Positions 1-64,000 of a DNA stretch of 64,000 nucleotides are shown piece by piece. The stretch covers positions 1,826 through 65,825 of the IMG/VR virus record IMGVR_UViG_3300031994_000094. One strand, 5' to 3'. The notes beneath the pieces are model-generated. The model worked only from the letters and a program-made list of their open reading frames with translations. It had not been told where the DNA came from and did not search any database. The position numbers and the translations under genes are program-made. Within the stretch, counting starts at the first letter, position 1. Every line of letters begins with the position of its first letter. Source of the stretch: a virus (lineage: Duplodnaviria > Caudoviricetes).

Positions 1-2
1 TA

Positions 3-314
3 TGGATTTGCGGTGCGATTGTATCAGTATCAGCCGCAGTAACTATCATTATCAAAGTAGTGCAGAAAGCAAAAGCACCTGAAAAGAAACAAGACGAACG
101 TATCACAAAGTTGGAAGAGAGAATGGATAAATTTCAACAATACTTCGATAATGACAATAAACGGTTAACGGATTTAGAAAAAGGTAATATCATAACACAG
201 CAGGCACTCTTCGCTTTGCTTTCTCATGCTATCAATGGTAACGATATAGACAGCTTAAAGAAAGCAAAGCGAGATATGGAAGATTATCTTGTGACGAAAG
301 GAGTAACGGTATGA
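3..314 (+). CDS. 5'-truncated small membrane/coiled-coil protein of the lysis module (XhlA-like)
   Basis: Frame is open from position 3 (WICGAIVSVSAAVTIIIKVV, hydrophobic) into the 60..314 ORF; lies directly before the holin. Confidence 0.55.
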   Translation, partial: WICGAIVSVSAAVTIIIKVVQKAKAPEKKQDERITKLEERMDKFQQYFDNDNKRLTDLEKGNIITQQALFALLSHAINGNDIDSLKKAKRDMEDYLVTKGVTV

Positions 315-538
315 AACTGCCTGATTCAGTCTACACATTCCTCAAGTGGTTAGCACTTATCGCACTTCCGGCACTTGCTACCTTTTACGGAGTGATTGGT
401 AAGGTGTGGGACATTCCCCATACCACAGAGATTGTAACTACATTGACAGCTATCGGAACTTTGATTGGTGCTTTAATCGGTGTATCACAGTATAATATCA
501 ACAAAGAAAAGAAGAAAGATGAGAATGTATCAGCATGA
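311..538 (+). CDS. Phage holin, Dp-1 family
   Basis: MKLPDSVYTFLKWLALIALPALATFY...LIGALIGVS pattern, two TM segments, charged C-terminus; GGAG RBS. Confidence 0.85.
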   Translation: MKLPDSVYTFLKWLALIALPALATFYGVIGKVWDIPHTTEIVTTLTAIGTLIGALIGVSQYNINKEKKKDENVSA

Positions 539-738
539 ACCATATTGCAGACTTTGTAGAATGGGAACTTGATATGTTCCGGGAGAAGTGTAATTTCTCT
601 GATGAGGAACTTTGCTATTTTAATATGAGGGCAAAGAATAAATCAAATGTTGAGATTGCGCTTGCTATGAACATATCAGAGAGCAAAGTCAGTAAGTTGG
701 CTCGTAAAGTCAAAGATAAAATGATAAAGGTGATTTAA
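535..738 (+). CDS. Stand-alone LuxR/GerE-type helix-turn-helix protein
   Basis: 67 aa, KSNVEIALAMNISESKVSKLARKVKDK resembles the LuxR/sigma region-4 HTH. Confidence 0.65.
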   Translation: MNHIADFVEWELDMFREKCNFSDEELCYFNMRAKNKSNVEIALAMNISESKVSKLARKVKDKMIKVI

Positions 739-775
739 CTGTTTGTCGCAGTTTGTCATATTTACCTCCTGTAGC

Positions 776-814
776 AGTACCCTTATGTAGACGTACATAA
801 GGGTACTTTTTTTT
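776..814 (+). terminator. Rho-independent terminator
   Basis: Perfect 14-bp stem AGTACCCTTATGTA/TACATAAGGGTACT, 4-nt loop, followed by a T-run. Confidence 0.85.
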
Positions 815-818
815 ATGC

Positions 819-850
819 AAAAATCGTACAAAAATCGTATAAGTTATAAT
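819..850 (+). promoter_or_regulatory. Candidate activator-dependent promoter of the accessory cassette
   Basis: TATAAT at 845-850; the -35 position is occupied by the direct repeat AAAAATCGTA x2 (11-bp period). Confidence 0.45.
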
Positions 851-887
851 GCTCTTTTTAATCTACAATGATAAAGAAAATATGTAG

Positions 888-972
888 AAAGGGCATAAAT
901 AGATGATGGATATAAGTGGCAATTTGGTTAACATAATGTCAGAAAATAAGTGTTCATCTATTTATGCCCTTT
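888..972. repeat. 19-bp perfect inverted repeat in the cassette leader
   Basis: AAAGGGCATAAATAGATGA (888-906) and TCATCTATTTATGCCCTTT (954-972), 47-nt interior, followed by a T-rich tract. Confidence 0.85.
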
Positions 973-996
973 TTCTTTTGTCAAAGGAGCAGAGAG

Positions 997-1374
997 ATGT
1001 ATGTATCTTACAACCCCAATCCAAAGGGAAACTATGTGGGCGATTGTGTAATCAGAGCGATTGCCAAAGTAACAAATCAAGATTGGGATAGCACTTATTT
1101 AGATGTGTGCATACAAGGTTTTATGTTGAAAGATATGCCGTCAGCAAATCATGTATGGGGAGCATATCTAAGAAGTAAAGGATTTATTCAGCAAACTGTA
1201 CCTAATACTTGTCCAGATTGTTATACAGTGAAAGATTTTACACATGATTATCCACAGGGTACATATCTACTCGCTACTGGAACCCATGTGATTGCAGTAC
1301 AAGATGGTAACTACTATGACAGTTGGGACAGTGGTGATGAGCCGATTGCATACTATTGGGAAAAGGAGAAATAA
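997..1374 (+). CDS. Conserved hypothetical protein, possible papain-like cysteine protease fold
   Basis: RBS AAGGAG before ATG 997; GDCVIRAIA ... THVIAVQDG.YYDSWD gives a candidate Cys/His/Asp triad. Confidence 0.6.
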   Translation: MYVSYNPNPKGNYVGDCVIRAIAKVTNQDWDSTYLDVCIQGFMLKDMPSANHVWGAYLRSKGFIQQTVPNTCPDCYTVKDFTHDYPQGTYLLATGTHVIAVQDGNYYDSWDSGDEPIAYYWEKEK

Positions 1375-1376
1375 CA

Positions 1377-1829
1377 ATGGCAATTTATAATTATGGTTTA
1401 CCAGTCAATTATCAGACACCTATGGCATATCAACCTCAATATCCTATGCAACAAACAATATCTAACACCCCGATAACCACCAATCAGAATAGTGCAGGAA
1501 TCATATGGGTACAAGGAGAAGCAGGAGCAAAAGCATACCCAGTAGCCCCCGGAAATAGTGTACTTCTTATGGATAGTGAAAGCGAGTGTTTCTATATCAA
1601 ATCTACAGACCATAGCGGTGTACCAATGCCATTACGGTCTTTCACATATACAGAGATTGTACAATCTCAACAACCCAATGAGGAACCAAAGGTTGATACT
1701 TCTCAATTCGTTACCCGTAGCGAATTTGAAGAACTTAAAAAGATGTTACAAGAAAGACAGCCTATGAGAAGGGAGAATCGAAATGAACAAACTCTTTCAA
1801 GAAACTCAAAGCAACAGCGTGATGAATAG
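1377..1829 (+). CDS. Hypothetical protein, Q/Y/P-rich N-terminus plus WVQGEAGAKAY domain (accessory cassette)
   Basis: RBS AAGGAG; composition and motif. Confidence 0.75.
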   Translation: MAIYNYGLPVNYQTPMAYQPQYPMQQTISNTPITTNQNSAGIIWVQGEAGAKAYPVAPGNSVLLMDSESECFYIKSTDHSGVPMPLRSFTYTEIVQSQQPNEEPKVDTSQFVTRSEFEELKKMLQERQPMRRENRNEQTLSRNSKQQRDE

Positions 1830-1983
1830 GATCCAACAAATAATGCAGAAATACAATGTACCACAGGAAATAAGAAATGACCCACAGCAGATAATCAACT
1901 ACCTTGTTCAGAGTGGAAAGGTAGACCAAAATACTATAAATCGTGCTATGCAACAAGCACAGAAAATGGGATTCAAATTTTAG
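1783..1983 (+). CDS. Small Gln/Asn-rich hypothetical protein (accessory cassette)
   Basis: RBS GGGAG; NDPQQIINYLVQSGKV motif; overlaps upstream gene. Confidence 0.7.
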   Translation: MNKLFQETQSNSVMNRIQQIMQKYNVPQEIRNDPQQIINYLVQSGKVDQNTINRAMQQAQKMGFKF

Positions 1984-2030
1984 GTAATACTTGCAAGTTT
2001 ACATAATATTCTACAAAGGAGGATAATGTT

Positions 2031-2870
2031 ATGTCATTATCAAACGGAACTGAAAACATGGTAATGCCTGTAGCACCGATGTATGGTGGCGGTTACGGTG
2101 GTGGATTCAGCAACGGTTTCGGTGGAGACGGTTGGTGGATTCTGTTACTGCTTCTGTTTGCTGGCGGTGGCTGGGGTAACGGTTATGGTGGTTTCGGCGG
2201 CGGTAATGCAGAGTTTCCTTGGCTGTTTAATGGACAGTCTGGAATTAACGCAAATACAAACGCTGGATTCCAGAACGCTATGCTCAATGATAACGTCACT
2301 TCTATTAGAGATGGTATTGCTTCATTGAGTACACAGTTATGTAATTGCTGTGGCGATATGCAGATGGCACTCTCTAATGGTTTTGCAAATGCTGAACAGG
2401 GTGCTAATGCTCGTCAGATGGCAGATATGCAACAGATGTTTGGTATTCAGTCAGCACTTCAGAATTGTTGCTGTGAGAATAGGGCTGGTATTGCAGACCT
2501 TAAATACACAGTTGCAACGGAAAATTGCGCTGATAGAACACAGTCTATGCAGAACACACGGGATATCATCGAGAATCAGACACGTAGTACACAGGCTGTT
2601 CTTGATAAGCTGTGTCAGCTTGAACTGGATGGCTTCAAACGTGAGAATGATAATCTCCGTTCTCAGCTTAACATGGCTACACTTCGTGAATCTCAGACAG
2701 CACAGAACGCATTTATCTCACAGGGATTTGCTAATGAGGTTGACCAGTTGTATAACAGGCTGAATAACTGTCCTGTACCCACTACACCCGTTTATGGTCG
2801 TACCCCCATCTTTACTTGCAACAATAACGGTTGCGGATGCGGATGCGGTGGCTATAACGGCTCTTTCTAA
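2031..2870 (+). CDS. Gly-rich/hydrophobic N-terminus, Cys clusters, long coiled coil; spore-coat/exosporium-like composition
   Basis: RBS AGGAGG; GGDGWWILLLLLFAGGGWG, CNCC, NCCCENR, C-terminal CNNNGCGCGC. Confidence 0.75.
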   Translation: MSLSNGTENMVMPVAPMYGGGYGGGFSNGFGGDGWWILLLLLFAGGGWGNGYGGFGGGNAEFPWLFNGQSGINANTNAGFQNAMLNDNVTSIRDGIASLSTQLCNCCGDMQMALSNGFANAEQGANARQMADMQQMFGIQSALQNCCCENRAGIADLKYTVATENCADRTQSMQNTRDIIENQTRSTQAVLDKLCQLELDGFKRENDNLRSQLNMATLRESQTAQNAFISQGFANEVDQLYNRLNNCPVPTTPVYGRTPIFTCNNNGCGCGCGGYNGSF

Positions 2871-2885
2871 TCGGAGGTAAGAACT

Positions 2886-2921
2886 ATGGCTGAATTTATG
2901 AGGAAAGGAGAAGCGTTTTAA
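2886..2921 (+). pseudogene. Orphaned start (MAEF stub) of the gene interrupted by the downstream endonuclease
   Basis: GGAGGT RBS + ATG GCT GAA TTT then stop after 11 codons; mirrors MSEY at 3632. Confidence 0.6.
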
Positions 2922-2925
2922 TTTG

Positions 2926-2954
2926 TTTACATTTACTTCAAAGTATGGTAGAAT
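2926..2954 (+). promoter_or_regulatory. sigmaA promoter of the inserted endonuclease
   Basis: TTTACA-17-TAGAAT with extended TG. Confidence 0.7.
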
Positions 2955-2994
2955 AAGATAAAAGAATATTCAAACTGTACGAAAGGAGAAATGT

Positions 2995-3654
2995 ATGAGC
3001 AAATTTATTGATATTACGGGTAAAAGATATAACAACCTTGTAGTGGTCAAACGAATGAAGAACGCACCAAATGGTGTTACTGTTTGGAAGTGCGTCTGTG
3101 ATTGTGGAAATACCACGATTGTAAGAGGATCAAATCTTAAAAATGGTAGTGTAAAAAGTTGTGGATGTAGAAAACATAACTCCATCAACGCAACCCATAA
3201 AATGTCCAAAACAAGAATCTATCGAGAGTGGGCAAGTATGAAATCCAGATGTTATTGTGAGAACACAAAAACTTATAAGGATTATGGTGGAAGAGGTATC
3301 GAAGTTTGCAACGAATGGAAAAATTCATTTGAGAATTTTAGAGATTGGGCGTATTCAAATGGCTATTCAGATGAGTTGACAATAGAGAGAAAAGACTACA
3401 ATGAGAACTATTGTCCAGATAACTGTATTTGGATACCATTTAATGAACAACAACGAAATCGAAGAAATTGTCTTTTATTTACACATAATGGAAAAGAGCA
3501 AAATCTAACCGAATGGTGTAATGAATTAAATCTATCATATAAGAATGTTCACAATCGCATTTACAGACTTGGTTGGTCTTTTGAAAGGGCCATTTCAGAA
3601 CCCGTATGTATCAAAAAACGTAATAAAGATTATGTCCGAGTACACGAGAAATGA
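2995..3654 (+). CDS. Free-standing phage homing endonuclease (HNH-like)
   Basis: DITGKRYNNLVV...WKCVCDCG...SCGC, YKDYGGRGIEVCNEW, LTIERKDYNENYCPDNCIW, NLTEWCNELN. Confidence 0.85.
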   Translation: MSKFIDITGKRYNNLVVVKRMKNAPNGVTVWKCVCDCGNTTIVRGSNLKNGSVKSCGCRKHNSINATHKMSKTRIYREWASMKSRCYCENTKTYKDYGGRGIEVCNEWKNSFENFRDWAYSNGYSDELTIERKDYNENYCPDNCIWIPFNEQQRNRRNCLLFTHNGKEQNLTEWCNELNLSYKNVHNRIYRLGWSFERAISEPVCIKKRNKDYVRVHEK

Positions 3655-4102
3655 TATTCAAGTGGTACAACCAAACCAGCCTGTACTGTTAGACACCACT
3701 ATCGGTTGTCCTAATGGTTATGTTCTTCATCGTGAGGGTAGCGGAATTATCACTTTACGTGGTATTACAAATTGCTGTTTTGCCCGGTATCAAGTCACAT
3801 TTAATGGGAATATTGCTATACCCGATGGTGGTACAGTAGGACCTATCTCTATTGCAATCGCAATAGATGGGGAGCCTGTACTCACCAGTAAAGCAATCGT
3901 AACTCCTGCGGCAACCGCACCAGTACCGCCTACAGAAGATAATTTCTTCAACGTGACAAGTACCGCAATTATTACAGTGCCGAAAGGTTGTTGCTTTAAC
4001 ATTAGCGTAGAGAATACATCTTCTTCTACCACTCCGGCAACAACTCCTGCACCCCCTATCAATGTTCAAAACGCTAACCTCGTTGTTAGTAGAATCGCCT
4101 AA
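3632..4102 (+). CDS. Beta-rich hypothetical protein, BclA-CTD/C1q-like jelly roll suspected (accessory cassette)
   Basis: MSEYTRNDIQVVQPNQPV...HREGSGIITLRG...QNANLVVSRIA; beta-strand pattern; likely true start 3632 rather than 3545. Confidence 0.65.
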   Translation: MSEYTRNDIQVVQPNQPVLLDTTIGCPNGYVLHREGSGIITLRGITNCCFARYQVTFNGNIAIPDGGTVGPISIAIAIDGEPVLTSKAIVTPAATAPVPPTEDNFFNVTSTAIITVPKGCCFNISVENTSSSTTPATTPAPPINVQNANLVVSRIA

Positions 4103-4119
4103 GAAAGGAGAGTAATACT

Positions 4120-4716
4120 ATGTCTAAGAGAATGTATGAAGATTTGAAAGAAATCCTCTGTCATGAACTCAACGAGATTACTCGCAAGGGCGATATTGAC
4201 AGAGAGGGACTTGATGATGTTTACAAACTTTCATCCGCAATTACGATGGTAGAAAGTCTGATGAAGAAACAACAGGGTCAAGGTCAGCAAGGAGAGAGCG
4301 AGTATTCTAATCGCTACTCCAATGACTATTCAAATGAGGGTATGTCCAATGCTTATAGAAGAAGTATGCGTGGCTCTTATGATGGTATGTCTAATAACAT
4401 GGGTACTTCCAATGACTATTCTAATCGTGATGGCTATGCAAACCGTGGTGAACAGTATAGCAGAGATTATAGTATGGATAGTTCATATGAAGGCTCATAT
4501 GACTATAGCGGAAGAAGAGGACGTGACGCACAGACAGGCAGATATGTAAGTCGTGACGGTGGTTCCTATGATAGCTATGATAGCTATGACCGTGGCTATA
4601 GCAGACATACGGCAGAACAGAAAGTAGCACGTAAGCTGGAAGATATGCTTGACACCACACAAGACCAACATATCAGAAATGCTATTATGAAAGCTATGAA
4701 TATGCTCAAACAGTAA
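4120..4716 (+). CDS. Hypothetical protein with Y/S/D/R low-complexity repeats (accessory cassette)
   Basis: RBS AAGGAGAG; YSNDYSN, SYDSYDSYD repeats; GRRGRDAQTGRYVSRD. Confidence 0.75.
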   Translation: MSKRMYEDLKEILCHELNEITRKGDIDREGLDDVYKLSSAITMVESLMKKQQGQGQQGESEYSNRYSNDYSNEGMSNAYRRSMRGSYDGMSNNMGTSNDYSNRDGYANRGEQYSRDYSMDSSYEGSYDYSGRRGRDAQTGRYVSRDGGSYDSYDSYDRGYSRHTAEQKVARKLEDMLDTTQDQHIRNAIMKAMNMLKQ

Positions 4717-4724
4717 TATACTGG

Positions 4725-4752
4725 GAGGGGTGTGAAATATCACCCCTCTTTT
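4725..4752 (+). terminator. Rho-independent terminator
   Basis: GAGGGGTG/CACCCCTC stem plus TTTT. Confidence 0.65.
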
Positions 4753-4763
4753 AGGAGGATAAT

Positions 4764-5141
4764 ATGGTTGACATAACTACTATTGAAGATACATTAGAGG
4801 AACTTGTAAATGACGCACCTACGACCTTTGAAACGTGCGAAAAGATAGCACACCTTACAATTACCCGTGATTTGCTGAAAAGTCGCTTAAATCGAACGAG
4901 AGAGGGGTCAGAACGTGTCTTAAATGAGTTGCATGACATACTACCATCATATAATAAATATGTAGACACAAAAAAGCGGTATCAGCAGTATGAAGTTGTG
5001 GAGCAAATGGTAGTGATAGCTATGCAAAATCTATGTGATGAGATTGCAGATTTCATCATTACTCTATATCGTAACACAGAAAGCGCAGAAGAAAGAGAAG
5101 CAATAGAGACTATGATAGATGAGATAAGAAGTGCAATTTAG
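4764..5141 (+). CDS. Helical hypothetical protein (end of accessory cassette)
   Basis: RBS AGGAGG; 125 aa ORF. Confidence 0.7.
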   Translation: MVDITTIEDTLEELVNDAPTTFETCEKIAHLTITRDLLKSRLNRTREGSERVLNELHDILPSYNKYVDTKKRYQQYEVVEQMVVIAMQNLCDEIADFIITLYRNTESAEEREAIETMIDEIRSAI

Positions 5142-5159
5142 CACTTCTTATTTTTATGC

Positions 5160-5198
5160 TTGACAATAAATAAACATTATAGTACAATGTTTAATGTG
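5160..5198 (+). promoter_or_regulatory. sigmaA promoter with palindromic operator (copy 1)
   Basis: TTGACA-17-TACAAT; TAAACATT-N7-AATGTTTA at 5171-5193. Confidence 0.85.
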
Positions 5199-5237
5199 AA
5201 CACGATTTACCGATAAAACACGAAAAGGAGAATAAAG

Positions 5238-6914
5238 ATGATTAACGTAAGAATAGCAGAAGCAGATAAGTGTAATGAAGATTATTCAATGTTTATATCA
5301 TTCGACTATAATCAGAAGGTAGTTGATACAATCAAGTCTTACCCGACAAAATACTGGAATAAGGGCTCAAAAGAGTGGGAAGTACCGCTGAAAAAACTCA
5401 CAAATCTTATAACTGATTTGAGCGACTTCTCATTTGACATTACAGGAAAGTATGTAGAACTTGAAGCAAAGAAGGCAGAAGTGCCTTCTAATTTCAAGTT
5501 TAAGACAAAACCTTTTGAGCATCAGATTGATGGCTTTAATTATGGTCTTGAAAATGACCGATGGTTACTCGGTGACGAACAGGGGCTTGGAAAAACAAAG
5601 ACGGTTATTGATATAGCAGTTGCAAAAAAACTTGCAAATGGCTATAAGCATTGTCTTGTCATTTGTGGTGTAAATGGTCTGAAATGGAATTGGTACAATG
5701 AGGTGCTTACCCACTCAGATGAGAAGCCTTATATTCTCGGTCAGCGCACCAAAAGAAATGGAATTGCAGTTGGTGGTAATGCAGATAAGCTGGAAGATGT
5801 AAAGAACATTGATAAGATTGATGCTTATTTTATCATCACTAATGTAGAGACTTTGAGAAATACAGAGATTATCGCAGAACTCACAAAGCTATGTAAGAAT
5901 GGCACTATCAATATGATAGCGGCTGATGAATGTCATAAAATGAAGAACCCATCTTCTCAGCAAGGTAAAGCATTCCTCAAATTACAGACTAAAACAATGA
6001 TTGCTATGACGGGGACACCACTGATGAATAACCCTCTCGACCTCTACATCATTCTCAAATGGTTAGGCTATGAGAAGTACCCCATGTATGCTTTCAAAAA
6101 ACACTATTGTGTAATGGGCGGTTTCGGTGGTTATGAGATTATCGGTTATCGTAATCTTGATGAGTTGCAGGAACGCTTAAACGAAATCATGCTTAGAAGA
6201 TTAAAGTCAGATGTACTTGACCTTCCCGAAAAGACATACATTGACGAATATGTAGAAATGACAGCAAAGCAGGCTGTTGTTTATAAAGAGGTTACGGCTG
6301 AAATCAAATCAAATATCGACAATATTAAAATGACTAATAACCCACTCGCAGAACTTATCAGAATGAGACAAGCTACTGGCTATACTGGTATTCTTTCTTC
6401 AACCGTACAGGAATCAGCTAAACTTGATAGAATGGAAGAGTTAGTAGATGATGCTGTTCAGAATGGACATAAAGTGGTTATCTTCTCTAATTGGACACAA
6501 ATGACTAACCCTATTGCACAACGGTTGAGCAGATATAACCCGGCAGTCATTACTGGTGAAATCAATACAGATACTCGTCAGCAGATGATTGATAAGTTTC
6601 AGAATGTGGATTCATGCAAGGTAATTATAGGTACAATCGGTGCTATGGGTACTGGTCTAACATTAACATCGGGTACAGTTGAAATTTTCTTAGACCATCC
6701 GTGGAATAGAGCATTGTATGACCAGGCGGTTGATAGGTGTCATAGAATTGGACAGAAGAATAATGTCACCATTTATAATCTTCTCTGCAAGGATACGATT
6801 GATGAGCGTATTTGGGAAATCGTAAACAAAAAAGGTGCTATGAGCGATTATATGGTTGATGGCAAAGTTGATTCTATGCACAAAATGGAGTTACTTAATT
6901 ATCTTATAGGTTGA
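5238..6914 (+). CDS. SNF2-family helicase
   Basis: LLGDEQGLGKT (motif I), ADECH (II), MTGTP (III), QAVDRCHRIGQ (VI). Confidence 0.92.
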   Translation: MINVRIAEADKCNEDYSMFISFDYNQKVVDTIKSYPTKYWNKGSKEWEVPLKKLTNLITDLSDFSFDITGKYVELEAKKAEVPSNFKFKTKPFEHQIDGFNYGLENDRWLLGDEQGLGKTKTVIDIAVAKKLANGYKHCLVICGVNGLKWNWYNEVLTHSDEKPYILGQRTKRNGIAVGGNADKLEDVKNIDKIDAYFIITNVETLRNTEIIAELTKLCKNGTINMIAADECHKMKNPSSQQGKAFLKLQTKTMIAMTGTPLMNNPLDLYIILKWLGYEKYPMYAFKKHYCVMGGFGGYEIIGYRNLDELQERLNEIMLRRLKSDVLDLPEKTYIDEYVEMTAKQAVVYKEVTAEIKSNIDNIKMTNNPLAELIRMRQATGYTGILSSTVQESAKLDRMEELVDDAVQNGHKVVIFSNWTQMTNPIAQRLSRYNPAVITGEINTDTRQQMIDKFQNVDSCKVIIGTIGAMGTGLTLTSGTVEIFLDHPWNRALYDQAVDRCHRIGQKNNVTIYNLLCKDTIDERIWEIVNKKGAMSDYMVDGKVDSMHKMELLNYLIG

Positions 6915-6985
6915 CATAAGCCTATAAATATTGTAGTATAACGAAAGAAGAGAGGTAAAATTGAAGAAAAGGAGAGTAAATTTAG

Positions 6986-7276
6986 ATGGAACTTAAAATT
7001 GACAAATTAGCTATGTTAGTAGGTGTATCAACAAGAACAATCAATAACTGGTATTGGTTTAAGAGTGCAAATCCTAATAATGAGTATGCTAAAATGCTAC
7101 CCGATTATCGAATTGATAAGAAAAGTCATGGTAGTAGGGTGTGGGATTCAAATGACGTTGACAAACTGATTGATTTTAAGTCAAAGATTCCACATGGTAG
7201 AAATGGTGTACTTGGTGATATTACACAACGCTATGAAAGGAAGAAAAAGAATGAAGCGAAGTCAGATGATAGATGA
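6986..7276 (+). CDS. HTH DNA-binding protein (MerR/excisionase-like)
   Basis: KLAMLVGVSTRTINNWY HTH pattern. Confidence 0.65.
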   Translation: MELKIDKLAMLVGVSTRTINNWYWFKSANPNNEYAKMLPDYRIDKKSHGSRVWDSNDVDKLIDFKSKIPHGRNGVLGDITQRYERKKKNEAKSDDR

Positions 7277-7655
7277 AGTAATTGATTCTTATGCTCAAAA
7301 TAAAGAGCGATTAGATGCTCTGGATACAGTATGTAAGGTACAAAACGCCGAGATTAAGGCATTCCTCGGCGATGAAAAATCTTATTCTACCGATAATTAT
7401 AAGGTATCAAAATCTGTACAAAATAGAGATACTATGGATGAAGAGTTGCTGTGTGCAAAGCTGTCTAATTTCGCAGAGTGCTACGATTTAGGTATAATTA
7501 AAGTGCAGGAATATGTAGATATGTCGGCACTTGAGGATGCCCTATATAAGAAACAGCTTACTCCAGAAATGATTGAAGTCATTGAGAAGTGTAGGAAACA
7601 TAAGGAAGTGGTAACTTTGCGTGTATCAAAGATTAAAAAGGAGGAAGAAGAATGA
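7251..7655 (+). CDS. Hypothetical phage protein
   Basis: ORF with AAGGA RBS before ATG 7251. Confidence 0.65.
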   Translation: MKRSQMIDEVIDSYAQNKERLDALDTVCKVQNAEIKAFLGDEKSYSTDNYKVSKSVQNRDTMDEELLCAKLSNFAECYDLGIIKVQEYVDMSALEDALYKKQLTPEMIEVIEKCRKHKEVVTLRVSKIKKEEEE

Positions 7656-7870
7656 AAGTAAAAACTACAACAATCAAAGCAACCAGTAGAGCAAGTGTAA
7701 AGGTACGGGATAACTACTTCACAGTGGAATATAGTGAAGAACGTGTAGTAGAGTATGCTGGGGATGAAGATGATGAAGATAAGCTGAATGAGGCACGACA
7801 GAATCTTTGGGATACTTGCAACAATGAAATTGATAATCAGATTGAGGACATTAAGAAATATTGTAAATAA
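7652..7870 (+). CDS. Hypothetical phage protein
   Basis: RBS GGAGG; ATGA overlap with the upstream stop. Confidence 0.7.
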   Translation: MKVKTTTIKATSRASVKVRDNYFTVEYSEERVVEYAGDEDDEDKLNEARQNLWDTCNNEIDNQIEDIKKYCK

Positions 7871-7993
7871 GTCTTGACAAAGCAGAATAAATGTTATAGT
7901 ATAATAATGTTCTTAACAAGTCTGATGCTTGTTCATAAAAAGGTTAGCGACATTTCGGGGATGTTGCGAACAAACCTCATAGTGTTGCTAACC

Positions 7994-8046
7994 AAAACAG
8001 TTAGTGCGATTGCTGACCCCGAATCAGCGGTTGCACTAACTGTTTT
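7994..8046 (+). promoter_or_regulatory. Long hairpin in the leader of the replication initiator
   Basis: AAAACAGTTAGTGC/GCACTAACTGTTTT outer stem plus inner GCTGA/TCAGC stem, ending just before the RBS. Confidence 0.6.
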
Positions 8047-8068
8047 ACTTTATAAGGAGAAAAGTATT

Positions 8069-8836
8069 ATGTCGCATTTCACAGTACAAGATTGGATGGT
8101 TACAGAGTTAAAATTAAAAGGTGCAGAGAGGGATGCTTTCGCAATAGTGTATGGATTTAGTCAAGATGGCGAAAGTGAATTTCATGGTAGCTTACAATAT
8201 ATGTCAGAGTTAACTGGGTACTCACGAAATGCATTATGTACTGCATTAAATAGTCTTGTGGAACAAGAATTGATAATTAAAGAAGATGTTGAAAAGAATC
8301 ATATTAAGTATTGTAAATACCGTACAAATTATTTTAATACCGTACAAGCTACTTGTACGGGCGTACAAGCTACTTGTACCAATAAAACAAGTAATAAAAA
8401 ACCTATACAAAAAACTATATCTAAAGATATAGTAGAGCCTGACACTAAATATAGTACAGATAAAAATACTAAGAAAAAGAACCTATATCAAAAATGTTCA
8501 GACTTAGTTACAAACTATACAAATAATACTGAATTGAGAGTATTGTTAATGGAATGCTTTAGTAGATTCTCAGAAAATAACAGAGAGAATGGTATGCCAT
8601 TCTACACTAATCAATTCAAGGGTAAGTTAAATACTCTATCAGAATTAGCTACTGATGCAACTACACAGATTAAGATAGTCAAGCAGACATTAGATAACGG
8701 ATGGAATAACTTCTATGAACTTAAAGAGAATAAACCGAGAAGAAGAACTGGTAACGTAGCACATGATATAGAACATTTATACAATGGTGTTAATGAGAAA
8801 GCAGATAAGAGGTGTTCTGATGGAGAGAAATTCTAA
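8069..8836 (+). CDS. Replication initiator (N-terminal winged HTH)
   Basis: RBS AAGGAG before ATG 8069; YGFSQDGESEFHGSLQYMSELTG; precedes a DnaC-like ATPase. Confidence 0.8.
   Translation: MSHFTVQDWMVTELKLKGAERDAFAIVYGFSQDGESEFHGSLQYMSELTGYSRNALCTALNSLVEQELIIKEDVEKNHIKYCKYRTNYFNTVQATCTGVQATCTNKTSNKKPIQKTISKDIVEPDTKYSTDKNTKKKNLYQKCSDLVTNYTNNTELRVLLMECFSRFSENNRENGMPFYTNQFKGKLNTLSELATDATTQIKIVKQTLDNGWNNFYELKENKPRRRTGNVAHDIEHLYNGVNEKADKRCSDGEKF
8341..8379. repeat. Iteron-like palindromic repeats inside the initiator gene (candidate origin)
   Basis: CGTACAAGCTACTTGTAC x2, 21-bp period, each palindromic, followed by an A-rich tract. Confidence 0.6.
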
Positions 8837-9476
8837 TTGTTGGTATGTAAATACCTGTGATGAGGATTGTGATAGGTGTACTACATATGTTCAGATGAAG
8901 TGGCAGATGGAGCATAGTGGTTTACCCGAAGCAAAGCAACGTCCTATATCTCTGTATCTCACGGACGATAACAGTGGAGATAAGAAAGCATTTTATAGAT
9001 TAGCTGATATACGTAAGAACATAGTAGAATTTGTACAGAGTGGAAAGAACTTGTATCTTTGCAGTAAGTGGACTGGTAATGGTAAAACAAGTTGGGCTGT
9101 TAAAATGCTACATACATATTTCCACTATACCGCAGTTGGTAACTACGAAAATCTAAAGGGTATGTTTGTAAGCACTCCCGGTTTACTGCTCAAGCTGAAA
9201 GACTTCAATAATCCTGTATCAAAGACATTCAAAGATAATCTTGAAAATGTTGACCTTGTTGTATGGGATGATATTGCAGTAAGCGGTATTTCTCAGTATG
9301 ATTATACTCAGATATTCACGCTCATTGATAGTAGAATATTTGCAGAGAAGTCCAACATATTTACATCAAATCAAACCACAGTTGAGGGCTTTGCAAGTGT
9401 ACTGGGTGATAGGTTAGCAAGTCGTATTTATTATACAAGCGAGATAATAGAACTCAAAGGAAAGGATATGAGATAG
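8820..9476 (+). CDS. DnaC/IstB-like helicase loader ATPase
   Basis: N-terminal Cys cluster; Walker A TGNGKT; Walker B LVVWDD; FTSN. Confidence 0.85.
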   Translation: MERNSNCWYVNTCDEDCDRCTTYVQMKWQMEHSGLPEAKQRPISLYLTDDNSGDKKAFYRLADIRKNIVEFVQSGKNLYLCSKWTGNGKTSWAVKMLHTYFHYTAVGNYENLKGMFVSTPGLLLKLKDFNNPVSKTFKDNLENVDLVVWDDIAVSGISQYDYTQIFTLIDSRIFAEKSNIFTSNQTTVEGFASVLGDRLASRIYYTSEIIELKGKDMR

Positions 9477-9477
9477 C

Positions 9478-10749
9478 ATGGTAGCTTTACAAATCTTAAA
9501 TAAAGTAGTGCAGACCCATGATTACTCAATTATAGAGGATAATCAGTTGACCGAAGATTATTTTCTTGAATATGAGGATGAATATACATTTCTGAAAGAC
9601 CATATGAAGCAGTACGGTAATGTGCCGGATAAAGCTACATTCTTAGCAAAGTTTCCAGATTTTGATTTTATTGATGTAACAGAATCAGATAGATACCTCA
9701 TTCAGACAATACGTGAGGAACATTTATATTATAAGTCAGTACCGATTGTTCAGCAGATAGCAAAGCTGTTAAAGACAGATGCAAATGCCGCCGCTGAATA
9801 CATGATACAGTCAATGCGTGAGTTGCAACCTAATTATAATTTAGGTGGTACAGATATTATAGCAGAGGCAGAGAAGAGATATGAAGCGTTCATAGACCGT
9901 AGGGATAATCAAGACAAATGGTTCTTTACAAGTGGGTTTCCAGAACTTGATGATGTGATACATGGTATTCAGCGTGGGGAAGAATTGTTCGTAATCTTTG
10001 CAAGAACGAATCAAGGTAAGTCCTGGATACTTGAAAAGATATGTACTCATATATGGGAGATAGGTTTCAATGTTGGTTATATAAGTCCTGAGATGGGTGA
10101 GTTAAGCATCGGGTATCGTTTTGATACATTGTATAGGAATTTCAATAACAATGAGTTGACGAGAGGAAGTAAAGACTTTGATGATAAGTCCTATAAGGAT
10201 TATGTAGATGAGCTGAAGCAGAACAAGCATAAGTTTATGGTTGCTACTCCGAATGATTTTGATAGAAAAATAACTGTGCCAAAGTTGAAAAACTGGGTAC
10301 AACAGTATAAACTTGATATGATTGCCGTTGATGGTATTACATATCTTTCAGATGAACGCTATAAGCGTGGCGATAATAAAACAACATCTTTAACAAATAT
10401 TAGTGAGGATCTAATGGGTCTTAGTATGGAACTCGGTATTCCTGTATTTGTAGTAGTGCAAGCTAATCGAAGCGGTGTGGTTGATAAAGAAAGCGAAGAT
10501 ATGCCAGAACTTGAAAGTATCAGAGACAGTGATGGAATATCTCATAATGCGAGTATTGTCCTATCAATCAGACAGACAGGTGATGGTACATTGATAATGC
10601 AAGTTAAGAAGCAGAGAAATGGAAGGGTAGGTGATAAGATTCAGTATCAGTGGTCTCCAAATATTGGTGAGTTTATACCGTTATCTGGCTCAAGTTTAGA
10701 AACAACAAGGGAGAAGAAAAAGATTGTAGAGAAGGAGGATGTATTTTGA
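9478..10749 (+). CDS. dnaB: DnaB-like replicative helicase
   Basis: ARTNQGKS, IAVDG, VVQANR, KQRNG motifs. Confidence 0.9.
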   Translation: MVALQILNKVVQTHDYSIIEDNQLTEDYFLEYEDEYTFLKDHMKQYGNVPDKATFLAKFPDFDFIDVTESDRYLIQTIREEHLYYKSVPIVQQIAKLLKTDANAAAEYMIQSMRELQPNYNLGGTDIIAEAEKRYEAFIDRRDNQDKWFFTSGFPELDDVIHGIQRGEELFVIFARTNQGKSWILEKICTHIWEIGFNVGYISPEMGELSIGYRFDTLYRNFNNNELTRGSKDFDDKSYKDYVDELKQNKHKFMVATPNDFDRKITVPKLKNWVQQYKLDMIAVDGITYLSDERYKRGDNKTTSLTNISEDLMGLSMELGIPVFVVVQANRSGVVDKESEDMPELESIRDSDGISHNASIVLSIRQTGDGTLIMQVKKQRNGRVGDKIQYQWSPNIGEFIPLSGSSLETTREKKKIVEKEDVF

Positions 10750-10898
10750 TTGGTAATTTTATTCTTGGGGTGATACTTGGTGCAGTTATTGGTTACTTCG
10801 CATGTGCGCTTATGACAGCACGTAAGCATGATGAATACGAAGAAAAGTTGTGGGAATTAGAACGAAAGTTATGGAGTATGGAGTATGAAGATAAATGA
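10746..10898 (+). CDS. Small membrane protein (not in the ORF track)
   Basis: GGAGG RBS + TTG; MIGNFILGVILGAVIGYFACALMTARK. Confidence 0.6.
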   Translation: MIGNFILGVILGAVIGYFACALMTARKHDEYEEKLWELERKLWSMEYEDK

Positions 10899-11865
10899 GG
10901 TTTATATCAATGCTGATTTGTCAGACATATTATCAGAATTACAAAGACAGTTAACAATCAATCAGATACCTTATTTGCAGAAAATTAAGGACAGTGGTAA
11001 TGATATAATGGTTCAATGCCCGTTTCATGGTAATGGTCAAGAGCGTAAGCCTTCTATGGGTATCAGAAAATCAGATGGTATCGGGCATTGTTTTGCTTGC
11101 CATGAAGTACATACGTTGCCGGAGATAGTTAGCTTTGTATTCGGACACGATGATGATATGTTCGGTAAGCAAGGTATGAAATGGCTCATTAAGAACTTTG
11201 GTACTGTACAGATAGAGGAGAGAAAAGATGTTGAGATTGATTTGGGGCGTGATAACACTGCCCATAAAGATACTGGTAATTCTGATAAATCTCAATGGGT
11301 GAGTGAAGAAGAACTGGACAGTTACAGATATTATCATAAATACTGGGGTGAGCGTGGTATTATAGATGATGATATTATAGAACTGTTTGACCTCGGATAT
11401 GACCCTAAAACCAATGAAATTACTATGCCTAACTATAATAAAGATGGAAAATGTGTTTTTGTTGCCCGTAGAAGCATTATAGGTAAAAGATTTTCTTATC
11501 CTAAAAATGTTGAAAAGATAGTATATGGCATATATCAACTTTATCAGTTAGAAAAATTTCCAAAAGAGGTTTATATAACTGAAAGTATGATTGATTGCAT
11601 TTATTTATGGCAATTTGGTAGATATGCGTGTGCATTAAATGGTCTTGGTACAAAATCTCAGTTTGATGAACTTTGTAAAATGCCTTGTCGTGAGTTTATA
11701 TTAGCAACAGACAATGACGAGGCTGGTATGAAAGCAAGAGTTGTATTACGAAATAATATAAAAAATAAGTTAATAACAGAAGTTGTTTTACCTACAAATA
11801 AAAAGGATATAAATGAGTGTACCAAAGAGGAAATACTTAATTTACAAGAGGTGTTCTGTCTTTAA
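10885..11865 (+). CDS. dnaG: DnaG-type primase
   Basis: CPFH...CFAC zinc finger; Toprim ITESMIDC and ATDNDEAG. Confidence 0.9.
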   Translation: MKINEVYINADLSDILSELQRQLTINQIPYLQKIKDSGNDIMVQCPFHGNGQERKPSMGIRKSDGIGHCFACHEVHTLPEIVSFVFGHDDDMFGKQGMKWLIKNFGTVQIEERKDVEIDLGRDNTAHKDTGNSDKSQWVSEEELDSYRYYHKYWGERGIIDDDIIELFDLGYDPKTNEITMPNYNKDGKCVFVARRSIIGKRFSYPKNVEKIVYGIYQLYQLEKFPKEVYITESMIDCIYLWQFGRYACALNGLGTKSQFDELCKMPCREFILATDNDEAGMKARVVLRNNIKNKLITEVVLPTNKKDINECTKEEILNLQEVFCL

Positions 11866-11868
11866 GTA

Positions 11869-11897
11869 TTGACAATTTATTTGATTTAGGTTATGAT
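11869..11897 (+). promoter_or_regulatory. sigmaA promoter of the GIY-YIG endonuclease
   Basis: TTGACA-17-TATGAT, 3 nt after the primase stop. Confidence 0.75.
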
Positions 11898-11928
11898 AAA
11901 TATAGTTAAACAATGAGGAGGTCATACT

Positions 11929-12819
11929 ATGTATGGTTATATTTATAAAACAACAAATCTTATAAATGGCAAAATCTATGTAGGACAGCACAAAGCAGAA
12001 GAATTTGATACAAACTATTATGGTAGCGGATTTATACTAAAACAAGCCTTAGATAAGTATGGTAAGGAAAACTTTAAATGTGAGATATTAGAGTGTTGTG
12101 AAGATAAAACTGAATTAGAAGTCAAAGAAATATATTGGATTGATAAACTTAATAGTTGTGATAAGTTAATAGGATATAATGTGTCTGCTGGTGGATTTAC
12201 ACCCAGATTTAAAGGTAAACATCATCCTATGTATGGTAAACATCATACAGATGAAGCTAAAGAAAAAAATAGAAAAGCACATACGGGTATTAAACAATCA
12301 AAAGAAACTATTGAAAAGCGTATTTCTCCTTTAAGAGGAAAGCCTTTATTAGAAGAACATAAACAAAAAATATCCAAAGCTAATAAAAACAGAGCTTTAG
12401 GTGATAGATTAACAGCAGATGGTAGGCGTAAGATAAGTGAAGCTAACAAAGGTAAAATAATGTCGGCTGAAACCCGTAAAAAAATTAGCGTTGCTAATAC
12501 AGGTAAAAAAGCGTCAGCAGAAACCATACGTAGATTATCGGAAAGTCATAAGGGACAGACAGGATATTGGACAGGAAAATGTAGAGATAAAGAAACTAAA
12601 GAAAAAATAAGTAAAACATTATCTGTTCCAAGACCTAATAGAAAAATACAATATGAAATTGAAGACAGACTATTTGTAGGTTTAGTTGAAGGAGCAGAGT
12701 TTTATGGTGTTACAAAATCTTGTATGTCACTATGGGTAAAGCAAGGACATACTAATGATAATAAACAGATTAAGATTATTGTCGATAATCAGTTGTATAA
12801 AAAGAAATACAAAACTTGA
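11929..12819 (+). CDS. GIY-YIG homing endonuclease with NUMOD3 repeats
   Basis: GYIYKTTNLINGKIYVG; repeated H(T/S)xE(T/A)KxKIS motifs. Confidence 0.92.
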   Translation: MYGYIYKTTNLINGKIYVGQHKAEEFDTNYYGSGFILKQALDKYGKENFKCEILECCEDKTELEVKEIYWIDKLNSCDKLIGYNVSAGGFTPRFKGKHHPMYGKHHTDEAKEKNRKAHTGIKQSKETIEKRISPLRGKPLLEEHKQKISKANKNRALGDRLTADGRRKISEANKGKIMSAETRKKISVANTGKKASAETIRRLSESHKGQTGYWTGKCRDKETKEKISKTLSVPRPNRKIQYEIEDRLFVGLVEGAEFYGVTKSCMSLWVKQGHTNDNKQIKIIVDNQLYKKKYKT

Positions 12820-12830
12820 AGGAGGTTAGT

Positions 12831-13472
12831 ATGAAATACATTATAATGTGTGGCGGTAAATATGAGAAGTGGGAAACACCTCGTCAGTTAGTGTGGGTAA
12901 ATAGCGAACCTATTGTAGTTAGAACAATTCGATTGTTAAGACAGAATGGAGTTAAAGATATAGCAATCAGCAGTGATAATCCTATATTTAAGCAGTATGG
13001 TGTGCCAGTATTGACACATAAAAATAATTGGGTTGTACCTCGTCCGGGAGTATCAACTGGTGATTGGTGTGATGCTTTCTATCCTACAGATGAGCCTACT
13101 TGTTATCTTATGGGTGATGTAGTATTTTCTCCAGAAGCTATCAAGACTATTGTGGAAACAGAGACAGATGATATTGAGTTCTTTGCGTCAGCACCACCTT
13201 TTGCTAAGAATTATAGTAAGCCATATGCCGAACCATTTGCATTCAAGGTAGTTGATACAGAGCATTTGAAGAGGGCACAGAAAGAATGTAAGGAATCAAG
13301 GTTACAGGGATTATTCCGTAGACAACCTCTTGCATGGGAGTTTTGGCAAGTAGTAAAAGGTACACCATATAATATTATCAATTATCATAACTATACTGTA
13401 ATCAATGATTATACTTGTGATATTGATGTGCCTGATGACGCTTTCAAGATTGAGAGGTTGATGAATGGTTAA
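12831..13472 (+). CDS. Nucleotidyltransferase/GT-A fold protein
   Basis: YIIMCGG..W..PRQL..VNSEPIVVRTIRLL resembles the NTP-transferase N-terminal signature; LMGDV and CDID acidic motifs. Confidence 0.6.
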   Translation: MKYIIMCGGKYEKWETPRQLVWVNSEPIVVRTIRLLRQNGVKDIAISSDNPIFKQYGVPVLTHKNNWVVPRPGVSTGDWCDAFYPTDEPTCYLMGDVVFSPEAIKTIVETETDDIEFFASAPPFAKNYSKPYAEPFAFKVVDTEHLKRAQKECKESRLQGLFRRQPLAWEFWQVVKGTPYNIINYHNYTVINDYTCDIDVPDDAFKIERLMNG

Positions 13473-14145
13473 TTATATGATACACACCTGTCTGAAACGG
13501 TTGTGGTATGTGGAGAGATATTTAATACCATCTATGATAGAGCAAGGAATAGACAGAGAAAATATCATTTTATATGTAGATGCACATAGCGAGGGTTGTT
13601 TGAAATCCCATGTAAGAAGTTTTGAGTTAGCATCTAAATCTGACGTTAAGGGTATGTGGCATTTACAAGATGATGTGGTCATATGCAAAGACTTTAAGGA
13701 AAGAACAGATGGTTTATCATCCGATTTTACCGTGTGTGGGTTCGCTTCTGAGTATGACAGTCGTAAGGGATGGAAGGCTGGTGATGCAAACGGTTTAGTG
13801 ATGTGGTACTCATTCCCTTGCATCTATATACCCACACGTATAGTTAAGTCATATGTAGACTGGTTTAATACTTATGTATGGCGTGACCATCAGTATGACA
13901 GATGGGTGAAAGCAAATAAGTATGATGATACGATATTCAGAATTTACATGGAAAATTATTATCCAAAAGATTACGTTTTGAATCTTGCTCCTAACCTTGT
14001 GGATCATATAGATTATCTGATAGGTGGTACAGTAATCAATGAAGCGGCTGAAAGAAAGCATCCAGTTCGTTCATTGTATTGGGAAGATGATGATGTTGTA
14101 ACAGATTTAGAAAGGAGATTAAAAGATGATATATCTAAGTGGTAG
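13465..14145 (+). CDS. Glycosyltransferase-like protein (GT-A)
   Basis: MWHLQDDVVIC DxD-like motif; WYSFPCIYIP; PNLVDH. Confidence 0.6.
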   Translation: MVNYMIHTCLKRLWYVERYLIPSMIEQGIDRENIILYVDAHSEGCLKSHVRSFELASKSDVKGMWHLQDDVVICKDFKERTDGLSSDFTVCGFASEYDSRKGWKAGDANGLVMWYSFPCIYIPTRIVKSYVDWFNTYVWRDHQYDRWVKANKYDDTIFRIYMENYYPKDYVLNLAPNLVDHIDYLIGGTVINEAAERKHPVRSLYWEDDDVVTDLERRLKDDISKW

Positions 14146-14446
14146 GCTTGATGTAGATAATTTGAATCATTATCGCAGTCAGTTTTTGCAGGCAGAAGAA
14201 TATCTGAAAAAGGATGTTACATTGTATCAGGATACAGATGTATTGTCATTGTATAAGCAGTTGAGTAGTATAGATGATTTATCCGAATTGAGTATGTCGG
14301 ATGAGATTGATATGCGGTTACAGAATGTTATGATATGTGATAAGTTATATTTACTGCAAGGCTGGGAACTCGATGATATGTGTAAGTTTGAGTACACATA
14401 TGCGAAAGCAAAAGGTAAGAAGATAATTTACTCAAGAAAGTATTGA
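14126..14446 (+). CDS. DUF4406 / nucleoside deoxyribosyltransferase-like
   Basis: IYLSG...CDKLYLLQGWE...FEYTYAKAKGKKI. Confidence 0.65.
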   Translation: MIYLSGRLDVDNLNHYRSQFLQAEEYLKKDVTLYQDTDVLSLYKQLSSIDDLSELSMSDEIDMRLQNVMICDKLYLLQGWELDDMCKFEYTYAKAKGKKIIYSRKY

Positions 14447-14481
14447 CGTATATGTAACATTGTAGTATAATGTTTAATGTG
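14443..14481 (+). promoter_or_regulatory. sigmaA promoter with operator (copy 2)
   Basis: TTGACG-17-TATAAT-GTTTAATGTG. Confidence 0.85.
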
Positions 14482-14517
14482 AGTAAAGATAAAACTCACA
14501 GAAAGGTGGAAGATAAG

Positions 14518-14718
14518 ATGGAAGAACACAAGCGTAATATTTACATAATTATTGTAACAATATCAGTAATAGTATTCTTTGGCTCTTTTGGGGCAATAGA
14601 TACTGGTATCGTTTCAGTAAAACAGGGCGTATGGCAGATTATTATAAGTCTGTTATCATGTATATGGTTCGGTAATTTACTCCGAATCGAAACTAATAGG
14701 ATAGCAAGTTTTGATTGA
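14518..14718 (+). CDS. Small two-TM membrane protein
   Basis: Two hydrophobic segments; AAGGTGG RBS. Confidence 0.6.
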   Translation: MEEHKRNIYIIIVTISVIVFFGSFGAIDTGIVSVKQGVWQIIISLLSCIWFGNLLRIETNRIASFD

Positions 14719-14793
14719 CCAGTACGGTCATAGCAACCTAATCAAAACTTTCTATAGAAGCCATAAACGAAAAAACGAAAGGAGAGAAAACGT

Positions 14794-15489
14794 ATGGCAC
14801 GATTTACATTTGAGGATGCTGACAAATATGCCAGCAAAGGTAGCGGTGCAGGATTCTTTAAGTTGGTAAATGATAAGGATGTAGCAACTATAAGGCTTCT
14901 GTACAACAATGCAGATGATATTGAGGGTTTCTCATGTCACAGGGTAGAGATTGGAGATAAGTTCAGATATGTAAACTGTCTCAGAACATACCGTGACCCG
15001 ATTGACGATTGTCCTCTTTGCAAGAGTGGTAACAAACCACAGGCGAAGTTGTTTATTCCTCTTTACAATGAAGATGAACAGCAAGTTCAGATTTGGGAAA
15101 GAGGTAGTAAATTCTTTGCAAAGGTTTCTGGAGTATGTTCTCGGTATGGTAAGAAGCCTATTGTATCACAGACTTTTGAAGTAGAGAGAAGTGGTAAGCC
15201 GAAGGATACATCAACAGATTACAACTTCTACCGTACAGATGATGAGGCAGATGATAAGACACTTGATGATTTTGAAATGCCTAAGATTCTCGGTGGTGTT
15301 GTGATTGATGCAACAGCAGATGATATGGAGTATTATCTTGATAACGGTGAGTTCCCTCCTGCTGATGAAGATGATACACCCCGGCGGTCAAGTCGTAGAG
15401 AGCGTGATGAGGAAGAAGAAAGACCTACACGCAGAAGTGAGGGTAGACGTACTCCTGCAAGAAGCAGAAGAAACGAGGATGAATTTTAA
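14794..15489 (+). CDS. Single-stranded DNA-binding protein (gp32-like)
   Basis: HRV...CPLC zinc motif, IWERG, acidic/charged tail; directly upstream of the polymerase. Confidence 0.75.
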   Translation: MARFTFEDADKYASKGSGAGFFKLVNDKDVATIRLLYNNADDIEGFSCHRVEIGDKFRYVNCLRTYRDPIDDCPLCKSGNKPQAKLFIPLYNEDEQQVQIWERGSKFFAKVSGVCSRYGKKPIVSQTFEVERSGKPKDTSTDYNFYRTDDEADDKTLDDFEMPKILGGVVIDATADDMEYYLDNGEFPPADEDDTPRRSSRRERDEEEERPTRRSEGRRTPARSRRNEDEF

Positions 15490-15507
15490 GATAAGAGAGG
15501 TTAGCAT

Positions 15508-17814
15508 ATGCCATCTGTAAAATCATTGTTTGGTGATATGACACGAACAACTGGAAAGTCAAGTGACAAGAAACTTGCACAGAGGGTTAATGCTAAGTCA
15601 AGAGTTGCCACTCCTACCATAAAAGGTGGGGGTGGTCTACTTGACAGAATAGCTACTATCAACAGTATGGTAGATAAGCACCTCGGAAAGTATAGAGAAG
15701 AATATCAGATTATACAGACCGAAGAAGCACTAAAAGAGTTTGTGGATAATGTTATTGATTGCGGTATTATATCAATAGATACAGAAACCACAGGACTTGA
15801 CCCGATGCAAGATACAATAGCAGGAATATGTGTGTACTCACCGAATCAAAAGAGTGCTTATATACCACTCAATCATATCAGCTATATAACTGAGATGATA
15901 GTACCGAATCAGCTACCGTCTGACGTTGTTAGAAGTGAATTTAAGCGGTTTTTAGATGCAAAGGTACAGATTATCATGTTTAACGCTGATTTCGATATAC
16001 GGGTGCTTAGACACGGTATAGGGTTAAAAGATATTTATTGTACATGGGATTGCTATTTAGCACAGAGACTTCTTAATGAAAATGAGGATAGTAATGCTCT
16101 GAAAAAAGTTCATCAGAAGTATGTGCTGAATGGACAAGAAGATGCTTTTACATTCGATGAGTTCTTCAAGGGCATACCGTTTACGATGATACCTTTGCAG
16201 ACAGCTTATCTGTATGCCGCACATGACCCTATCATTACATATGAATTGTACGAATATCAGCATAGGTTTATTCGGGAAGATTCACCGAGAGAAGATATGC
16301 GGAAGATATATAAGCTGTTTACAGAGATTGAAATGCCCTGTGTACCAGTTGTAGCTGATATGGAAGATAATGGTATTCTGTTTGACTTTGATTATAATGC
16401 AAAGTTGAAGGAGAAATATCATAAACTTCTTGATGAGCGTGAAGCAGAGTTTCATAAGTCATATAAGAAGTATGATGAGCAAGTTGAAGCATATAGGGAT
16501 AAATATGGTAAACTTGACAATCCTATCAATATAAAGTCAACAGACCAGTTAGCAATACTCTTGTATGATATTATGGGTTGTGAGCCACTCTATGATAAGC
16601 GTAAGAAGAAGGAAGTGCGAACGACAAAGGAAGATTATCTTGTAACATTAGATAATGATGTAGCAAGAGCAATTCTAAAGTATAGAGAGTTTTCCACAAT
16701 CGTAGATACGTTCATTGATAAAATGCCAAATTGTGTTAATCCTAAAGATGGTAGAATACATTGTAAGTTTAATCAGTACGGTGCAAGAACAGGAAGATTC
16801 AGCAGTTCAGACCCTAATTTACAAAATATTCCATCCCATAATAAAGATATTCGCAAGATGTTTATTGCAAGTCCGGGATATGTGCTTATGTCGAGTGATT
16901 ACAGTCAGCAAGAACCTCGCAGTTTAGCCGCACTATGTAAACAGCAAGGTGATTCTCAAATGTATGATACATTCATGCAAGGTAAGGATTTGTACTCAGA
17001 GATTGCAAGTAAAGCCTTTAATCGTACTTATGAAGAGTGCTTAGAGCATAATGCTGATGGTTCTACAAATGTAGAAGGCAAGGAGAGAAGAACACAAGCA
17101 AAGAGTATTCTATTAGGGTGTTTGTATGGTAGAGGTGTGGCAAGTATTGGTGAGCAGTTGAACTGCACAACTGAAAAAGCACAAGCAATCAAAGATTCAG
17201 TATTCAAAGGATTTCCAGCTATAAAAAAGTTTGAAGAAGATTCACTTAATATGGCATATGAGTTAGGGTACGTTACAACGATTGCAGGACGAAAGCGTAG
17301 ACTTCCAGAGTTAACGCTTGATGAGTATGAGTTTAAGTGGATAGACAATCATGCTCCAGATAGTGATTTGCTTGACTTTGATTCTGATGAAGAACGTGAA
17401 ATTCCCGAACGTACAATCAGAAAATATCTTACCATGCTCCATAGATGCAAGTTTAACGAAAAGCAGAAGATATTTAAGAAAGCTAACGATGAAGGAATAT
17501 GGATAATTGATAACGGTGGTAAGATAGCTGATGCAAGTAGACAATGTGTTAACTCACGTATTCAAGGGTCAGCCGCAGATTTGACAAAACTTGCTATGGT
17601 TGATATAAGTTGTGATGCTCGTTTGAAAGAGTTGGGATTCAGATTGTTAATTCAAGTGCATGATGAAGTGATAGCTGAATGTCCAGAGGAAAATATGATA
17701 GAATGTTCTGAGCGATTAGCAAAAATAATGTGTGATTCAGCGTCAAAGTTACTTGAAATGCCAATTACTTGTGATGTTGAAATTACAAGAGAGTGGTACG
17801 GGGAGAAATTATGA
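15508..17814 (+). CDS. polA: Family A DNA polymerase with 3'-5' exonuclease
   Basis: IDTETTG, RTGRFSSSDPNLQN, DYSQQE (motif A), KSILLGCLYG (B), QVHDE (C). Confidence 0.95.
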   Translation: MPSVKSLFGDMTRTTGKSSDKKLAQRVNAKSRVATPTIKGGGGLLDRIATINSMVDKHLGKYREEYQIIQTEEALKEFVDNVIDCGIISIDTETTGLDPMQDTIAGICVYSPNQKSAYIPLNHISYITEMIVPNQLPSDVVRSEFKRFLDAKVQIIMFNADFDIRVLRHGIGLKDIYCTWDCYLAQRLLNENEDSNALKKVHQKYVLNGQEDAFTFDEFFKGIPFTMIPLQTAYLYAAHDPIITYELYEYQHRFIREDSPREDMRKIYKLFTEIEMPCVPVVADMEDNGILFDFDYNAKLKEKYHKLLDEREAEFHKSYKKYDEQVEAYRDKYGKLDNPINIKSTDQLAILLYDIMGCEPLYDKRKKKEVRTTKEDYLVTLDNDVARAILKYREFSTIVDTFIDKMPNCVNPKDGRIHCKFNQYGARTGRFSSSDPNLQNIPSHNKDIRKMFIASPGYVLMSSDYSQQEPRSLAALCKQQGDSQMYDTFMQGKDLYSEIASKAFNRTYEECLEHNADGSTNVEGKERRTQAKSILLGCLYGRGVASIGEQLNCTTEKAQAIKDSVFKGFPAIKKFEEDSLNMAYELGYVTTIAGRKRRLPELTLDEYEFKWIDNHAPDSDLLDFDSDEEREIPERTIRKYLTMLHRCKFNEKQKIFKKANDEGIWIIDNGGKIADASRQCVNSRIQGSAADLTKLAMVDISCDARLKELGFRLLIQVHDEVIAECPEENMIECSERLAKIMCDSASKLLEMPITCDVEITREWYGEKL

Positions 17815-19172
17815 AATTACATAGTAGTAGTGATGATTATAAATTATATCATGGCAGTATGTTGGATATGGCAGAGGTTGTTGATCCATGTTCGATTGAT
17901 TCTATTGTTACAGATCCACCGTATGAATTAAACTTCATGAATAAAGGATGGGATAATAGTGGTATTGCATTTCAGAAAGAAACGTGGAAGAATTGCTTTG
18001 AAGTGTTAAAGCCAGGTGGTTACTTGTTAGCTTTTGGTGGTTCCAGAACATTTCATAGAATTGCGTGCGCTATTGAGGACGTTGGATTTGAGATTAGAGA
18101 TACAATAATGTGGCTTTATGGTAGTGGATTTCCTAAAAGTCAAAATGTGGGAAAGGCTATTGAATCTAAACTTTTAACAGGAAGTGCAAATACGCAAAAT
18201 TATAAAAAACTACAAGGTACAAAAGTTGAAAGCGGTGGTTGGGGTATTAGCAAAAACGCATTTGAATATGGTGCAAGACCTTCTGATTATAGTGCTGATG
18301 CACATTTAAGAGTTGATAAAGTAGATTATCAGACAGAGGAGGGTAAGCATTGGGATGGTTGGGGAACAACCTTGAAACCAGCTTATGAACCGATAATTGT
18401 AGCACGTAAACCATGTGAAGGTAGTACAACAGATAATGTGTTAAAGTACGGTGTAGGTGGTATAAATATAGATGAGTGTAGGGTAGGTACAGATTCAATA
18501 AAGACATTTGGTAAAAATGCTTGTAGCAATCCAAACATTTATGGTGATTACAAATCGAAAGATTTTGATGGAGAATGTCATACAGGTAGATTCCCTGCTA
18601 ATGTAATATTAACATATGATGATTCTGATTTTGATGAAGTATGTGGTGGTATGCCGTATACAGAAAGTAAAGGCAGTGCAACTACAATGCCTAATTTTAA
18701 GGATGCCGGACAGAAAAATACGGTTAATAAAGTAGGATATAATGATGGTGATACTGCTGACCGTATTAAGTCTGATTATATCTCTCCTATTGACGAGGGA
18801 TCTGCCGCAAGATACTTTTATTGTGCAAAAGCGAGTAATAAAGACCGTGATGAGGGGGTTGGATCAGAAATAAAAAAGAATAATCACCCTACGGTTAAAC
18901 CATGTGAACTTATGCAGTATCTTGTAAGACTTGTAACTCCCAATAATGGTATAGTTCTTGATCCGTTCAATGGCTCCGGTAGTACAGGAAAAGCCTGTAT
19001 GTGTGAAAATGTGGAAAGAAATAAAGGGTATATATATATCGGAATTGAATTGTCAGAGCAGTACCTTAACATAAGTAGGGCAAGAATCGACTATGCTAAG
19101 ACATATAAGTATATTCCAGACGTATATAAACCAATAAATTCTGAATGTAAGTCTGTAAGGAGATTATTTTAG
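17811..19172 (+). CDS. DNA N6-adenine/N4-cytosine methyltransferase (beta class)
   Basis: DPPY; HPTVKP; LDPFNGSGSTG. Confidence 0.92.
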   Translation: MKLHSSSDDYKLYHGSMLDMAEVVDPCSIDSIVTDPPYELNFMNKGWDNSGIAFQKETWKNCFEVLKPGGYLLAFGGSRTFHRIACAIEDVGFEIRDTIMWLYGSGFPKSQNVGKAIESKLLTGSANTQNYKKLQGTKVESGGWGISKNAFEYGARPSDYSADAHLRVDKVDYQTEEGKHWDGWGTTLKPAYEPIIVARKPCEGSTTDNVLKYGVGGINIDECRVGTDSIKTFGKNACSNPNIYGDYKSKDFDGECHTGRFPANVILTYDDSDFDEVCGGMPYTESKGSATTMPNFKDAGQKNTVNKVGYNDGDTADRIKSDYISPIDEGSAARYFYCAKASNKDRDEGVGSEIKKNNHPTVKPCELMQYLVRLVTPNNGIVLDPFNGSGSTGKACMCENVERNKGYIYIGIELSEQYLNISRARIDYAKTYKYIPDVYKPINSECKSVRRLF

Positions 19173-20120
19173 ATGGTTAAAAATTTAAGACTAATAGAGT
19201 TATTTGCTGGATATGGGTCGCAGGCACTTGCATTTAAATATTTAGGAGTGCCATTTGAATATCATTTTGTGTGTGAGTTTGATAAGTATGCTATTCAATC
19301 TTATAATGATATTCATGGAACAGATTTTGAAGTGTCAGACATAAGAAATATTCATGCCGATGATTTGAATATTGTTGAAACTGATAAGTATAAGTATCTT
19401 ATGACATATTCTTTTCCTTGTACAGACTTATCCGTAGCCGGGAAACGTGCAGGCATGGAGAGAGAGAGCGGTACTTCTTCAAGTCTTTTGTGGGAAGTAG
19501 AAAGATTACTCAAAGAGTGTAAGGAGTTACCACAATACTTATTGATGGAAAACGTGCCAATGGTTATCGCTAAAGATAATTTGCATAATTTTGGACAATG
19601 GGCTTCATTTCTTACAAAGTTAGGATATGACAATTATTATCAACTCTTAAATGCAAAAGATTATGGTGTTCCACAGAATAGAGAAAGATGTTTCATGGTA
19701 AGTATTCTTAAATCTGAACATAAGTCTTTTGCATTTCCAAAACCAAAGCCACTTGAGATCCGATTAAAAGATGTACTTGAAGATAATGTTGATGAAAAGT
19801 ATTATCTTACGTCTGAAAAAGCACAAAGATTGATTTATCAGTTGGCTGAAAAAGGGCAGTTAAAACCAGGTGGCGTGGATTTATCCCTAAAAAAAACGAG
19901 AAATATTGATATTGCAAACTGCGTGGTCGCAAGATATGATTGTGGTATTTCAAATCAACAAAATTTAGGTACTGGTGTAATTGAAGTTGGTCATATAGAG
20001 AAAGGTACAGGAAAACATCAAAGTAATACTGTATATAGTGGGGGGGGGCTATCCCCAACACTAATGAGTAATAATTACAAAGAACCAATAAAGGTGGTAG
20101 TTAAAAATGAACACTTATGA
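19173..20120 (+). CDS. C5 cytosine methyltransferase, N-terminal part (motifs I-VIII)
   Basis: ELFAGYG, YSFPC, ENV, PQNRER; lacks motifs IX-X. Confidence 0.9.
   Translation: MVKNLRLIELFAGYGSQALAFKYLGVPFEYHFVCEFDKYAIQSYNDIHGTDFEVSDIRNIHADDLNIVETDKYKYLMTYSFPCTDLSVAGKRAGMERESGTSSSLLWEVERLLKECKELPQYLLMENVPMVIAKDNLHNFGQWASFLTKLGYDNYYQLLNAKDYGVPQNRERCFMVSILKSEHKSFAFPKPKPLEIRLKDVLEDNVDEKYYLTSEKAQRLIYQLAEKGQLKPGGVDLSLKKTRNIDIANCVVARYDCGISNQQNLGTGVIEVGHIEKGTGKHQSNTVYSGGGLSPTLMSNNYKEPIKVVVKNEHL
20040..20048. repeat. G9 homopolymer in the methyltransferase variable region
   Basis: 9 consecutive G. Confidence 0.85.
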
Positions 20121-20190
20121 TTATGCTGAGAGTTTGTATGTAGGTAAGTCAGATAGATTTTTTGATGGGGTATTGGGGGGGGGGGCATAG
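20107..20190 (+). CDS. 27-aa mini-ORF, frameshifted at G11 relative to the C-terminal methyltransferase ORF
   Basis: AAGGTGG RBS + ATG 20107; one extra G would fuse it in frame to 20202..20744. Confidence 0.55.
   Translation: MNTYDYAESLYVGKSDRFFDGVLGGGA
20175..20185. repeat. G11 homopolymer (candidate phase-variation tract)
   Basis: 11 consecutive G in an AT-rich genome. Confidence 0.9.
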
Positions 20191-20201
20191 CAAAAACAAT
20201 T

Positions 20202-20744
20202 ATGACGGGCGGTGAAAGTGCTGTTATTCTAAAGGGGAATAAAAATATGAATGTAGAGTTAAAATGTGTAGGTCAGATGGAGGGTTCTTTTGAAAGTGCA
20301 AATAGGGTATATGATCCGAATGGTTTGTCACCAACCATACCATGCTATCATACAGATGCGGAGGTAAAAATACTTGAAGAGAGAGAGAGTGGCTTAAAGA
20401 TTAAGAACGCAACAAAACAAGGCTACTTAGAGGCAAAGCCTGGAGATAGTGTTGGGATAGGAGGTAGAATGGAGTGGCATAGAGCAAATGTTATGAATGG
20501 TATTGCTAAGACATTAACTTGTTCAGAAAATGATGTTGGTGTTGTAGCTGAAGATTATAGGATCAGAAAATTAACACCTAAAGAATGTTTTAGACTGATG
20601 GGTGTTAAAGATGAGGATTATGATAAACTAACAGTAAGCAATTCCCAAAGATATAAACAAGCTGGAAATAGTATTGTAGTAGATGTGTTAATGGCAATCT
20701 TTGAAAATATGTTTATAAAGGATTGTAAGGGAAGATTATTCTAA
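20202..20744 (+). CDS. C5 methyltransferase, C-terminal part (variable region plus motifs IX-X); alternative start 20247
   Basis: RKLTPKECFRLMG; YKQAGNSIVV. Confidence 0.88.
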   Translation: MTGGESAVILKGNKNMNVELKCVGQMEGSFESANRVYDPNGLSPTIPCYHTDAEVKILEERESGLKIKNATKQGYLEAKPGDSVGIGGRMEWHRANVMNGIAKTLTCSENDVGVVAEDYRIRKLTPKECFRLMGVKDEDYDKLTVSNSQRYKQAGNSIVVDVLMAIFENMFIKDCKGRLF

Positions 20745-20759
20745 AGGAGGATAAAAAGA

Positions 20760-21845
20760 ATGAAGATTAAGACAAAGGAATTTAAGGAACTGGTATCTAA
20801 GGTGTCAATCGGTATAGGTGGAGATAAGTTGATACCTATTACAGAATTGATATGTATATCAAATCGTGATGGTAAGGTAACACTCATTACTACAGATGCT
20901 ACAAACTATGTTTATGCAGAAGGTAATAGTGAAGATAAAAACGATTTTGACGTTGTTATCTTTGCAGAACAGCTTGTTAAGTTAGTAGGAAAGTTGACAA
21001 GTGAGTACATCACATTTGAGATTGAACAGGATAATCTTGTAATATCAGCAAACGGTAAGTACACAGTAGAGTTACCTCTTGATGAAAATGGTGAGTTCAT
21101 TAAGTATCCTAATCCGAGAGAAGATATGAACCCCGATGTTAAGCCAGTTGAGGTATCTATAGAAGATATAAAGAAAGCTATTCAGATTGCAAAACCTTCA
21201 CTTGCTACAACACTTGAACGTCCTGTGCTTACAAACTACTATGCCGGAGATACAGTGTTTGCAACAAATGGTGTGTTTGTAACTGAGTATAGAAAAAAGC
21301 TGTTTGACACTCCACAGTTAATCTCAGCAAAGCTGATGGACATTGTTGGTTCGTTCACAGCAAATAAGGCAACTGTAATGATAGATGATAAGTATATCTA
21401 TGTTACTTGTGGTGATGTTTCAGTGTACAGTAAAGTTAATGATGATGTAGATGAGTATGCTCTGGATGCAGTTAAGCAGTTTATCAGCACACAGTTTGAC
21501 CATTCATGCAAGGTTAACACCAGTGAGTTTATTTCCGCACTTGACCGTATATCACTCTTTGTGTCAAAGTATGATAATGATGCAGTAAGGCTTACATTTG
21601 ATAAAGATAGTATTGCAATCTCCAATGTAAAATCTGGAAGTAATGAAGCTGTCGGGTATGTAGAGAAGAAGTCAAAGAGTAAGAAGAAGTTTGAAGCCTT
21701 TGAAGTATATATCAATGCTAAGATGCTGATGGATCAGTTAAAAGCATATGTCGGTGAGAATGTAACGGTAGAATATGGAACTGATTTTGCAATCTCGCTT
21801 GTATCAGAAGATACTACTCAGATTATAAGTCTGATGGAAGTATAA
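20760..21845 (+). CDS. dnaN: DNA polymerase III beta-clamp-like protein
   Basis: 361 aa, three-domain size; LPLDENGEFIKYP, ALDRISLF, INAKMLMD patterns. Confidence 0.75.
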   Translation: MKIKTKEFKELVSKVSIGIGGDKLIPITELICISNRDGKVTLITTDATNYVYAEGNSEDKNDFDVVIFAEQLVKLVGKLTSEYITFEIEQDNLVISANGKYTVELPLDENGEFIKYPNPREDMNPDVKPVEVSIEDIKKAIQIAKPSLATTLERPVLTNYYAGDTVFATNGVFVTEYRKKLFDTPQLISAKLMDIVGSFTANKATVMIDDKYIYVTCGDVSVYSKVNDDVDEYALDAVKQFISTQFDHSCKVNTSEFISALDRISLFVSKYDNDAVRLTFDKDSIAISNVKSGSNEAVGYVEKKSKSKKKFEAFEVYINAKMLMDQLKAYVGENVTVEYGTDFAISLVSEDTTQIISLMEV

Positions 21846-21859
21846 ATACCTCTTTTCTT

Positions 21860-21890
21860 AGGAGTGATTGCAGAACAATCACTCCTTTTA
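21860..21890 (+). terminator. Rho-independent terminator
   Basis: AGGAGTGATTG/CAATCACTCCT stem plus TTT. Confidence 0.8.
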
Positions 21891-21908
21891 ATTTACTAAA
21901 TTTAGTGC

Positions 21909-21947
21909 TTGCAATATACTAAATATTGTGCTATAATGTTTAATGTA
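21909..21947 (+). promoter_or_regulatory. sigmaA promoter with operator (copy 3)
   Basis: TTGCAA-17-TATAAT-GTTTAATGTA. Confidence 0.8.
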
Positions 21948-21987
21948 ATCAAGTTTATGGTCTTTAAGACAGAAAGGAGAAAAGATT

Positions 21988-22194
21988 ATGCGATTTGTAA
22001 ATGTAACTGATGAGACTTATGAGAAGTTGGTAAAGATTGCCAAAGAAACTGAGCAACCTGTGTCTAAGATTGTAGATGATGTGATAGATGGATTTATGCA
22101 CTTTGCAGTGTTATCATTTGCACAGAATGAGGCATTGAAGTTAGTGAAAACCATGTTAGACGATGCTGAAGAGGAAGGGGAGGAATTAGAGTAG
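21988..22194 (+). CDS. Small ribbon-helix-helix-like protein
   Basis: MRFVNVTDETYEKLVKIAKETEQPVSKIVDD. Confidence 0.55.
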   Translation: MRFVNVTDETYEKLVKIAKETEQPVSKIVDDVIDGFMHFAVLSFAQNEALKLVKTMLDDAEEEGEELE

Positions 22195-23000
22195 TGGCGA
22201 GAAGAAATCTTAAAGGCATATTTAATATGCTTGATGCTATAAACGAAGAGTTGCCAGTTGAGCAACTCTTCGTAAATGATTTGAAGCGGTCTATCGAGTT
22301 GACCGATGAGAAGAATTGGGTTTCTGGAAGTAAGTCATATAAACCCAGTGGGATGAATTGTATGCGACAAAGTTACTACGTTATAACTGGTGCTGAGACA
22401 GACCCTGGAGAATCAAATAGTGTATCCGTTGGTATATGCGAAAGTGGTACTGATAGGCATGAGCGTATTCAGAATGCAGTCTTGCATATGAAAGATAATG
22501 GATTTGATTGCGAATATATCAATGTGGCAGATTATGTGAGGCAAAGAAATCTCGATTATCTCAGCATCGTTAAAGAACCAAACTTTGAAGCTGGAGAGTA
22601 TGAGACAAAGCTATATCATAACCCTTTGAATATATCATTCCTATGTGATGGTATTATCAAGTATCATAATCACTACTATATACTGGAAATAAAGACAGAA
22701 ACCAGTAGTAAGTTCTTTCAGCGTAAAGAGGTAGACCCATCACATTATCATCAAGCTACCGCATATAGTTTAGCTTTTGGGATTGATGAGGTGCTGTTCC
22801 TATATGAGTGTAGAGATAACTGTGATAAAAAATGTTTTATGCTCAAAGTTACAGACAGGATGAGAAAAGATTTAGTGGCATATATCAATGAATGCAATAA
22901 ATATATTTACAGAAGCGAAGTACCGCCAAAGCCCGAAGATGTAGCTAAGAAAACGTGTAATTATTGTAGCTATAAAGGACGGTGTAAGTTAGATGAATAA
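22194..23000 (+). CDS. Cas4-like / PD-(D/E)XK exonuclease
   Basis: CDGII...LEIKT; QATAY; Cys ligands (NCMRQ, CNYCSYKGRC). Confidence 0.85.
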   Translation: MARRNLKGIFNMLDAINEELPVEQLFVNDLKRSIELTDEKNWVSGSKSYKPSGMNCMRQSYYVITGAETDPGESNSVSVGICESGTDRHERIQNAVLHMKDNGFDCEYINVADYVRQRNLDYLSIVKEPNFEAGEYETKLYHNPLNISFLCDGIIKYHNHYYILEIKTETSSKFFQRKEVDPSHYHQATAYSLAFGIDEVLFLYECRDNCDKKCFMLKVTDRMRKDLVAYINECNKYIYRSEVPPKPEDVAKKTCNYCSYKGRCKLDE

Positions 23001-23544
23001 TCAAGAAGGGTTAAATCGAGGTAAGGATTTTGAGTTGGTAATACGTGATGCGTTTCAGCGAGTACCCAATACAACAGTAGAGCGTATGCCTGACCCAGTA
23101 ATGGGTTATCTCGGAATTAAAAATAAATGTGATTTTATGATGTATCACTTCCCATTCCAATATTATATAGAGTGTAAGACGATACAGAGCCATAGGTTGC
23201 CAATAGAAAATATCACATTTAATCAGCGTACTGGTATGCTGGGAGTCAGTGAGATTGATGGGGTTATAGCCGGAGTTATATGTTGGTTCATACCCGAAGA
23301 AAGAACGATATTCTTGCCAATACAGACGGTAGAAAAGTATCGGTTAGCTGGAGAAAAGAGTATCAATCTTAGAAAGATGTGGGATGATAGTTTTATAGAA
23401 ATACATGGCAAGAAGAAACGTGTATTTTATGATTATGATATAGGAGAGTTTATCAATACGTGTTGTGAGCGAAAACTTGCAGAAAGGAGAAAGAAGTATG
23501 GAATCAATATGGAAAGAAAGTCCAGAAAGTCTACCAAAGGTTAA
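22993..23544 (+). CDS. recU: RecU-like Holliday junction resolvase
   Basis: NRGKDFE...CDF...IECK...ITFNQ. Confidence 0.75.
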   Translation: MNNQEGLNRGKDFELVIRDAFQRVPNTTVERMPDPVMGYLGIKNKCDFMMYHFPFQYYIECKTIQSHRLPIENITFNQRTGMLGVSEIDGVIAGVICWFIPEERTIFLPIQTVEKYRLAGEKSINLRKMWDDSFIEIHGKKKRVFYDYDIGEFINTCCERKLAERRKKYGINMERKSRKSTKG

Positions 23545-23752
23545 ACCTTGTCCGTTGTGTGGGGGGTATGCAAAGCTGGAGCGTAAGTCTAAAACTATTA
23601 TTGGTGGGGAGCAGAAATATATAACTTATGTAAGATGCTGTGACTGTGATGCAAGAGGTCCACGGGTGTTGTTAGGTATCAATACTACTTATGCAAGAGA
23701 GATAGCAATTAAGCGGTGGAATAGGAGGGTGTATGAAGATATCGAGTGCTGA
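23498..23752 (+). CDS. Lar-family zinc-finger protein
   Basis: KPCPLCGG...VRCCDCDARGP...AIKRWNRR. Confidence 0.75.
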   Translation: MESIWKESPESLPKVKPCPLCGGYAKLERKSKTIIGGEQKYITYVRCCDCDARGPRVLLGINTTYAREIAIKRWNRRVYEDIEC

Positions 23753-24251
23753 TATGCAGAAGATAGCTGGTATAAGAGAGGATGTAGAAAAGCATTCAAA
23801 GTTTATAGATAATGTTGTAAATGATATCATAAAGCCATATATTAAGGACTTAGATAAGTATGTCAGCTTTATTAAGGATTGTTTGAAAGATGGTGAAAAT
23901 CCACCAACAACAGCAGAACTGGATGATTTTGTTATGAATCTTGCAACTTACATTTACTTTGCAAGCGGGGCATGTGAGCAGTTAGGTATTCGGGATGATA
24001 TAAGCAAAGCTGTGTATAAGGAAATGTATCATAGCAAGCGTTCTGAAATTTCACATGGTACAGTAGCTGATAAGGATAGTATAGCAGAATTGGAAAGTCT
24101 GTCAGAGCAGATAACCAATATAGCTTACAATAGGGCATATAAGACTATGAAAGCAAAGGTAGAGAATGCACAAGAGTTATTGAGTAGTGCAAAGAAAGTG
24201 CTGAGTCACAGACTTCAGGAAATGTCCTTAGTTCAAATGGATACACATTAA
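23733..24251 (+). CDS. Conserved helical phage protein
   Basis: ORF in operon context. Confidence 0.7.
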   Translation: MKISSADMQKIAGIREDVEKHSKFIDNVVNDIIKPYIKDLDKYVSFIKDCLKDGENPPTTAELDDFVMNLATYIYFASGACEQLGIRDDISKAVYKEMYHSKRSEISHGTVADKDSIAELESLSEQITNIAYNRAYKTMKAKVENAQELLSSAKKVLSHRLQEMSLVQMDTH

Positions 24252-24281
24252 GTAAGGTAGAAAAAAGATAGGGGTAGTTGA

Positions 24282-24830
24282 ATGAATAACAACGATAAAG
24301 CGATTATTGTCTTGACAGGATTTTTTGTACTATCAACTCTATCGCTTTTATTTATACCATCAAAAGCACCCGTACAAGACGATTTAAGCACCGAAACAAG
24401 TGTAAGTACAGAAATACTCACAGAGACAGAAAAACCGTATGAAATCGTCACAGAGAGCGTATCAGAGCAAGAAGATACTGATTTGACAGATACATATTTT
24501 ATGGGTGAGCGAATGCACTACTCAAAGCCTTATGAAATTGTAGAATATCCGCTTGCAGTAGATAATGGGTTGGTATTCTTTAGAGGGCACGCAGAAGTAT
24601 GGTACTCAGTCAAAGAAAAAGTTGGTTATACAACAGAGTATAAAATTCCCGGAAAACACGTTGCTGATGATGGTACAATAAGAGATAAAGATGGATACAT
24701 ATGTGCAGCATCAAAAGACTTACCGAAAGGTCATACGCTTTTAACCAGTTTAGGTCCTGGGAAAGTTTATGATAAATGGGAAACAAGTAGAAGTATAGGT
24801 ATTTACACAGATTGGAGGAAAGAAGAATGA
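24282..24830 (+). CDS. N-terminally anchored protein with 3D-like (peptidoglycan-related) domain
   Basis: TM helix, Thr/Glu linker, DGTIRDKDGYICAAS...GKVYD. Confidence 0.55.
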   Translation: MNNNDKAIIVLTGFFVLSTLSLLFIPSKAPVQDDLSTETSVSTEILTETEKPYEIVTESVSEQEDTDLTDTYFMGERMHYSKPYEIVEYPLAVDNGLVFFRGHAEVWYSVKEKVGYTTEYKIPGKHVADDGTIRDKDGYICAASKDLPKGHTLLTSLGPGKVYDKWETSRSIGIYTDWRKEE

Positions 24831-25129
24831 AGCTGATTATTAACACAAAGAAAAAGACAATCGAAGAGAAGCCACATAAGATTGATAGTAAGATAGACCC
24901 AGTTGTAGCAGAGACTATATTAGCCAATCAGCTTGCACTTATAATAGCAACACAAGCACATAGAAATTATAAGAAGAGAGAAGTGCGGGAGCAATATATC
25001 AGAATGGTGTGTTGTTCTGCTATGAGAATACTTGATAAATTGGATAGAAATACATCAGCAGAAGAGAGGCTTCTTAGAAATATCTTTGGAGAAGATAGCA
25101 TTGATAATTTAACGGGAGAAGAAGAATGA
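24827..25129 (+). CDS. Hypothetical protein
   Basis: GGAGG RBS before ATG 24827. Confidence 0.6.
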   Translation: MKLIINTKKKTIEEKPHKIDSKIDPVVAETILANQLALIIATQAHRNYKKREVREQYIRMVCCSAMRILDKLDRNTSAEERLLRNIFGEDSIDNLTGEEE

Positions 25130-27420
25130 AAAAAGCAACAGAAGATTGTTACATCCCTATTACAGAGGAACAGCTTAACGGCGGTGCAGAGTGGGTAAAA
25201 ACCCACAAAGGTACAAACATTGTCGATACTCCTCTGTGGGTGCTTATATCTTTAGGGGTTCAGGCAATACAGGCAGAAAGTGAGGAATAAACATGGAATT
25301 TTTGTATGAGCCAATAAATCCATTTCAAGATGATGGGCTATCAAATAAGGACAGAGAAATGATTAATGCTATGCGTGATACAGCTTATGTATGCGGATAT
25401 AGGGGAGAAGATGTTGAGTTTGCAGTGCATAAGGCATTAAAAAGAATGGGTAGATACGATTTATTGCCGCCGTGTGAGCAAGACAGAAAGTGAGGTGCAG
25501 AATGCAGATAGTGATTGATATATCAGAACGGCGATACAAAGATATACAGAGGATTGCATCGGTGCAACTTAAAAGCAACTACTTTCAAACGGCAGAACAG
25601 ATTATAGCGAGTGGCACACCACTACCAAAAGGACACGGAAACATATATGACGAAAACGATATTAAAAAGAGAATTGAAAATCCGTACCAATGTCAAACTG
25701 TGTTAAATGGACTAAAGTTGATTAAACCAATCTTAGGAGCAGATAATGAATAAGGAAAGGATAATGCATGAATATTTACGATAATTGTAAAAATATAGCG
25801 GAACTAATGGATCAGCATGAACTTGATGTTAGAGCTTGTGAAACATTTGAGTATTTAGGAAAAATTGAAAGATTGAAAGAGACTTTGACAAAAAATATAA
25901 GGAGTTACTGATTGCAGAAAGTGAGGATAATGATGCATATCGTAATTAATATTCCAGAAGAATCCTACAGAGCAACTTGTGATGGATGTATGTTACCACC
26001 GGATGTTGAGAATGTAGTGCAAGGGATTAAGAATGGTACACCACTTCCTAAAGACCGTGCAAAAATAATAGATGATATCGACTTTGCCATCAAGTTAACA
26101 GATGAGCAAGATGATTATAGCATGGGTATGCGCAATGGTATGAGATATGTAAAGAGCCTGATTGATGGCAAAGAACCACAGTATGAATTCAGGCGGACTG
26201 ATGAAGAAATAAAACTTGGGATAAACCTTGGGGATGAGGTGGTTGGTGATTACGGATCAAAAGGTATTGTAGTAGGTATAGACACTTATGAAGGTGAGAT
26301 TTTGTTATCACTTTTGATGAAAAACCATAAAGTGCCTCAACTTGTTAAAGCATCAAGATATAAAACAAAGACAGGCAGACACTTTCCGCAGATTGTAGAA
26401 GTGTTGAAGCAGATGAAAGGAGAAGCAGATGGAAAATAGATTTGTCATGATCCATTGTCCTTATACAGGAAGAAATTATATCTACACCAAAACAATCGTT
26501 AACGGCAAGATTTGTATTGATATAGTAAGGATTGATTAGGAGAAGAAGCATTAAACAGGTAGTCAGATTAGGAGATAACTGTAAAAGATGTTGTTATTTC
26601 GGCAGACAATGCAGAAAGTGAGGAATAAATGCGAAATTACAGATGGTGGTTAAGCCGCAAGAAACGAGTAAGGAAGAAATACACACTACTTCTTGGATGG
26701 TATTATTCTCCGAAAGAAATTAGAGAGTGGTATAACAAGTGGATTGGCAGAAAGTGAGGAAGTAAAATGAAAGTGAAAGATTTAATACATGAATTAAATA
26801 AATTACCGCAAGAGGAGGAGATTGATTTTTGTTCCTATGATAATCATTATGATGTAGAAGTAAAATGGAATATTACAAAAGAAGAATACGAAGAAGGCTA
26901 TACGGATGCACCATACATATATTTAACGAAAATATAACCTTAATATTAAATATTATGTAAGTGGTGTGGTGCAAAGATGAAGGTGGACGGATGATGACAC
27001 GTGAATATGATTGGTTGGTTAACAATAAAAAATGCCCGATGTGTGGAAATACAGAAAGAATACACGCAATCAGTGTATCAAGTGGCACAGGAGACCACTA
27101 TTGGGAAGATACAGAAATCTATTTGCGATGTGGTATATGTTTCTTTGAATCAGACCATTGGAGAAAAAATAGAAGTTGGAAAAAGAAATTGAATAAGAGG
27201 TGGACAAATGATACATAAAGATTGCGGTGGTAAACTAACGGTAATCGAGAGTTTTCAGCAAGAGCGTAAATGCCTACAAATTGTAAGATACAGAAAATGC
27301 CGAAAATGCGGTGTTATTCTCCATTCAATAGAGCAAATACCTGGAGCAGTTATGGAAGTAGGTTATAAACATAGAAATTATAAGCCGGAGGATAAGTATG
27401 ATAAAGATAGAGAAGATTGA
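25126..27420 (+). other. Array of small hypothetical genes (e.g. 25126-25290, 25293-25493, 25502-25753, 25930-26439, 26961-27218, 27208-27420), several with Cys zinc motifs
   Basis: Tightly packed ORFs with RBSs; shared boundary motif. Confidence 0.65.
25273..26760 (+). repeat. Five dispersed copies of the gene-boundary motif (G)CAGAAAGTGAGG(A)
   Basis: At 25273, 25484, 25914, 26611, 26747; each is followed within about 3-8 nt by a start codon. Confidence 0.85.
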
Positions 27421-28636
27421 AACATGGGGATTTGACCATGCCATTAGAGGTATGCGTAATCCAATGAATAGTTGGAATAAGAGTGACAGTACAATAGATA
27501 TGATACAAGGGAATAAAGTAGGATATCATATAGGCAAAAATGATTTAGACCTTATGCGTAGACTATATAAAGCAGGACATCCTCATAGAAAATATCTCAG
27601 ACAGATAATAGCGAGCATGGATATCACAGCACCGCTTTACTGGATTTCTGAATTTGATACTTATAAAGTTGGCGTTACAAGAAATAGTTGTTCTTTTATG
27701 CACAAAGGTGTATCTAAATTATTTGAAATAACTGATTTTTCAATTCATGATGATAGAGTATATGATGTACTATCTCCATTACTCAAAAAAGAATATAAGT
27801 TGAAATATCCCTATGAGACAGAAGATTACAAGAAATATACTTGTGAAAATGGTAGGGAGTATAGGGTGTATAAAAATGGTAAAGTATTTGCTGAACCTTT
27901 TGAGTACACCGATACAATGGGGAGAAATCGTAAGTTTGAGTTAACAGAATGTAAACCATCTAAAACAAATTCCGGCTATTATGAATTACACATGGGTGGA
28001 AGAAATGGTGAAAAATGGTTACTCCATAAATTAGTTGCTACTGTATGGTTAGACAATAGAGATAATTTATACACTGTTAATCATATAGATGGGGATAAAG
28101 GGAATAATTCAGTTGAAAATCTTGAATGGTGTAGTTTAGCGGATAATATAAAAAAGGGATTTGAAACTGGTTTATATGATAATAATAATTCATTACACAC
28201 AAAATATATTAAATGGAAAAATGGTCATACTATTGTTAATCCATTTGTTAAACAGCAGATATTATTAGACCATCGAAATGGACTAACTTGTGGTAAGTTA
28301 TCTGAAAAATACGATATAACTATTAGTCAGGCTAATAATATAATTTGTGATAACAATAATGAGTTATTTATGCTTTGCTACACTTGGGAACAGATTATTG
28401 ATGAGTTGAATAGATTGCGTAGTATTTATTTGGATACAAAAGACGAGTCTATATTTCAACAAATAAGATGTTTATTACCATGTGGATATAATCTTAAATT
28501 CACAGTTACAATGAATTATGAGAATATAGTTAATATGATCCAGTACCGTAGTGACCATAAGTTAGATGAGTGGAGAATATTCTGTGAAACTATGGTAGCC
28601 GAATTGCCGTACTTAAAGGAGATTATAAATGACTGA
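27398..28636 (+). CDS. thyX: ThyX-like thymidylate synthase with an in-frame HNH endonuclease insertion
   Basis: RGMRNPMNSW, RKYLRQI..MDITAPLYW..EFDTY, NSCSFMHK, LLPCGYN, HKLDEW; insert carries HKLVA...VNHIDGDKGNNSVENLEWC. Confidence 0.75.
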   Translation: MIKIEKIETWGFDHAIRGMRNPMNSWNKSDSTIDMIQGNKVGYHIGKNDLDLMRRLYKAGHPHRKYLRQIIASMDITAPLYWISEFDTYKVGVTRNSCSFMHKGVSKLFEITDFSIHDDRVYDVLSPLLKKEYKLKYPYETEDYKKYTCENGREYRVYKNGKVFAEPFEYTDTMGRNRKFELTECKPSKTNSGYYELHMGGRNGEKWLLHKLVATVWLDNRDNLYTVNHIDGDKGNNSVENLEWCSLADNIKKGFETGLYDNNNSLHTKYIKWKNGHTIVNPFVKQQILLDHRNGLTCGKLSEKYDITISQANNIICDNNNELFMLCYTWEQIIDELNRLRSIYLDTKDESIFQQIRCLLPCGYNLKFTVTMNYENIVNMIQYRSDHKLDEWRIFCETMVAELPYLKEIIND

Positions 28637-28865
28637 TACACGTAAATATGGTAATTCGTGGAAACGAAAGCGGGATAAGTATATAGCCACGCATAAGAAC
28701 TGCGAATTATGTCTTATGAATATGAACATATCAAAAGCTACAGAAGTACATCATATTGTACCTATAAGCAGAGGCGGTACACATGAAGATTCAAACTTAA
28801 TGGCACTTTGTCATGAGTGTCATGCGTGGATACATTTAAGAGAACAGAAAGGAGAGAATAAATGA
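28629..28865 (+). CDS. Small HNH endonuclease (gp74-like)
   Basis: CELC...EVHHIVPISRGG..NLMALCHECH. Confidence 0.88.
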   Translation: MTDTRKYGNSWKRKRDKYIATHKNCELCLMNMNISKATEVHHIVPISRGGTHEDSNLMALCHECHAWIHLREQKGENK

Positions 28866-29227
28866 GTGACAATGTAAATGCACCCAGTCATTATTGTACT
28901 GGCAAGTTTGAGTGTATCGAGGTAATGGAAGAGGTGTTCGGTAAAGAAGCAGTAGAACATTTCTGTTTGTGTAATGCTTTTAAGTATCTGTACCGTACTA
29001 ACAAGAAGAACGGCATAGAAGATATTCAGAAAGCACAGTGGTATATCAATAAGTATCTTGTGTTAGAAGGTGTTTCAGCTACAAATATGAAGTATAAGCC
29101 TGAAGATCCAACTTTCAATGGTTGTAGTGATTGTAAATTCGTAGATTGTGATGAGCATGAGGAGCCATGTAGAAATTGTAAGTATAACAAAGTGAGTCAT
29201 TATGTATATGGGGGAAAAGAAGTATGA
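28862..29227 (+). CDS. DUF3310-like protein
   Basis: VNAPSHY...ECIE...NAFKYLYR...EDIQKAQWY. Confidence 0.8.
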   Translation: MSDNVNAPSHYCTGKFECIEVMEEVFGKEAVEHFCLCNAFKYLYRTNKKNGIEDIQKAQWYINKYLVLEGVSATNMKYKPEDPTFNGCSDCKFVDCDEHEEPCRNCKYNKVSHYVYGGKEV

Positions 29228-30267
29228 GTTTAACAGAGGTTATGAGAGACTTTAATAAGAAGTTTAAGGAAGATTTGGTGCATAAGGGTTTGCCAGAGTA
29301 TGACTATGAGAGAATACCATTTACCAGCCCTCGACTTAATTATATGACATTTGGTGGTTTACCGAAGGGAAAATTAATTGAGTTCTATGGTGAAGAACAT
29401 GGCGGTAAGACTACAACAGCACTTGATGTAGTGGCTAATTATCAGCACTCAGATGATGAGCGTAAGGTTTTATGGATTGACTGTGAGAATACTCTTGATA
29501 TTGTGTGGGCTGGTAAACTGGGAGTTGATGCTGAAGATATGATTATTATGAATCCTACTAATCAAGGTGCAGAATCAATCTTTCAGTTTATTCTGGATTC
29601 AATAGATACTGGTGAAGTAGGTCTTGTAGTAATTGACAGCTTTGGCGTTATGGTATCTAATCAAGCTATGGATAAATCCGTAGAGGATAAAACTTATGGT
29701 GGTATTGCTATGCCATTAACACAGTTTAGTGACAAGGCAGTTGGTTTATGTCAGCGACATAAGTGTACAGTTATTGGACTTAATCAGCTTCGTGACGATA
29801 TAGGTAGTATGTATGGCGGTACAAAGACCGTTGGCGGTAGAGGCTGGAGGCATGATTGTTCTGTAAGACTTGAATTTAGAATGGGCAAATACATAGATGA
29901 TAAGAACAAAGAGTTAACAAGAGGTGCAGAAAACCCAGCTGGAAATATTGTTATGGTGTCGATGAAGAAGAATAAGACTTGTCCACCAACACGTAGAATA
30001 GGATTTTATACACTTAAATACAATAGTGGCATTGATTACATCTCAGATTTAATAGAGGTAGCTATTAAGTATGGCATTATTGAGAAAGCCGGAGCATGGT
30101 TTACAATCGTTAATATCAATACTGGTGAGATTATCAAAGATAAACTGCAAGGGCAGAATAATGTTGTTAAAGCGTTAGATGATGCTGAGATTTTGAAAGC
30201 AGTGGAAGAGTTAATAGATTGTCCCATGGAAAAAGATGAAGAACTTGACACAGACACAAACGAATGA
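29224..30267 (+). CDS. recA: RecA-family recombinase
   Basis: GEEHGGKTT, VIDS, LNQLR, GGRGWRHDCSVRLE, KAGAWF. Confidence 0.93.
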   Translation: MSLTEVMRDFNKKFKEDLVHKGLPEYDYERIPFTSPRLNYMTFGGLPKGKLIEFYGEEHGGKTTTALDVVANYQHSDDERKVLWIDCENTLDIVWAGKLGVDAEDMIIMNPTNQGAESIFQFILDSIDTGEVGLVVIDSFGVMVSNQAMDKSVEDKTYGGIAMPLTQFSDKAVGLCQRHKCTVIGLNQLRDDIGSMYGGTKTVGGRGWRHDCSVRLEFRMGKYIDDKNKELTRGAENPAGNIVMVSMKKNKTCPPTRRIGFYTLKYNSGIDYISDLIEVAIKYGIIEKAGAWFTIVNINTGEIIKDKLQGQNNVVKALDDAEILKAVEELIDCPMEKDEELDTDTNE

Positions 30268-30273
30268 TAGTAT
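30245..30273 (+). promoter_or_regulatory. Candidate sigmaA promoter at the end of recA
   Basis: TTGACA-17-TAGTAT, about 40 nt before a terminator. Confidence 0.5.
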
Positions 30274-30313
30274 GTAATTGCTCATAGAGTTACCCCCACT
30301 CATATATTGAGAG

Positions 30314-30359
30314 ATGTGCAAGTAAGCAACAGCTACAACTTACTTGCACATTTTTTTTT
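30314..30359 (+). terminator. Rho-independent terminator
   Basis: 13-bp stem ATGTGCAAGTAAG/CTTACTTGCACAT plus T-run. Confidence 0.85.
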
Positions 30360-30368
30360 ATTTTATGC

Positions 30369-30407
30369 TTGACACAGTATAAACATGGTAGTATAATGTT
30401 TAATGTA
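30369..30407 (+). promoter_or_regulatory. sigmaA promoter with operator (copy 4)
   Basis: TTGACA-17-TATAAT-GTTTAATGTA. Confidence 0.85.
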
Positions 30408-30451
30408 AACAGAAACTTACTGAAACTTAAAACAGAAAGGAGAGATAAGAA

Positions 30452-30619
30452 ATGTTCATTTGCGCTGATTGTCTACACGCATTTGAAAGAGCAAGCAGAC
30501 ATATTGACCGAGAAACATACGAAGAAATATATTGTTGCCCGGTCTGTGGTAGTGACAATATTGAATTTGTCAGAAAGGATGATGCGAATGATAAGTCTGA
30601 TGAAAGACTGGAAAGGTAA
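30452..30619 (+). CDS. Small zinc-ribbon protein (not in the ORF track)
   Basis: AAGGAG RBS; MFICADC...CPVCGSDNI. Confidence 0.7.
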   Translation: MFICADCLHAFERASRHIDRETYEEIYCCPVCGSDNIEFVRKDDANDKSDERLER

Positions 30620-31181
30620 GGTTGTAGTAAACGATACAGAATACGATTCAATACAAGACGCTATGAGCGCATTTAAGACACTTTCGGGTGATATACATAT
30701 AATTCTCAAGTCAGCGAAGAAAAGACCCGAAAAACAGACGATAGAGCAGTCAGAAGATGCAACAGAATATGAAGTCACAGTGAAGCAGTATATGACTAAA
30801 AAAGCTACACCCGATTTTGACTTCATGGCAAAGTGGAATAATAATAATCCGATGCCAATGAGAATCATGAGAGGGACAGTTGAGAAAGAAACTCGTGGCA
30901 TGATTTATATGAATCTTCATGGGTTTGCTCAAGAGACAATTACTTGTGCTTGTTGTGGTAAAGAGTTAACCAACCCTGTCAGCAGATACTATGGTATAGG
31001 ACCTATCTGTTTAGATAAACTGGGTATCGCAAGAGACATAGACGATGTTAAGAATATCAAGGAAGATTTGGTTAACATAACTTGGTCGGGTTGGGTTATT
31101 CGCAGCAGTATCGTTGATAAGAAAGAGGTTATTCGTAGACAAAATCAATTAAAGTCTATTAGCGATAGAAAGGAGATTTAA
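30588..31181 (+). CDS. Hypothetical protein with DUF6011-like zinc motif
   Basis: CACCGKELTNPVSRYYGIGPIC; likely start 30588. Confidence 0.65.
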   Translation: MISLMKDWKGKVVVNDTEYDSIQDAMSAFKTLSGDIHIILKSAKKRPEKQTIEQSEDATEYEVTVKQYMTKKATPDFDFMAKWNNNNPMPMRIMRGTVEKETRGMIYMNLHGFAQETITCACCGKELTNPVSRYYGIGPICLDKLGIARDIDDVKNIKEDLVNITWSGWVIRSSIVDKKEVIRRQNQLKSISDRKEI

Positions 31182-31184
31182 TTT

Positions 31185-31754
31185 ATGGGAGCATCAGGTA
31201 AAGAGTTTGTAGTACCAAATGGTGAGAAGATTTGGGAAGGTATCAAGAAGAGTGGTATCACGCAGGATAAGTTATCGGTAATGGTTCTTGGTAAGAATGC
31301 CGCATTCATCAGTCAGAGTATATCTCGTGGCACATTTGATGCAGAGCAGTTACAGAAACTTTGCTCATTCTTAGGTATTGATTATGAAGAGTGCATACTT
31401 AAAGAAGTACCTAAGAAAGAAGAATCTGTGAAGAAGGATGAGAAGTTAGCAGATGCAACCCCACATCTTGAAACTCTGATTGTAGGCATGAATACCATGT
31501 ATGAGATGCAGAAAGAATATAATACTACATTAAAGGATTTACTGGTTGAAATTAAAGCACTCAATGCAAAGCAGAATCGTATTGAGAATGCTCTGGGACA
31601 GTTGGTACAGAATAGCATTATAACCAAAGAGAATACCAACAAGATATGTGATTCAGCAAATTCCATTCGTAGTCAGTTGAATCTTGCAAATGGCAGACTG
31701 AAAGATTTGGTAGATGAAGTAAAGAGAAATGAAAAGACCTACAAGGTGGTATAG
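31185..31754 (+). CDS. XRE-like HTH plus coiled-coil protein
   Basis: GITQDKLSVMVLGKNAAFISQ; heptad C-terminus. Confidence 0.6.
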   Translation: MGASGKEFVVPNGEKIWEGIKKSGITQDKLSVMVLGKNAAFISQSISRGTFDAEQLQKLCSFLGIDYEECILKEVPKKEESVKKDEKLADATPHLETLIVGMNTMYEMQKEYNTTLKDLLVEIKALNAKQNRIENALGQLVQNSIITKENTNKICDSANSIRSQLNLANGRLKDLVDEVKRNEKTYKVV

Positions 31755-32055
31755 CAGTAGACAGGAGAAAGCAGTTGCAAAAGCTATTGGTGGTAAACAA
31801 ACCGCCAATAGTGGTGCAACCGCATTTTCAAAGGGGGATGTAACTACAGATAATTGGCTCATCGAATGTAAGACAGCGACTTCTGAAAAGCAATCCTTTT
31901 CCATAAAAAGAGACTGGTTAAAAAAGAATAAGGAAGAAGCGTTTAGCATGGGTAAAGATTATAATGCACTTGTATTTGATTTTGGCGATAATGGTGAACG
32001 CTACTATATAGTTGATGAGAGAACATTCAAACTGCTAAAGGAGGGGCAGATATGA
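31729..32055 (+). CDS. PD-(D/E)XK nuclease / resolvase-like protein
   Basis: KGDV...LIECKT. Confidence 0.7.
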   Translation: MKRPTRWYSSRQEKAVAKAIGGKQTANSGATAFSKGDVTTDNWLIECKTATSEKQSFSIKRDWLKKNKEEAFSMGKDYNALVFDFGDNGERYYIVDERTFKLLKEGQI

Positions 32056-33373
32056 AAGATAAGTCGATGTGCTGGAAGTGTAAGTACCATACTTATATGG
32101 GTAATCTTCCTGCTAAGAAATTGGCTTCAGGTTATGAAGCATTGTCAGAAGGAGAACGTGCAAATATCGCTTGCTTTTATTCAGTTATAGCGAAGTCAAG
32201 TGCGTTGAAGCCAAATGGTGCAAAAAACACTGTTGATATCAGAGGTGATGGCTCTGAATGTGCTTTATTTGTAGAAGGAAAGAAAGATATAAAAGAGCAT
32301 AAGCGAGAGTTTACAAGAGATTTAGGTAGGTTTGCAAGATAAGGAGGTATCTTATGAAGAACAGAGCAGAGTTAGAGCAGTTTATTTTGAGTAAGTTGGC
32401 TGAGATTAGAAAAGAGTACATCGACTATATCAGTCAGTACCCGGAGATTTTAAGTCGATGGGATAATAAAACTCATCATCTTAGTATGTCAATATTTGAC
32501 CATAGTTCAGATGTTACTGGGTTGGTAGTATCCAATAAGCATGAGGATAATAAGCGATATAATACATACACCATAAGTGCAGATTCGCTTTATAAATTTA
32601 AACTTCCTAATGATATATTTGTGGATGAGATATCAGAGGATGAATTAAGAAAGGAGTTAAATTATGGAAAAGACAACACAGAGGAGTGAAGTATTGAAGT
32701 ATCTCAAGGAGCATGAAACAATGACCAGTAAGCAGGCATACGATTTGTTCGGTGCTGAGAGACTTGCCGCTATCATTCATTGGTATAGAAAGCATGGTCA
32801 TTTAATTGAATCTATTGATTGTTCTGGCAAGAATCGGTACGATGAGACTACTAATTTCACGAAGTATAAGTACATAGAGTTCAATGGCAAAGATAATACC
32901 ATTATGATGCAGAAGATGAGAGGAGAGAAGTAATGGTTAAACGAGAATTACAGACTGGTATGTTGGTTAAGTTGAGAAGGTACACAGACTTATACGTTAT
33001 AATGCGTAGTGTTGGGTTTGGTGAGTTTAGGCATCAGGACTTAATTGTAAATAAGAGTGGGTGGATGCCACTTGATGTATATAAAGATGATATGTCATAT
33101 CCTGGAGATAGTGATTTTGATATTGTAGAGGTGTGGAGACCAATACAGCAAGCATCTTTGCGTATATCATGCGGTGATAGCAATAGAGTGTTTAAAGATG
33201 ATTATAAGCAGATATATGTTCGTGAGGATAAAATAACAAATGAGCCAGATTGTACTGTAGTTGAGATGACCTTAAAAGAGATAGAGCAAGCATTAGGAAG
33301 GAAGATAAAGGTGGTGTCAGATGAAAGCGAGAAATCAGTCGTTAGCAGTGAAGTATCGTCCACAGACGTTTGA
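32052..33373 (+). other. Four hypothetical genes (32052-32342, 32354-32689, 32664-32933 winged-HTH-like, 32933-33373)
   Basis: Consecutive ORFs with RBSs. Confidence 0.65.
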
Positions 33374-34361
33374 TGATGTGACAGAGCAGGAGAGTACAAA
33401 GATTATTCTCACTCAGCAGTTGCAGAGTAACAGTATTCAGCACGCATATTTGTTCGTTGGGTCAGCAGGATGTGGTAAGACAACTTGTGCGAGAATCTTT
33501 GCGAATGAGATTAACAAAGGACAAGGTTCACCAATAGAACTTGATGCGGCAAGTCATGGCGGCGTAGACGATGTACGTGATATTGTTCAGCAGGCAAAGC
33601 TGAAGTCGCTTGATAGTGAATATAAGGTATTCATTATAGATGAGTGCCATGCAATCTCAGCACTGGGTTGGCAAGCATTTCTGAAGTTGCTTGAAGAACC
33701 ACCTGCAAAGAGTATCTTCATCTTTTGCACGACAGATCCCTCAAAAATACCGAATACAATCATATCACGAGTACAGAGGTATGAGTTCAAGCGTATCAGT
33801 CAGCAAGGAATTGTAAACAGATTGCGATATATCTGTGATAGAGAAGTCACAGGAGAAGATGGTCTTGTCAGACTTGAAGCACTTGAATGGATTGCTAAAA
33901 CCGCAGATGGTGGCATGAGGGATGCGATTACCCTTATGGATAAATGCCTTGCGTATTCAAATGAGTTGACTATCTCCAATGTAATTAAAGTTCTCGGTAC
34001 AGTAGATTATAAGGTTATGGAGAAACTTACAGAAGCAGTTATATCACATGACAGACAAGAGTGTATTGGAATTATAGAGAAGATTCATGCAGATGGTAAA
34101 GACTTAAAGCGGTTCATGCGTGACTATATGAATTTCCTGCTTGATGTGTGTAAGTATGACATTACACGGTCATTTGATTATATCAATATACCACAGACAG
34201 AAGCAGAGTGGCTGAATGAATTTGAGGATAGTTGGTATGAAACAGTAGATGCCATGTTAGCACCTATGGTAAAGCTGATTGATAGAATCAAGTATGACAG
34301 TAATCCTAAAAGCATGATTGAAATATCAATGTTGATTATGATGGAAGAGGTGATTAAATGA
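33321..34361 (+). CDS. dnaX: DNA polymerase III gamma/tau (clamp loader ATPase)
   Basis: KYRPQTFDDV, GSAGCGKTT, ELDAAS, IIDECH, LLEEPP, SRVQR, GGMRDA. Confidence 0.92.
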   Translation: MKARNQSLAVKYRPQTFDDVTEQESTKIILTQQLQSNSIQHAYLFVGSAGCGKTTCARIFANEINKGQGSPIELDAASHGGVDDVRDIVQQAKLKSLDSEYKVFIIDECHAISALGWQAFLKLLEEPPAKSIFIFCTTDPSKIPNTIISRVQRYEFKRISQQGIVNRLRYICDREVTGEDGLVRLEALEWIAKTADGGMRDAITLMDKCLAYSNELTISNVIKVLGTVDYKVMEKLTEAVISHDRQECIGIIEKIHADGKDLKRFMRDYMNFLLDVCKYDITRSFDYINIPQTEAEWLNEFEDSWYETVDAMLAPMVKLIDRIKYDSNPKSMIEISMLIMMEEVIK

Positions 34362-35212
34362 TTGGACAAAACCAGTTGACAAGTCAAATTGATGATTTGG
34401 TTAAAGCAGACAAGTTTCCGCATTTCTGTATTATTGAGGGTGCAGTAGGTGGTGGAAAAAAGACATTGGTTAAATACATTCATGATGTAATGGAAGATAG
34501 CGTTTTAATGTGGATGCAGAATACAGTAGATGATGTACGACTTGCAATCTCGCAAGCATATAAAGGCGGTGGGGATATGATATATGCTTTTGCTGATGCA
34601 GATAATATGTCAATGTCAGCACAGAACGCATTATTGAAGATAACAGAAGAGCCACCGTCAAATACATACTTTATCCTTACAGTTAGTAATATCAATAACG
34701 TACTGGAAACCATACGAAGTAGAGCAAATATATTTCATATGGAGCCATATACGCAATATGAGTTAAATGAGTATTTAGCACCATATGATGATGGGTTTGA
34801 TAAGAAGTTAGCACTTGAGGTATGCGAAACTCCCGGCGATATAGATTTGCTATATAAGAATGGTGTAGAAAAACTCTATAACTTTGTAGAAAAGGTTATG
34901 GATAACATAGCAGAGGTTAGTGTTGCAAATGCCTTGAAGATTGCAAACAGTATTGCGTTCACAGATACAGATGAAGGTAAGTTTGATTTAGCACTATTCT
35001 GGAAAGTAGTAATTATGTATTACTGTAATGAGTTTACCGCTGATGTGAAAAATATGTCGGTGGAAGAATTGCGAACAAAGGCGAGAATAGTTATGTCAAC
35101 TAAAGAATGTATTGATATGATAACCAAAACAAGGGGCATAAATAAGAGGAATGTATTTGATATATGGATTCTCGATGTAAGAGATATATTGGGGGAAGAA
35201 TATGGGCAATAG
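34358..35212 (+). CDS. holB: Clamp loader delta-prime-like subunit
   Basis: AQNALLKITEEPP, TIRSR. Confidence 0.8.
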   Translation: MIGQNQLTSQIDDLVKADKFPHFCIIEGAVGGGKKTLVKYIHDVMEDSVLMWMQNTVDDVRLAISQAYKGGGDMIYAFADADNMSMSAQNALLKITEEPPSNTYFILTVSNINNVLETIRSRANIFHMEPYTQYELNEYLAPYDDGFDKKLALEVCETPGDIDLLYKNGVEKLYNFVEKVMDNIAEVSVANALKIANSIAFTDTDEGKFDLALFWKVVIMYYCNEFTADVKNMSVEELRTKARIVMSTKECIDMITKTRGINKRNVFDIWILDVRDILGEEYGQ

Positions 35213-35621
35213 ATGTTGTGAGTTCAATAAATTATCGCATAAACTAATTGATGAGGTTGGGCATTGTGAGTTGTGTGGTAGTAGACGAAATTTAGAAGTA
35301 CATCATATTATACCACGATGTGTAGAAACCTTTGGGATTGATTTAGATAACGAAAATAATTTAATTGTTGTGTGTAGTTGTTGTCATGCTAAATTGACGC
35401 CGAAAAAATTACTTACATCCTATGGAATAGCAAAAGCAAAAGCAGAGGGAACTGATGCCAAACTCATACAATTTTATAATCTTGTAAGTGATTTGGATAT
35501 TTGTGATGCGGTTGATGTAATGGATTTAGTTGAATATGTATTCTCAAAAACTATATCAAAAGAGCGTAGAGATGAATTAAGTGCAAGATTAGGAATTGAG
35601 GTGTTAGATGGAAGTAATTGA
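35202..35621 (+). CDS. HNH endonuclease between clamp-loader genes
   Basis: CELCG...LEVHHIIP...NNLIVVCSCCH. Confidence 0.85.
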   Translation: MGNRCCEFNKLSHKLIDEVGHCELCGSRRNLEVHHIIPRCVETFGIDLDNENNLIVVCSCCHAKLTPKKLLTSYGIAKAKAEGTDAKLIQFYNLVSDLDICDAVDVMDLVEYVFSKTISKERRDELSARLGIEVLDGSN

Positions 35622-36522
35622 TTTGAAGAATCTCATTAAGTCAAATCAGATACCAAACTTTATGATATTTGCTGGAGAAGAGTATATGGTTCAGAAAATC
35701 TATATTCAGCAGATAGCCAAAGTGATGAATCTCAAAGTGCAGTATATAGATGCAGTAGCAGACATAGTTCAATCATTAGGAACAAAGTCCTTGTTCTCTG
35801 AAAACCATTTATATTTGGTGCGTGATGATAAAGATTTCATGCAGAGTGATAAGGTTGCTGAAGTCATAGCTAAACTAAAGTCAGATATGCTCATATTAAC
35901 GCTCACAACGCTCGATAAGCGACTTAAATTCATTAAGACGTATAATTCGTCAATAGTAGACTTCAAACCGCTTAAAAGCGAAAATTTGAAGGTTTACATA
36001 AAACGTGAGATAGACTTATCAGACCGAAACATTGATATACTGATGGAGATATGCGAGTATTCATATGGGCGGTGTCTGTTAGAGATAGATAAGATAAAGA
36101 GATATGGCGGTAAAGTAAATGAAACATTTCAATACTTAGTAGAGACAGGAGCAATTTATACACCACCGAGGGATGCGGTATTTGATTTTGTAAAAGCAGT
36201 ATTGCAGAATAAACCGAAGTTAGCATATGAATTGTTACAGGATTGTAAAGAGATAGGTGAAGCAACTCTGATAATTATATCCAATCTCTATAATTTGACT
36301 CGATGGATATATCAAGTACAGAATTGTAAGTCAGATAACATAGAGAAGTCAACAGGGTTAACATACTGGCAGATAAAGAACGCTAAAGAGTGTGGCAAGC
36401 ATTTCAGTAATGATGACTTAGAATATCTCATGCGTTTATGTCAGAACGTAGAAATCAGACTGAAACAGGGGAGAATAGCAGAAGATATAGCAGTAGACTA
36501 TATCCTTGCAAAGTTCTATTGA
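35608..36522 (+). CDS. holA: Clamp loader delta-like subunit
   Basis: FAGEEY, CLLEIDK, VFDFVKAV, HolA-like layout next to dnaX/holB. Confidence 0.75.
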   Translation: MEVIDLKNLIKSNQIPNFMIFAGEEYMVQKIYIQQIAKVMNLKVQYIDAVADIVQSLGTKSLFSENHLYLVRDDKDFMQSDKVAEVIAKLKSDMLILTLTTLDKRLKFIKTYNSSIVDFKPLKSENLKVYIKREIDLSDRNIDILMEICEYSYGRCLLEIDKIKRYGGKVNETFQYLVETGAIYTPPRDAVFDFVKAVLQNKPKLAYELLQDCKEIGEATLIIISNLYNLTRWIYQVQNCKSDNIEKSTGLTYWQIKNAKECGKHFSNDDLEYLMRLCQNVEIRLKQGRIAEDIAVDYILAKFY

Positions 36523-36547
36523 CAGATAGCAAATATTGTAGTATTAT
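36519..36547 (+). promoter_or_regulatory. sigmaA promoter of the RNA island
   Basis: TTGACA-17-TATTAT. Confidence 0.7.
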
Positions 36548-36572
36548 ATTATTATACCGTGATGTACATGGT

Positions 36573-36634
36573 TGCTATGTAGTTTAACTGGAAAAACACT
36601 ATGTTGGTTGTGGGTTCAAGTCCCACCATAGCAA
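36573..36634 (+). ncRNA. tRNA-like RNA lacking an anticodon arm
   Basis: 7-bp acceptor TGCTATG/CATAGCA, U8-A9, D-arm GTTT-AACTGGAA-AAAC, T-arm GTGGG-TTCAAGT-CCCAC; only 11 nt where anticodon arm plus variable loop need about 21. Confidence 0.7.
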
Positions 36635-36639
36635 AGAGG

Positions 36640-36779
36640 TCGGGTCATACCCGAATGATGTGGGCGAGAGCAGGACACCCCACAGAGAATGACAATGCAG
36701 AGGACGGTTGGTCACGAATTAAGATGTGTCTGTGACAATGTAATGGGAACACTACATATCCCCCTAATCTGAACTGCAC
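36640..36779 (+). ncRNA. Structured RNA unit A
   Basis: Hairpins TCGGG-TCATA-CCCGA, GTGGG..CCCAC, GTCAC..GTGAC, GGGA..TCCC; long-range TGCAG/CTGCA. Confidence 0.5.
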
Positions 36780-37019
36780 AAACAAAAAGAAAATGTTAAA
36801 CATGCTTATGATTTAGGGCTATTTAACAATAAGAAGCAAATTGTGTGTGAACAGACAGGCAAAGTTTTTGACAGCATCAAATCTGCTTGTGAATGGTGTG
36901 GGTTGAAGAGTAGCGGCTCATTAAGAAACCATTTATATGGGTGTAGTACAAGAAAACCCCAATTTTCAGCTGGAAAACACCCTATCACAAAAGAACCTCT
37001 TACATGGCATCTAATATAA
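36768..37019 (+). pseudogene. Start-less remnant of an HNH-NUMOD1 homing endonuclease
   Basis: KENVKHAYDLGL (end of HNH domain) + IVCEQTGKVFDSIKSACEWCG (NUMOD1-like); preceded by TAA, no start codon. Confidence 0.7.
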
Positions 37020-37033
37020 TTTATATAGATGAT

Positions 37034-37104
37034 AGCCGTTTAGTATAAAAGAAGTACATGAGACTTTGACTCTCAGGGAGTAGGGGCAGTACCTACAACG
37101 GCTG
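37034..37104 (+). tRNA. tRNA-Gln(TTG), atypical D- and T-loops, no encoded CCA
   Basis: Acceptor AGCCGTT/AACGGCT; anticodon arm TGAGA-CTTTGAC-TCTCA; T-arm GTAGG-GGCAGTA-CCTAC; D-loop lacks GG. Confidence 0.75.
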
Positions 37105-37109
37105 AATGG

Positions 37110-37279
37110 AATGGGTCGCACCCATTGGGAGTAGGCGAATTAACGAGAACGGATTGCGACTACCACGTGTGTTGAGTGGGTAGGCACACACATCCTGGCA
37201 GACAAAATTAAGTACCGTGTCTTTCTGAGAAATGCGGCAAATGGGATGGTGACGAATAAAGCTGGGAATAATGTCACAC
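37110..37279 (+). ncRNA. Structured RNA unit B
   Basis: AATGGG-TCGCA-CCCATT, GTAG..CTAC, GTGTGT..ACACAC, CATCCT/GGGATG, AGACA/TGTCT, GTGAC/GTCAC. Confidence 0.5.
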
Positions 37280-37293
37280 AAATGGAGAAAAAG

Positions 37294-37431
37294 ATGGAAG
37301 ATAATAAGAAAGACTATAACAGATGTTTATGTTGTGGCAGAAAACTGAAATCAGAAGAGGCACGAAAGATAGGCTACGGTAAAGTCTGTTTAGAGAAGAT
37401 GCAGAAGCGAAAAACAAAGAGGTTGTTTTAG
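37294..37431 (+). CDS. DUF6011-like zinc-finger protein
   Basis: RCLCCGRKLKSEEARKIGYGKVC. Confidence 0.7.
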   Translation: MEDNKKDYNRCLCCGRKLKSEEARKIGYGKVCLEKMQKRKTKRLF

Positions 37432-37497
37432 TTTACATAATATGTTATTATATTAAGAAAGGTGGAAGATAAATTATTGGTGACGGAGGTGTAAAGT

Positions 37498-37788
37498 ATG
37501 AATGGTGGAAGAGATATTGAGCAGAATGATGTATCATTTGCTACTGAATTATTGCATTTAGTTCGACTTAGTGCAAAGCGGTGGTTTATAGCATTCATCG
37601 TAGTGTTATGTCTATGGTTTGTCACTATCGGAGCATTTGTGTGGTATATAAGCCTGCCAGTGGAGGTAACTGATAACATAGAACAACAATCCGATAACAA
37701 TAGTTCTAATTATGTTGTAGGAGGTGACTATAATGGCGTATCAGAGAGTAACAAGGACAGTTCGGAGAGCAACGAGGACACGGAGTAG
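37498..37788 (+). CDS. Single-TM phage protein
   Basis: GGAGGT RBS; WFIAFIVVLCLWFVTIGAFVWY. Confidence 0.7.
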   Translation: MNGGRDIEQNDVSFATELLHLVRLSAKRWFIAFIVVLCLWFVTIGAFVWYISLPVEVTDNIEQQSDNNSSNYVVGGDYNGVSESNKDSSESNEDTE

Positions 37789-37849
37789 TAGTTCCGGTAG
37801 TAGAACACGCAAGGTTCATACAGTAAGAAGAACAACACGGAGAAGATGA
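37733..37849 (+). CDS. 38-aa Arg-rich, protamine-like peptide (not in the ORF track)
   Basis: GGAGGTG RBS; MAYQRVTRTVRRATRTRSSSSGSRTRKVHTVRRTTRRR. Confidence 0.7.
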   Translation: MAYQRVTRTVRRATRTRSSSSGSRTRKVHTVRRTTRRR

Positions 37850-37850
37850 A

Positions 37851-38180
37851 ATGGCAAGTAGAAAAGGTATGATAAATACTTTTCAGTTAGCGTTTAACCA
37901 GGCTGGTTATCCGATACTTTATCATACTACACAATTTTACTCCATGCGTCAGCATCGCCCTGTAACACAGTATCATCTCAAATGGGTTGTTGTGGATCGT
38001 GAAACCAATCGTAGTCAGGGAGTGGAGATATTCAACACTTACTATCAGATGTGGATAATATTCTTCTTACGGGATCTGTGGGATTGTATAAATAATAGAC
38101 CTATTGATACTTCTAACCCTTATTGGGAGGCATATAAGAAGAAACACAATATCGTGATAGAGGATGTGATGTTAAAATGA
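37851..38180 (+). CDS. Hypothetical protein
   Basis: 109-aa ORF coupled to its neighbours. Confidence 0.65.
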   Translation: MASRKGMINTFQLAFNQAGYPILYHTTQFYSMRQHRPVTQYHLKWVVVDRETNRSQGVEIFNTYYQMWIIFFLRDLWDCINNRPIDTSNPYWEAYKKKHNIVIEDVMLK

Positions 38181-38767
38181 TGCCATATATAGACCCTATT
38201 TTAACAGATGAAGATATAAAAGCTGATGTAAATGCTGTAAAGCAGTACACATTAGAGGATCGACCAAAACCAAAAGCCACCCCAATTACACAGACAGAAA
38301 CCTATAAAAATAGATATGTGACACATAATAAGCATAAATTAACAATGCGAGAATACAGATTCATAGATGCTTATATGGCAAGTGGTGATGGTAAAGAAGC
38401 AGTTATTAAAGCTGGGTATAAGGTTAAAGGTGTATCGGCTAAAGCCAATCAGTTACTAAAGACAGATTATATAGCTGATGAAATAGCATATAGAACAGAA
38501 ATATTAAGAAGTGCCCAGGTTGCGGATAGACACGAAATTCTGTCATTCTTAACAGCCGTAATGCGTGGTGAAGTAAAAGACCAGTTCGGATTAGATGCAC
38601 AATTAAAAGACCGTATAGATGCCGGAGAGAAACTTGCTAAACGATTGATAGACGATCCAGTAAAGATGAAGCAGAATGTAGCTGCACAGCAAGTAGTAGT
38701 TAATATAGACTTCAACAGGGATGAAGAAGTAAATCCTGTTGTAGATGTTCAGCAATTATCTGACTAA
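38177..38767 (+). CDS. terS: Terminase small subunit
   Basis: LTMREYRFIDAY...AVIKAGY...ILSFLTAVMRGE...RIDAGEKLAKR. Confidence 0.85.
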   Translation: MMPYIDPILTDEDIKADVNAVKQYTLEDRPKPKATPITQTETYKNRYVTHNKHKLTMREYRFIDAYMASGDGKEAVIKAGYKVKGVSAKANQLLKTDYIADEIAYRTEILRSAQVADRHEILSFLTAVMRGEVKDQFGLDAQLKDRIDAGEKLAKRLIDDPVKMKQNVAAQQVVVNIDFNRDEEVNPVVDVQQLSD

Positions 38768-38797
38768 GCCTCAGATTTTTCCATAATTGTTTCTCCT

Positions 38798-38836
38798 AAA
38801 AGGGAGGTGTATGCGTAAAAAACATACACCTCTTTT
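38798..38836 (+). terminator. Rho-independent terminator
   Basis: GAGGTGTATG/CATACACCTC stem plus TTTT. Confidence 0.75.
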
Positions 38837-38846
38837 AATTTTATTG

Positions 38847-38885
38847 TTGACAATCTATAATCATTGTAGTATAATGTTTAATGTA
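38847..38885 (+). promoter_or_regulatory. sigmaA promoter with operator (copy 5)
   Basis: TTGACA-17-TATAAT-GTTTAATGTA. Confidence 0.85.
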
Positions 38886-38916
38886 AATAGAAACACATAC
38901 CATAGAGGAGGTATCT

Positions 38917-39420
38917 ATGAAAGATATGGAGATGAGGACGAAGATGGATTACCCTAAAATGAGAAAGGAGTTTATTAAGACGAGAGGATTTAAGAACCTC
39001 TCAGTATTCGCAAGGGCGGTAGATGAATACCCTACTAATATCCATAAGATAGTGAAGGGTATTCAGTTACCAAAGATTGAACGATTACTTCAATGGGCAA
39101 TCGTTCTGGATTGTGATATAGAGCAGTTAATCACATTATTTTATCCAAATGAAATGCAGAAGTATGTAGAAGCCAAAAACCGAAAGTATGCAGAAACTAA
39201 AAACCAAAACATTACAGGGGTAAAGATTATGTATAGAGTATGGGAGAAATCAGAGGAAACTGATAATAAGTGGAGAAAGACATGGTTTACCACAAATTAT
39301 AAAAGTGAAGCCCAGGATTATGTTCACGATATGTATATGGCAAATGAGGCAGATAGAATGGTTGGTTGTTATGATCCAACATTACAGTATAAGATAAAGG
39401 AGGAGGTAGCAGTATGTTAG
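38917..39420 (+). CDS. XRE-family HTH protein with C-terminal extension
   Basis: LSVFARAVDEYPTNIHKIVKGIQLPKIERLLQWAIVLDCDIEQL. Confidence 0.7.
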   Translation: MKDMEMRTKMDYPKMRKEFIKTRGFKNLSVFARAVDEYPTNIHKIVKGIQLPKIERLLQWAIVLDCDIEQLITLFYPNEMQKYVEAKNRKYAETKNQNITGVKIMYRVWEKSEETDNKWRKTWFTTNYKSEAQDYVHDMYMANEADRMVGCYDPTLQYKIKEEVAVC

Positions 39421-40358
39421 TAAAGTCAAATATTTCATGGAATGCAAAGCAGATTGGTAAGATGATTGAAAAGGGTACAATCTCTTTTGATAATGCCGTA
39501 CAGAGAGGTCTTGTGTGGGATGTGAAGAGGAAGTCTTTACTTATTCACTCCATTCTTATGGGTTATCCCATTCCTCCGTTCTATGCTACAAAGAGGGATG
39601 GTGTATATGATATGCTGGATGGTAAGCAGAGGTCAAATGCCATTGTAGATTTTATCAATGACAAGTATGCCTTAAAAGATATTCCAGAAGTTCAGAATCC
39701 TGATGATGCAGACGTTGATGAAGATATTAACGATATGAAGTTTTCTGAGCTGGCGGAGGAATATCAAGACTTGATCCTGTCATACACATTTACTATCTAC
39801 TACTATGATGGTATTACAGATGAGCAGATAAATGAAATGTTTTATCGGCTGAATAATGGTAAGCCTTTGTCAGCCATTGAACTGAGTAGAGCGAGAGCAA
39901 AGAGTCTTGATGTTATCCGTAAGCTGGCTAATCATCAGTTATTTACCAGTACCCTTACAGAGAGTGCTTTAGCGAAGTATGCCGCAGATGATTTGGTAGT
40001 AAAGGCCTATGTAATCCTCTTTACAGATACATATGACTTATCTTCAAAGAATGTACGGAGTATCATTGAAAACACAGAGATTACAGAAGAACAGGCAGAT
40101 TCCATATCAGATACTCTGGATAAATACTTCAATCTGTATAATGAAGTTTTAGTAAGGTCAAAGAGTGCGGCGAAGAAACTGGTTCAGAAAGTACATATGT
40201 TGTCTATTCTCCCTGTTATAGAGGATATGGATGCAGATACAGCTATTGAGTTCTTCAATGATATGCCGGAAGAATATAAGGCAAGTTGTTCTAATGGTAC
40301 AAATTCAAGTGCAAATGTAAAGAAAAGAGTAGACATATTAAAAGAGTATGTCAGATAG
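39414..40358 (+). CDS. DUF262 (ParB/Srx-like fold) protein
   Basis: QRGLVW, SILMGYPIP, DGKQR, FYRLNNG. Confidence 0.85.
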   Translation: MLVKSNISWNAKQIGKMIEKGTISFDNAVQRGLVWDVKRKSLLIHSILMGYPIPPFYATKRDGVYDMLDGKQRSNAIVDFINDKYALKDIPEVQNPDDADVDEDINDMKFSELAEEYQDLILSYTFTIYYYDGITDEQINEMFYRLNNGKPLSAIELSRARAKSLDVIRKLANHQLFTSTLTESALAKYAADDLVVKAYVILFTDTYDLSSKNVRSIIENTEITEEQADSISDTLDKYFNLYNEVLVRSKSAAKKLVQKVHMLSILPVIEDMDADTAIEFFNDMPEEYKASCSNGTNSSANVKKRVDILKEYVR

Positions 40359-40363
40359 AAAAG

Positions 40364-40395
40364 GATCCCCAGTATAAAAGCTGGGGATTTTTTTA
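40364..40395 (+). terminator. Rho-independent terminator
   Basis: ATCCCCAG/CTGGGGAT stem plus T-run. Confidence 0.8.
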
Positions 40396-40421
40396 TGTCT
40401 GAATAAATCTCTGTGACTCGT

Positions 40422-40594
40422 GAAAGCATTAAAGTTCGTTGCATATATTTTTATGGAGAAAATCTTTTCTCATAAAGGAGCAGTTAGCACTACTCCAGAT
40501 GAGTGCTAATACCTACTCACCTACTGGATTATAGGATTTTTTGGTGGATCGTAATAATTCTTTAGGGGTCTCGAAAGCATTAAAGTTCGTTGCA
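40422..40594. repeat. 22-bp direct repeat GAAAGCATTAAAGTTCGTTGCA x2
   Basis: Exact copies at 40422-40443 and 40573-40594. Confidence 0.85.
40484..40509. promoter_or_regulatory. CIRCE-like inverted repeat 1
   Basis: TTAGCACTA-N8-GAGTGCTAA. Confidence 0.55.
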
Positions 40595-40636
40595 GAATCC
40601 AGGGTGGATTTTTCTTCATTCAGCATAATACAGTTG

Positions 40637-40662
40637 TTAGCACTCCCTGGGGTGAGTGCTAA
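40637..40662. promoter_or_regulatory. CIRCE-like inverted repeat 2
   Basis: TTAGCACTC-N8-GAGTGCTAA (canonical spacer is N9). Confidence 0.6.
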
Positions 40663-40681
40663 CATTATGTACAATCAAATG

Positions 40682-40900
40682 CAGCCGTGGCCCCTGGAGG
40701 GGCCCCTGTGGGCATGATCCAGTATCTTCGTGCTGATGGTCCAGCCGTGGCCCCTGGAGGGGCCCCTGTGAACGTGATACAGTATCCTCTTGCTGATGAT
40801 CCAGCCGTGGCCCCTGGAGGGGCCCCTGTGGGCATGATCCAGTATCTTCGTGCTGATGGTCTGTTGTGGCCCCTGTGGGGCCCCTGTGGGCATGATCCAG
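40682..40900. repeat. GC-rich 60-bp tandem array, about 3.7 copies
   Basis: CAGCCGTGGCCCCTGGAGGGGCCCCTGTG... repeating at 40682, 40742, 40802 plus a degenerate fourth copy. Confidence 0.92.
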
Positions 40901-41037
40901 AGGCTTGGCTTTTGTTGCATTATATGGAAGGAAAAAAATATAAAAAAGTGATTGACAACAATATAAAAAGTGTGGTATTTTATTATTGCAAGCAATACTT
41001 GCAAACAATAAAAAAATCATTTTAGGAGGAAAACGCA

Positions 41038-41685
41038 ATGATGAAAAACATTAAAAGAGCTATTAAGGCTCATGAGGTTGAAAGCAACCGCAAATTTGCG
41101 GCGGATCTGGAAGGCAAAACGGCGAGTCAGTTGCTGGAGTCCTGGTATTATCGCGACAATATGACTCCGAAGGTGTTTGAGGCAGTTAAGGCACTTGACC
41201 CCAATGCAACGCCGGAAGGCTGGATCATTGAAAAGATGGAGAAAAAGCACGCAAGGAAAGAAGCGAAGGCAGCGGCGAATCGCCTGGAAAAAGTGGAAAG
41301 AGTAGAAAATACTGATCTACCGAAAAACATTATTGTTTCTGTGGAGTGGCATAAGTCTCGGATTTGGGGATATAATCCAATGGTTACAGTTTCAGCGGAC
41401 CACAGACGGACTACAGGAACGGCCTCCGGTTGCGGTTATGACAAGGAATCGGCCGCCATAGCAAGTGCATTTAACGCACACCCCGAAATTATGCGAATCA
41501 TATATGAATATGCAGAGAGTGGCCAGACGTTCCCGTATGGCGTTCATACGTGGGCCGGGGTTCCGTCTTTTGATGGCGGTTGTGGTGTATCTGTATTTTA
41601 TGCAATATTTGAGGCTTGTGGCTATGAGTTTAAGCAAATAGCAAGCGGCAAATTGTACAACGTATACGCAATAAATAGGAAGTAA
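41038..41685 (+). CDS. Conserved hypothetical phage protein
   Basis: AGGAGG RBS; TASGCGYDKESAA motif. Confidence 0.75.
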   Translation: MMKNIKRAIKAHEVESNRKFAADLEGKTASQLLESWYYRDNMTPKVFEAVKALDPNATPEGWIIEKMEKKHARKEAKAAANRLEKVERVENTDLPKNIIVSVEWHKSRIWGYNPMVTVSADHRRTTGTASGCGYDKESAAIASAFNAHPEIMRIIYEYAESGQTFPYGVHTWAGVPSFDGGCGVSVFYAIFEACGYEFKQIASGKLYNVYAINRK

Positions 41686-41782
41686 GAAAAGGGCCGCAAG
41701 TGTTGACCCCGTGTGGATATCCGGCGCCGCGAGGCTGGAGTGCTACACACGGGATCGACAAAAGGCCGGAAGGGAGGAAAGA

Positions 41783-42588
41783 ATGCTAATTTATGCACGT
41801 TTTAAGGATGGACGGGAGGCTCTATATTCTGGAGCCGTTCTTCCACTTATGTTAAGCGATCCGGACGTATCCGAAATAATGGACGCTGAAACAGGCGAGA
41901 TATATAAGGCAAGTTATCCAAATTTAAAGGGAGGGCATGAGAATGAATAATTATGTATTCCGTGATAATAACGGCCAGGACTGGAAACGGGTTACGAAAA
42001 AGGCCGCTAAAAAGGCATATATAGCTGGAAATATTGTTGTTTTAGTACCTTGCAACCTTCGACCCTTCGGTCCGTGGGGTATCGGCTGTAGTATCAACCG
42101 CAAAGATAGAGCCGCTTTTGTAACTGATGAAATAGGCGTGAAAAATGACTTTGATAATTTGGTAAATAGTCATGAGTTTTATAACTGTATAAATTCAGAA
42201 ACGGGTCGTTATAGTGCTTTTTATATTCAGATGGATTAAAGGCGTTTTAAGGCGTTTTTAAGTCCGGAAGGGGTAAATATCCCTTGGATAGATAAAAACG
42301 CCTCAAAACGTACGAGAGAGGCCTCAAAAGGGCCGGAAAATACAATATTCAGTGGATCCAGTTTGGCGGTTGGACCATTTCAAAATATGGATTCTTTCCA
42401 AGGGAGGAAGGCCGTGTATGATGAAAAGAAAATATAAGTCGCCGGAGTTTTGGAGATATTATATAGACGGGAAGGAAGTATCAAAAGCCGAGGCACTGGA
42501 TCAAAGAAAAAAGAATAGTAAGTATTTATCAAGTAGGAATGTTGCATTATGGGATAAAGTAAAAATCATACGGATGGAACGGAGGTAG
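41783..42588 (+). other. Three small hypothetical genes (41783-41950, 41937-42239, about 42418-42588)
   Basis: GGAGG RBSs and ORFs. Confidence 0.6.
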
Positions 42589-42866
42589 AAAAAAATGTAT
42601 ATTCTAACATATAAAGCAAAGCGGAAAAATGCTAGACGCCATATATGGGGAAGGTATAATAGCATAGATGAGTGTATAGTAAACGCAAATAATAGTAATT
42701 ATATATTCACTGTATATAATAACAAGTGGGAATATGTCCAGGAGGTAAAGAAAAAAATAACTACTGTATAGGGGATATAATAAAATAAGAAGGGAGCCGC
42801 TGGAAGGGAAAAACACCCGGAAGGCGGCCCCTTTTTTGGTCCCCTTGCTACCTTCTATATATGTCA

Positions 42867-42882
42867 TGTTTCATGTGAAACA
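42867..42882. promoter_or_regulatory. parS site (one mismatch)
   Basis: TGTTTCATGTGAAACA. Confidence 0.8.
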
Positions 42883-42910
42883 CAAGTGAATTAAGGGGTC
42901 ATGGGCTTAA

Positions 42911-42926
42911 TGTTTCACGTGAAACA
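42911..42926. promoter_or_regulatory. parS site (perfect chromosomal consensus)
   Basis: TGTTTCACGTGAAACA, a 16-bp palindrome. Confidence 0.9.
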
Positions 42927-43365
42927 CGATCCGCCGCTGGATCGTGACCCCACTGGATCCAGGGGCCCACCCGGCAAAAAACCGCCACAGGGGATCGAGG
43001 CGGGCATGGGGTGGTGTGTCCCAAAAAATATTGAACATTTGTCTAAGTAGTTGTCACGTCAATTTTGTAACCATATAACTTCAATAGTTGTCACGCCTAT
43101 TATACTGAGTATTTATACAAATAGTTATCTTGAAAAAGAGGTTTATAAGAGGTTTATGCTTCTATTTTTCTTCTAATCCTCCGAAGATTTTGGTTTTTTG
43201 TGCATATTGCACAACAGGGTGTTTATTTCCTATATAGTAAAATAAACACTTCTTCGTGATTTTGCACAAAAGATTTTCTATTAGTTGTCCCCGGATTTTG
43301 ATTTTTATGGTTAATTCTTGCATTATGTAAACTAATTTGTTATAGTAAAGTGTAAGAGGTGGAAG

Positions 43366-44670
43366 ATGAATATAGATATTAAGCTACAAAACTTAATAAT
43401 TCCTTCTTATGATGGGGTGTTTAAGGATATAATGCAACATAACCATGTGCATTATACTTTGAAAGGAGGAAGAGGCTCTACCAAATCTTCTTTTATTGGG
43501 GGCATTGTTATTCCTCTTCTTCTTATGCGATATCCTAATGTTAATGCGGTATGTTTTCGTAAGGTAGGGAATACTGTTCAGAACTCTATTTATAGCCAGG
43601 TTACTTGGGGTATATATCAGATGGGGCTTGAATCGCTCTTTCATATCCCGAAAACATATTCTAACCCGATTATTTATAAACCTACCGGGCAGAAGATATT
43701 CTTCATGGGCATGGATGACCCGAATAAGGTTAAATCTATTAAGGTAGAGCGTGGGTATATAGGCATTACATGGTGGGAAGAACTTGACCAGTTTGCTGGC
43801 GACAATGAGTTACGTAAGGTATTACAGTCTACCATGCGTGGCGGTGATTTGTTTTGGGACTTTCGTACTTTTAACCCGCCGATTTCGATTGATAACTGGG
43901 CTAATGAGTATGCAGAAGAAGCAGAGGATAAGGATAATACCCTTGTAGTTTCTAATACCTACTTAGACGTACCCGAAGCATGGCTGGGTCAGCAGTTTAT
44001 TGAAGAAGCTGAGGACTTAAAACGTGTTAATGAACGTGCATATTTACATGAGTATATGGGCTTACCTATCGGCACTGGTGGCTCGGTATTTCCTAACGCT
44101 TGTGACCTTGATATGAATGAGCAAGTACCTGTCTATGACTTTGATGGGCACGTACTTGAATATACACCGATGTGGAAAACCTTTGATAGGATTTATAATG
44201 GCATTGACTGGGGCTTTGCTATGGATCCATTTCGCTATATCCGTATGCACTATGACCAAAAGAAACTTGACCTTTATATCTTCACTGAATATTCAACCGT
44301 AGCGACACGAAATCAAGTGGTTTTTGATATTCTCTATAAAGAAAAGAAACTCTTGAAGATGGATGAATTAGTTACTGCTGATAGCGCAGAGCCTAAATCT
44401 ATCGCAGACTTTAGGGCTTATGGGGCGTATATCAGAGGGGCGATAAAAGGTCCTGATTCTGTGAGATATGGCATTAAATGGCTGCAAGGACTTAATCATA
44501 TCTATATAGACAAGCGGAGATGCCCACTGACTTATAAAGAGTTTACTCATTATGAGTATTGCCAGGATAGAGATGGCAATTTTATCAGTGACTATCCAGA
44601 CGAAGATAATCACAGTATCGACGCTTGCCGTTATGGTCTTGAACGCTTCTATAACCGCAGAGGTAACTAA
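43366..44670 (+). CDS. terL: Terminase large subunit, PBSX family
   Basis: KGGRGSTKS, WWEELDQ, TFNPP, GIDWG, ADSAEPKSI, NHSIDACRY. Confidence 0.95.
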   Translation: MNIDIKLQNLIIPSYDGVFKDIMQHNHVHYTLKGGRGSTKSSFIGGIVIPLLLMRYPNVNAVCFRKVGNTVQNSIYSQVTWGIYQMGLESLFHIPKTYSNPIIYKPTGQKIFFMGMDDPNKVKSIKVERGYIGITWWEELDQFAGDNELRKVLQSTMRGGDLFWDFRTFNPPISIDNWANEYAEEAEDKDNTLVVSNTYLDVPEAWLGQQFIEEAEDLKRVNERAYLHEYMGLPIGTGGSVFPNACDLDMNEQVPVYDFDGHVLEYTPMWKTFDRIYNGIDWGFAMDPFRYIRMHYDQKKLDLYIFTEYSTVATRNQVVFDILYKEKKLLKMDELVTADSAEPKSIADFRAYGAYIRGAIKGPDSVRYGIKWLQGLNHIYIDKRRCPLTYKEFTHYEYCQDRDGNFISDYPDEDNHSIDACRYGLERFYNRRGN

Positions 44671-44672
44671 GA

Positions 44673-44701
44673 TTGACACAGATAGATACATACTGTATAA
44701 T
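44673..44701 (+). promoter_or_regulatory. Consensus sigmaA promoter of the inserted HNH gene
   Basis: TTGACA-17-TATAAT, 2 nt after the terL stop. Confidence 0.85.
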
Positions 44702-44731
44702 GACTCCAAAATATCTTTTGGAGGTAATTAT

Positions 44732-45349
44732 ATGACATACCAAACATTTGATGGAATACAATTTGTGTTAGACGAAAAAACAGGTTATTTTAAGCACTCA
44801 ACACTACGAAAGTATATGCACCGATATGTGTGGGAATACTATAATGGCAAAATACCGAGTGGTTATGAAGTACATCACATTGACTTTGATAGGTCAAATA
44901 ATGATATTTCAAATTTACAGCTTCTTTCTCGTAAAGAACACAAAAAACTACACGCAGACTTATTAACCGAACAACAACGAGAATGGCGTAGACAGAATTT
45001 AGCCAAAATGGCAAGACCGAAAGCGTCAGAGTGGCATAAATCAAAAGATGGTAGAGATTGGCATAGCGTTCATGTTAAACAACAGCATGAAAGCGGTCAA
45101 TTTAAGCGAGAATTGATATGTACTCAATGTGGTAAAGAATATGTTGGTGAGTTATACAAAGTTGGGGGCAATTCATTTTGTTCAAATAAATGTAAATCCG
45201 CATATCGTAGACTACATGGACTGAATAATATTACAAAAGTCTGTCCTATATGTGGTAAAGAATTTGCAACAGATAAGTATGCTCCAACTATGACATGTTC
45301 AAGAAGTTGTGCGAATAGATTGAAGTGGAATAATAGGAGAGGTAATTAA
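44732..45349 (+). CDS. HNH homing endonuclease with zinc-finger repeats
   Basis: GGAGGT RBS, ATG 44732; MHRYVW...EVHHIDFDRSNNDISNLQLL; CTQC, FCSNKC, CPIC, TCSRSC. Confidence 0.9.
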   Translation: MTYQTFDGIQFVLDEKTGYFKHSTLRKYMHRYVWEYYNGKIPSGYEVHHIDFDRSNNDISNLQLLSRKEHKKLHADLLTEQQREWRRQNLAKMARPKASEWHKSKDGRDWHSVHVKQQHESGQFKRELICTQCGKEYVGELYKVGGNSFCSNKCKSAYRRLHGLNNITKVCPICGKEFATDKYAPTMTCSRSCANRLKWNNRRGN

Positions 45350-45637
45350 ATGGCGAGATACACTTATGGGGCTGGACCTAAACCACGCAGAAGGACTGAA
45401 AAGGTAAATCAAAATACAGATAATGTGTATGGTGGTAATAATGGAGCAAACAGAGGTAAGTCATACACAAAGAAAAACAACCCTACGGATCGAGGAAATC
45501 GTATAGATAATCTACAAGGTGAAAAGAAAGAACGTAGAGGTAGACGATCCACAGGAACTACGAAATTTAAGTCTAAAACTACTGGACAGAAAGCAAGAAG
45601 TAGAAACGCTAATAAGCGAAACAAAGCAAAGGGGTGA
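45350..45637 (+). CDS. Highly basic low-complexity protein
   Basis: K/R/N/G/T-rich, 95 aa. Confidence 0.75.
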   Translation: MARYTYGAGPKPRRRTEKVNQNTDNVYGGNNGANRGKSYTKKNNPTDRGNRIDNLQGEKKERRGRRSTGTTKFKSKTTGQKARSRNANKRNKAKG

Positions 45638-45642
45638 TGTAA

Positions 45643-46290
45643 ATGCCACAATTATTAAATACCTCTTTGCGTGAATATGAAGGTGTGGGCGAATATAATA
45701 TTCCCGCTATTCAGCCTATATATGAATTACCACAAATAGATAATTGGCTGGAATTTGAGAAAGCAAAGAAATTGCGTAATAAACCCTCAAAAACAGGAGT
45801 ACATTTCTTTGAGTATGACTTCAAATTTGAGTGTTGCTGGAACTTTCCAGACCGCTATGCAGAAGTGCTTTCAGCTTATGATGCTATTGTTACTCCCGAT
45901 TTCTCTTACTATATAGATTTTCCAAAAGCATTACGTATCTATAATAAATATCGTATGCACTGGATAACAGCATATTGGCAAGAGAGGGGACTTAATATGA
46001 TACCCCTCATACGCATTGGTCTTGAAGAAGATTGGGATTGGTGCTTTGACGGTTATCCTATTGGTAGCATTGTAGCAGTATCAACGGTTGGTTTAGGAAA
46101 GAAATCTGAACTACACGACTTGGGTAAGCGGTGCTATGATGAAATGCTCAAACGTCTACAGCCCAAAGAAATTTTAGTATATACACGAAATTTTGATTAT
46201 TTTCCTGGCAACGTGCGATATATCAAGTACAGTATTGATAAACATATTAAGGGCATAGACGATATTGATAAGGAGGACAATGATGGTTAG
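45643..46290 (+). CDS. DUF4417-like protein
   Basis: GVHFFEYD..F...PDFS.Y...YWQ..G..IP...WCFDGYP.GS.VAVS. Confidence 0.8.
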   Translation: MPQLLNTSLREYEGVGEYNIPAIQPIYELPQIDNWLEFEKAKKLRNKPSKTGVHFFEYDFKFECCWNFPDRYAEVLSAYDAIVTPDFSYYIDFPKALRIYNKYRMHWITAYWQERGLNMIPLIRIGLEEDWDWCFDGYPIGSIVAVSTVGLGKKSELHDLGKRCYDEMLKRLQPKEILVYTRNFDYFPGNVRYIKYSIDKHIKGIDDIDKEDNDG

Positions 46291-48100
46291 TTTCTCTCAA
46301 ATCATTCAAAAGTTAAAGGAGGTTTTCTCTAAAATGGTCAAAGGTAAATCTATTGAACGTGAGATAGGTGTTTCTCCGCTTATTTCAAATCAAATGGCAA
46401 ATGCTATTCAGCTATGGGAAGATATGTATAAGGGTCAATCTCCATGGATACATGAACCTACTTTTAACGACCCTACACGGGTTGTCAGCCTTGGATTACC
46501 TCAGATGATAGCAAGTGAGAAAGCAAGAACAGCTTTACTTGAATTTAAGTCTGAGATTACAACTCCCATGAAAGAGGTTGAGGTTGAATCCGAAGCTAAT
46601 AATGCGATTGAGCGTTTTAACGAATCTCTTGATTTTGAGAAAAACTCGCAAAATAACGAAGCAAATCAGCCGCAAGGCGGTGTTCGCACCCCGATGTTTC
46701 ACCCTAAGAACACAGTTAAAGAACTTGTACCAAAAGGACCTACTGAACGTGCTGAGTACCTAAATAAGATTTATCAGCGTAAGATACTGCCTAAATTGCG
46801 TAGAGAAATTGAGTACGGTATTGCTTTAGGCGGGTTGGTAATTAAACCTTATGTTATTGTTAATGAGCCTATAGAAACCATGCAGGATGATGATAATGTA
46901 CTCACACTTAATACAAAGATAGATAAAGCTGAGATGGAGTTTGATTTTGTCTATGCTGACCATTTTTATCCTCTTGCTTTCAATGGTAGTGGTGATATCA
47001 CAGAAGCCGCTTTTATCGAACATAAAGTGGATAAGAATATCACATATAGCAGACTTGAGCATCATAAGTATATTAGTAGCACACATCAAGTTGTTGTTAC
47101 TAATAAGGCTTTCAAATCTACTGCAAATGTACAGGCGAATGAAGGTGCAGACCTCGGTCAGGAAATTTCTTTGAAGCAAGTACCCGATTGGGAAGGTATT
47201 CAACCAATGGTTGTTATCAATAATGCTGATAGACTTATGTTTGCATACTTCAAAATGCCTGAAGCCAATACGATTGATATGTATAGTCCTCTTGGTGTGA
47301 GTGGTTTTGATAAAGCAATTAAACTGATTAAAGATGCAGATTATCAGTATAGCAGACTTCTGTGGGAATATGAAGCCGGGGAAATGGCTATTGATATTGA
47401 CCGTGATGCTCTGAAAGATACAGAAGTAAGAGATAATAACGGAAATCTTATCATGGTTAGTAAGATGGGGCATATGCAACAAAGATTGTATCGTCCTGTT
47501 GTGCTTGATAATGGTAACGGTAGTGATACATACCAACCTTATGCTCCCACTCTTCGTGATGCAAGTTTTATCAATGGTCTAAATACAATACTCACACATA
47601 TTGAAGATGTAACTGGTCTTTCCCGTGGTACTCTTTCAGAGGTTACTATGAGTGAAGCCCGCACTGCTACAGAGTTACGTATCCTTAAACAGCGGAGTTA
47701 TCAGACAAATGCTGATATACAGAAAGCTATTCAGCGGTGCTTAGAGGACCTTGTATATGTTATGAACGCTCTTTGTTCTCTCTATGATATTACAAGCGAA
47801 GGAGAATATGAAACTTCATTTGAGTGGGATGATAGTATTCTCGTTGATGTGGATACAGAACTTGGTAAGCGTATGACGCTTATGCAGAATGGTATTATGA
47901 GCAAGGAAGAGTTGCGTATGTGGTACATGGGTGAGACTGAGAGACAGGCTAAAGAAGCACTTCTCAAAGTACAGGAAGAGAATAGACTTGCTGTTGAAGA
48001 TAACCTTATGACACAGATGGAATTTAGAGATAACGGCATGGATAGTAGTATGCAACAAAAGCCGGATTCTTTTAGACAACCTACTGAGGGTAATGAATAA
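46283..48100 (+). CDS. Portal protein (A118/SPP1-like)
   Basis: Position; FAYFKMP..N.ID..SPLGVS; SEARTATE; FEWDDS. Confidence 0.88.
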   Translation: MVSFSQIIQKLKEVFSKMVKGKSIEREIGVSPLISNQMANAIQLWEDMYKGQSPWIHEPTFNDPTRVVSLGLPQMIASEKARTALLEFKSEITTPMKEVEVESEANNAIERFNESLDFEKNSQNNEANQPQGGVRTPMFHPKNTVKELVPKGPTERAEYLNKIYQRKILPKLRREIEYGIALGGLVIKPYVIVNEPIETMQDDDNVLTLNTKIDKAEMEFDFVYADHFYPLAFNGSGDITEAAFIEHKVDKNITYSRLEHHKYISSTHQVVVTNKAFKSTANVQANEGADLGQEISLKQVPDWEGIQPMVVINNADRLMFAYFKMPEANTIDMYSPLGVSGFDKAIKLIKDADYQYSRLLWEYEAGEMAIDIDRDALKDTEVRDNNGNLIMVSKMGHMQQRLYRPVVLDNGNGSDTYQPYAPTLRDASFINGLNTILTHIEDVTGLSRGTLSEVTMSEARTATELRILKQRSYQTNADIQKAIQRCLEDLVYVMNALCSLYDITSEGEYETSFEWDDSILVDVDTELGKRMTLMQNGIMSKEELRMWYMGETERQAKEALLKVQEENRLAVEDNLMTQMEFRDNGMDSSMQQKPDSFRQPTEGNE

Positions 48101-49302
48101 TGCTTAATGATAATGAAATTGACAGCCTTATACAACCGTTTGTGGAACGTCAGCAACAACTGAATACTTTTGTTGTAACTAAAATTGCACACAGGGTGAA
48201 AGAGGTGGGTAAGTTATCTAAACAGGATGTGTATAAACTGTCCCAACTGTTAAGGGTTGGGGCAGATGCACGTATCATCAATCAAGAGATAGCAAGTGTA
48301 TTGAATGTGCAAGAGCAGAATGTTAAAGATATGATACGTAAGGCGGCTACTAAAACTTATGCTGATGCTAAACCGTTTTACGATTATCGCCATAAGTCTC
48401 AGATACCTTTAGAGAAGAATACCCGTTTACAACGCACTGTAAGGGCGATTAGCAAACAGACGGAAGGTACGTTTAAGAATCTGTCAAATTCTAAAGCTAT
48501 AGGGTTTAGTATTCGGGATATGAAGAATCCACAGGTTTTGAAGTTCCAGGATGTAACTCAAACATATCAAACTATTATTGATGAAGCAGTGCAAGCAGTA
48601 CATAGCGGAACTATGGATTTTGATACTGCTATGAGAAGAACATTAAGGCAACTTAACGATAGTGGTTTAAGAAGAGCATATTGGGAAAGCGGTTATTCAA
48701 GACGTTTAGATAGTACCGTAAGGATGAACCTTTTAGGTGGTATTCGTCAGCTTAATCAACAAATCCAATTACAAATAGCAGATGAAATAAAAGCAGATGG
48801 CATTGAAATTTCAGCACATAGTTTTTCTGCTCCTGACCATGAACCAGTACAAGGTCATATCTTTACGCTTGAACAGTTTGACCGCTTACAAAGTGAGTTG
48901 GATTTTGAGGATGTTAATAAAGTAAAATTTACATCAATTCGCAGACCGATAGGCGAATGGAACTGTAACCATTTTACACAGGCTATTATTATCGCAAAAC
49001 ATAAACCTACATGGACACCCGAAGATTTGGATGAACTAAAACGTGCTAATGAAGAGGGCTATACTACAAAAGATGGTAAACACTATACAATGTATGAGTG
49101 TACACAGATTCAAAGGGATTATGAGACAAAGATTAGAATAGCAAAAGATGGTTATATAATGGCATTACAAGCTGGAAATAAATCGCTTGCAGATTTCTAT
49201 GAAGCACGTTTGTCACAACTTAATGCGGAGTACAGACAATTCAGTAAGGATTGCAATTTAACCCGTCAAAGAAAACGTACTTTTGTGCCAAATTTTTCAT
49301 AA
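48100..49302 (+). CDS. Minor capsid protein
   Basis: SAPDHEPVQG, NCNH, QRDYETKIR. Confidence 0.85.
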   Translation: MLNDNEIDSLIQPFVERQQQLNTFVVTKIAHRVKEVGKLSKQDVYKLSQLLRVGADARIINQEIASVLNVQEQNVKDMIRKAATKTYADAKPFYDYRHKSQIPLEKNTRLQRTVRAISKQTEGTFKNLSNSKAIGFSIRDMKNPQVLKFQDVTQTYQTIIDEAVQAVHSGTMDFDTAMRRTLRQLNDSGLRRAYWESGYSRRLDSTVRMNLLGGIRQLNQQIQLQIADEIKADGIEISAHSFSAPDHEPVQGHIFTLEQFDRLQSELDFEDVNKVKFTSIRRPIGEWNCNHFTQAIIIAKHKPTWTPEDLDELKRANEEGYTTKDGKHYTMYECTQIQRDYETKIRIAKDGYIMALQAGNKSLADFYEARLSQLNAEYRQFSKDCNLTRQRKRTFVPNFS

Positions 49303-49344
49303 AAATGGTTTACATAATATATATTATATGCTATTATTAACTAT

Positions 49345-49500
49345 GAAAGATTGTTGTTTTCCACATTCTTTTATCTTCCACCCTCCGTGTGGGGGAATCC
49401 CTCATGCGGAGTTCAGAAGTTTTTGTCGAGCATAAAGACGTTAAAACAAATGCCATTCAGTCCACACTGTAATGGACGATTAAATATAACAGATATAAAT
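49345..49500 (+). promoter_or_regulatory. Promoter-proximal structured leader upstream of the scaffold gene
   Basis: TTTACA-17-TATTAT just upstream; hairpins CTCCG..CGGAG, GTC..GAC, GTCCA/TGGAC. Confidence 0.5.
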
Positions 49501-49520
49501 GAATGAAGGAGGATTGTAAC

Positions 49521-50189
49521 ATGACAATCAAGGAACTTTTTGACAAGTCGGAAAATGGCTCACTCGACTACTCGACCTTTGAGAAGTTGATGAATGAAAA
49601 TGGTGCTAAGTTTGCAGATTTATCCGAAGGTAAGTATGTAAGTAAGGATAAGTACGAGAACGAAGTTGCAAGTAAGGATTCACAAATCACGAAACTCAAT
49701 GATACCATCAAAGAGCGTGAAAAGGATTTGAAGAATCTGAATACTCAACTGAAAGACGCTGGCACTGATTCTGAAAAACTCGCTGAGTTGCAGACACAGT
49801 TCGGTAATCTCCAAACCCAGTACAAAACAGATACCGACAATTACAAAGCACAGTTATCTAAACAGGCTTATGAGTTTGCGGTAAAGGAATTTGCAAGTGG
49901 TAAGAAGTTCACAAGCAACGCCGCAAAGAGAGACTTCATCAGTTCCATGATTGCTAAAGAACTGAAAATGGAAGGCGATAAGATTCTTGGTGCAGATGAT
50001 TTTGTAACATCATACTCTACAGAAAATGCAGACGCATTTATAACGGAGAAAGCACCCGAACAGAATACACAGACACCGCCCCCTACATTTTCAAAAACCG
50101 TCAATCCTAATACACAGCAACCACAGATGGGTGATAATCCATTCGGATTTCACTTTTCACAAGTAAGACCGAAACCAAATAATATGTAA
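49521..50189 (+). CDS. Capsid scaffold protein (GP20-like)
   Basis: GGAGG RBS; KYVSKDKY, coiled coil, position before the major capsid gene. Confidence 0.85.
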   Translation: MTIKELFDKSENGSLDYSTFEKLMNENGAKFADLSEGKYVSKDKYENEVASKDSQITKLNDTIKEREKDLKNLNTQLKDAGTDSEKLAELQTQFGNLQTQYKTDTDNYKAQLSKQAYEFAVKEFASGKKFTSNAAKRDFISSMIAKELKMEGDKILGADDFVTSYSTENADAFITEKAPEQNTQTPPPTFSKTVNPNTQQPQMGDNPFGFHFSQVRPKPNNM

Positions 50190-50203
50190 AGGAGATTAAA
50201 ATT

Positions 50204-51226
50204 ATGCCTACTTCTTATGTAGCTCCCGCTAATAACGGAACAACTGGTACTAAAGATGGTACTTATGCCATTGGCGCTCTTAACTACGCTGACGAATATC
50301 AACGTGCATTGGAGCAAAACTTTCCGTGGGTTCTGAACTATGGCGCTCTTTATGCTACGCCGAATAATGGTCGGTACAGATGGCTGAATAGCAAGACGAT
50401 TGAGATTCCGTCTATCAGCACAACTGGTCGTGTTGACGCAGACCGTGATACAATCGCATTTGCACAGCGTAACTATCAGAACGCATGGGTAAGCCTTACT
50501 CTGGAGAATCAGCGTAAGTGGTCTACTCTCGTTCATCCCCGTGATATTGATGAAACCAATATGGTAGCTACCATTGGTAATATCACACAGGTATTTAACG
50601 ATGAGCATAAATTCCCGGAGATGGATGCTTACTGCATCAGCAAGATTTATGCTGATTGGTGCAACGCAAAGAATCCTGATACTGGTGAAACTCTTGCACC
50701 CGATACTACGGTACTGACTACATCTAACATCCTGTCTGTATTTGACAGTCTGATGCTGAAGATGGATAATGGTCGTGTTCCTGCAAATGGTCGTATCCTG
50801 TATGTACCTTTTGAGATTCTGTATATCCTCAAAGAGGCACAGGGTATTTCTCGGTCTATGGATATTACTTCTGGACCTAATGCAATCGACCGTAGAGTAA
50901 ACCGTCTGGATCAGGTACAGATTGTCGGTGTGCCCAGTACACTGATGAAAACTCTGTATGAGTTCACAACTGATTATGCTGTTGCTGATGATGCAGAGCA
51001 AATCAATATGTTCCTTGTTCATCCGATGGCAGTTATCACTCCTGTATCTTATACGTTCTCTCGTCTGGATCCTCCGAGTGCTATGTCTGAGGGCAAGTAT
51101 GTTTATTACGAAGAGTCCTTCGAGGATGTATTCATTCTTGCAAATAAGGCTAACGCTATTCAGTTTAACGTATCTAACGGTGGTGGAACTTCTACAACTA
51201 CTTCTACATCTACATCCACATCGTAA
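50204..51226 (+). CDS. Major capsid protein
   Basis: Size and position; FPEMDAY; C-terminal GGGTSTTTSTSTSTS tail. Confidence 0.88.
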   Translation: MPTSYVAPANNGTTGTKDGTYAIGALNYADEYQRALEQNFPWVLNYGALYATPNNGRYRWLNSKTIEIPSISTTGRVDADRDTIAFAQRNYQNAWVSLTLENQRKWSTLVHPRDIDETNMVATIGNITQVFNDEHKFPEMDAYCISKIYADWCNAKNPDTGETLAPDTTVLTTSNILSVFDSLMLKMDNGRVPANGRILYVPFEILYILKEAQGISRSMDITSGPNAIDRRVNRLDQVQIVGVPSTLMKTLYEFTTDYAVADDAEQINMFLVHPMAVITPVSYTFSRLDPPSAMSEGKYVYYEESFEDVFILANKANAIQFNVSNGGGTSTTTSTSTSTS

Positions 51227-51240
51227 TAGGAGAAAAACCT

Positions 51241-51462
51241 ATGATTAAAGTCCATAAGGATAATCGGTATATTCGGGTAACTGAAAACGAATTAGACAAA
51301 TATCTTTCTAAAGGTTATACAGTTGTTGAGGAAAAGCCTGTTGCAAAGCAGGCTCCTCAACCTCAACCTAAAGCGGAAGAGCCTACATTTGCTAAAGTGT
51401 ATAAGAGCATACCCGAAGAAAAGGTTGTTGAACAGCCTAAACCTCGTAAGCGTAGAAAATAG
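51241..51462 (+). CDS. Small head-associated protein
   Basis: Position; KYLSKGY motif. Confidence 0.6.
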   Translation: MIKVHKDNRYIRVTENELDKYLSKGYTVVEEKPVAKQAPQPQPKAEEPTFAKVYKSIPEEKVVEQPKPRKRRK

Positions 51463-51469
51463 TTAAAAG

Positions 51470-51946
51470 GCGGTGAAATCAATGTACCTTACTTATGAAG
51501 TCTATACAGAAATGGGTGGGACGTTAGACGAAACCGCCTTTAACGATTTTGAGTACGAAGCTGAGACTTATGTAAACTGGTACACATTCAGACGGTTAGT
51601 CAATGAAGTTGAGTATCCCGAAGAACTTGCAAGGTGTATGTATCGTTTAATCATGTTAGCAAAGCTGAAAGCTGATACAATGCTACTTGGTAAACAGACT
51701 ACAGTAACTGTAGACGGAGAAGGAAATACTACCACAACCGAAGTATCAACATACATAAAAGGTCAGTCAAATGATGGTGTCAGCGTTGATTATAATGCTG
51801 TCGATGCAGGAAACTTGTTTGAACTTCTCGCCTCCCGTAAACAGGGTAATGTAATTGAGGATACAATACAAAGATACCTTAGTGGAGTAAGACGTAAAAG
51901 TGATAACAAACTGCTAACATACAGAGGTTTATATCCTGATGAATAA
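51470..51946 (+). CDS. Head-tail connector
   Basis: YLTYEVY..MGG...F; position (exact start uncertain). Confidence 0.7.
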   Translation, partial: AVKSMYLTYEVYTEMGGTLDETAFNDFEYEAETYVNWYTFRRLVNEVEYPEELARCMYRLIMLAKLKADTMLLGKQTTVTVDGEGNTTTTEVSTYIKGQSNDGVSVDYNAVDAGNLFELLASRKQGNVIEDTIQRYLSGVRRKSDNKLLTYRGLYPDE

Positions 51947-52391
51947 TGCAATTTACCCCGAATGGTGGGATACCACTGTTACAATCTTCAATAAGTTTAC
52001 AGACCCACATACACAGGTTGTACGATGGTACAAGACCGTTGTAGAGGGCGCATATTGGAAATATGTTGGTGATAAAATAACAGTTGGTAAAACTGTTCTT
52101 GAAACCAACAATATCATCTGTCGCATACGTAAAGATGATAAATTTCTGGAACAGTATCAGTGGTTGCAGAAACCCAATGACCAAATGGGGGATTACTTTA
52201 CATTGGGAAAAGGTGATATCATTATTAAGGGCGAGGTTGATGATGATATCAATGAGTATCAAGCCGGACACCGTTCAAATGATATAATAGCTAAGTATAA
52301 AGACTTGCAAGGTTGTATGAGTATAGAACGTGTAGCAATCAACGTAGGAGCAGGACGATGTGATGAACATTATTATGTAAAGGGTATATAG
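51939..52391 (+). CDS. Head closure / stopper-like protein
   Basis: Position; FTLGKGDIIIKG. Confidence 0.7.
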   Translation: MNNAIYPEWWDTTVTIFNKFTDPHTQVVRWYKTVVEGAYWKYVGDKITVGKTVLETNNIICRIRKDDKFLEQYQWLQKPNDQMGDYFTLGKGDIIIKGEVDDDINEYQAGHRSNDIIAKYKDLQGCMSIERVAINVGAGRCDEHYYVKGI

Positions 52392-52393
52392 TT

Positions 52394-52948
52394 ATGGCAG
52401 AGGTTTCGATTACAGTAACAGATAAAATATCTCGCACCACAAGTAGATTGTTATTTTTATTGCATAATGAGCGAGTACGGAAAAACTGTAATCAGATTAT
52501 TGCTCAGATACTAAAACCCTATGTACCTATGAGAACTGGTGCGCTTCGTGAATCTGTAAAGGTTTATCCTGATAAAATCACATGGGGTGAATCACAAGCT
52601 ACAGAGTATGCGAGATATCAATACAATGGAATTGTGTATGGTCCTAACTTACCAGGATGGGTAGGCAATACGGCAGGTTGGCGTTCTCCAAAAACAAAAT
52701 ACCCAACAAATAGAGTATTAGGTGAATCTGGGGATGCAACATTAAGACCTGTATGGGTGTTTGACAATGGTAAATATAGGCGAGCAAATGAAAATGATGC
52801 AGATATAACATGGCACTTTGGATATTTTACACAAGGTACTCGGCATCATTGGCCTAATGCTTATCAAGGTCAAGTTAAGAGTGAGGCAAATAAAAAGATT
52901 ACAAAGTACCTTAAATGGGTATGGAAACAGAGAGGTGTAAATGTATGA
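52394..52948 (+). CDS. Minor capsid / neck protein
   Basis: YVPMRTGAL...YARYQY. Confidence 0.75.
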   Translation: MAEVSITVTDKISRTTSRLLFLLHNERVRKNCNQIIAQILKPYVPMRTGALRESVKVYPDKITWGESQATEYARYQYNGIVYGPNLPGWVGNTAGWRSPKTKYPTNRVLGESGDATLRPVWVFDNGKYRRANENDADITWHFGYFTQGTRHHWPNAYQGQVKSEANKKITKYLKWVWKQRGVNV

Positions 52949-53430
52949 TTGACAAAAATCAAGCTGTTATTGATTATCTCATACAATGCCCTCAAATCCT
53001 TAACAGCCCACTATATTTTAACCTTATAAATGCCAAAAACGATAATGTTCAAATAATAACATCTGCTGACGATGTAACTACAACAAGACCATATGTTGAT
53101 GGTAGCATTCCTAAACGATATACGTTTAGCATTGTTACTTTTAAGTCAATAACGGACTTGGCTTTGGTTAAGGATAGTGAATATCCAAATGAAAATGTAG
53201 ACGATTTAGCAGAAGCACAAGCCCTAATAGATTGGGTACATGAACAAGAAGATATCCAAAACTATCCGAACTTCGGAGAAGATTGTTACATTGATTCCAT
53301 ACAAACTACAACTGATACCCCTCGATTTGATGGTATCAATGATGAATTAACACCCCCTCTTGCTATGTACACCATAGCGATTGTGATAAACTATATTGAC
53401 ACAAGTAAAATGATATGGAAGGAGAACTAA
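52945..53430 (+). CDS. Tail terminator-like protein
   Basis: Position before the major tail gene. Confidence 0.65.
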   Translation: MIDKNQAVIDYLIQCPQILNSPLYFNLINAKNDNVQIITSADDVTTTRPYVDGSIPKRYTFSIVTFKSITDLALVKDSEYPNENVDDLAEAQALIDWVHEQEDIQNYPNFGEDCYIDSIQTTTDTPRFDGINDELTPPLAMYTIAIVINYIDTSKMIWKEN

Positions 53431-53431
53431 A

Positions 53432-53971
53432 ATGGCAGTATCTCAGTTTAATCTTAAAGACCGCCAGAGAGCGGAACGTAAACTGCTCATCACTGTAGCA
53501 GAGTGGAAAGAAGGCGAGGGTACTTCTGTATCCCCTGTAAGAGAGATTCTTGGTACACGTACTGAGGATTCCAGTATTGAGTATAATGCTGATATTGAAA
53601 CCACAACTGATATCCGTGGTATCAATTATACGGATGTAAACAGAACTCAGCCTCAGCAGAATTTCGACCCGTATCTTATTCTTGGTGGCTCTAAACTTGG
53701 TGCTTTCCTGAATGATAAGCGTAGGCGTAATGCTGTTAGCGAACTCAATGACTTTACCATTTATGTTATTACCGCATTTGTTGGTGAGACTGGTCAGTAT
53801 GAAGCTGAGTGCCATACTGGTTGTACGATTGCTTACAATTCTATCGGTGGTGATAGTAACGTAAATATGCCCATCTCTGTATATCTGTCTAATGACTATA
53901 ACGGAAGTGGCGCACCTGCTACTGGTACAGTAGATAAGCTGTCTGATGATTTTGTATTTACACCGGATTAA
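53432..53971 (+). CDS. Major tail (tube) protein
   Basis: Position and size; ETTTDIRG. Confidence 0.8.
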   Translation: MAVSQFNLKDRQRAERKLLITVAEWKEGEGTSVSPVREILGTRTEDSSIEYNADIETTTDIRGINYTDVNRTQPQQNFDPYLILGGSKLGAFLNDKRRRNAVSELNDFTIYVITAFVGETGQYEAECHTGCTIAYNSIGGDSNVNMPISVYLSNDYNGSGAPATGTVDKLSDDFVFTPD

Positions 53972-53982
53972 ATAACTAAAAG

Positions 53983-54480
53983 ATGGGAGATAAAAGAATG
54001 GAAACAACAATGAATAATAATATAATTGACCTGTCATTATCTATCAAGAAGAAGATTCGGATTGATGGTGACGATAATCGTATTATCGAATTGAATACCT
54101 CTGATATGGGTATTATAGAGCGTATTAACGGTCTTGCTGACAAGATGGTAGAACTCTCTAATAAGTTTGTCACTGTTAAGTATGATGATGATTTGGAAGA
54201 GCGGATTGATGGTAATGCACTGGCAGAAGAAGTCAAACTGATTGATTCTGAAATGCGAGAAATCATAGATGATTTATTCCAGTCACCTATATCAGACGTA
54301 TGCGTGCCAGATGGTACAATGTTCGATATGTTTAATGGAGAGTTTATGTATGAGATTATCATTCAGAAACTTCTCAATCTGTATGCTGATAATATTCATG
54401 CAGAAACAGAAAAGACCATGAATCGTATTCACAAACATACTGACAAGTACATTCCACAAGACCATAAGAAAAAGTCATAA
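53983..54480 (+). CDS. Tail assembly chaperone
   Basis: Position between major tail and Gp15-like genes. Confidence 0.7.
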   Translation: MGDKRMETTMNNNIIDLSLSIKKKIRIDGDDNRIIELNTSDMGIIERINGLADKMVELSNKFVTVKYDDDLEERIDGNALAEEVKLIDSEMREIIDDLFQSPISDVCVPDGTMFDMFNGEFMYEIIIQKLLNLYADNIHAETEKTMNRIHKHTDKYIPQDHKKKS

Positions 54481-55079
54481 TGTTTGAATTACCTACAAGC
54501 ATTACGATAGGAGAGCATGAATATCCTATTCGTAACAAAGGTGATTTCAGAATGGTTCTGGATTGCTTCGCTTGTTTACAAGATGTGGAACTTGATGAAC
54601 AAGAACGTGTAATAGCCTCGCTGTGTATCTTCTATTCCGATATTACGTCAATAGATGGTATCGGCGAGGTTTTCTCGTCAGAAGATGAGTTACTGACCGC
54701 AGTAAACAAAATGTATAATTTCTTTAACTGTGGACAGAAAAGCGTCGGAGCAAAGCAAAGCCATAAGCTGATTGATTGGGAACAAGATAGTCAGATGATT
54801 ATATCTGCTATCAATAAGGTAGCACAAAAAGAAGTACGTGCGGAAGAGTATGTTCATTGGTGGACATTTATGGGTTATTACTTAGCAGTAGGTGAGTGCC
54901 CATTATCAACTGTAGTAAACATACGTGATAAAATCGTCAAGGGTAAAAAACTTGAGAAGTGGGAACAGACCTTTAGACGAGATAATCCAGAATATTTTGT
55001 ATGGAACTCTAAATCTGTGGAAGATAGAGAAGCCGAGGAATACATCAAACAAATCTGGAATAATGGTGGTGAGACATAA
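54480..55079 (+). CDS. Gp15-like tail chaperone
   Basis: DFRMVL, DWEQD, HWWTF motifs. Confidence 0.8.
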   Translation: MFELPTSITIGEHEYPIRNKGDFRMVLDCFACLQDVELDEQERVIASLCIFYSDITSIDGIGEVFSSEDELLTAVNKMYNFFNCGQKSVGAKQSHKLIDWEQDSQMIISAINKVAQKEVRAEEYVHWWTFMGYYLAVGECPLSTVVNIRDKIVKGKKLEKWEQTFRRDNPEYFVWNSKSVEDREAEEYIKQIWNNGGET

Positions 55080-58000
55080 TGGCAAAACATGATGCTGATG
55101 TTGTATTAAAAGTGGATCTTGATACAAGTCAAGTACAATCTCAAGCTGACCAATTAAGAGGACGTATTGAATCAATTTTTAAAAAAACCAATGGTAAACA
55201 AATGTCCTCTTCTTTTGTGCGCTTAAAGCAAAATATGCGGGATCTATATACTGAAAGCAGTGAGGTTAGTGCTAAATTAGATAGGTTAAACAGGTTTAGT
55301 TTTAAGGTAGTTAAAACTGATGAATTTAAGCGGGCAGAAGAAGATATAAAACGGTTTCAAGCACAGGTAAATAAACTTGATGAACAAATGAGCAGAGAGC
55401 AGGCAGTTCATGGGACAAACACTGTTCGCTATAATATGCTTTCTTATGATTATCAACAGGCTCAAAATGCGTTAGCAAATGCAAAACTTGAGTGGAAACA
55501 GATAAATGCAGAGGGCAGAGCATATAAAGAAATTTTAATGTCCTCTACTCCTGAATACCAGGAATTATTACAACGTCAAGCACAACTTAATGACCGTATG
55601 CAAATAGCAGTATTAAGAGCAGGTGAAATGCAGGGTGCTGTTAGTAAATCTGTGCATCCATTCAAAGATATGCACAATGCTATAGTTAAAGTTGGTCATG
55701 CAATCAGTAAAGTAGTTGGTTGGGTAAAAAATCTTGTTAATCGCTTACGTGGTGTAAAGACGGGTACAGAAGATGCTTCTAAATCATTAAAGAATTTAGC
55801 AAAATTTGCTATGAAATACTTCTTGGGATTACGCTCTATCTTTATTCTGTATAAGCGTATTAGAAGCGCAGGAGTAGAAGCATACAAAGGTTTAGCAAAG
55901 CAATTCCCGGAATTAAATGCAGAATTAAATGACCTTAGAAATAGTTTCTTCCAACTCAAGAATAGTATTGCTACAATGGCACAACCTATTCTTTCTTATC
56001 TTGTCCCTGCTATTAAAACTCTTATGAGTTGGCTTACTGCCGCTATGAATGCACTTGCTAATTTCTTTGCTATCTTTACTGGGGCTAAGTATATTTACAA
56101 AGCTACTAAGCTGAATAAAGATTGGTCGAAGAGTGCGAGTGGTGCAGGCAAAGCGGCTAAAGAAGCGAATGAGGATATAGCAGAATATGATAACCTTATT
56201 CTTATTCAGCAAGATAAGAATAATGGTGGCGGTGGTGGTAGTGGTGCGGCTGATGATTATGCTGGAGCATGGGAGAAAGTAGAAGCTGAATCTGATTTTG
56301 CTCAAAAACTCAAGGATGCTATCAACGCTGGAAACTGGGAAGAAGTAGGTAATCTATTTGCTAAGAAACTTAACAGTGTTGTAGATACCTTTGATAATTG
56401 GCTGAATAATACATTCAGACCAAAAGGTAAACTATGGGCAGATAGAATTGGTAGGATACTGAATGGTCTTACTGATGGGTTTAATGCAAAGAAACTCGGC
56501 AATACTTTAGCTGATGGTGTTAATGCTATCTTTGATATCTTTAATACATTCCTTAAACGCTATAATTTCAAGAAGTTAGGTACAAGAGTAGGAGAAGCAA
56601 TAACAGGATTCTTCACAAGACTCGACCCTAAACTAATTGGAAATACATTAGCAAATAAATTCAATGCGGCTATAAACTTTTGGGGTGGTCTTATTAAAAG
56701 CACTGACTTCAAAGTTATTGGCAGTAGAATTGGTATAGCACTCAAAACACTCATTGAGGATATACAGTGGGCAGAACTTGGTGCAAATCTTTCTAACCTT
56801 GCCGCAGGAATACTTGAAGGTTTATCCCAGTTTATTATCGACAGTGACCTTGGAGTAACAGTTGGTAATGCTATCAATGAGTTCCTTAGCAAGATAGATT
56901 TTGGTAGACTGATGCGTGACTTGTCTGACCTTGCTATCAACATTCTCAATGCTTTAGCAGATGCGATTGAGACAGTTGACTGGGAGATGGTTGGTCAAGC
57001 TATTGCAGATATGTTGAAGAACATTGACTGGGGTAGATTTTTAACAGCTTTAGTGAGGGTGGCACTCGGACTTATCAAAGGTCTTGGAACTGCTCTTTTA
57101 CAGATAGCTACTGACCCCGAAGCACTTGGCTCTTTAGCAACAGGACTTCTTGCTATCTTTGGTGCTAAGTGGATATGGAGTAAGATTACAGGACTGTTTA
57201 AGACAGGACTTACGGGTGCTATTACACAAGGTGCGGCTGGTGCTGGCGGTGCAACCGCAGGATTAGGCGCGGCATTATTCAAAGGTTGGGCTTTATTTGA
57301 AGCAGGAAGTAGTCTTGCTGGAAGTATAGGGTCTGTAATATCTTATGCTTTCGATGATGAGTTAATGTCGGCTGAATACCAAAAAATGGCAAAAGCACCA
57401 ACTCAATATCTTGTAAGTGCTATATCCACAGCAGTAGAAGCAGCATCAGAATACTCAGAAACTACAGGAAAAACTACTCTACAAAACGCAATCGGTGATA
57501 TGCTTGGTTATGGTGTTGACCCGATGGAACTTGCCAAAGAAAATTCTGCTAAAATGCAGGCAGATTCTTGGGAGGCATTTCAAAGAGCAAAACTTGGTTG
57601 GGGTACGGAAAAAGGTGGTTTAGGTCTTGGCAGAGAAGTAACAGACCTTGAATGGTTTGCATATCGTTATGGTGAAACTGTTAATCAACTCAAAGAATCA
57701 AGTAATACATTAGCACAAGATACCAACTCAGCATTTTCTGGAGTAGGTAAAGCACTCAATGGTATGGCAACCGAAATGGAGAAAGCTGTTAGTGAAGGAC
57801 AGAAATCGCTTGGGTTATACACAACAGATAGCAGTCATTATGCGGAGATAGCAAAGAATAACGCTATAGCTGTTAGAGACACTGTAAAGTTAGCAGAGCA
57901 ATCTTCTAACCACTATGTAGAAATAGCAAAGCAGAATAGTGGTTACTATGATAAAATCAAAGCAGAGACAGAAGCTACCTCAAACCATTATGTTCAGATA

Positions 58001-58870
58001 GCACAAGCAAATGCACAGGCAGTTACTAATACTGCAAAAGAGGCAGAGGCATCATCTAACCATTATGTTGAAATAGCAAAGGCAAATGCACAAGCTGTTC
58101 AAGCATCACATAAGGAAATGGAAGATGCATCTACACATTATGTAGGAGTAGCAAAACAGAATGTTGATGCCGCAATAGAAAACGCAAACCGCATGGCAAC
58201 TGAAATTGAGAACTCAGTTAGTGGTATTCCCGATAGTTATGATAAGACATTCTCAAGTGCATATGAGAAAGTTACAGGTGCATTTGACGGCACAAAGAGT
58301 TATTTCCAGCAAGTTGCAGAAGGTGTTAAGGCTCCATTCGGCACAATGGGTGAATACTTTGATGATACATTCACAGACGCATGGGGTAATGTAGTAGATG
58401 TATTTCAGACTAATACACCTCATTTCCAATCTATACAAGATAGCATCAGTGGTTCATTTAAGACCATGATAAATGGCATGATTACTGGTGTTAATAACTC
58501 TATCACAAGTCCATTTCAGACATTAGGCAGTCTTGTAAACAGGCTGAAAGGAATGACAGTTGGTGATAGTAAGATATTCGCTGGGCTACCTACAATCAAT
58601 GTGCCGAAGATACCGAGACTGGCACAGGGTGCAGTTCTTCCCCCGAACAGTCCATTCTTAGCTATGGTCGGAGACCAAAAGAGTGGAACGAATATTGAAA
58701 CACCCCTTGATACAATGGTTGAAGCCTTTAGACAAGCTATGAGAGAATCGGGTGGAGAAAGTCACGCACCAATCATTCTGAATCTTAATGGTAAGCAGAT
58801 AGCACAAGCAGTGTGGGATGAAGAGAATAAGCGGTACAAACAGACAGGAGTAAGATTCAAATTTTCGTAA
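55079..58870 (+). CDS. Tape measure protein
   Basis: 1263 aa, Ala/Gly helical repeats, C-terminal PRLAQG. Confidence 0.92.
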   Translation: MAKHDADVVLKVDLDTSQVQSQADQLRGRIESIFKKTNGKQMSSSFVRLKQNMRDLYTESSEVSAKLDRLNRFSFKVVKTDEFKRAEEDIKRFQAQVNKLDEQMSREQAVHGTNTVRYNMLSYDYQQAQNALANAKLEWKQINAEGRAYKEILMSSTPEYQELLQRQAQLNDRMQIAVLRAGEMQGAVSKSVHPFKDMHNAIVKVGHAISKVVGWVKNLVNRLRGVKTGTEDASKSLKNLAKFAMKYFLGLRSIFILYKRIRSAGVEAYKGLAKQFPELNAELNDLRNSFFQLKNSIATMAQPILSYLVPAIKTLMSWLTAAMNALANFFAIFTGAKYIYKATKLNKDWSKSASGAGKAAKEANEDIAEYDNLILIQQDKNNGGGGGSGAADDYAGAWEKVEAESDFAQKLKDAINAGNWEEVGNLFAKKLNSVVDTFDNWLNNTFRPKGKLWADRIGRILNGLTDGFNAKKLGNTLADGVNAIFDIFNTFLKRYNFKKLGTRVGEAITGFFTRLDPKLIGNTLANKFNAAINFWGGLIKSTDFKVIGSRIGIALKTLIEDIQWAELGANLSNLAAGILEGLSQFIIDSDLGVTVGNAINEFLSKIDFGRLMRDLSDLAINILNALADAIETVDWEMVGQAIADMLKNIDWGRFLTALVRVALGLIKGLGTALLQIATDPEALGSLATGLLAIFGAKWIWSKITGLFKTGLTGAITQGAAGAGGATAGLGAALFKGWALFEAGSSLAGSIGSVISYAFDDELMSAEYQKMAKAPTQYLVSAISTAVEAASEYSETTGKTTLQNAIGDMLGYGVDPMELAKENSAKMQADSWEAFQRAKLGWGTEKGGLGLGREVTDLEWFAYRYGETVNQLKESSNTLAQDTNSAFSGVGKALNGMATEMEKAVSEGQKSLGLYTTDSSHYAEIAKNNAIAVRDTVKLAEQSSNHYVEIAKQNSGYYDKIKAETEATSNHYVQIAQANAQAVTNTAKEAEASSNHYVEIAKANAQAVQASHKEMEDASTHYVGVAKQNVDAAIENANRMATEIENSVSGIPDSYDKTFSSAYEKVTGAFDGTKSYFQQVAEGVKAPFGTMGEYFDDTFTDAWGNVVDVFQTNTPHFQSIQDSISGSFKTMINGMITGVNNSITSPFQTLGSLVNRLKGMTVGDSKIFAGLPTINVPKIPRLAQGAVLPPNSPFLAMVGDQKSGTNIETPLDTMVEAFRQAMRESGGESHAPIILNLNGKQIAQAVWDEENKRYKQTGVRFKFS

Positions 58871-58881
58871 GGAGAGTAGCT

Positions 58882-59298
58882 ATGGCATGGCAAGGTTATC
58901 TTTTTAAGTCAACAGCAAATAATAAGATATTTCCTGAGAAGTATATTGCACTTGAATCTTGGAGTTCTACACCGAATCAACGTGAAGAAATCAAGGCTTA
59001 TCGTGATGATAACACAAGAGAACTAACACGTATTACGGCACAGGGTAAGAAGTCTGTATTTAGTTTTAAGACAAGGAAGAAATTGCACCTTGTAGAGAAA
59101 CAGGAAATACAGAACTTCTTTACCTCTGCCGAGGTTGACTCAACACAAAGAAAGATTCAGCTAACCTACTGGGATGAAGAACTGAATGACTATAAAACAG
59201 GGTATTTCTACCGACCAAATATGCCATTTAAGATTTACAAAATCTCAAATGATGATATAATATATGATGAAATGTCCTTTGAATTGATTGAGTATTAA
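58882..59298 (+). CDS. Distal tail protein
   Basis: Position after the tape measure gene; GYFY.P. Confidence 0.7.
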   Translation: MAWQGYLFKSTANNKIFPEKYIALESWSSTPNQREEIKAYRDDNTRELTRITAQGKKSVFSFKTRKKLHLVEKQEIQNFFTSAEVDSTQRKIQLTYWDEELNDYKTGYFYRPNMPFKIYKISNDDIIYDEMSFELIEY

Positions 59299-59306
59299 GA
59301 GGTCTT

Positions 59307-61073
59307 ATGGAAGTATATTTCAAACGACAAACTGTAATATCATTCCCAGATAATACTTCTCTTGAAGATATCACCACAGGAATTGCTGATGGGTCTTTGA
59401 TGATAGATGAGGTATTGTTTACTGACCGCTTTACAATCGGAACGTGTAACTCTAACAGATTTGAAGTTGAATTATACGACTTTGATACAATCGGGAATGA
59501 GAAAATCTATGTTTATCAAAATGTGTGGGACAGCGAAGAAGATGTAGAACCACGGGAAGTACCACTATTTACAGGATATGTTGACAGTTGTATCACCAAC
59601 AGAGGACGTTTTGAAGATAGTAAACACATCGTAGCATATGATGCTATACAGAAATACTCTAACGTAGATGTAGCGGCATGGTGGGAACAGGTATTTGATA
59701 CTGAGATACAGGTTACAGTCAAGACTTTACGTGATTCTCTATGTGACTTTGTAGGTATTGATTATGAGGACGTAACTCTACCAAACGATGATGTTTATAT
59801 CAAACAAACTCAGCAAATCAATACTGCAAGTTTTATATCCATGCTTACCTACATCATGCAAGTTAATGCTTGTAATGCACATATGGATAGAAGCGGTGTA
59901 TTGAGGTTCATCACCATTTCTGATAATTCCCCGATTGATGTTACAGACACTTATGCACAGAATACAACAGAATTTGATGATTATACAATCCCGCCATACT
60001 ATGCTGTGCGTATTACCAACAGTACAGAGAATGTAGTAGCAGTATCAGGCGGTGAAATTAACTATCTTGATATAACTGATAATGTACTCTTACTTGATAA
60101 GACTACACAAGAGTTAATACCAATAGCAGAAGCGATATTCCTGGAAGTAACTAATGTAGAATATAAGCCTGCAACTATTGATATGATTGTGTCAGACTTA
60201 AACGTACAAGTTGGAGATAAGGTACTGATAGATGGTAATACTTATCTTGTGTGCGAACAGACGTTAAGTGGTTCACAATTTGTGGACCATCAAATCAACT
60301 CCATAGGTCAAAGCACACTTGAAGAATCTTCTGCTGAGTATAATGCTACTCAAAAGGATATACAGAACAAGATAAGTGCGAGTTCTCTGAAATACTACAG
60401 ATTCCAAAACAATAAAGCGATTGCATTCTCGACATCCAGTGAAATTATAAATATTCGCTATTCCTGTGCCGAAGATGGTGTGGTAATATTCCATGGTTGT
60501 GTAATATTTGACTTAGAGAGGATTGATACTACACAGCCCGCATCTGTAGAAATGAATTACTCTATCGGGTACGAAGTAGTGAGAGAATATACACCAACTG
60601 ATACCTACTACCATGATGGAAGATACACGTTTAATCTCTTACATTTTTGGGAGGCATCAGCAAACAGAACAGAGCATTTCATAGTGACTTTAGTTCCAAC
60701 AAACTGTAGAATTACAATAGGTGCATATCGTGAAGAAGGCTACATGGAAGGCATGGGTCTTATCGGTGAGAGTATTTGGAATGGTCTTATTGAAATCGAA
60801 GATAACTTTGGTGAAGAAATCACTCTTATCACTACACCTACAAGTGTTGATGCCATTAGTGGTGAACTTGCACTTAATCTCATTCAAAACATTGTACTCA
60901 GCCTGTCCGACAGTGCTGATACGGTATCACTCAATACTGTACCTGTTCCTGAGAAGAACTACACAGGAAAGGTTAAGATAAATAAGAACACCAATGTAAT
61001 CCATGGCAACATGACTTGGGGGGACCTCAAGCAGATTACATGGCAAGATGCAAACGATGATTATGCTTGGTAA
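59307..61073 (+). CDS. Tail hub/baseplate protein
   Basis: Position; IVAYD; VQVGDKV. Confidence 0.7.
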   Translation: MEVYFKRQTVISFPDNTSLEDITTGIADGSLMIDEVLFTDRFTIGTCNSNRFEVELYDFDTIGNEKIYVYQNVWDSEEDVEPREVPLFTGYVDSCITNRGRFEDSKHIVAYDAIQKYSNVDVAAWWEQVFDTEIQVTVKTLRDSLCDFVGIDYEDVTLPNDDVYIKQTQQINTASFISMLTYIMQVNACNAHMDRSGVLRFITISDNSPIDVTDTYAQNTTEFDDYTIPPYYAVRITNSTENVVAVSGGEINYLDITDNVLLLDKTTQELIPIAEAIFLEVTNVEYKPATIDMIVSDLNVQVGDKVLIDGNTYLVCEQTLSGSQFVDHQINSIGQSTLEESSAEYNATQKDIQNKISASSLKYYRFQNNKAIAFSTSSEIINIRYSCAEDGVVIFHGCVIFDLERIDTTQPASVEMNYSIGYEVVREYTPTDTYYHDGRYTFNLLHFWEASANRTEHFIVTLVPTNCRITIGAYREEGYMEGMGLIGESIWNGLIEIEDNFGEEITLITTPTSVDAISGELALNLIQNIVLSLSDSADTVSLNTVPVPEKNYTGKVKINKNTNVIHGNMTWGDLKQITWQDANDDYAW

Positions 61074-61085
61074 AAGGAGAAGAGT

Positions 61086-63419
61086 ATGAATAACACTCCT
61101 AACTATGGGTACAATTTGCCAGAATATCTCGAAGATGCAGATGTGGAAATTCTCAATCAGAATTTTACTGCGATTGACAAGGATATTCTCGATGTACGGC
61201 AAATAGTTGTACTAATGTACGATTCTGACGAACACTATGATACAGATGATTTGGTAGGTTTTGAGAATCCTACAGACCATCACATCCGTATGTTCAGATG
61301 TTTGGAAGATAATGTTACTGGTGTATGGGACAGCACAAAATGGACTAACACCAATGTTGCCGCAGAGTTGCTTAGACGGTCAGGCGGTGGTACAGAGGTA
61401 GAAGCTAACCCTACAGGAACAGCTACTGATACACTTGTAAAAATAAGAATTGGTAGTACCATCTATGCAGTAAGTAGTGGTGCAACCGCTTTAGAGGATT
61501 TAACAGATGTTGACTTATCAAATCTCACCACAGGTCAAATCTTAGTATGGGATGGAAATGAGTGGGTTAACTCTGACCCGATTGGCGGTGCATCATCCCT
61601 CTCCGACCTTAACGATGTAAGCTTTACCACACCCACAGAGGGGCAGATACTTAAGTATGATGGAGATGATTGGGTAAATGCCGATGCTCCTGATGTGGAT
61701 GTCACTAAGACAGCCACGGGCAACCCCATCGAGATCAGTGACGGAGCAGACGCGCCGCTTGTCAAGTGCGTGACACAAATCACAGGCTTGCAGGACTTGC
61801 ACGGATATGATAAGCCGTGGGTTGGGGGAGCTGAGAAAAATAAGTGTCCTATGACGGTTGATGGAATTAAAGCACTTAATACCTCTGGAACTTGGAGCAG
61901 TAACGCTTATACTGTCAATGGTGTTACGTTTACTATTCAAACAGATGCTGACGGGAATGTTATTGGAATAAAAGCAAATGGAAATGCAACCGCAAATATA
62001 GTATTTATGTGTGGAAATTATATTCTAAAAGCAGGCTCGTCTATTAAATATAGCGGAAGTGTTAATGGGTCTTTAAACACCTTTTGGGTCGCTTACCATG
62101 GATACCCTAAAGCACCAGATGGAGATGGTACAGCAGATAGAACATCAGCCTCGACAGATTGGGATGGTGGCTTAGAAATAGGCATCAGTAATGGAGTATC
62201 ATTGTCTAATCAAATGTTCTATCCTATGATTCGCCTCTCCACAGAGTCAGATTCAACCTTCGAACCCTACTCCAACATCTGCCCCATAACGGCATATACA
62301 GAGGGGGAGATTGAGGTGAGTAACGGAGATGGAAATACCACCATCCACACCACCGCTTTCTCGCAATCCATCTACCAAGGAAATGCTGATTTCGTGGGGG
62401 GAGAGGTAGAATGTGATATGCCCGTGATTGATTTAGGTGATTTGACATGGGGGGTAAGTGGTGCGATATTCTATGCTTCTATTACTGGCTTAAAACGTCC
62501 AGCGACGACGGGAAACGTGTTAAATGCTATATGCGATAGTTATGAAATTGTTTCACAGGCTGCGGCTCCGAGCAGAACGGAAGCATGTATCAGCGGATTG
62601 AACTGGATAGACGGAATAGCTCTTTGGAATAGCAATTATACAACGGGCGCTGAAGTGAAAACAGCTATGGCTGGTATAAAAATGGCTTTTGAACTCGCCA
62701 CCCCCACAACCTCATCCGTCACCCCCACCAACCTACCAATAAAATCTCTTAACAGCTACTCCCACATAGAGTCCACCACGGGTGATATGGAGGTGGAGTA
62801 TATCACAGAGGGGTATCAGCCGATAGTCGACTTGATAAGCGAGAGTAGTGGGGGAGATAGTCAGCATCACTACTCTACGGATGAACAGGTGGTAGGAACA
62901 TGGATAGATGGGAGTACACTGTATGAAAAGACGATCAAAAAGCAGAACATTTCCAGTGCGTCAAGCTCGACTGTGCTTATCCCGAGTTCCGAATTAACAG
63001 GAATGAACATCATTGAAATCGACGGTAGTTATGTGAGCAGAACGTCAAATTCCACCTACGCTATCAATGCCTATATCAATTCCGACACAATAACTGCCAC
63101 ATGGCTTGCGGAAGATAATATATATTACTGGCTCTACTGGGGGGCAACTGATACCTACGATGCATATATCACCATCCGCTACACCAAGACCTCAACGCGT
63201 TCGCTTTCAAAAGGCACGACAGAAGCAGAAAAGACCTCTTCAGAGCCAATTTCAGAGCCTTTAGAGACTAAGACGGACAACTTATCAAAAGATGAAACAG
63301 AACTCAAGGAAGAGGACGAGAGCAAGGAAATAGAAGAGATTACGGATGTACCCGAAGTAACAGAAGAAGAACCCGTTGACCCCGAACCCTCAAAGGAGGA
63401 GGAAGCAGATGAAAGATAA
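61086..63419 (+). CDS. Tail fibre / receptor-binding-like protein
   Basis: TPNYGYNLP, LNQNF..ID; two L.DL.DV...GQIL..DG..WVN.D repeats; YSTDEQVVGTWIDG..LYEKT domain; acidic tail. Confidence 0.75.
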   Translation: MNNTPNYGYNLPEYLEDADVEILNQNFTAIDKDILDVRQIVVLMYDSDEHYDTDDLVGFENPTDHHIRMFRCLEDNVTGVWDSTKWTNTNVAAELLRRSGGGTEVEANPTGTATDTLVKIRIGSTIYAVSSGATALEDLTDVDLSNLTTGQILVWDGNEWVNSDPIGGASSLSDLNDVSFTTPTEGQILKYDGDDWVNADAPDVDVTKTATGNPIEISDGADAPLVKCVTQITGLQDLHGYDKPWVGGAEKNKCPMTVDGIKALNTSGTWSSNAYTVNGVTFTIQTDADGNVIGIKANGNATANIVFMCGNYILKAGSSIKYSGSVNGSLNTFWVAYHGYPKAPDGDGTADRTSASTDWDGGLEIGISNGVSLSNQMFYPMIRLSTESDSTFEPYSNICPITAYTEGEIEVSNGDGNTTIHTTAFSQSIYQGNADFVGGEVECDMPVIDLGDLTWGVSGAIFYASITGLKRPATTGNVLNAICDSYEIVSQAAAPSRTEACISGLNWIDGIALWNSNYTTGAEVKTAMAGIKMAFELATPTTSSVTPTNLPIKSLNSYSHIESTTGDMEVEYITEGYQPIVDLISESSGGDSQHHYSTDEQVVGTWIDGSTLYEKTIKKQNISSASSSTVLIPSSELTGMNIIEIDGSYVSRTSNSTYAINAYINSDTITATWLAEDNIYYWLYWGATDTYDAYITIRYTKTSTRSLSKGTTEAEKTSSEPISEPLETKTDNLSKDETELKEEDESKEIEEITDVPEVTEEEPVDPEPSKEEEADER

Positions 63420-64000
63420 CATCAAAGCCTCATATCTTGACTCTGGCATCGACATAGGTGAGATACATGGACACATGGACATAGTCCTCACTGATGTCAA
63501 GACAGGCAAGGTCGAGGAAGTGCATGAGGATAACCTCATCACCAATGCAATCCGAAAGTATTTTATAAATTGCGGATTTCTCAACTACCCCGACTTGGAT
63601 AAAAATACCATCGTTGAGCAGTTGCTCGGCGGAATCATGTGCTTTGATGATAACATCTCAGAGGATGCCACCATAGTACATGCTCCGGCAGGGCTACACA
63701 TGATCGCCAATGCCGCTCAGGACTATACCAACAACACCAACACCGAGCAGGGCACCATGGTAGCCAACGATGAGACTCATGTTTATAACGGGTGGCAGAG
63801 TGACGGCTCTTATGTCCACACTTACGAGTGGGCAACAGGGCAGGGCAACGGTACTATAGCTTGTGTATGCCTTGCAGGGCGGAATTACGCATGGATTGGC
63901 GAGGGTAACAGCGTAAGCCTGACACGCCACAACACCAAAGCAAGCCTTACGGCTCTACAGGGCTCAGTGACAACTCTCAGTGGCATACCGGGCACGGTCT
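63409..64000 (+). CDS. Tail-associated protein, 3'-truncated by the window edge (not in the ORF track)
   Basis: GGAGG RBS; MKDNIKAS...HGHMDIVLTDVKTGKVEEVHEDNLITN...YEWATGQGNGTIACVCL, open to the end. Confidence 0.75.
   Translation, partial: MKDNIKASYLDSGIDIGEIHGHMDIVLTDVKTGKVEEVHEDNLITNAIRKYFINCGFLNYPDLDKNTIVEQLLGGIMCFDDNISEDATIVHAPAGLHMIANAAQDYTNNTNTEQGTMVANDETHVYNGWQSDGSYVHTYEWATGQGNGTIACVCLAGRNYAWIGEGNSVSLTRHNTKASLTALQGSVTTLSGIPGTV

Follow-up and report, generated by a model that had tools for sequence, protein, structure and literature searches.

How does an endonuclease come to sit in the middle of another protein's coding sequence when no intron or intein seems to be there to remove it? 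Textbook intragenic homing endonucleases spare their host gene by means of self-splicing introns or inteins, while those that are free-standing lie between genes or break a gene up. The open reading frame (ORF) that raises the question lies at positions 27398..28636 (+ strand) of the window, i.e. the 64,000-nucleotide stretch of phage DNA from the metagenome-assembled IMG/VR record IMGVR_UViG_3300031994_000094 that we analysed here, and it reads as a chimera between a ThyX-fold host protein and an internal HNH cassette. Our comparisons with many related phages suggest that this is a mobile selfish cassette which survives as an additional domain in a loop able to tolerate it.

One open frame with one evident start

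The ORF, which an earlier note on this DNA had read as a HNH endonuclease fused in frame inside a ThyX-like enzyme, is real: it comprises 412 codons (412 aa) in a single open frame, and its ATG at 27398 is preceded 5 nt upstream by a strong Shine-Dalgarno motif (GGAGGA, 27387..27392, + strand). As read from the sequence, the chimera has no other evident translation start, and a conserved internal Met or start is absent from 119 fused homologues. Given the single frame and no conserved internal start, we infer that one 412-aa chimera is made from the host gene's own ribosome-binding site. Production of a separate HNH protein from an internal start was rejected as a general mechanism, there being no conserved Met near the insert start in the homologues.

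Phrog_6721 matches the 412-aa ORF in two stretches (E 6.6e-54), and alignment with insert-less homologues (207-222 aa) sets the junctions between its parts. The N-terminal host half (residues 1-119, 27398..27754, + strand) runs up to a conserved D-F-S (113-115), after which the insert begins, and the host sequence is rejoined just before a conserved W330-E331. What lies between, and is missing from empty alleles, is an in-frame insert of 203 codons, termed type A (residues ~120-322, 27755..28363, + strand), followed by the C-terminal host half with its stop codon (residues 323-412, 28364..28636, + strand). The insert had previously been placed at residues 120-328; its start at ~120 stands, while its C-terminal end falls at ~322, making it slightly narrower. 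The gene belongs to a nucleotide-metabolism and recombination module with a UvsX-like recombinase gene two genes downstream, and no second (paralogous) copy of the cassette was found in the same genome.

A ThyX-like fold around an I-HmuI-like domain

That the host protein resembles ThyX is apparent from its fold rather than its sequence. In an AF2 model of the chimera (mean pLDDT 84) both host halves together match ThyX at Z 12-13 over 187-192 residues, in a superposition that spans model residues 1-412; the best ThyX match is the H. pylori enzyme (Z 13.2, rmsd 3.4, 187 of 209 residues aligned) among some 48 ThyX or PolB entries at Z 10.8-13.2. The model thus predicts a ThyX fold that closes intact around a separate, I-HmuI-like domain excursion. 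By sequence the relation is weak, with a Thy1 signal confined to the C-terminal half: Pfam Thy1 matches residues 330-403 at E 4.6e-5 and just below its cut-off (23.7 against 24.8 bits), PF02511 reaches 25.4 bits in a six-frame genome search (C-terminal part only) and TIGR02170 scores 17 against a cut-off of 87.9. Thy1 is matched at E<=0.01 by 10 of 35 empty homologues, and a host-only profile searched against PDB sequences found no ThyX. Hence the ThyX-like host of the earlier note stands as a predicted fold with a borderline Pfam match and is not borne out by signature residues.

The ThyX signature R-H-R-x7-8-S...S-x-R is that of dUMP/FAD binding. When aligned by eye on the flanking A-P-hydrophobic motif, the positions facing it read T88-Y89-K90 and S97-C-S99-F-M-H, and R-H-R is absent from the invariants of the host family. 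To judge from its sequence, then, the host is not a canonical ThyX, and since the RHR...S...S-x-R signature is lacking, the label 'bifunctional' given to the chimera is unproven for its host half. One might take this missing motif, along with the metagenome-assembled nature of the record, to mean that we are looking at a dying pseudogene, an accidental fusion or an assembly error in which neither half functions. However, the motif is missing throughout the family (4594 representative clusters, empty alleles included), and the same architecture recurs without stops, and with conserved host and insert residues, in more than 100 independent assemblies that are not near-duplicates from a single sample (ENA, Logan, JGI, NCBI; 50-92% identity). 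Such a decaying or artefactual chimera is hardly credible to our minds and appears, in practice, to be refuted by these conservation data.

As for the insert, its HNH catalytic core (residues ~205-255, 28010..28162, + strand) is recognised by Pfam HNH_3 (residues 225-250, E 9e-6; 25.6 bits, the cut-off being 24.8) and by phmmer against I-HmuI (1u3e; E 2.8e-5), and the modelled insert (residues 142-260) superposes on the N-terminal part of I-HmuI with Z 12.6 and rmsd 2.3 over 104 residues. I-HmuI is the best match of the insert in both structure and sequence, and the HNH motif is complete, as had been claimed. The NUMOD4-like segment fared less well: NUMOD4 has no significant Pfam match in this protein, albeit the region superposes on the N-terminal part of I-HmuI and NUMOD4 is significant in relatives. 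The putative DNA-binding HTH tail (residues ~275-320, 28220..28357, + strand) is seen here by structure only, through a weak match to the HTH of gamma-delta resolvase (Z 5.9, rmsd 1.6, 42 residues); Pfam matches to HTH_38 and HTH_7 occur in the inserts of relatives. H229, K234, N237, N241 and N250 are kept in 119 of 119 fused homologues and H210 in 118, a pattern indicative of strict purifying selection on the catalytic residues. From sequence and model, the cassette would be a complete I-HmuI-like endonuclease built from a DNA-binding part rich in beta structure, the HNH core and the HTH tail, and activity is predicted for it. Its nearest database relatives are free-standing phage HNH genes (30-40% identity). 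I-HmuI-type enzymes are elongated DNA binders and the domain here is tethered at both ends, which may limit its contact with DNA, a point that we count against homing.

Is the insert spliced out?

Not one stop interrupts the host frame over the 203 codons of the insert, against 7-43 stops in the other five frames; at this base composition, a frame would stay open by chance with a probability of about 1.5e-9. No Rfam intron family was detected at E<=10 over 26800-29300. Since the host frame runs open through the entire insert and 119 homologues conserve its protein sequence, there is no room for a ribozyme or other non-coding core, which agrees with the original reading that stops and intron space are lacking, and a group I or group II intron was rejected on these grounds. 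Nor do we find the HNH motif out of frame, as in the ShiLan-type arrangement considered below; it lies in the host frame.

Signs of an intein are likewise missing. Hint/intein Pfam families gave no match to the chimera at E<=1, and the best 50 entries of the structural comparison consist of ThyX chains, I-HmuI and two HTH proteins, with no intein among those listed, though absence from such a list does not exclude a Hint fold. Positions 119-120 are D/E/K and R across the 119 homologues, leaving no Cys/Ser/Thr nucleophile at the insert start (in type B, another insert of this loop, the first residue is E), and the insert ends in E/D-L-F-x-x-C/A-Y-x followed by W-E, with no His-Asn and with an extein +1 residue that is variable or W. 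Both junctions uphold the view that splice sites are lacking, and the negative Hint scan is in keeping with a lack of Hint blocks. It could still be argued that RNA splicing, protein splicing or proteolysis of an unrecognised kind removes the insert from the mature host protein. The precedent for this is a general one, in that homing endonucleases within genes usually travel with introns or inteins, and the authors who described ShiLan leave the same possibility open for their element (PMC11855218). Against it stand the missing Hint match, junction nucleophile and His-Asn, the lack of an intein among the 50 best structural entries and of an Rfam intron, and the conservation of the entire insert as host-frame protein, so that we regard cryptic removal as highly improbable.

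A polymorphic insert in related phages

The same layout occurs in all 119 diverged fused homologues (50-92% identity), and in 41 of them (alignment A2) mean pairwise identity is 60% for the host parts and 53% for the insert, with an insert minimum of ~39%. Length of the segment is bimodal (222-231 residues when fused against 17-37 when empty). Twelve empty alleles are nested at about 8 places within the fused clade; in fused/empty protein pairs the host parts are 85-93% identical and the empty member carries a loop of 6-15 aa instead of the insert, the closest type A pairs at the protein level being P0020/P0208, P0034/P0171 and P0009/P0140. Most members of the family have no insert (it is present in about 7 of the 150 top representative clusters), and remnants exist in which the cassette ends and HTH are kept and the HNH core is lost (P0315) or the tail is truncated and H210 lost (P0387). 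The 'permanent' domain of the earlier note is therefore polymorphic instead, with filled and empty alleles and truncated remnants. Its remark that the flanking motifs look diverged has held up, as F100, G104, F353 and R357 are found in 118-119 of 119 insert-bearing type A proteins and in only 12-13 of 114 sampled empty ones. This linked flank haplotype may, however, be the sign of a functional subfamily and not of a co-conversion tract (R357 maps by eye to ThyX R147).

Megablast of window positions 24000-32000 against GenBank phages gave no match, no deposited phage record reached >=80% coverage of either chimera (type A or type B) in tblastn, and an IMG/VR scan with the empty allele P0171 brought up nothing closer than 61%.

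In other phages the comparison can be carried to the DNA itself. L150 and L178, whose flanks are 93-95% identical over 8.3 kb, differ by a clean in-frame indel of 495 nt (165 codons), and L174 and L007 differ from the empty L184 (flanks 94-99% identical) within the insert and the adjoining host codons only. Three types of HNH insert (A, B and C) occupy the same loop among near-isogenic phages (flanks ~94-97%), where the flanking codons are locally diverged. This indel evidence concerns types A, B and C in phages outside the window's own lineage, the loci measured being 35-48% identical to the window protein (L174 lies outside that measurement). Together, these comparisons indicate that presence of the cassette varies between closely related alleles and, in relatives, between near-isogenic phages, and that one loop of this ThyX-fold family is shared by at least three diverged HNH lineages.

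Tree incongruence was discarded as evidence of insert mobility. While AU tests on 41 sequences showed strong mutual rejection of host and insert trees (delta lnL 343-405), controls that set the N- against the C-half of the host, or of the insert, led to mutual rejection as well (delta lnL 156-216), and the AU results reflect either pervasive mosaicism or over-sensitivity.

Homing or retention

Patchiness of this kind need not mean homing. Each of the 119 type A copies sampled is intact, and their divergence is about that of the host, a pattern that would also be expected of a long-retained useful domain. A formerly homing HNH may now be kept for the benefit of the phage, its distribution being due to ordinary exchange of gene modules; the benefit might consist in cutting DNA of competitor phages or hosts, or in joint action with the ThyX-fold nucleotide enzyme. 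In line with this are the unbroken set of catalytic residues, an insert identity that drops to a level similar to that of the host parts, the place of the gene in its nucleotide-metabolism and recombination module and a published precedent of an intron endonuclease aiding phage competition (PMC11620839). Such domestication sits badly with empty alleles in close relatives, remnants without the HNH core, the swapping of three HNH lineages in one loop among near-isogenic phages and the absence of the insert from most family members. We consider it unlikely, albeit not exclusive of the explanation that we prefer, as the two are mutually compatible.

That explanation, which we hold with a probability of roughly 0.7, sees the insert as a mobile, non-splicing homing cassette whose product forms a domain of the host protein. 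The proposal of a non-splicing selfish element in a ThyX-like loop is in keeping with the missing splicing signature, the intact predicted fold, conservation in 119 homologues, patchiness and the clean indel in relatives. In a mixed infection, the HNH domain of the chimera would nick or cut the empty allele near the site that codes for the loop, and recombinational repair, for which the UvsX-like recombinase encoded nearby is a candidate factor, would then copy the cassette along with some tens of flanking codons. The insertion point is a length-variable loop of a phage ThyX-fold protein and, as the host protein would tolerate the extra domain, neither intron nor intein would be needed. A bolder version, on which we would lay even odds, envisages a guild of at least three diverged HNH lineages that compete for one permissive loop of a widespread phage ThyX-fold protein and are made solely as domains within it. 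In that case homing endonucleases would have, beside introns and inteins, a third general way of living inside genes, in-frame 'domain parasitism', and the chimera itself would be the active homing enzyme, one that possibly exploits oligomerisation of its ThyX-like scaffold.

If true, the homing explanation would imply a large, natural and still-active family whose nuclease is simply tolerated as an extra domain, and that persistence inside an ORF is possible without splicing. The family would also amount to a natural test of which protein loops can accommodate a domain of 200 residues, its many matched filled and empty alleles may allow target sites of new I-HmuI-like enzymes to be deduced, and the cassette could serve as a marker of recombination between uncultured gut phages. 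For annotation there is a warning, too: current labels read only 'HNH endonuclease' or 'hypothetical' and hide the ThyX-fold host.

Comparison with known systems

Free-standing homing endonuclease genes can leave 'genes in pieces', as in Aeromonas phage Aeh1, where nrdA is split by mobE. Here, too, an endonuclease gene lies inside a phage nucleotide-metabolism gene without intron or intein and host function is presumed to be retained; nrdA, however, ends up as two polypeptides whereas our chimera stays a single one. I-HmuI (1u3e) is an intron-encoded HNH homing endonuclease of Bacillus phage SPO1, and shares with the window cassette the conserved H...N-H...N...N core and a C-terminal helical/HTH DNA-binding tail. 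Yet I-HmuI and the free-standing HNH_3 endonucleases of Firmicutes phages are separate polypeptides (from intron ORFs or free-standing genes), while the cassette is enclosed in another protein, joined to it at both ends, and lacks a start and a stop of its own.

In-frame invasion of a ThyX-fold gene by a selfish element is also known from the inteins of mycobacteriophage and bacterial ThyX (Kelley et al. 2016, PMC5050341). These are equipped with Hint splicing blocks and junction nucleophiles and interrupt the catalytic motif; the window insert lacks the nucleophiles, shows no trace of such blocks and occupies a variable loop that comes after the motif region. Fungal mitochondria offer rps3-LAGLIDADG fusions (Gibb & Hausner 2005, cited in PMC7902536), in which homing-endonuclease coding sequence is likewise joined in frame to that of a host, albeit with another endonuclease family and genome type; our comparison follows a one-sentence citation that gives no position within rps3.

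The closest precedents are found in phage methylases (Arsenault, Gosselin & Gogarten 2025, PMC11855218; Gosselin et al. 2023, PMC9957025). One is a lone LAGLIDADG insertion, in frame in an actinobacteriophage methylase, which is described as apparently vertically inherited. The other is the ShiLan domain or 'hidden HNH' insertion, again in actinobacteriophage DNA methylases. Like our insert, ShiLan interrupts a phage gene while leaving the host frame open, has no detectable intein or intron, is predicted to protrude from the host fold as a loop and shows a disjunct distribution among related phages that suggests homing, and both cases are computational. In contrast to ShiLan, whose HNH is out of frame and needs a start of its own, the HNH described here is in the host frame and belongs to an I-HmuI-like endonuclease with HTH, carried by a different host gene in metagenomic gut phages of the Firmicutes type.

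Results

The IMG/VR record is 65.8 kb long at an estimated completeness of 96%, and nearly all of it is covered by the window. On the + strand, the chimeric ORF (27398-28636) runs as one uninterrupted frame of 412 codons with GGAGGA placed 5 nt upstream of its ATG. Comparison with PHROGs matched it to phrog_6721 (218 positions, unknown function) in two separate stretches (E 6.6e-54), between which several HNH-endonuclease PHROGs are found, and Pfam assigned HNH_3 to residues 225-250 (E 9e-6). Deposited phages include insert-less homologues of 207-222 aa (e.g. Clostridium phage phiCTP1 ORF68, Bajarodcaudo virus 5), and alignment with these puts the insertion site after an invariant D-F-S (113-115) and before a conserved W-E (330-331), the insert itself comprising residues ~120-322 (nt 27755-28363, + strand). 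Its 203 codons are free of stops in the host frame and hold 7-43 in each of the other five; the chance of an open frame this long at this base composition is ~1.5e-9.

That ThyX-like halves surround a separate HNH domain, as the earlier note proposed, is borne out by an AlphaFold2 model built from a 41-sequence alignment of fused (i.e. cassette-bearing) homologues (mean pLDDT 84, pTM 0.58). Both host halves (27398-27754 and 28364-28636) together superpose on ThyX, best on that of H. pylori (Z 13.2, rmsd 3.4, 187 residues), with T. maritima ThyX (Z ~12, 190 of 217 residues aligned) and the UMP/dUMP methylase PolB also among the structural matches. For residues 142-260 the superposition is on I-HmuI, a homing endonuclease (Z 12.6, rmsd 2.3, 104 residues), in agreement with a sequence match to the same enzyme (phmmer E 2.8e-5), and residues 275-320 form an HTH like that of gamma-delta resolvase, albeit as a weak match (Z 5.9). 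Going by these superpositions, the model predicts that a complete I-HmuI-like enzyme forms an excursion from a ThyX fold that stays intact. In empty alleles (those lacking the cassette), the S115-N338 segment ranges over 17-37 residues, a variation that marks a length-tolerant loop; in fused ones it measures 222-231, with no intermediates in our sample.

The ThyX-like assignment holds for the fold but not for the canonical signature. ThyX proteins carry R-H-R...S...S-x-R, where the host family has T-Y-K...S-C-S-F-M-H, and the arginines of R-H-R...S-x-R are absent from the host-family invariants. The C-terminal R384/H387 region is similar to the ThyX C-terminal motif, and Thy1 is borderline at residues 330-403 (23.7 bits at a Pfam cut-off of 24.8); NCBIfam thyX scores 17 bits on the chimera (cut-off 87.9). 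Only 10 of 35 empty homologues match Pfam Thy1, and a profile built from these 35 retrieved no ThyX when run against PDB sequences. The host family comprises 4594 representative clusters at E<=1e-3; in the phage genome, neither ThyA nor further Thy1 matches were detected. Many phrog_6721-family members have C-terminal extensions and reach 300-400 aa. Mapped by eye, R357 of hosts with a window-like (type A) cassette corresponds to ThyX R147, which is I in most empty members. A second variable loop lies near the host N-terminus (residues 32-45, window ~27490-27535), where some homologues (P0034, P0140, L005, L011; e.g. P0034 vs P0171) carry Cys-rich inserts of ~20-30 residues and representative P0280 an in-frame insert of ~90 residues, which gives the protein a further permissive site.

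The absence of intein and intron signatures, noted earlier from the sequence by itself, withstood our searches. Pfam detected no Hint/intein family in the chimera at E<=1. Across 119 homologues, the insert begins with D/E/K then R and ends with E/D-L-F-x-x-C/A-Y-x followed by W-E; none has a nucleophile at the N-terminal position or a His-Asn, and a +1 nucleophile is not conserved. Rfam scanning of 26800-29300 at E<=10 revealed no intron, only chance snoRNA-like matches, and since the insert is conserved as protein throughout there is no space for a ribozyme core. Cryptic splicing, the alternative that these negatives address, is in our opinion highly improbable.

Fused homologues are found in more than 120 clusters (404-467 aa) that match the whole query at 50-92% identity in a word-indexed search and come from ENA, Logan, JGI and NCBI assemblies, one being a Blautia MAG protein labelled 'HNH endonuclease'. 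H229, K234, N237, N241 and N250 are present in 119/119 and H210 in 118/119 of the fused homologues, which likewise retain the host invariants; mean pairwise identity among the 41 aligned sequences is 60% for host parts and 53% for the insert. The fused architecture is widespread and, judged from such conservation, under selection. An artefact or a decaying chimera is ruled against by these conserved homologues, and we give that explanation hardly any credence. The fused form was found in no deposited phage record (tblastn, coverage of 80% or more), so no cultured system is readily available.

Most representative clusters with a split host-profile match combine NUMOD4, HNH_3 and HTH. Two are degraded: P0315 (286 aa), which keeps both type A cassette ends and the HTH tail without the HNH core, and P0387 (390 aa), where H210 and the greater part of the tail are gone. 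Such remnants suit the life cycle of a selfish element better than an indispensable domain. A domesticated nuclease domain that benefits the phage is not our favoured view; we regard it as rather unlikely, albeit compatible with the homing-cassette reading that we prefer.

The cassette is polymorphic among relatives, and many empty homologues are as near to the window's host part as fused ones. A tree built from host columns only places 102 empty proteins in one clade (support 0.96) and 118 fused ones in the other, with 12 empty proteins nested at ~8 places; presence/absence requires nine changes by Fitch parsimony. Four fused/empty pairs (P0020/P0208, P0034/P0171, P0009/P0140, P0059/P0187) are 85-93% identical in host parts, and in each empty member an unrelated loop of only 6-15 residues takes the cassette's place. 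In P0009/P0140, the N-terminal flank is practically identical up to the junction, followed by ~27 diverged residues and a near-identical remainder. The suspected divergence of the flanking motifs was confirmed: there is tight linkage between the type A cassette and a flank haplotype, with F100, G104, F353 and R357 found in 118-119 of 119 fused type A proteins vs 12-13 of 114 sampled empty ones. Incongruence between host and insert trees (AU tests) was dropped as evidence because control partitions within host and within insert also reject each other.

At the DNA level, fused loci from IMG/VR scans show that at least three insert lineages share the one loop: type A (L005-L008), type B (~27 loci, e.g. 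L150), a different I-HmuI-like enzyme with HTH, and type C (L174). Near-isogenic loci were then compared. Type B L150 (401 aa) and empty L178 (242 aa) are collinear over 8.3 kb (93-95% identity) and differ by a clean in-frame indel of 495 nt (165 codons), with an imperfect TAY-AAA repeat at both junctions and identical protein on either side. L174 and empty L184 hardly differ over the N-terminal 128 codons, as far as the insertion point; past the insert, ~45 codons are strongly diverged (76% nucleotide identity) before flanks of 98%. Type A L007 and the empty L184 have flanks of 94-99% and diverge from codon ~84 to the gene end, and L007 and type B L012 share 97% flanks around different cassettes. 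Such a pattern is expected where recombination copies a cassette along with the exon sequence next to it.

Other rearrangements were seen at these loci. Codons ~27-70 (the first variable loop) are almost wholly different between L150:4001-4200 and L178:4001-4220, a second mosaic patch independent of the cassette. Loci L007, L012, L155-L160, L174, L184 and L186 (flanks 94-99% identical) have the ThyX-like gene empty or filled by type A, B or C, and a PAPS-reductase-like gene as well as additional small genes are exchanged nearby; this gene region is a local recombination hotspot. In L172:3776-5528 (UViG_3300045988_167376), a type B-filled ThyX-like gene has a free-standing HNH gene directly upstream of it; ahead of this HNH gene is a short ORF that opens with the first ~19 codons of the ThyX-like gene, fused to a segment that by eye resembles AP2. 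Here, the ThyX-like gene seems to have been struck by two different endonuclease elements, with its 5' end duplicated.

Discussion

We interpret the chimera, with a probability of roughly 0.7, as the product of a homing-endonuclease cassette, in frame and not spliced, which the host protein carries as an expressed domain in a loop permissive enough to tolerate it. Anatomy, conservation, polymorphism and multiple lineages at one site are observed, as are, in relatives, a clean in-frame indel and locally diverged flanks. The ORF would be translated as a single chimera with nuclease activity, empty alleles may be cleaved and the cassette would then be copied through repair. Immediately downstream (28629-30267) are three genes, for a 78-aa HNH protein, which overlaps the chimera's stop by 8 nt, a DUF3310/nucleotide-kinase-like protein (phrog_236) and a UvsX-like recombinase (phrog_97); having a recombinase so close by would serve a homing cassette well in repair-mediated copying.

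Closest among published cases are two insertions in DNA methylases of actinobacteriophages, the ShiLan domain and a lone LAGLIDADG, both described by computation only (PMC11855218, PMC9957025). The ShiLan HNH lies out of frame (PMC11855218). Ours is in frame and, unlike the ShiLan element, our insert has no hidden ORF in another frame. ThyX inteins differ in having Hint domains, and in-frame rps3-LAGLIDADG fusions of fungal mitochondria are a more distant precedent. Splicing-free insertion is a recently recognised kind and, because no paper describing a ThyX-fold/HNH chimera was found in the literature, we class this chimera as new within that kind.

Follow-up and report, generated by a model that had tools for sequence, protein, structure and literature searches.

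Host-type parS sites upstream of the large terminase gene in a lineage of ParB-less phages: probable loading sites for host ParB

The window analyzed here is a 64-kb stretch of DNA corresponding to bases 1826-65825 of a 65,825-bp IMG/VR virus record that is 96% complete according to CheckV; by synteny with a complete relative (G004), the absent 4% was judged to be the tail-fiber region. All genes of the record share one strand, and their order starts with an Amidase_2/choline-binding endolysin, followed by a block of family-less genes at 1-5 kb. The endolysin type points to a Bacillota host; a search with this protein returned no genome match, and the Atlas gave Bacillota only. A replication set consisting of an SNF2 helicase, a DnaC-like loader, DnaB, primase, Pol A, a beta clamp, clamp-loader subunits and RecA is accompanied by two DNA methylases. 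The small terminase gene, terS (38177-38767, + strand; Pfam Terminase_2), is separated from the large terminase gene, terL (43366-44670, + strand; Terminase_3 plus an RNaseH-like C domain), by a 4.6-kb variable block that ends with a pair of parS sites. On the 3' side of terL are genes for an HNH homing nuclease, a DUF4417 protein, and portal, capsid and tail proteins, and the phage has a tape-measure tail protein. The HNH_3 homing-type nuclease gene (44552-45349) overlaps the end of terL and, because it is present in only three relatives (L006, L010, and L013), resembles a mobile insertion more than a part of the packaging machinery. Among TerL proteins of cultured phages, the nearest, at 45-46% identity, are those of Blautia phage Montmirail (46%) and of Clostridium perfringens phages. 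The record most likely represents a lytic-looking phage of ~66 kb that infects rumen or gut Clostridia.

The parS pair sits in a gap of ~595 bp upstream of terL (42772-43365), in which no convincing ORF and no Rfam match were found. The first site, parS-1 (42867-42882, no strand assigned), reads TGTTTCATGTGAAACA and is a C8T variant with one mismatch to the consensus, while the second, parS-2 (42911-42926, no strand assigned), reads TGTTTCACGTGAAACA and is a perfect copy of the 16-bp chromosomal consensus palindrome; the two are spaced 44 bp apart, start to start. With a chromosomal-type parS defined as a 16-bp palindrome fitting tGTTNCACGTGAAACa, the window thus holds one perfect and one single-mismatch site. 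No further match with up to two mismatches was detected on either strand of the whole 64-kb window, so the pair stands alone. Dinucleotide-preserving shuffles gave a chance expectation of 0.02 matches, and none of 100 shuffles reached two. Judged by their sequence, the palindromes are genuine chromosomal-type parS sites, in agreement with the initial annotation, which had described one perfect and one single-mismatch parS 44 bp apart in a non-coding block. Directly 3' of parS-2 is a GC-rich, GATC-dense patch (42927-43020, no strand assigned) with ~65% GC, as compared with 37% for the genome, and four GATC motifs; its predicted fold was no better than that of shuffled sequences. Since both parS sites are palindromes, there is hairpin potential between them. 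An RNA element at the pair was considered and rejected, as there was no Rfam match and the T5C changes described below are uncompensated, which argues against a structural role.

When the whole 65,825-bp record was searched with HMMs in six frames, none of the domains ParB_N, HTH_ParB, AAA_31 (ParA type), Phage_integrase and Resolvase was found, and the same tool recovered GmrSD_N, known from Pfam, as a positive control. Pfam scans of nearly all ORFs of at least 100 aa likewise showed no partition or integration domain. The earlier remark that the phage has no recognizable ParA/ParB pair or integrase therefore holds for the full record. In addition, ParB_N was not found in any of 41 other parS-bearing viral records tested, including three 100%-complete relatives. 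The variable block of the window does encode a stand-alone DUF262/GmrSD_N protein (ParB/Srx fold; 314 aa, 39414-40358) that lacks the usual nuclease half.

In all relatives, terL is preceded by elements in a common order, i.e., an intrinsic terminator, a box array with a period of ~37 bp and a promoter. The terminator-like hairpin of the window, with its T run (42787-42838, + strand; -27.2 kcal/mol, z = -2.6), ends the upstream gene block, so that the parS pair in the gap is probably little transcribed; an equivalent terminator occupies the same place in relatives. The array region (43022-43292) contains three boxes on the + strand (43048-43132; TAGTTGTCACG, TAGTTGTCACG and TAGTTATCTTG) with a 37-bp period, two of them starting at 43048 and 43085 and a degenerate copy at 43122, together with a fourth box, TAGTTGTCCCC, at 43282-43292. 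Every relative has such an array upstream of terL, with three to eight copies in the form of TAGTTGTCAC/TAGTTGTCC or CTTGTATTGTC (e.g., L003, 2799-3220; L141, 1-330; L011, 1676-1870). The box type follows the TerL sub-lineage, CTTGTATTGTC belonging to the other sub-lineage, and AAAAAATACTGAG often alternates with the boxes, also in relatives of the CTTGTATTGTC type. The arrays could be pac/TerS sites, late-activator sites or an origin.

A putative late promoter for terL was read from consensus at 43318-43346 (+ strand), with a -35 of TTGCAT, a 17-bp spacer carrying TGn and a -10 of TATAGT. A promoter scan found TTGCTA-17-TATATT (TG) upstream of terL in the relative L015, and alignment by eye placed the window's promoter at the same relative position. 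The distance between parS and promoter varies within the lineage. In the window, the pair directly follows the terminator and is 391 bp from the -35, whereas in six relatives a parS lies 2 to ~30 bp from it: the last site ends 2 nt before the -35 in L015 and, as read by eye, 2-8 nt before it in L006, L007, L009, and L010 and ~30 nt before it in L008. Several relatives possess a second parS cluster 1.2-1.6 kb upstream, and the ORFs between their distal and proximal clusters (133-197 aa) had no Pfam or PHROG match.

The conservation of the sites was assessed in 13 related loci retrieved with a TerL query (72-95% identity). Counting the window, nine genomes had 2.2 kb or more of sequence before terL, and all nine carried two to four parS-like sites there, for a total of 27, none of them more than 2.2 kb from the gene. 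The loci in which no site was seen offer just 0-1.9 kb of upstream sequence, two of them 1.5-1.9 kb. When four near-complete relatives were scanned end to end (62-67 kb), the sites proved to be confined to the 1.6 kb upstream of terL, in the non-coding hub that separates the last early/middle genes from the terL promoter. Conservation at this locus, which had been suggested as a check, was thus borne out. For the proteins encoded upstream of terL, no similarity could be detected when the window was compared with its relatives, whereas terL itself and the DUF4417, portal and capsid genes are homologous, indicating that parS has been retained while its surroundings turned over. The space between terS and terL is a hypervariable block of small ORFs, 4.6 kb long in the window (38768-43365) and 7.4 kb long in G004 (38932-46367), which is otherwise syntenic with the window genome-wide and has its terS homolog 7.4 kb upstream of terL. 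Among 11 incomplete TerL-related contigs (10 viral contigs and L141), six break off either inside terL or in the 2 kb before it, as compared with ~1.5 by a hand estimate for random breaks.

This pattern bears on the idea that the pair is a passenger, that is, a piece of a host origin region residing in a variable accessory block without function for the phage. The position of parS at the edge of a hypervariable, GC-richer block would fit such an origin, but the sites are kept in nine genomes with differing flanks, in multiple copies and at this locus only, and a comparison of 40400-43040 with 201 Lachnospiraceae genomes gave no donor-like match, the best matches being 24-60 bp. We consider passenger DNA very improbable.

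Across the 27 sites, GTT at positions 2-4, A7, G9-T10, and AAC at positions 13-15 were invariant. The commonest change was T5C, giving TGTTCCACGTGAAACA, at a position that the published consensus leaves free; the other variants were C8T, outer-base changes and single changes at positions 6 and 11. Variants tended to be uniform within a genome, with T8 in all sites of L009 (where the variant seen in parS-1 occurs three times), G1/C16 in L008, and C5 in L007 and L014. This uniformity could have arisen through local duplication alone or because the sites co-evolved with a binder encoded by the phage.

A candidate host emerged from a relative (G003) whose 66,480-bp sequence is the same as that of a scaffold in the rumen metagenome-assembled genome (MAG) "uncultured Lachnospiraceae bacterium RUG145" (G043). 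Apart from the phage scaffold, this MAG has exactly two parS sites, TGTTTCACGTGAAACA and TGTTCCACGTGAAACA, located 108 bp apart in an AT-rich spacer directly upstream of parA (AAA_31, 255 bits) and parB (ParB_N plus HTH_ParB); parS-2 of the window is identical to a site in this spacer. Perfect parS sites were present in 51 of 61 sampled Lachnospiraceae genomes, mostly two or three per genome, and many of the clusters listed were tight, with a spacing of 37-50 bp (44 and 44 bp in G095), a layout within which the 44-bp spacing of the phage pair falls. The T8 variant was not evident among the Lachnospiraceae chromosome sites listed. A study of gut bacteria employed the same consensus and reported that parS is clustered in Blautia and Enterocloster, for which it also described Hi-C hairpins (PMC10197239). 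A host group with a different parS sequence would have told against the initial annotation; instead, the RUG145 MAG and 51 of the 61 Lachnospiraceae genomes share the 16-mer, with the host assigned by binning. As MAG binning is weak host evidence, the match is a lead rather than a proof.

An IMG/VR scan for the perfect 16-mer returned at least 119 contigs, at least 33 of which had two or more sites. The counts that follow apply to the matches listed, with TerL detected by three queries, and are indicative because only part of the matches was sampled. Another TerL superclade is represented by at least 22 parS-bearing loci. Seven of its members (L050, L053, L073, L107, L040, L025, and L133), whose TerL proteins share 65-90% mutual identity, have a single perfect parS that either precedes the start of terL by ~40-180 bp or coincides with it. 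In L119, the terL reading frame carries a perfect parS at its 5' end, 73 bp ahead of the part that aligns, and in L075 and L036 five sites extend across ~1 kb upstream of terL. Counted by lineage, parS upstream of terminase genes amounts to an indicative figure of ~4 independent cases, and our literature search found no paper describing host-type parS beside terL. Several other parS-bearing records among the matches listed are small genomes that encode a polymerase, capsid or tail-knob protein of the phi29 type and represent the case already known, and some of them have inverted terminal repeats; the uncultured phi29-like genomes with such repeats carry two to six perfect or near-perfect sites. 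No parS was found in four loci of bacterial genomes that represent integrated or temperate relatives of the window's TerL, or in the 41 kb examined of the integrase-bearing temperate Blautia phage Montmirail.

Two further features of these contigs were recorded. Among 59 whole contigs (L016-L134, of the matches listed), 10 had a perfect parS within 150 bp of a contig end, where 2.3 were expected; these ends could be real genome ends or assembly breaks, and at least one case (L114) is a phi29-like genome with inverted terminal repeats. Three contigs of 12-14 kb from sample 3300045988 (L021, L035, and L120) form a small-phage family with four to six parS sites each, including an adjacent pair 34 bp apart; a 693-aa ORF of L021 had no Pfam match.

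Alternatively, a protein of the phage itself might happen to recognize the parS sequence and use the sites as operators or packaging signals, with host ParB being irrelevant. Compatible with this reading are the immediate proximity of parS to the -35 of terL in relatives and the homogeneity of variants per genome, and two phage proteins could be named as binders, namely the DUF262/GmrSD_N protein, the only member of the ParB superfamily encoded in the window, and the conserved DUF4417 "nuclease" adjoining terL. Both candidates were rejected: GmrSD_N is missing from five relatives that carry parS, and DUF4417 from 22 other parS-bearing phage records in a search run without a positive control. 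Furthermore, no ParB HTH was found in the record, the identical 16-mer occurs in phage lineages with no upstream genes in common, and the sites remain centered on the host consensus with no drift. The presence of the same 16-mer in unrelated ParB-less phages points to a host factor common to them and away from a phage-specific binder, and its recurrence without shared neighbors, the lack of a ParB-type reader in complete genomes and the match to host clusters together argue against a private phage binder, which we consider improbable.

The initial annotation had further proposed that the phage might be trapped in spores, as a "spore-coat-like" cassette at 1-5 kb seemed to fit. In phi29, according to the account in PMC2731898, parS is combined with Spo0A boxes, which are needed alongside it. 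Spore entrapment of this kind, in which Spo0J-bound parS carries the genome into the forespore and Spo0A represses lytic genes, has the phi29 precedent in its favor, as well as 4.5 kb of sequence from a related phage (TerL 86%) that was binned with a second Clostridia MAG (G044) that has Spo0A, SpoIVA and SASP; this fragment is all of the phage that the MAG holds. However, the Spo0A box TGTCGAA occurred 0 times on both strands of the 64-kb window against 5.7 expected from shuffles, an absence that may reflect avoidance or a TCGA-related bias, and the MAG that contains the whole-genome relative (G043, of unstated completeness) yielded no Spo0A_C, SpoIVA or SASP.

The supposed spore-coat ORFs did not help the proposal either, since none had a Pfam or NCBIfam match and the homologs of the one searched ORF (3545-4102; at least 8000, ~156 aa) were unnamed. 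The ORFs at 964-5141 are 48-85% identical in G004, except for the ORF at 2995-3654, which has no homolog there. Among them are a family-less Gly- and Cys-rich protein with a membrane-like segment (2031-2870; 85% identical in G004) and a family-less, conserved low-complexity protein rich in Tyr, Ser, Asp and Gly (4120-4716). With no Spo0A boxes, a marker-less G043 and "spore-coat" ORFs of no known family, the spore proposal is weakened, and spore entrapment becomes a minor possibility that we deem unlikely for this phage.

Taken as a whole, the data favor a different reading, namely that the parS sites probably act in cis as loading sites for host ParB (Spo0J) on phage DNA. Binding of the phage sites by host ParB itself appears likely, and the earlier suggestion that the phage borrows the host partition machinery gains support, as regards ParB, from the conservation of the sites and their identity with the parS clusters of the candidate host family. 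Once the phage has entered, clamps of ParB-CTP from the host would nucleate at parS and spread over the hub upstream of terL. The unintegrated phage genome would then behave like an origin-proximal piece of chromosome coupled to host ParA, ParB and SMC, and could be kept and distributed whenever lysis is delayed, either in a carrier state or, in spore-forming hosts, in spores. Because a clamp loaded at parS would be at the terL promoter and the putative pac array or could reach them by sliding, bound ParB would probably also damp late transcription or packaging until replication multiplies the sites.

If host ParB does bind, several consequences can be envisaged. Retention or partition of the phage genome, to which we would give close to an even chance, is plausible by analogy with phi29 and fits the absence of an integrase; it leaves unexplained why parS stays at the terL hub in several lineages, although no other untranscribed gap is as long as this hub. 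If ParB gated late genes or packaging, the placement would be explained; this is a tentative second possibility. Draining of ParB and SMC from the host chromosome seems unlikely, and some other role still more so. Host chromosomes have two or three sites, which replicating phage DNA would soon outnumber, so that a titration timer or depletion of host ParB/SMC is quantitatively plausible. A specific form of such a timer, in which ParB clamps block late transcription or packaging at low copy number and replication then drains the ParB pool and frees the late operon, strikes us as rather doubtful; if it is true, the device would be a general one, as unrelated ParB-less phages of at least three to four lineages have this layout.

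The use of a host centromere protein through cis sites alone has so far been worked out for one small family of Bacillus phages, with spores as the setting. An apparently abundant lineage of large phages of rumen and gut Clostridia conserves the same sites, and its candidate host is seemingly non-sporulating. This suggests a role beyond spore entry, which might be to retain unintegrated genomes while gut bacteria divide, to time the late genes, or to interfere with the organization of the host chromosome. In the lineage of the window parS is always beside the packaging gene, and this placement, together with its recurrence in other phage lineages, suggests that ParB hijacking is a widespread phage strategy. 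The pair is also a short piece of DNA that lends itself to experimental tests and through which carrier states of "lytic" gut phages could be studied.

Among known systems, the virulent Bacillus phages phi29 and Nf use host-type parS through host Spo0J (Meijer et al., 2005, as summarized in PMC2731898), the summary giving five sites for phi29. Like the window phage, they are of lytic type, have no ParB/ParA of their own and carry several sites of the host consensus, with host ParB as the presumed binder. The window phage differs in that it is a 66-kb phage with a tape-measure tail and its own replisome, whereas phi29 is a 19-kb protein-primed podovirus; its sites are clustered at one hub upstream of terL; it lacks the Spo0A boxes that the phi29 type has at phage promoters; and its candidate host is a member of the Lachnospiraceae seemingly unable to sporulate. 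The plasmid prophages P1 (parABS) and N15 (sopAB) also have a centromere-like site on an unintegrated phage genome. They encode their own ParA and ParB with private centromeres, whereas the window record, with no ParB_N, HTH_ParB or AAA_31, has no parA-parB operon. In KorB-OB of plasmid RK2, and in the effects of ParB-parS on nearby promoters, a loading site for a ParB-type clamp lies at or near a promoter. The six relatives with parS close to the -35 resemble this arrangement, although the clamp in the phage would be the host's rather than the element's own and the sites of the window are ~390 bp from the promoter. In sequence and layout, the phage sites resemble the chromosomal parS clusters upstream of parAB in Lachnospiraceae, which share with the phage the 16-mer, its T5/C5 variants and the AT-rich, non-coding setting and often the tight tandem layout as well (two or three sites, 37-50 bp apart). 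On the chromosome these clusters lead into parAB, whereas in the phage their neighbors are the packaging genes.
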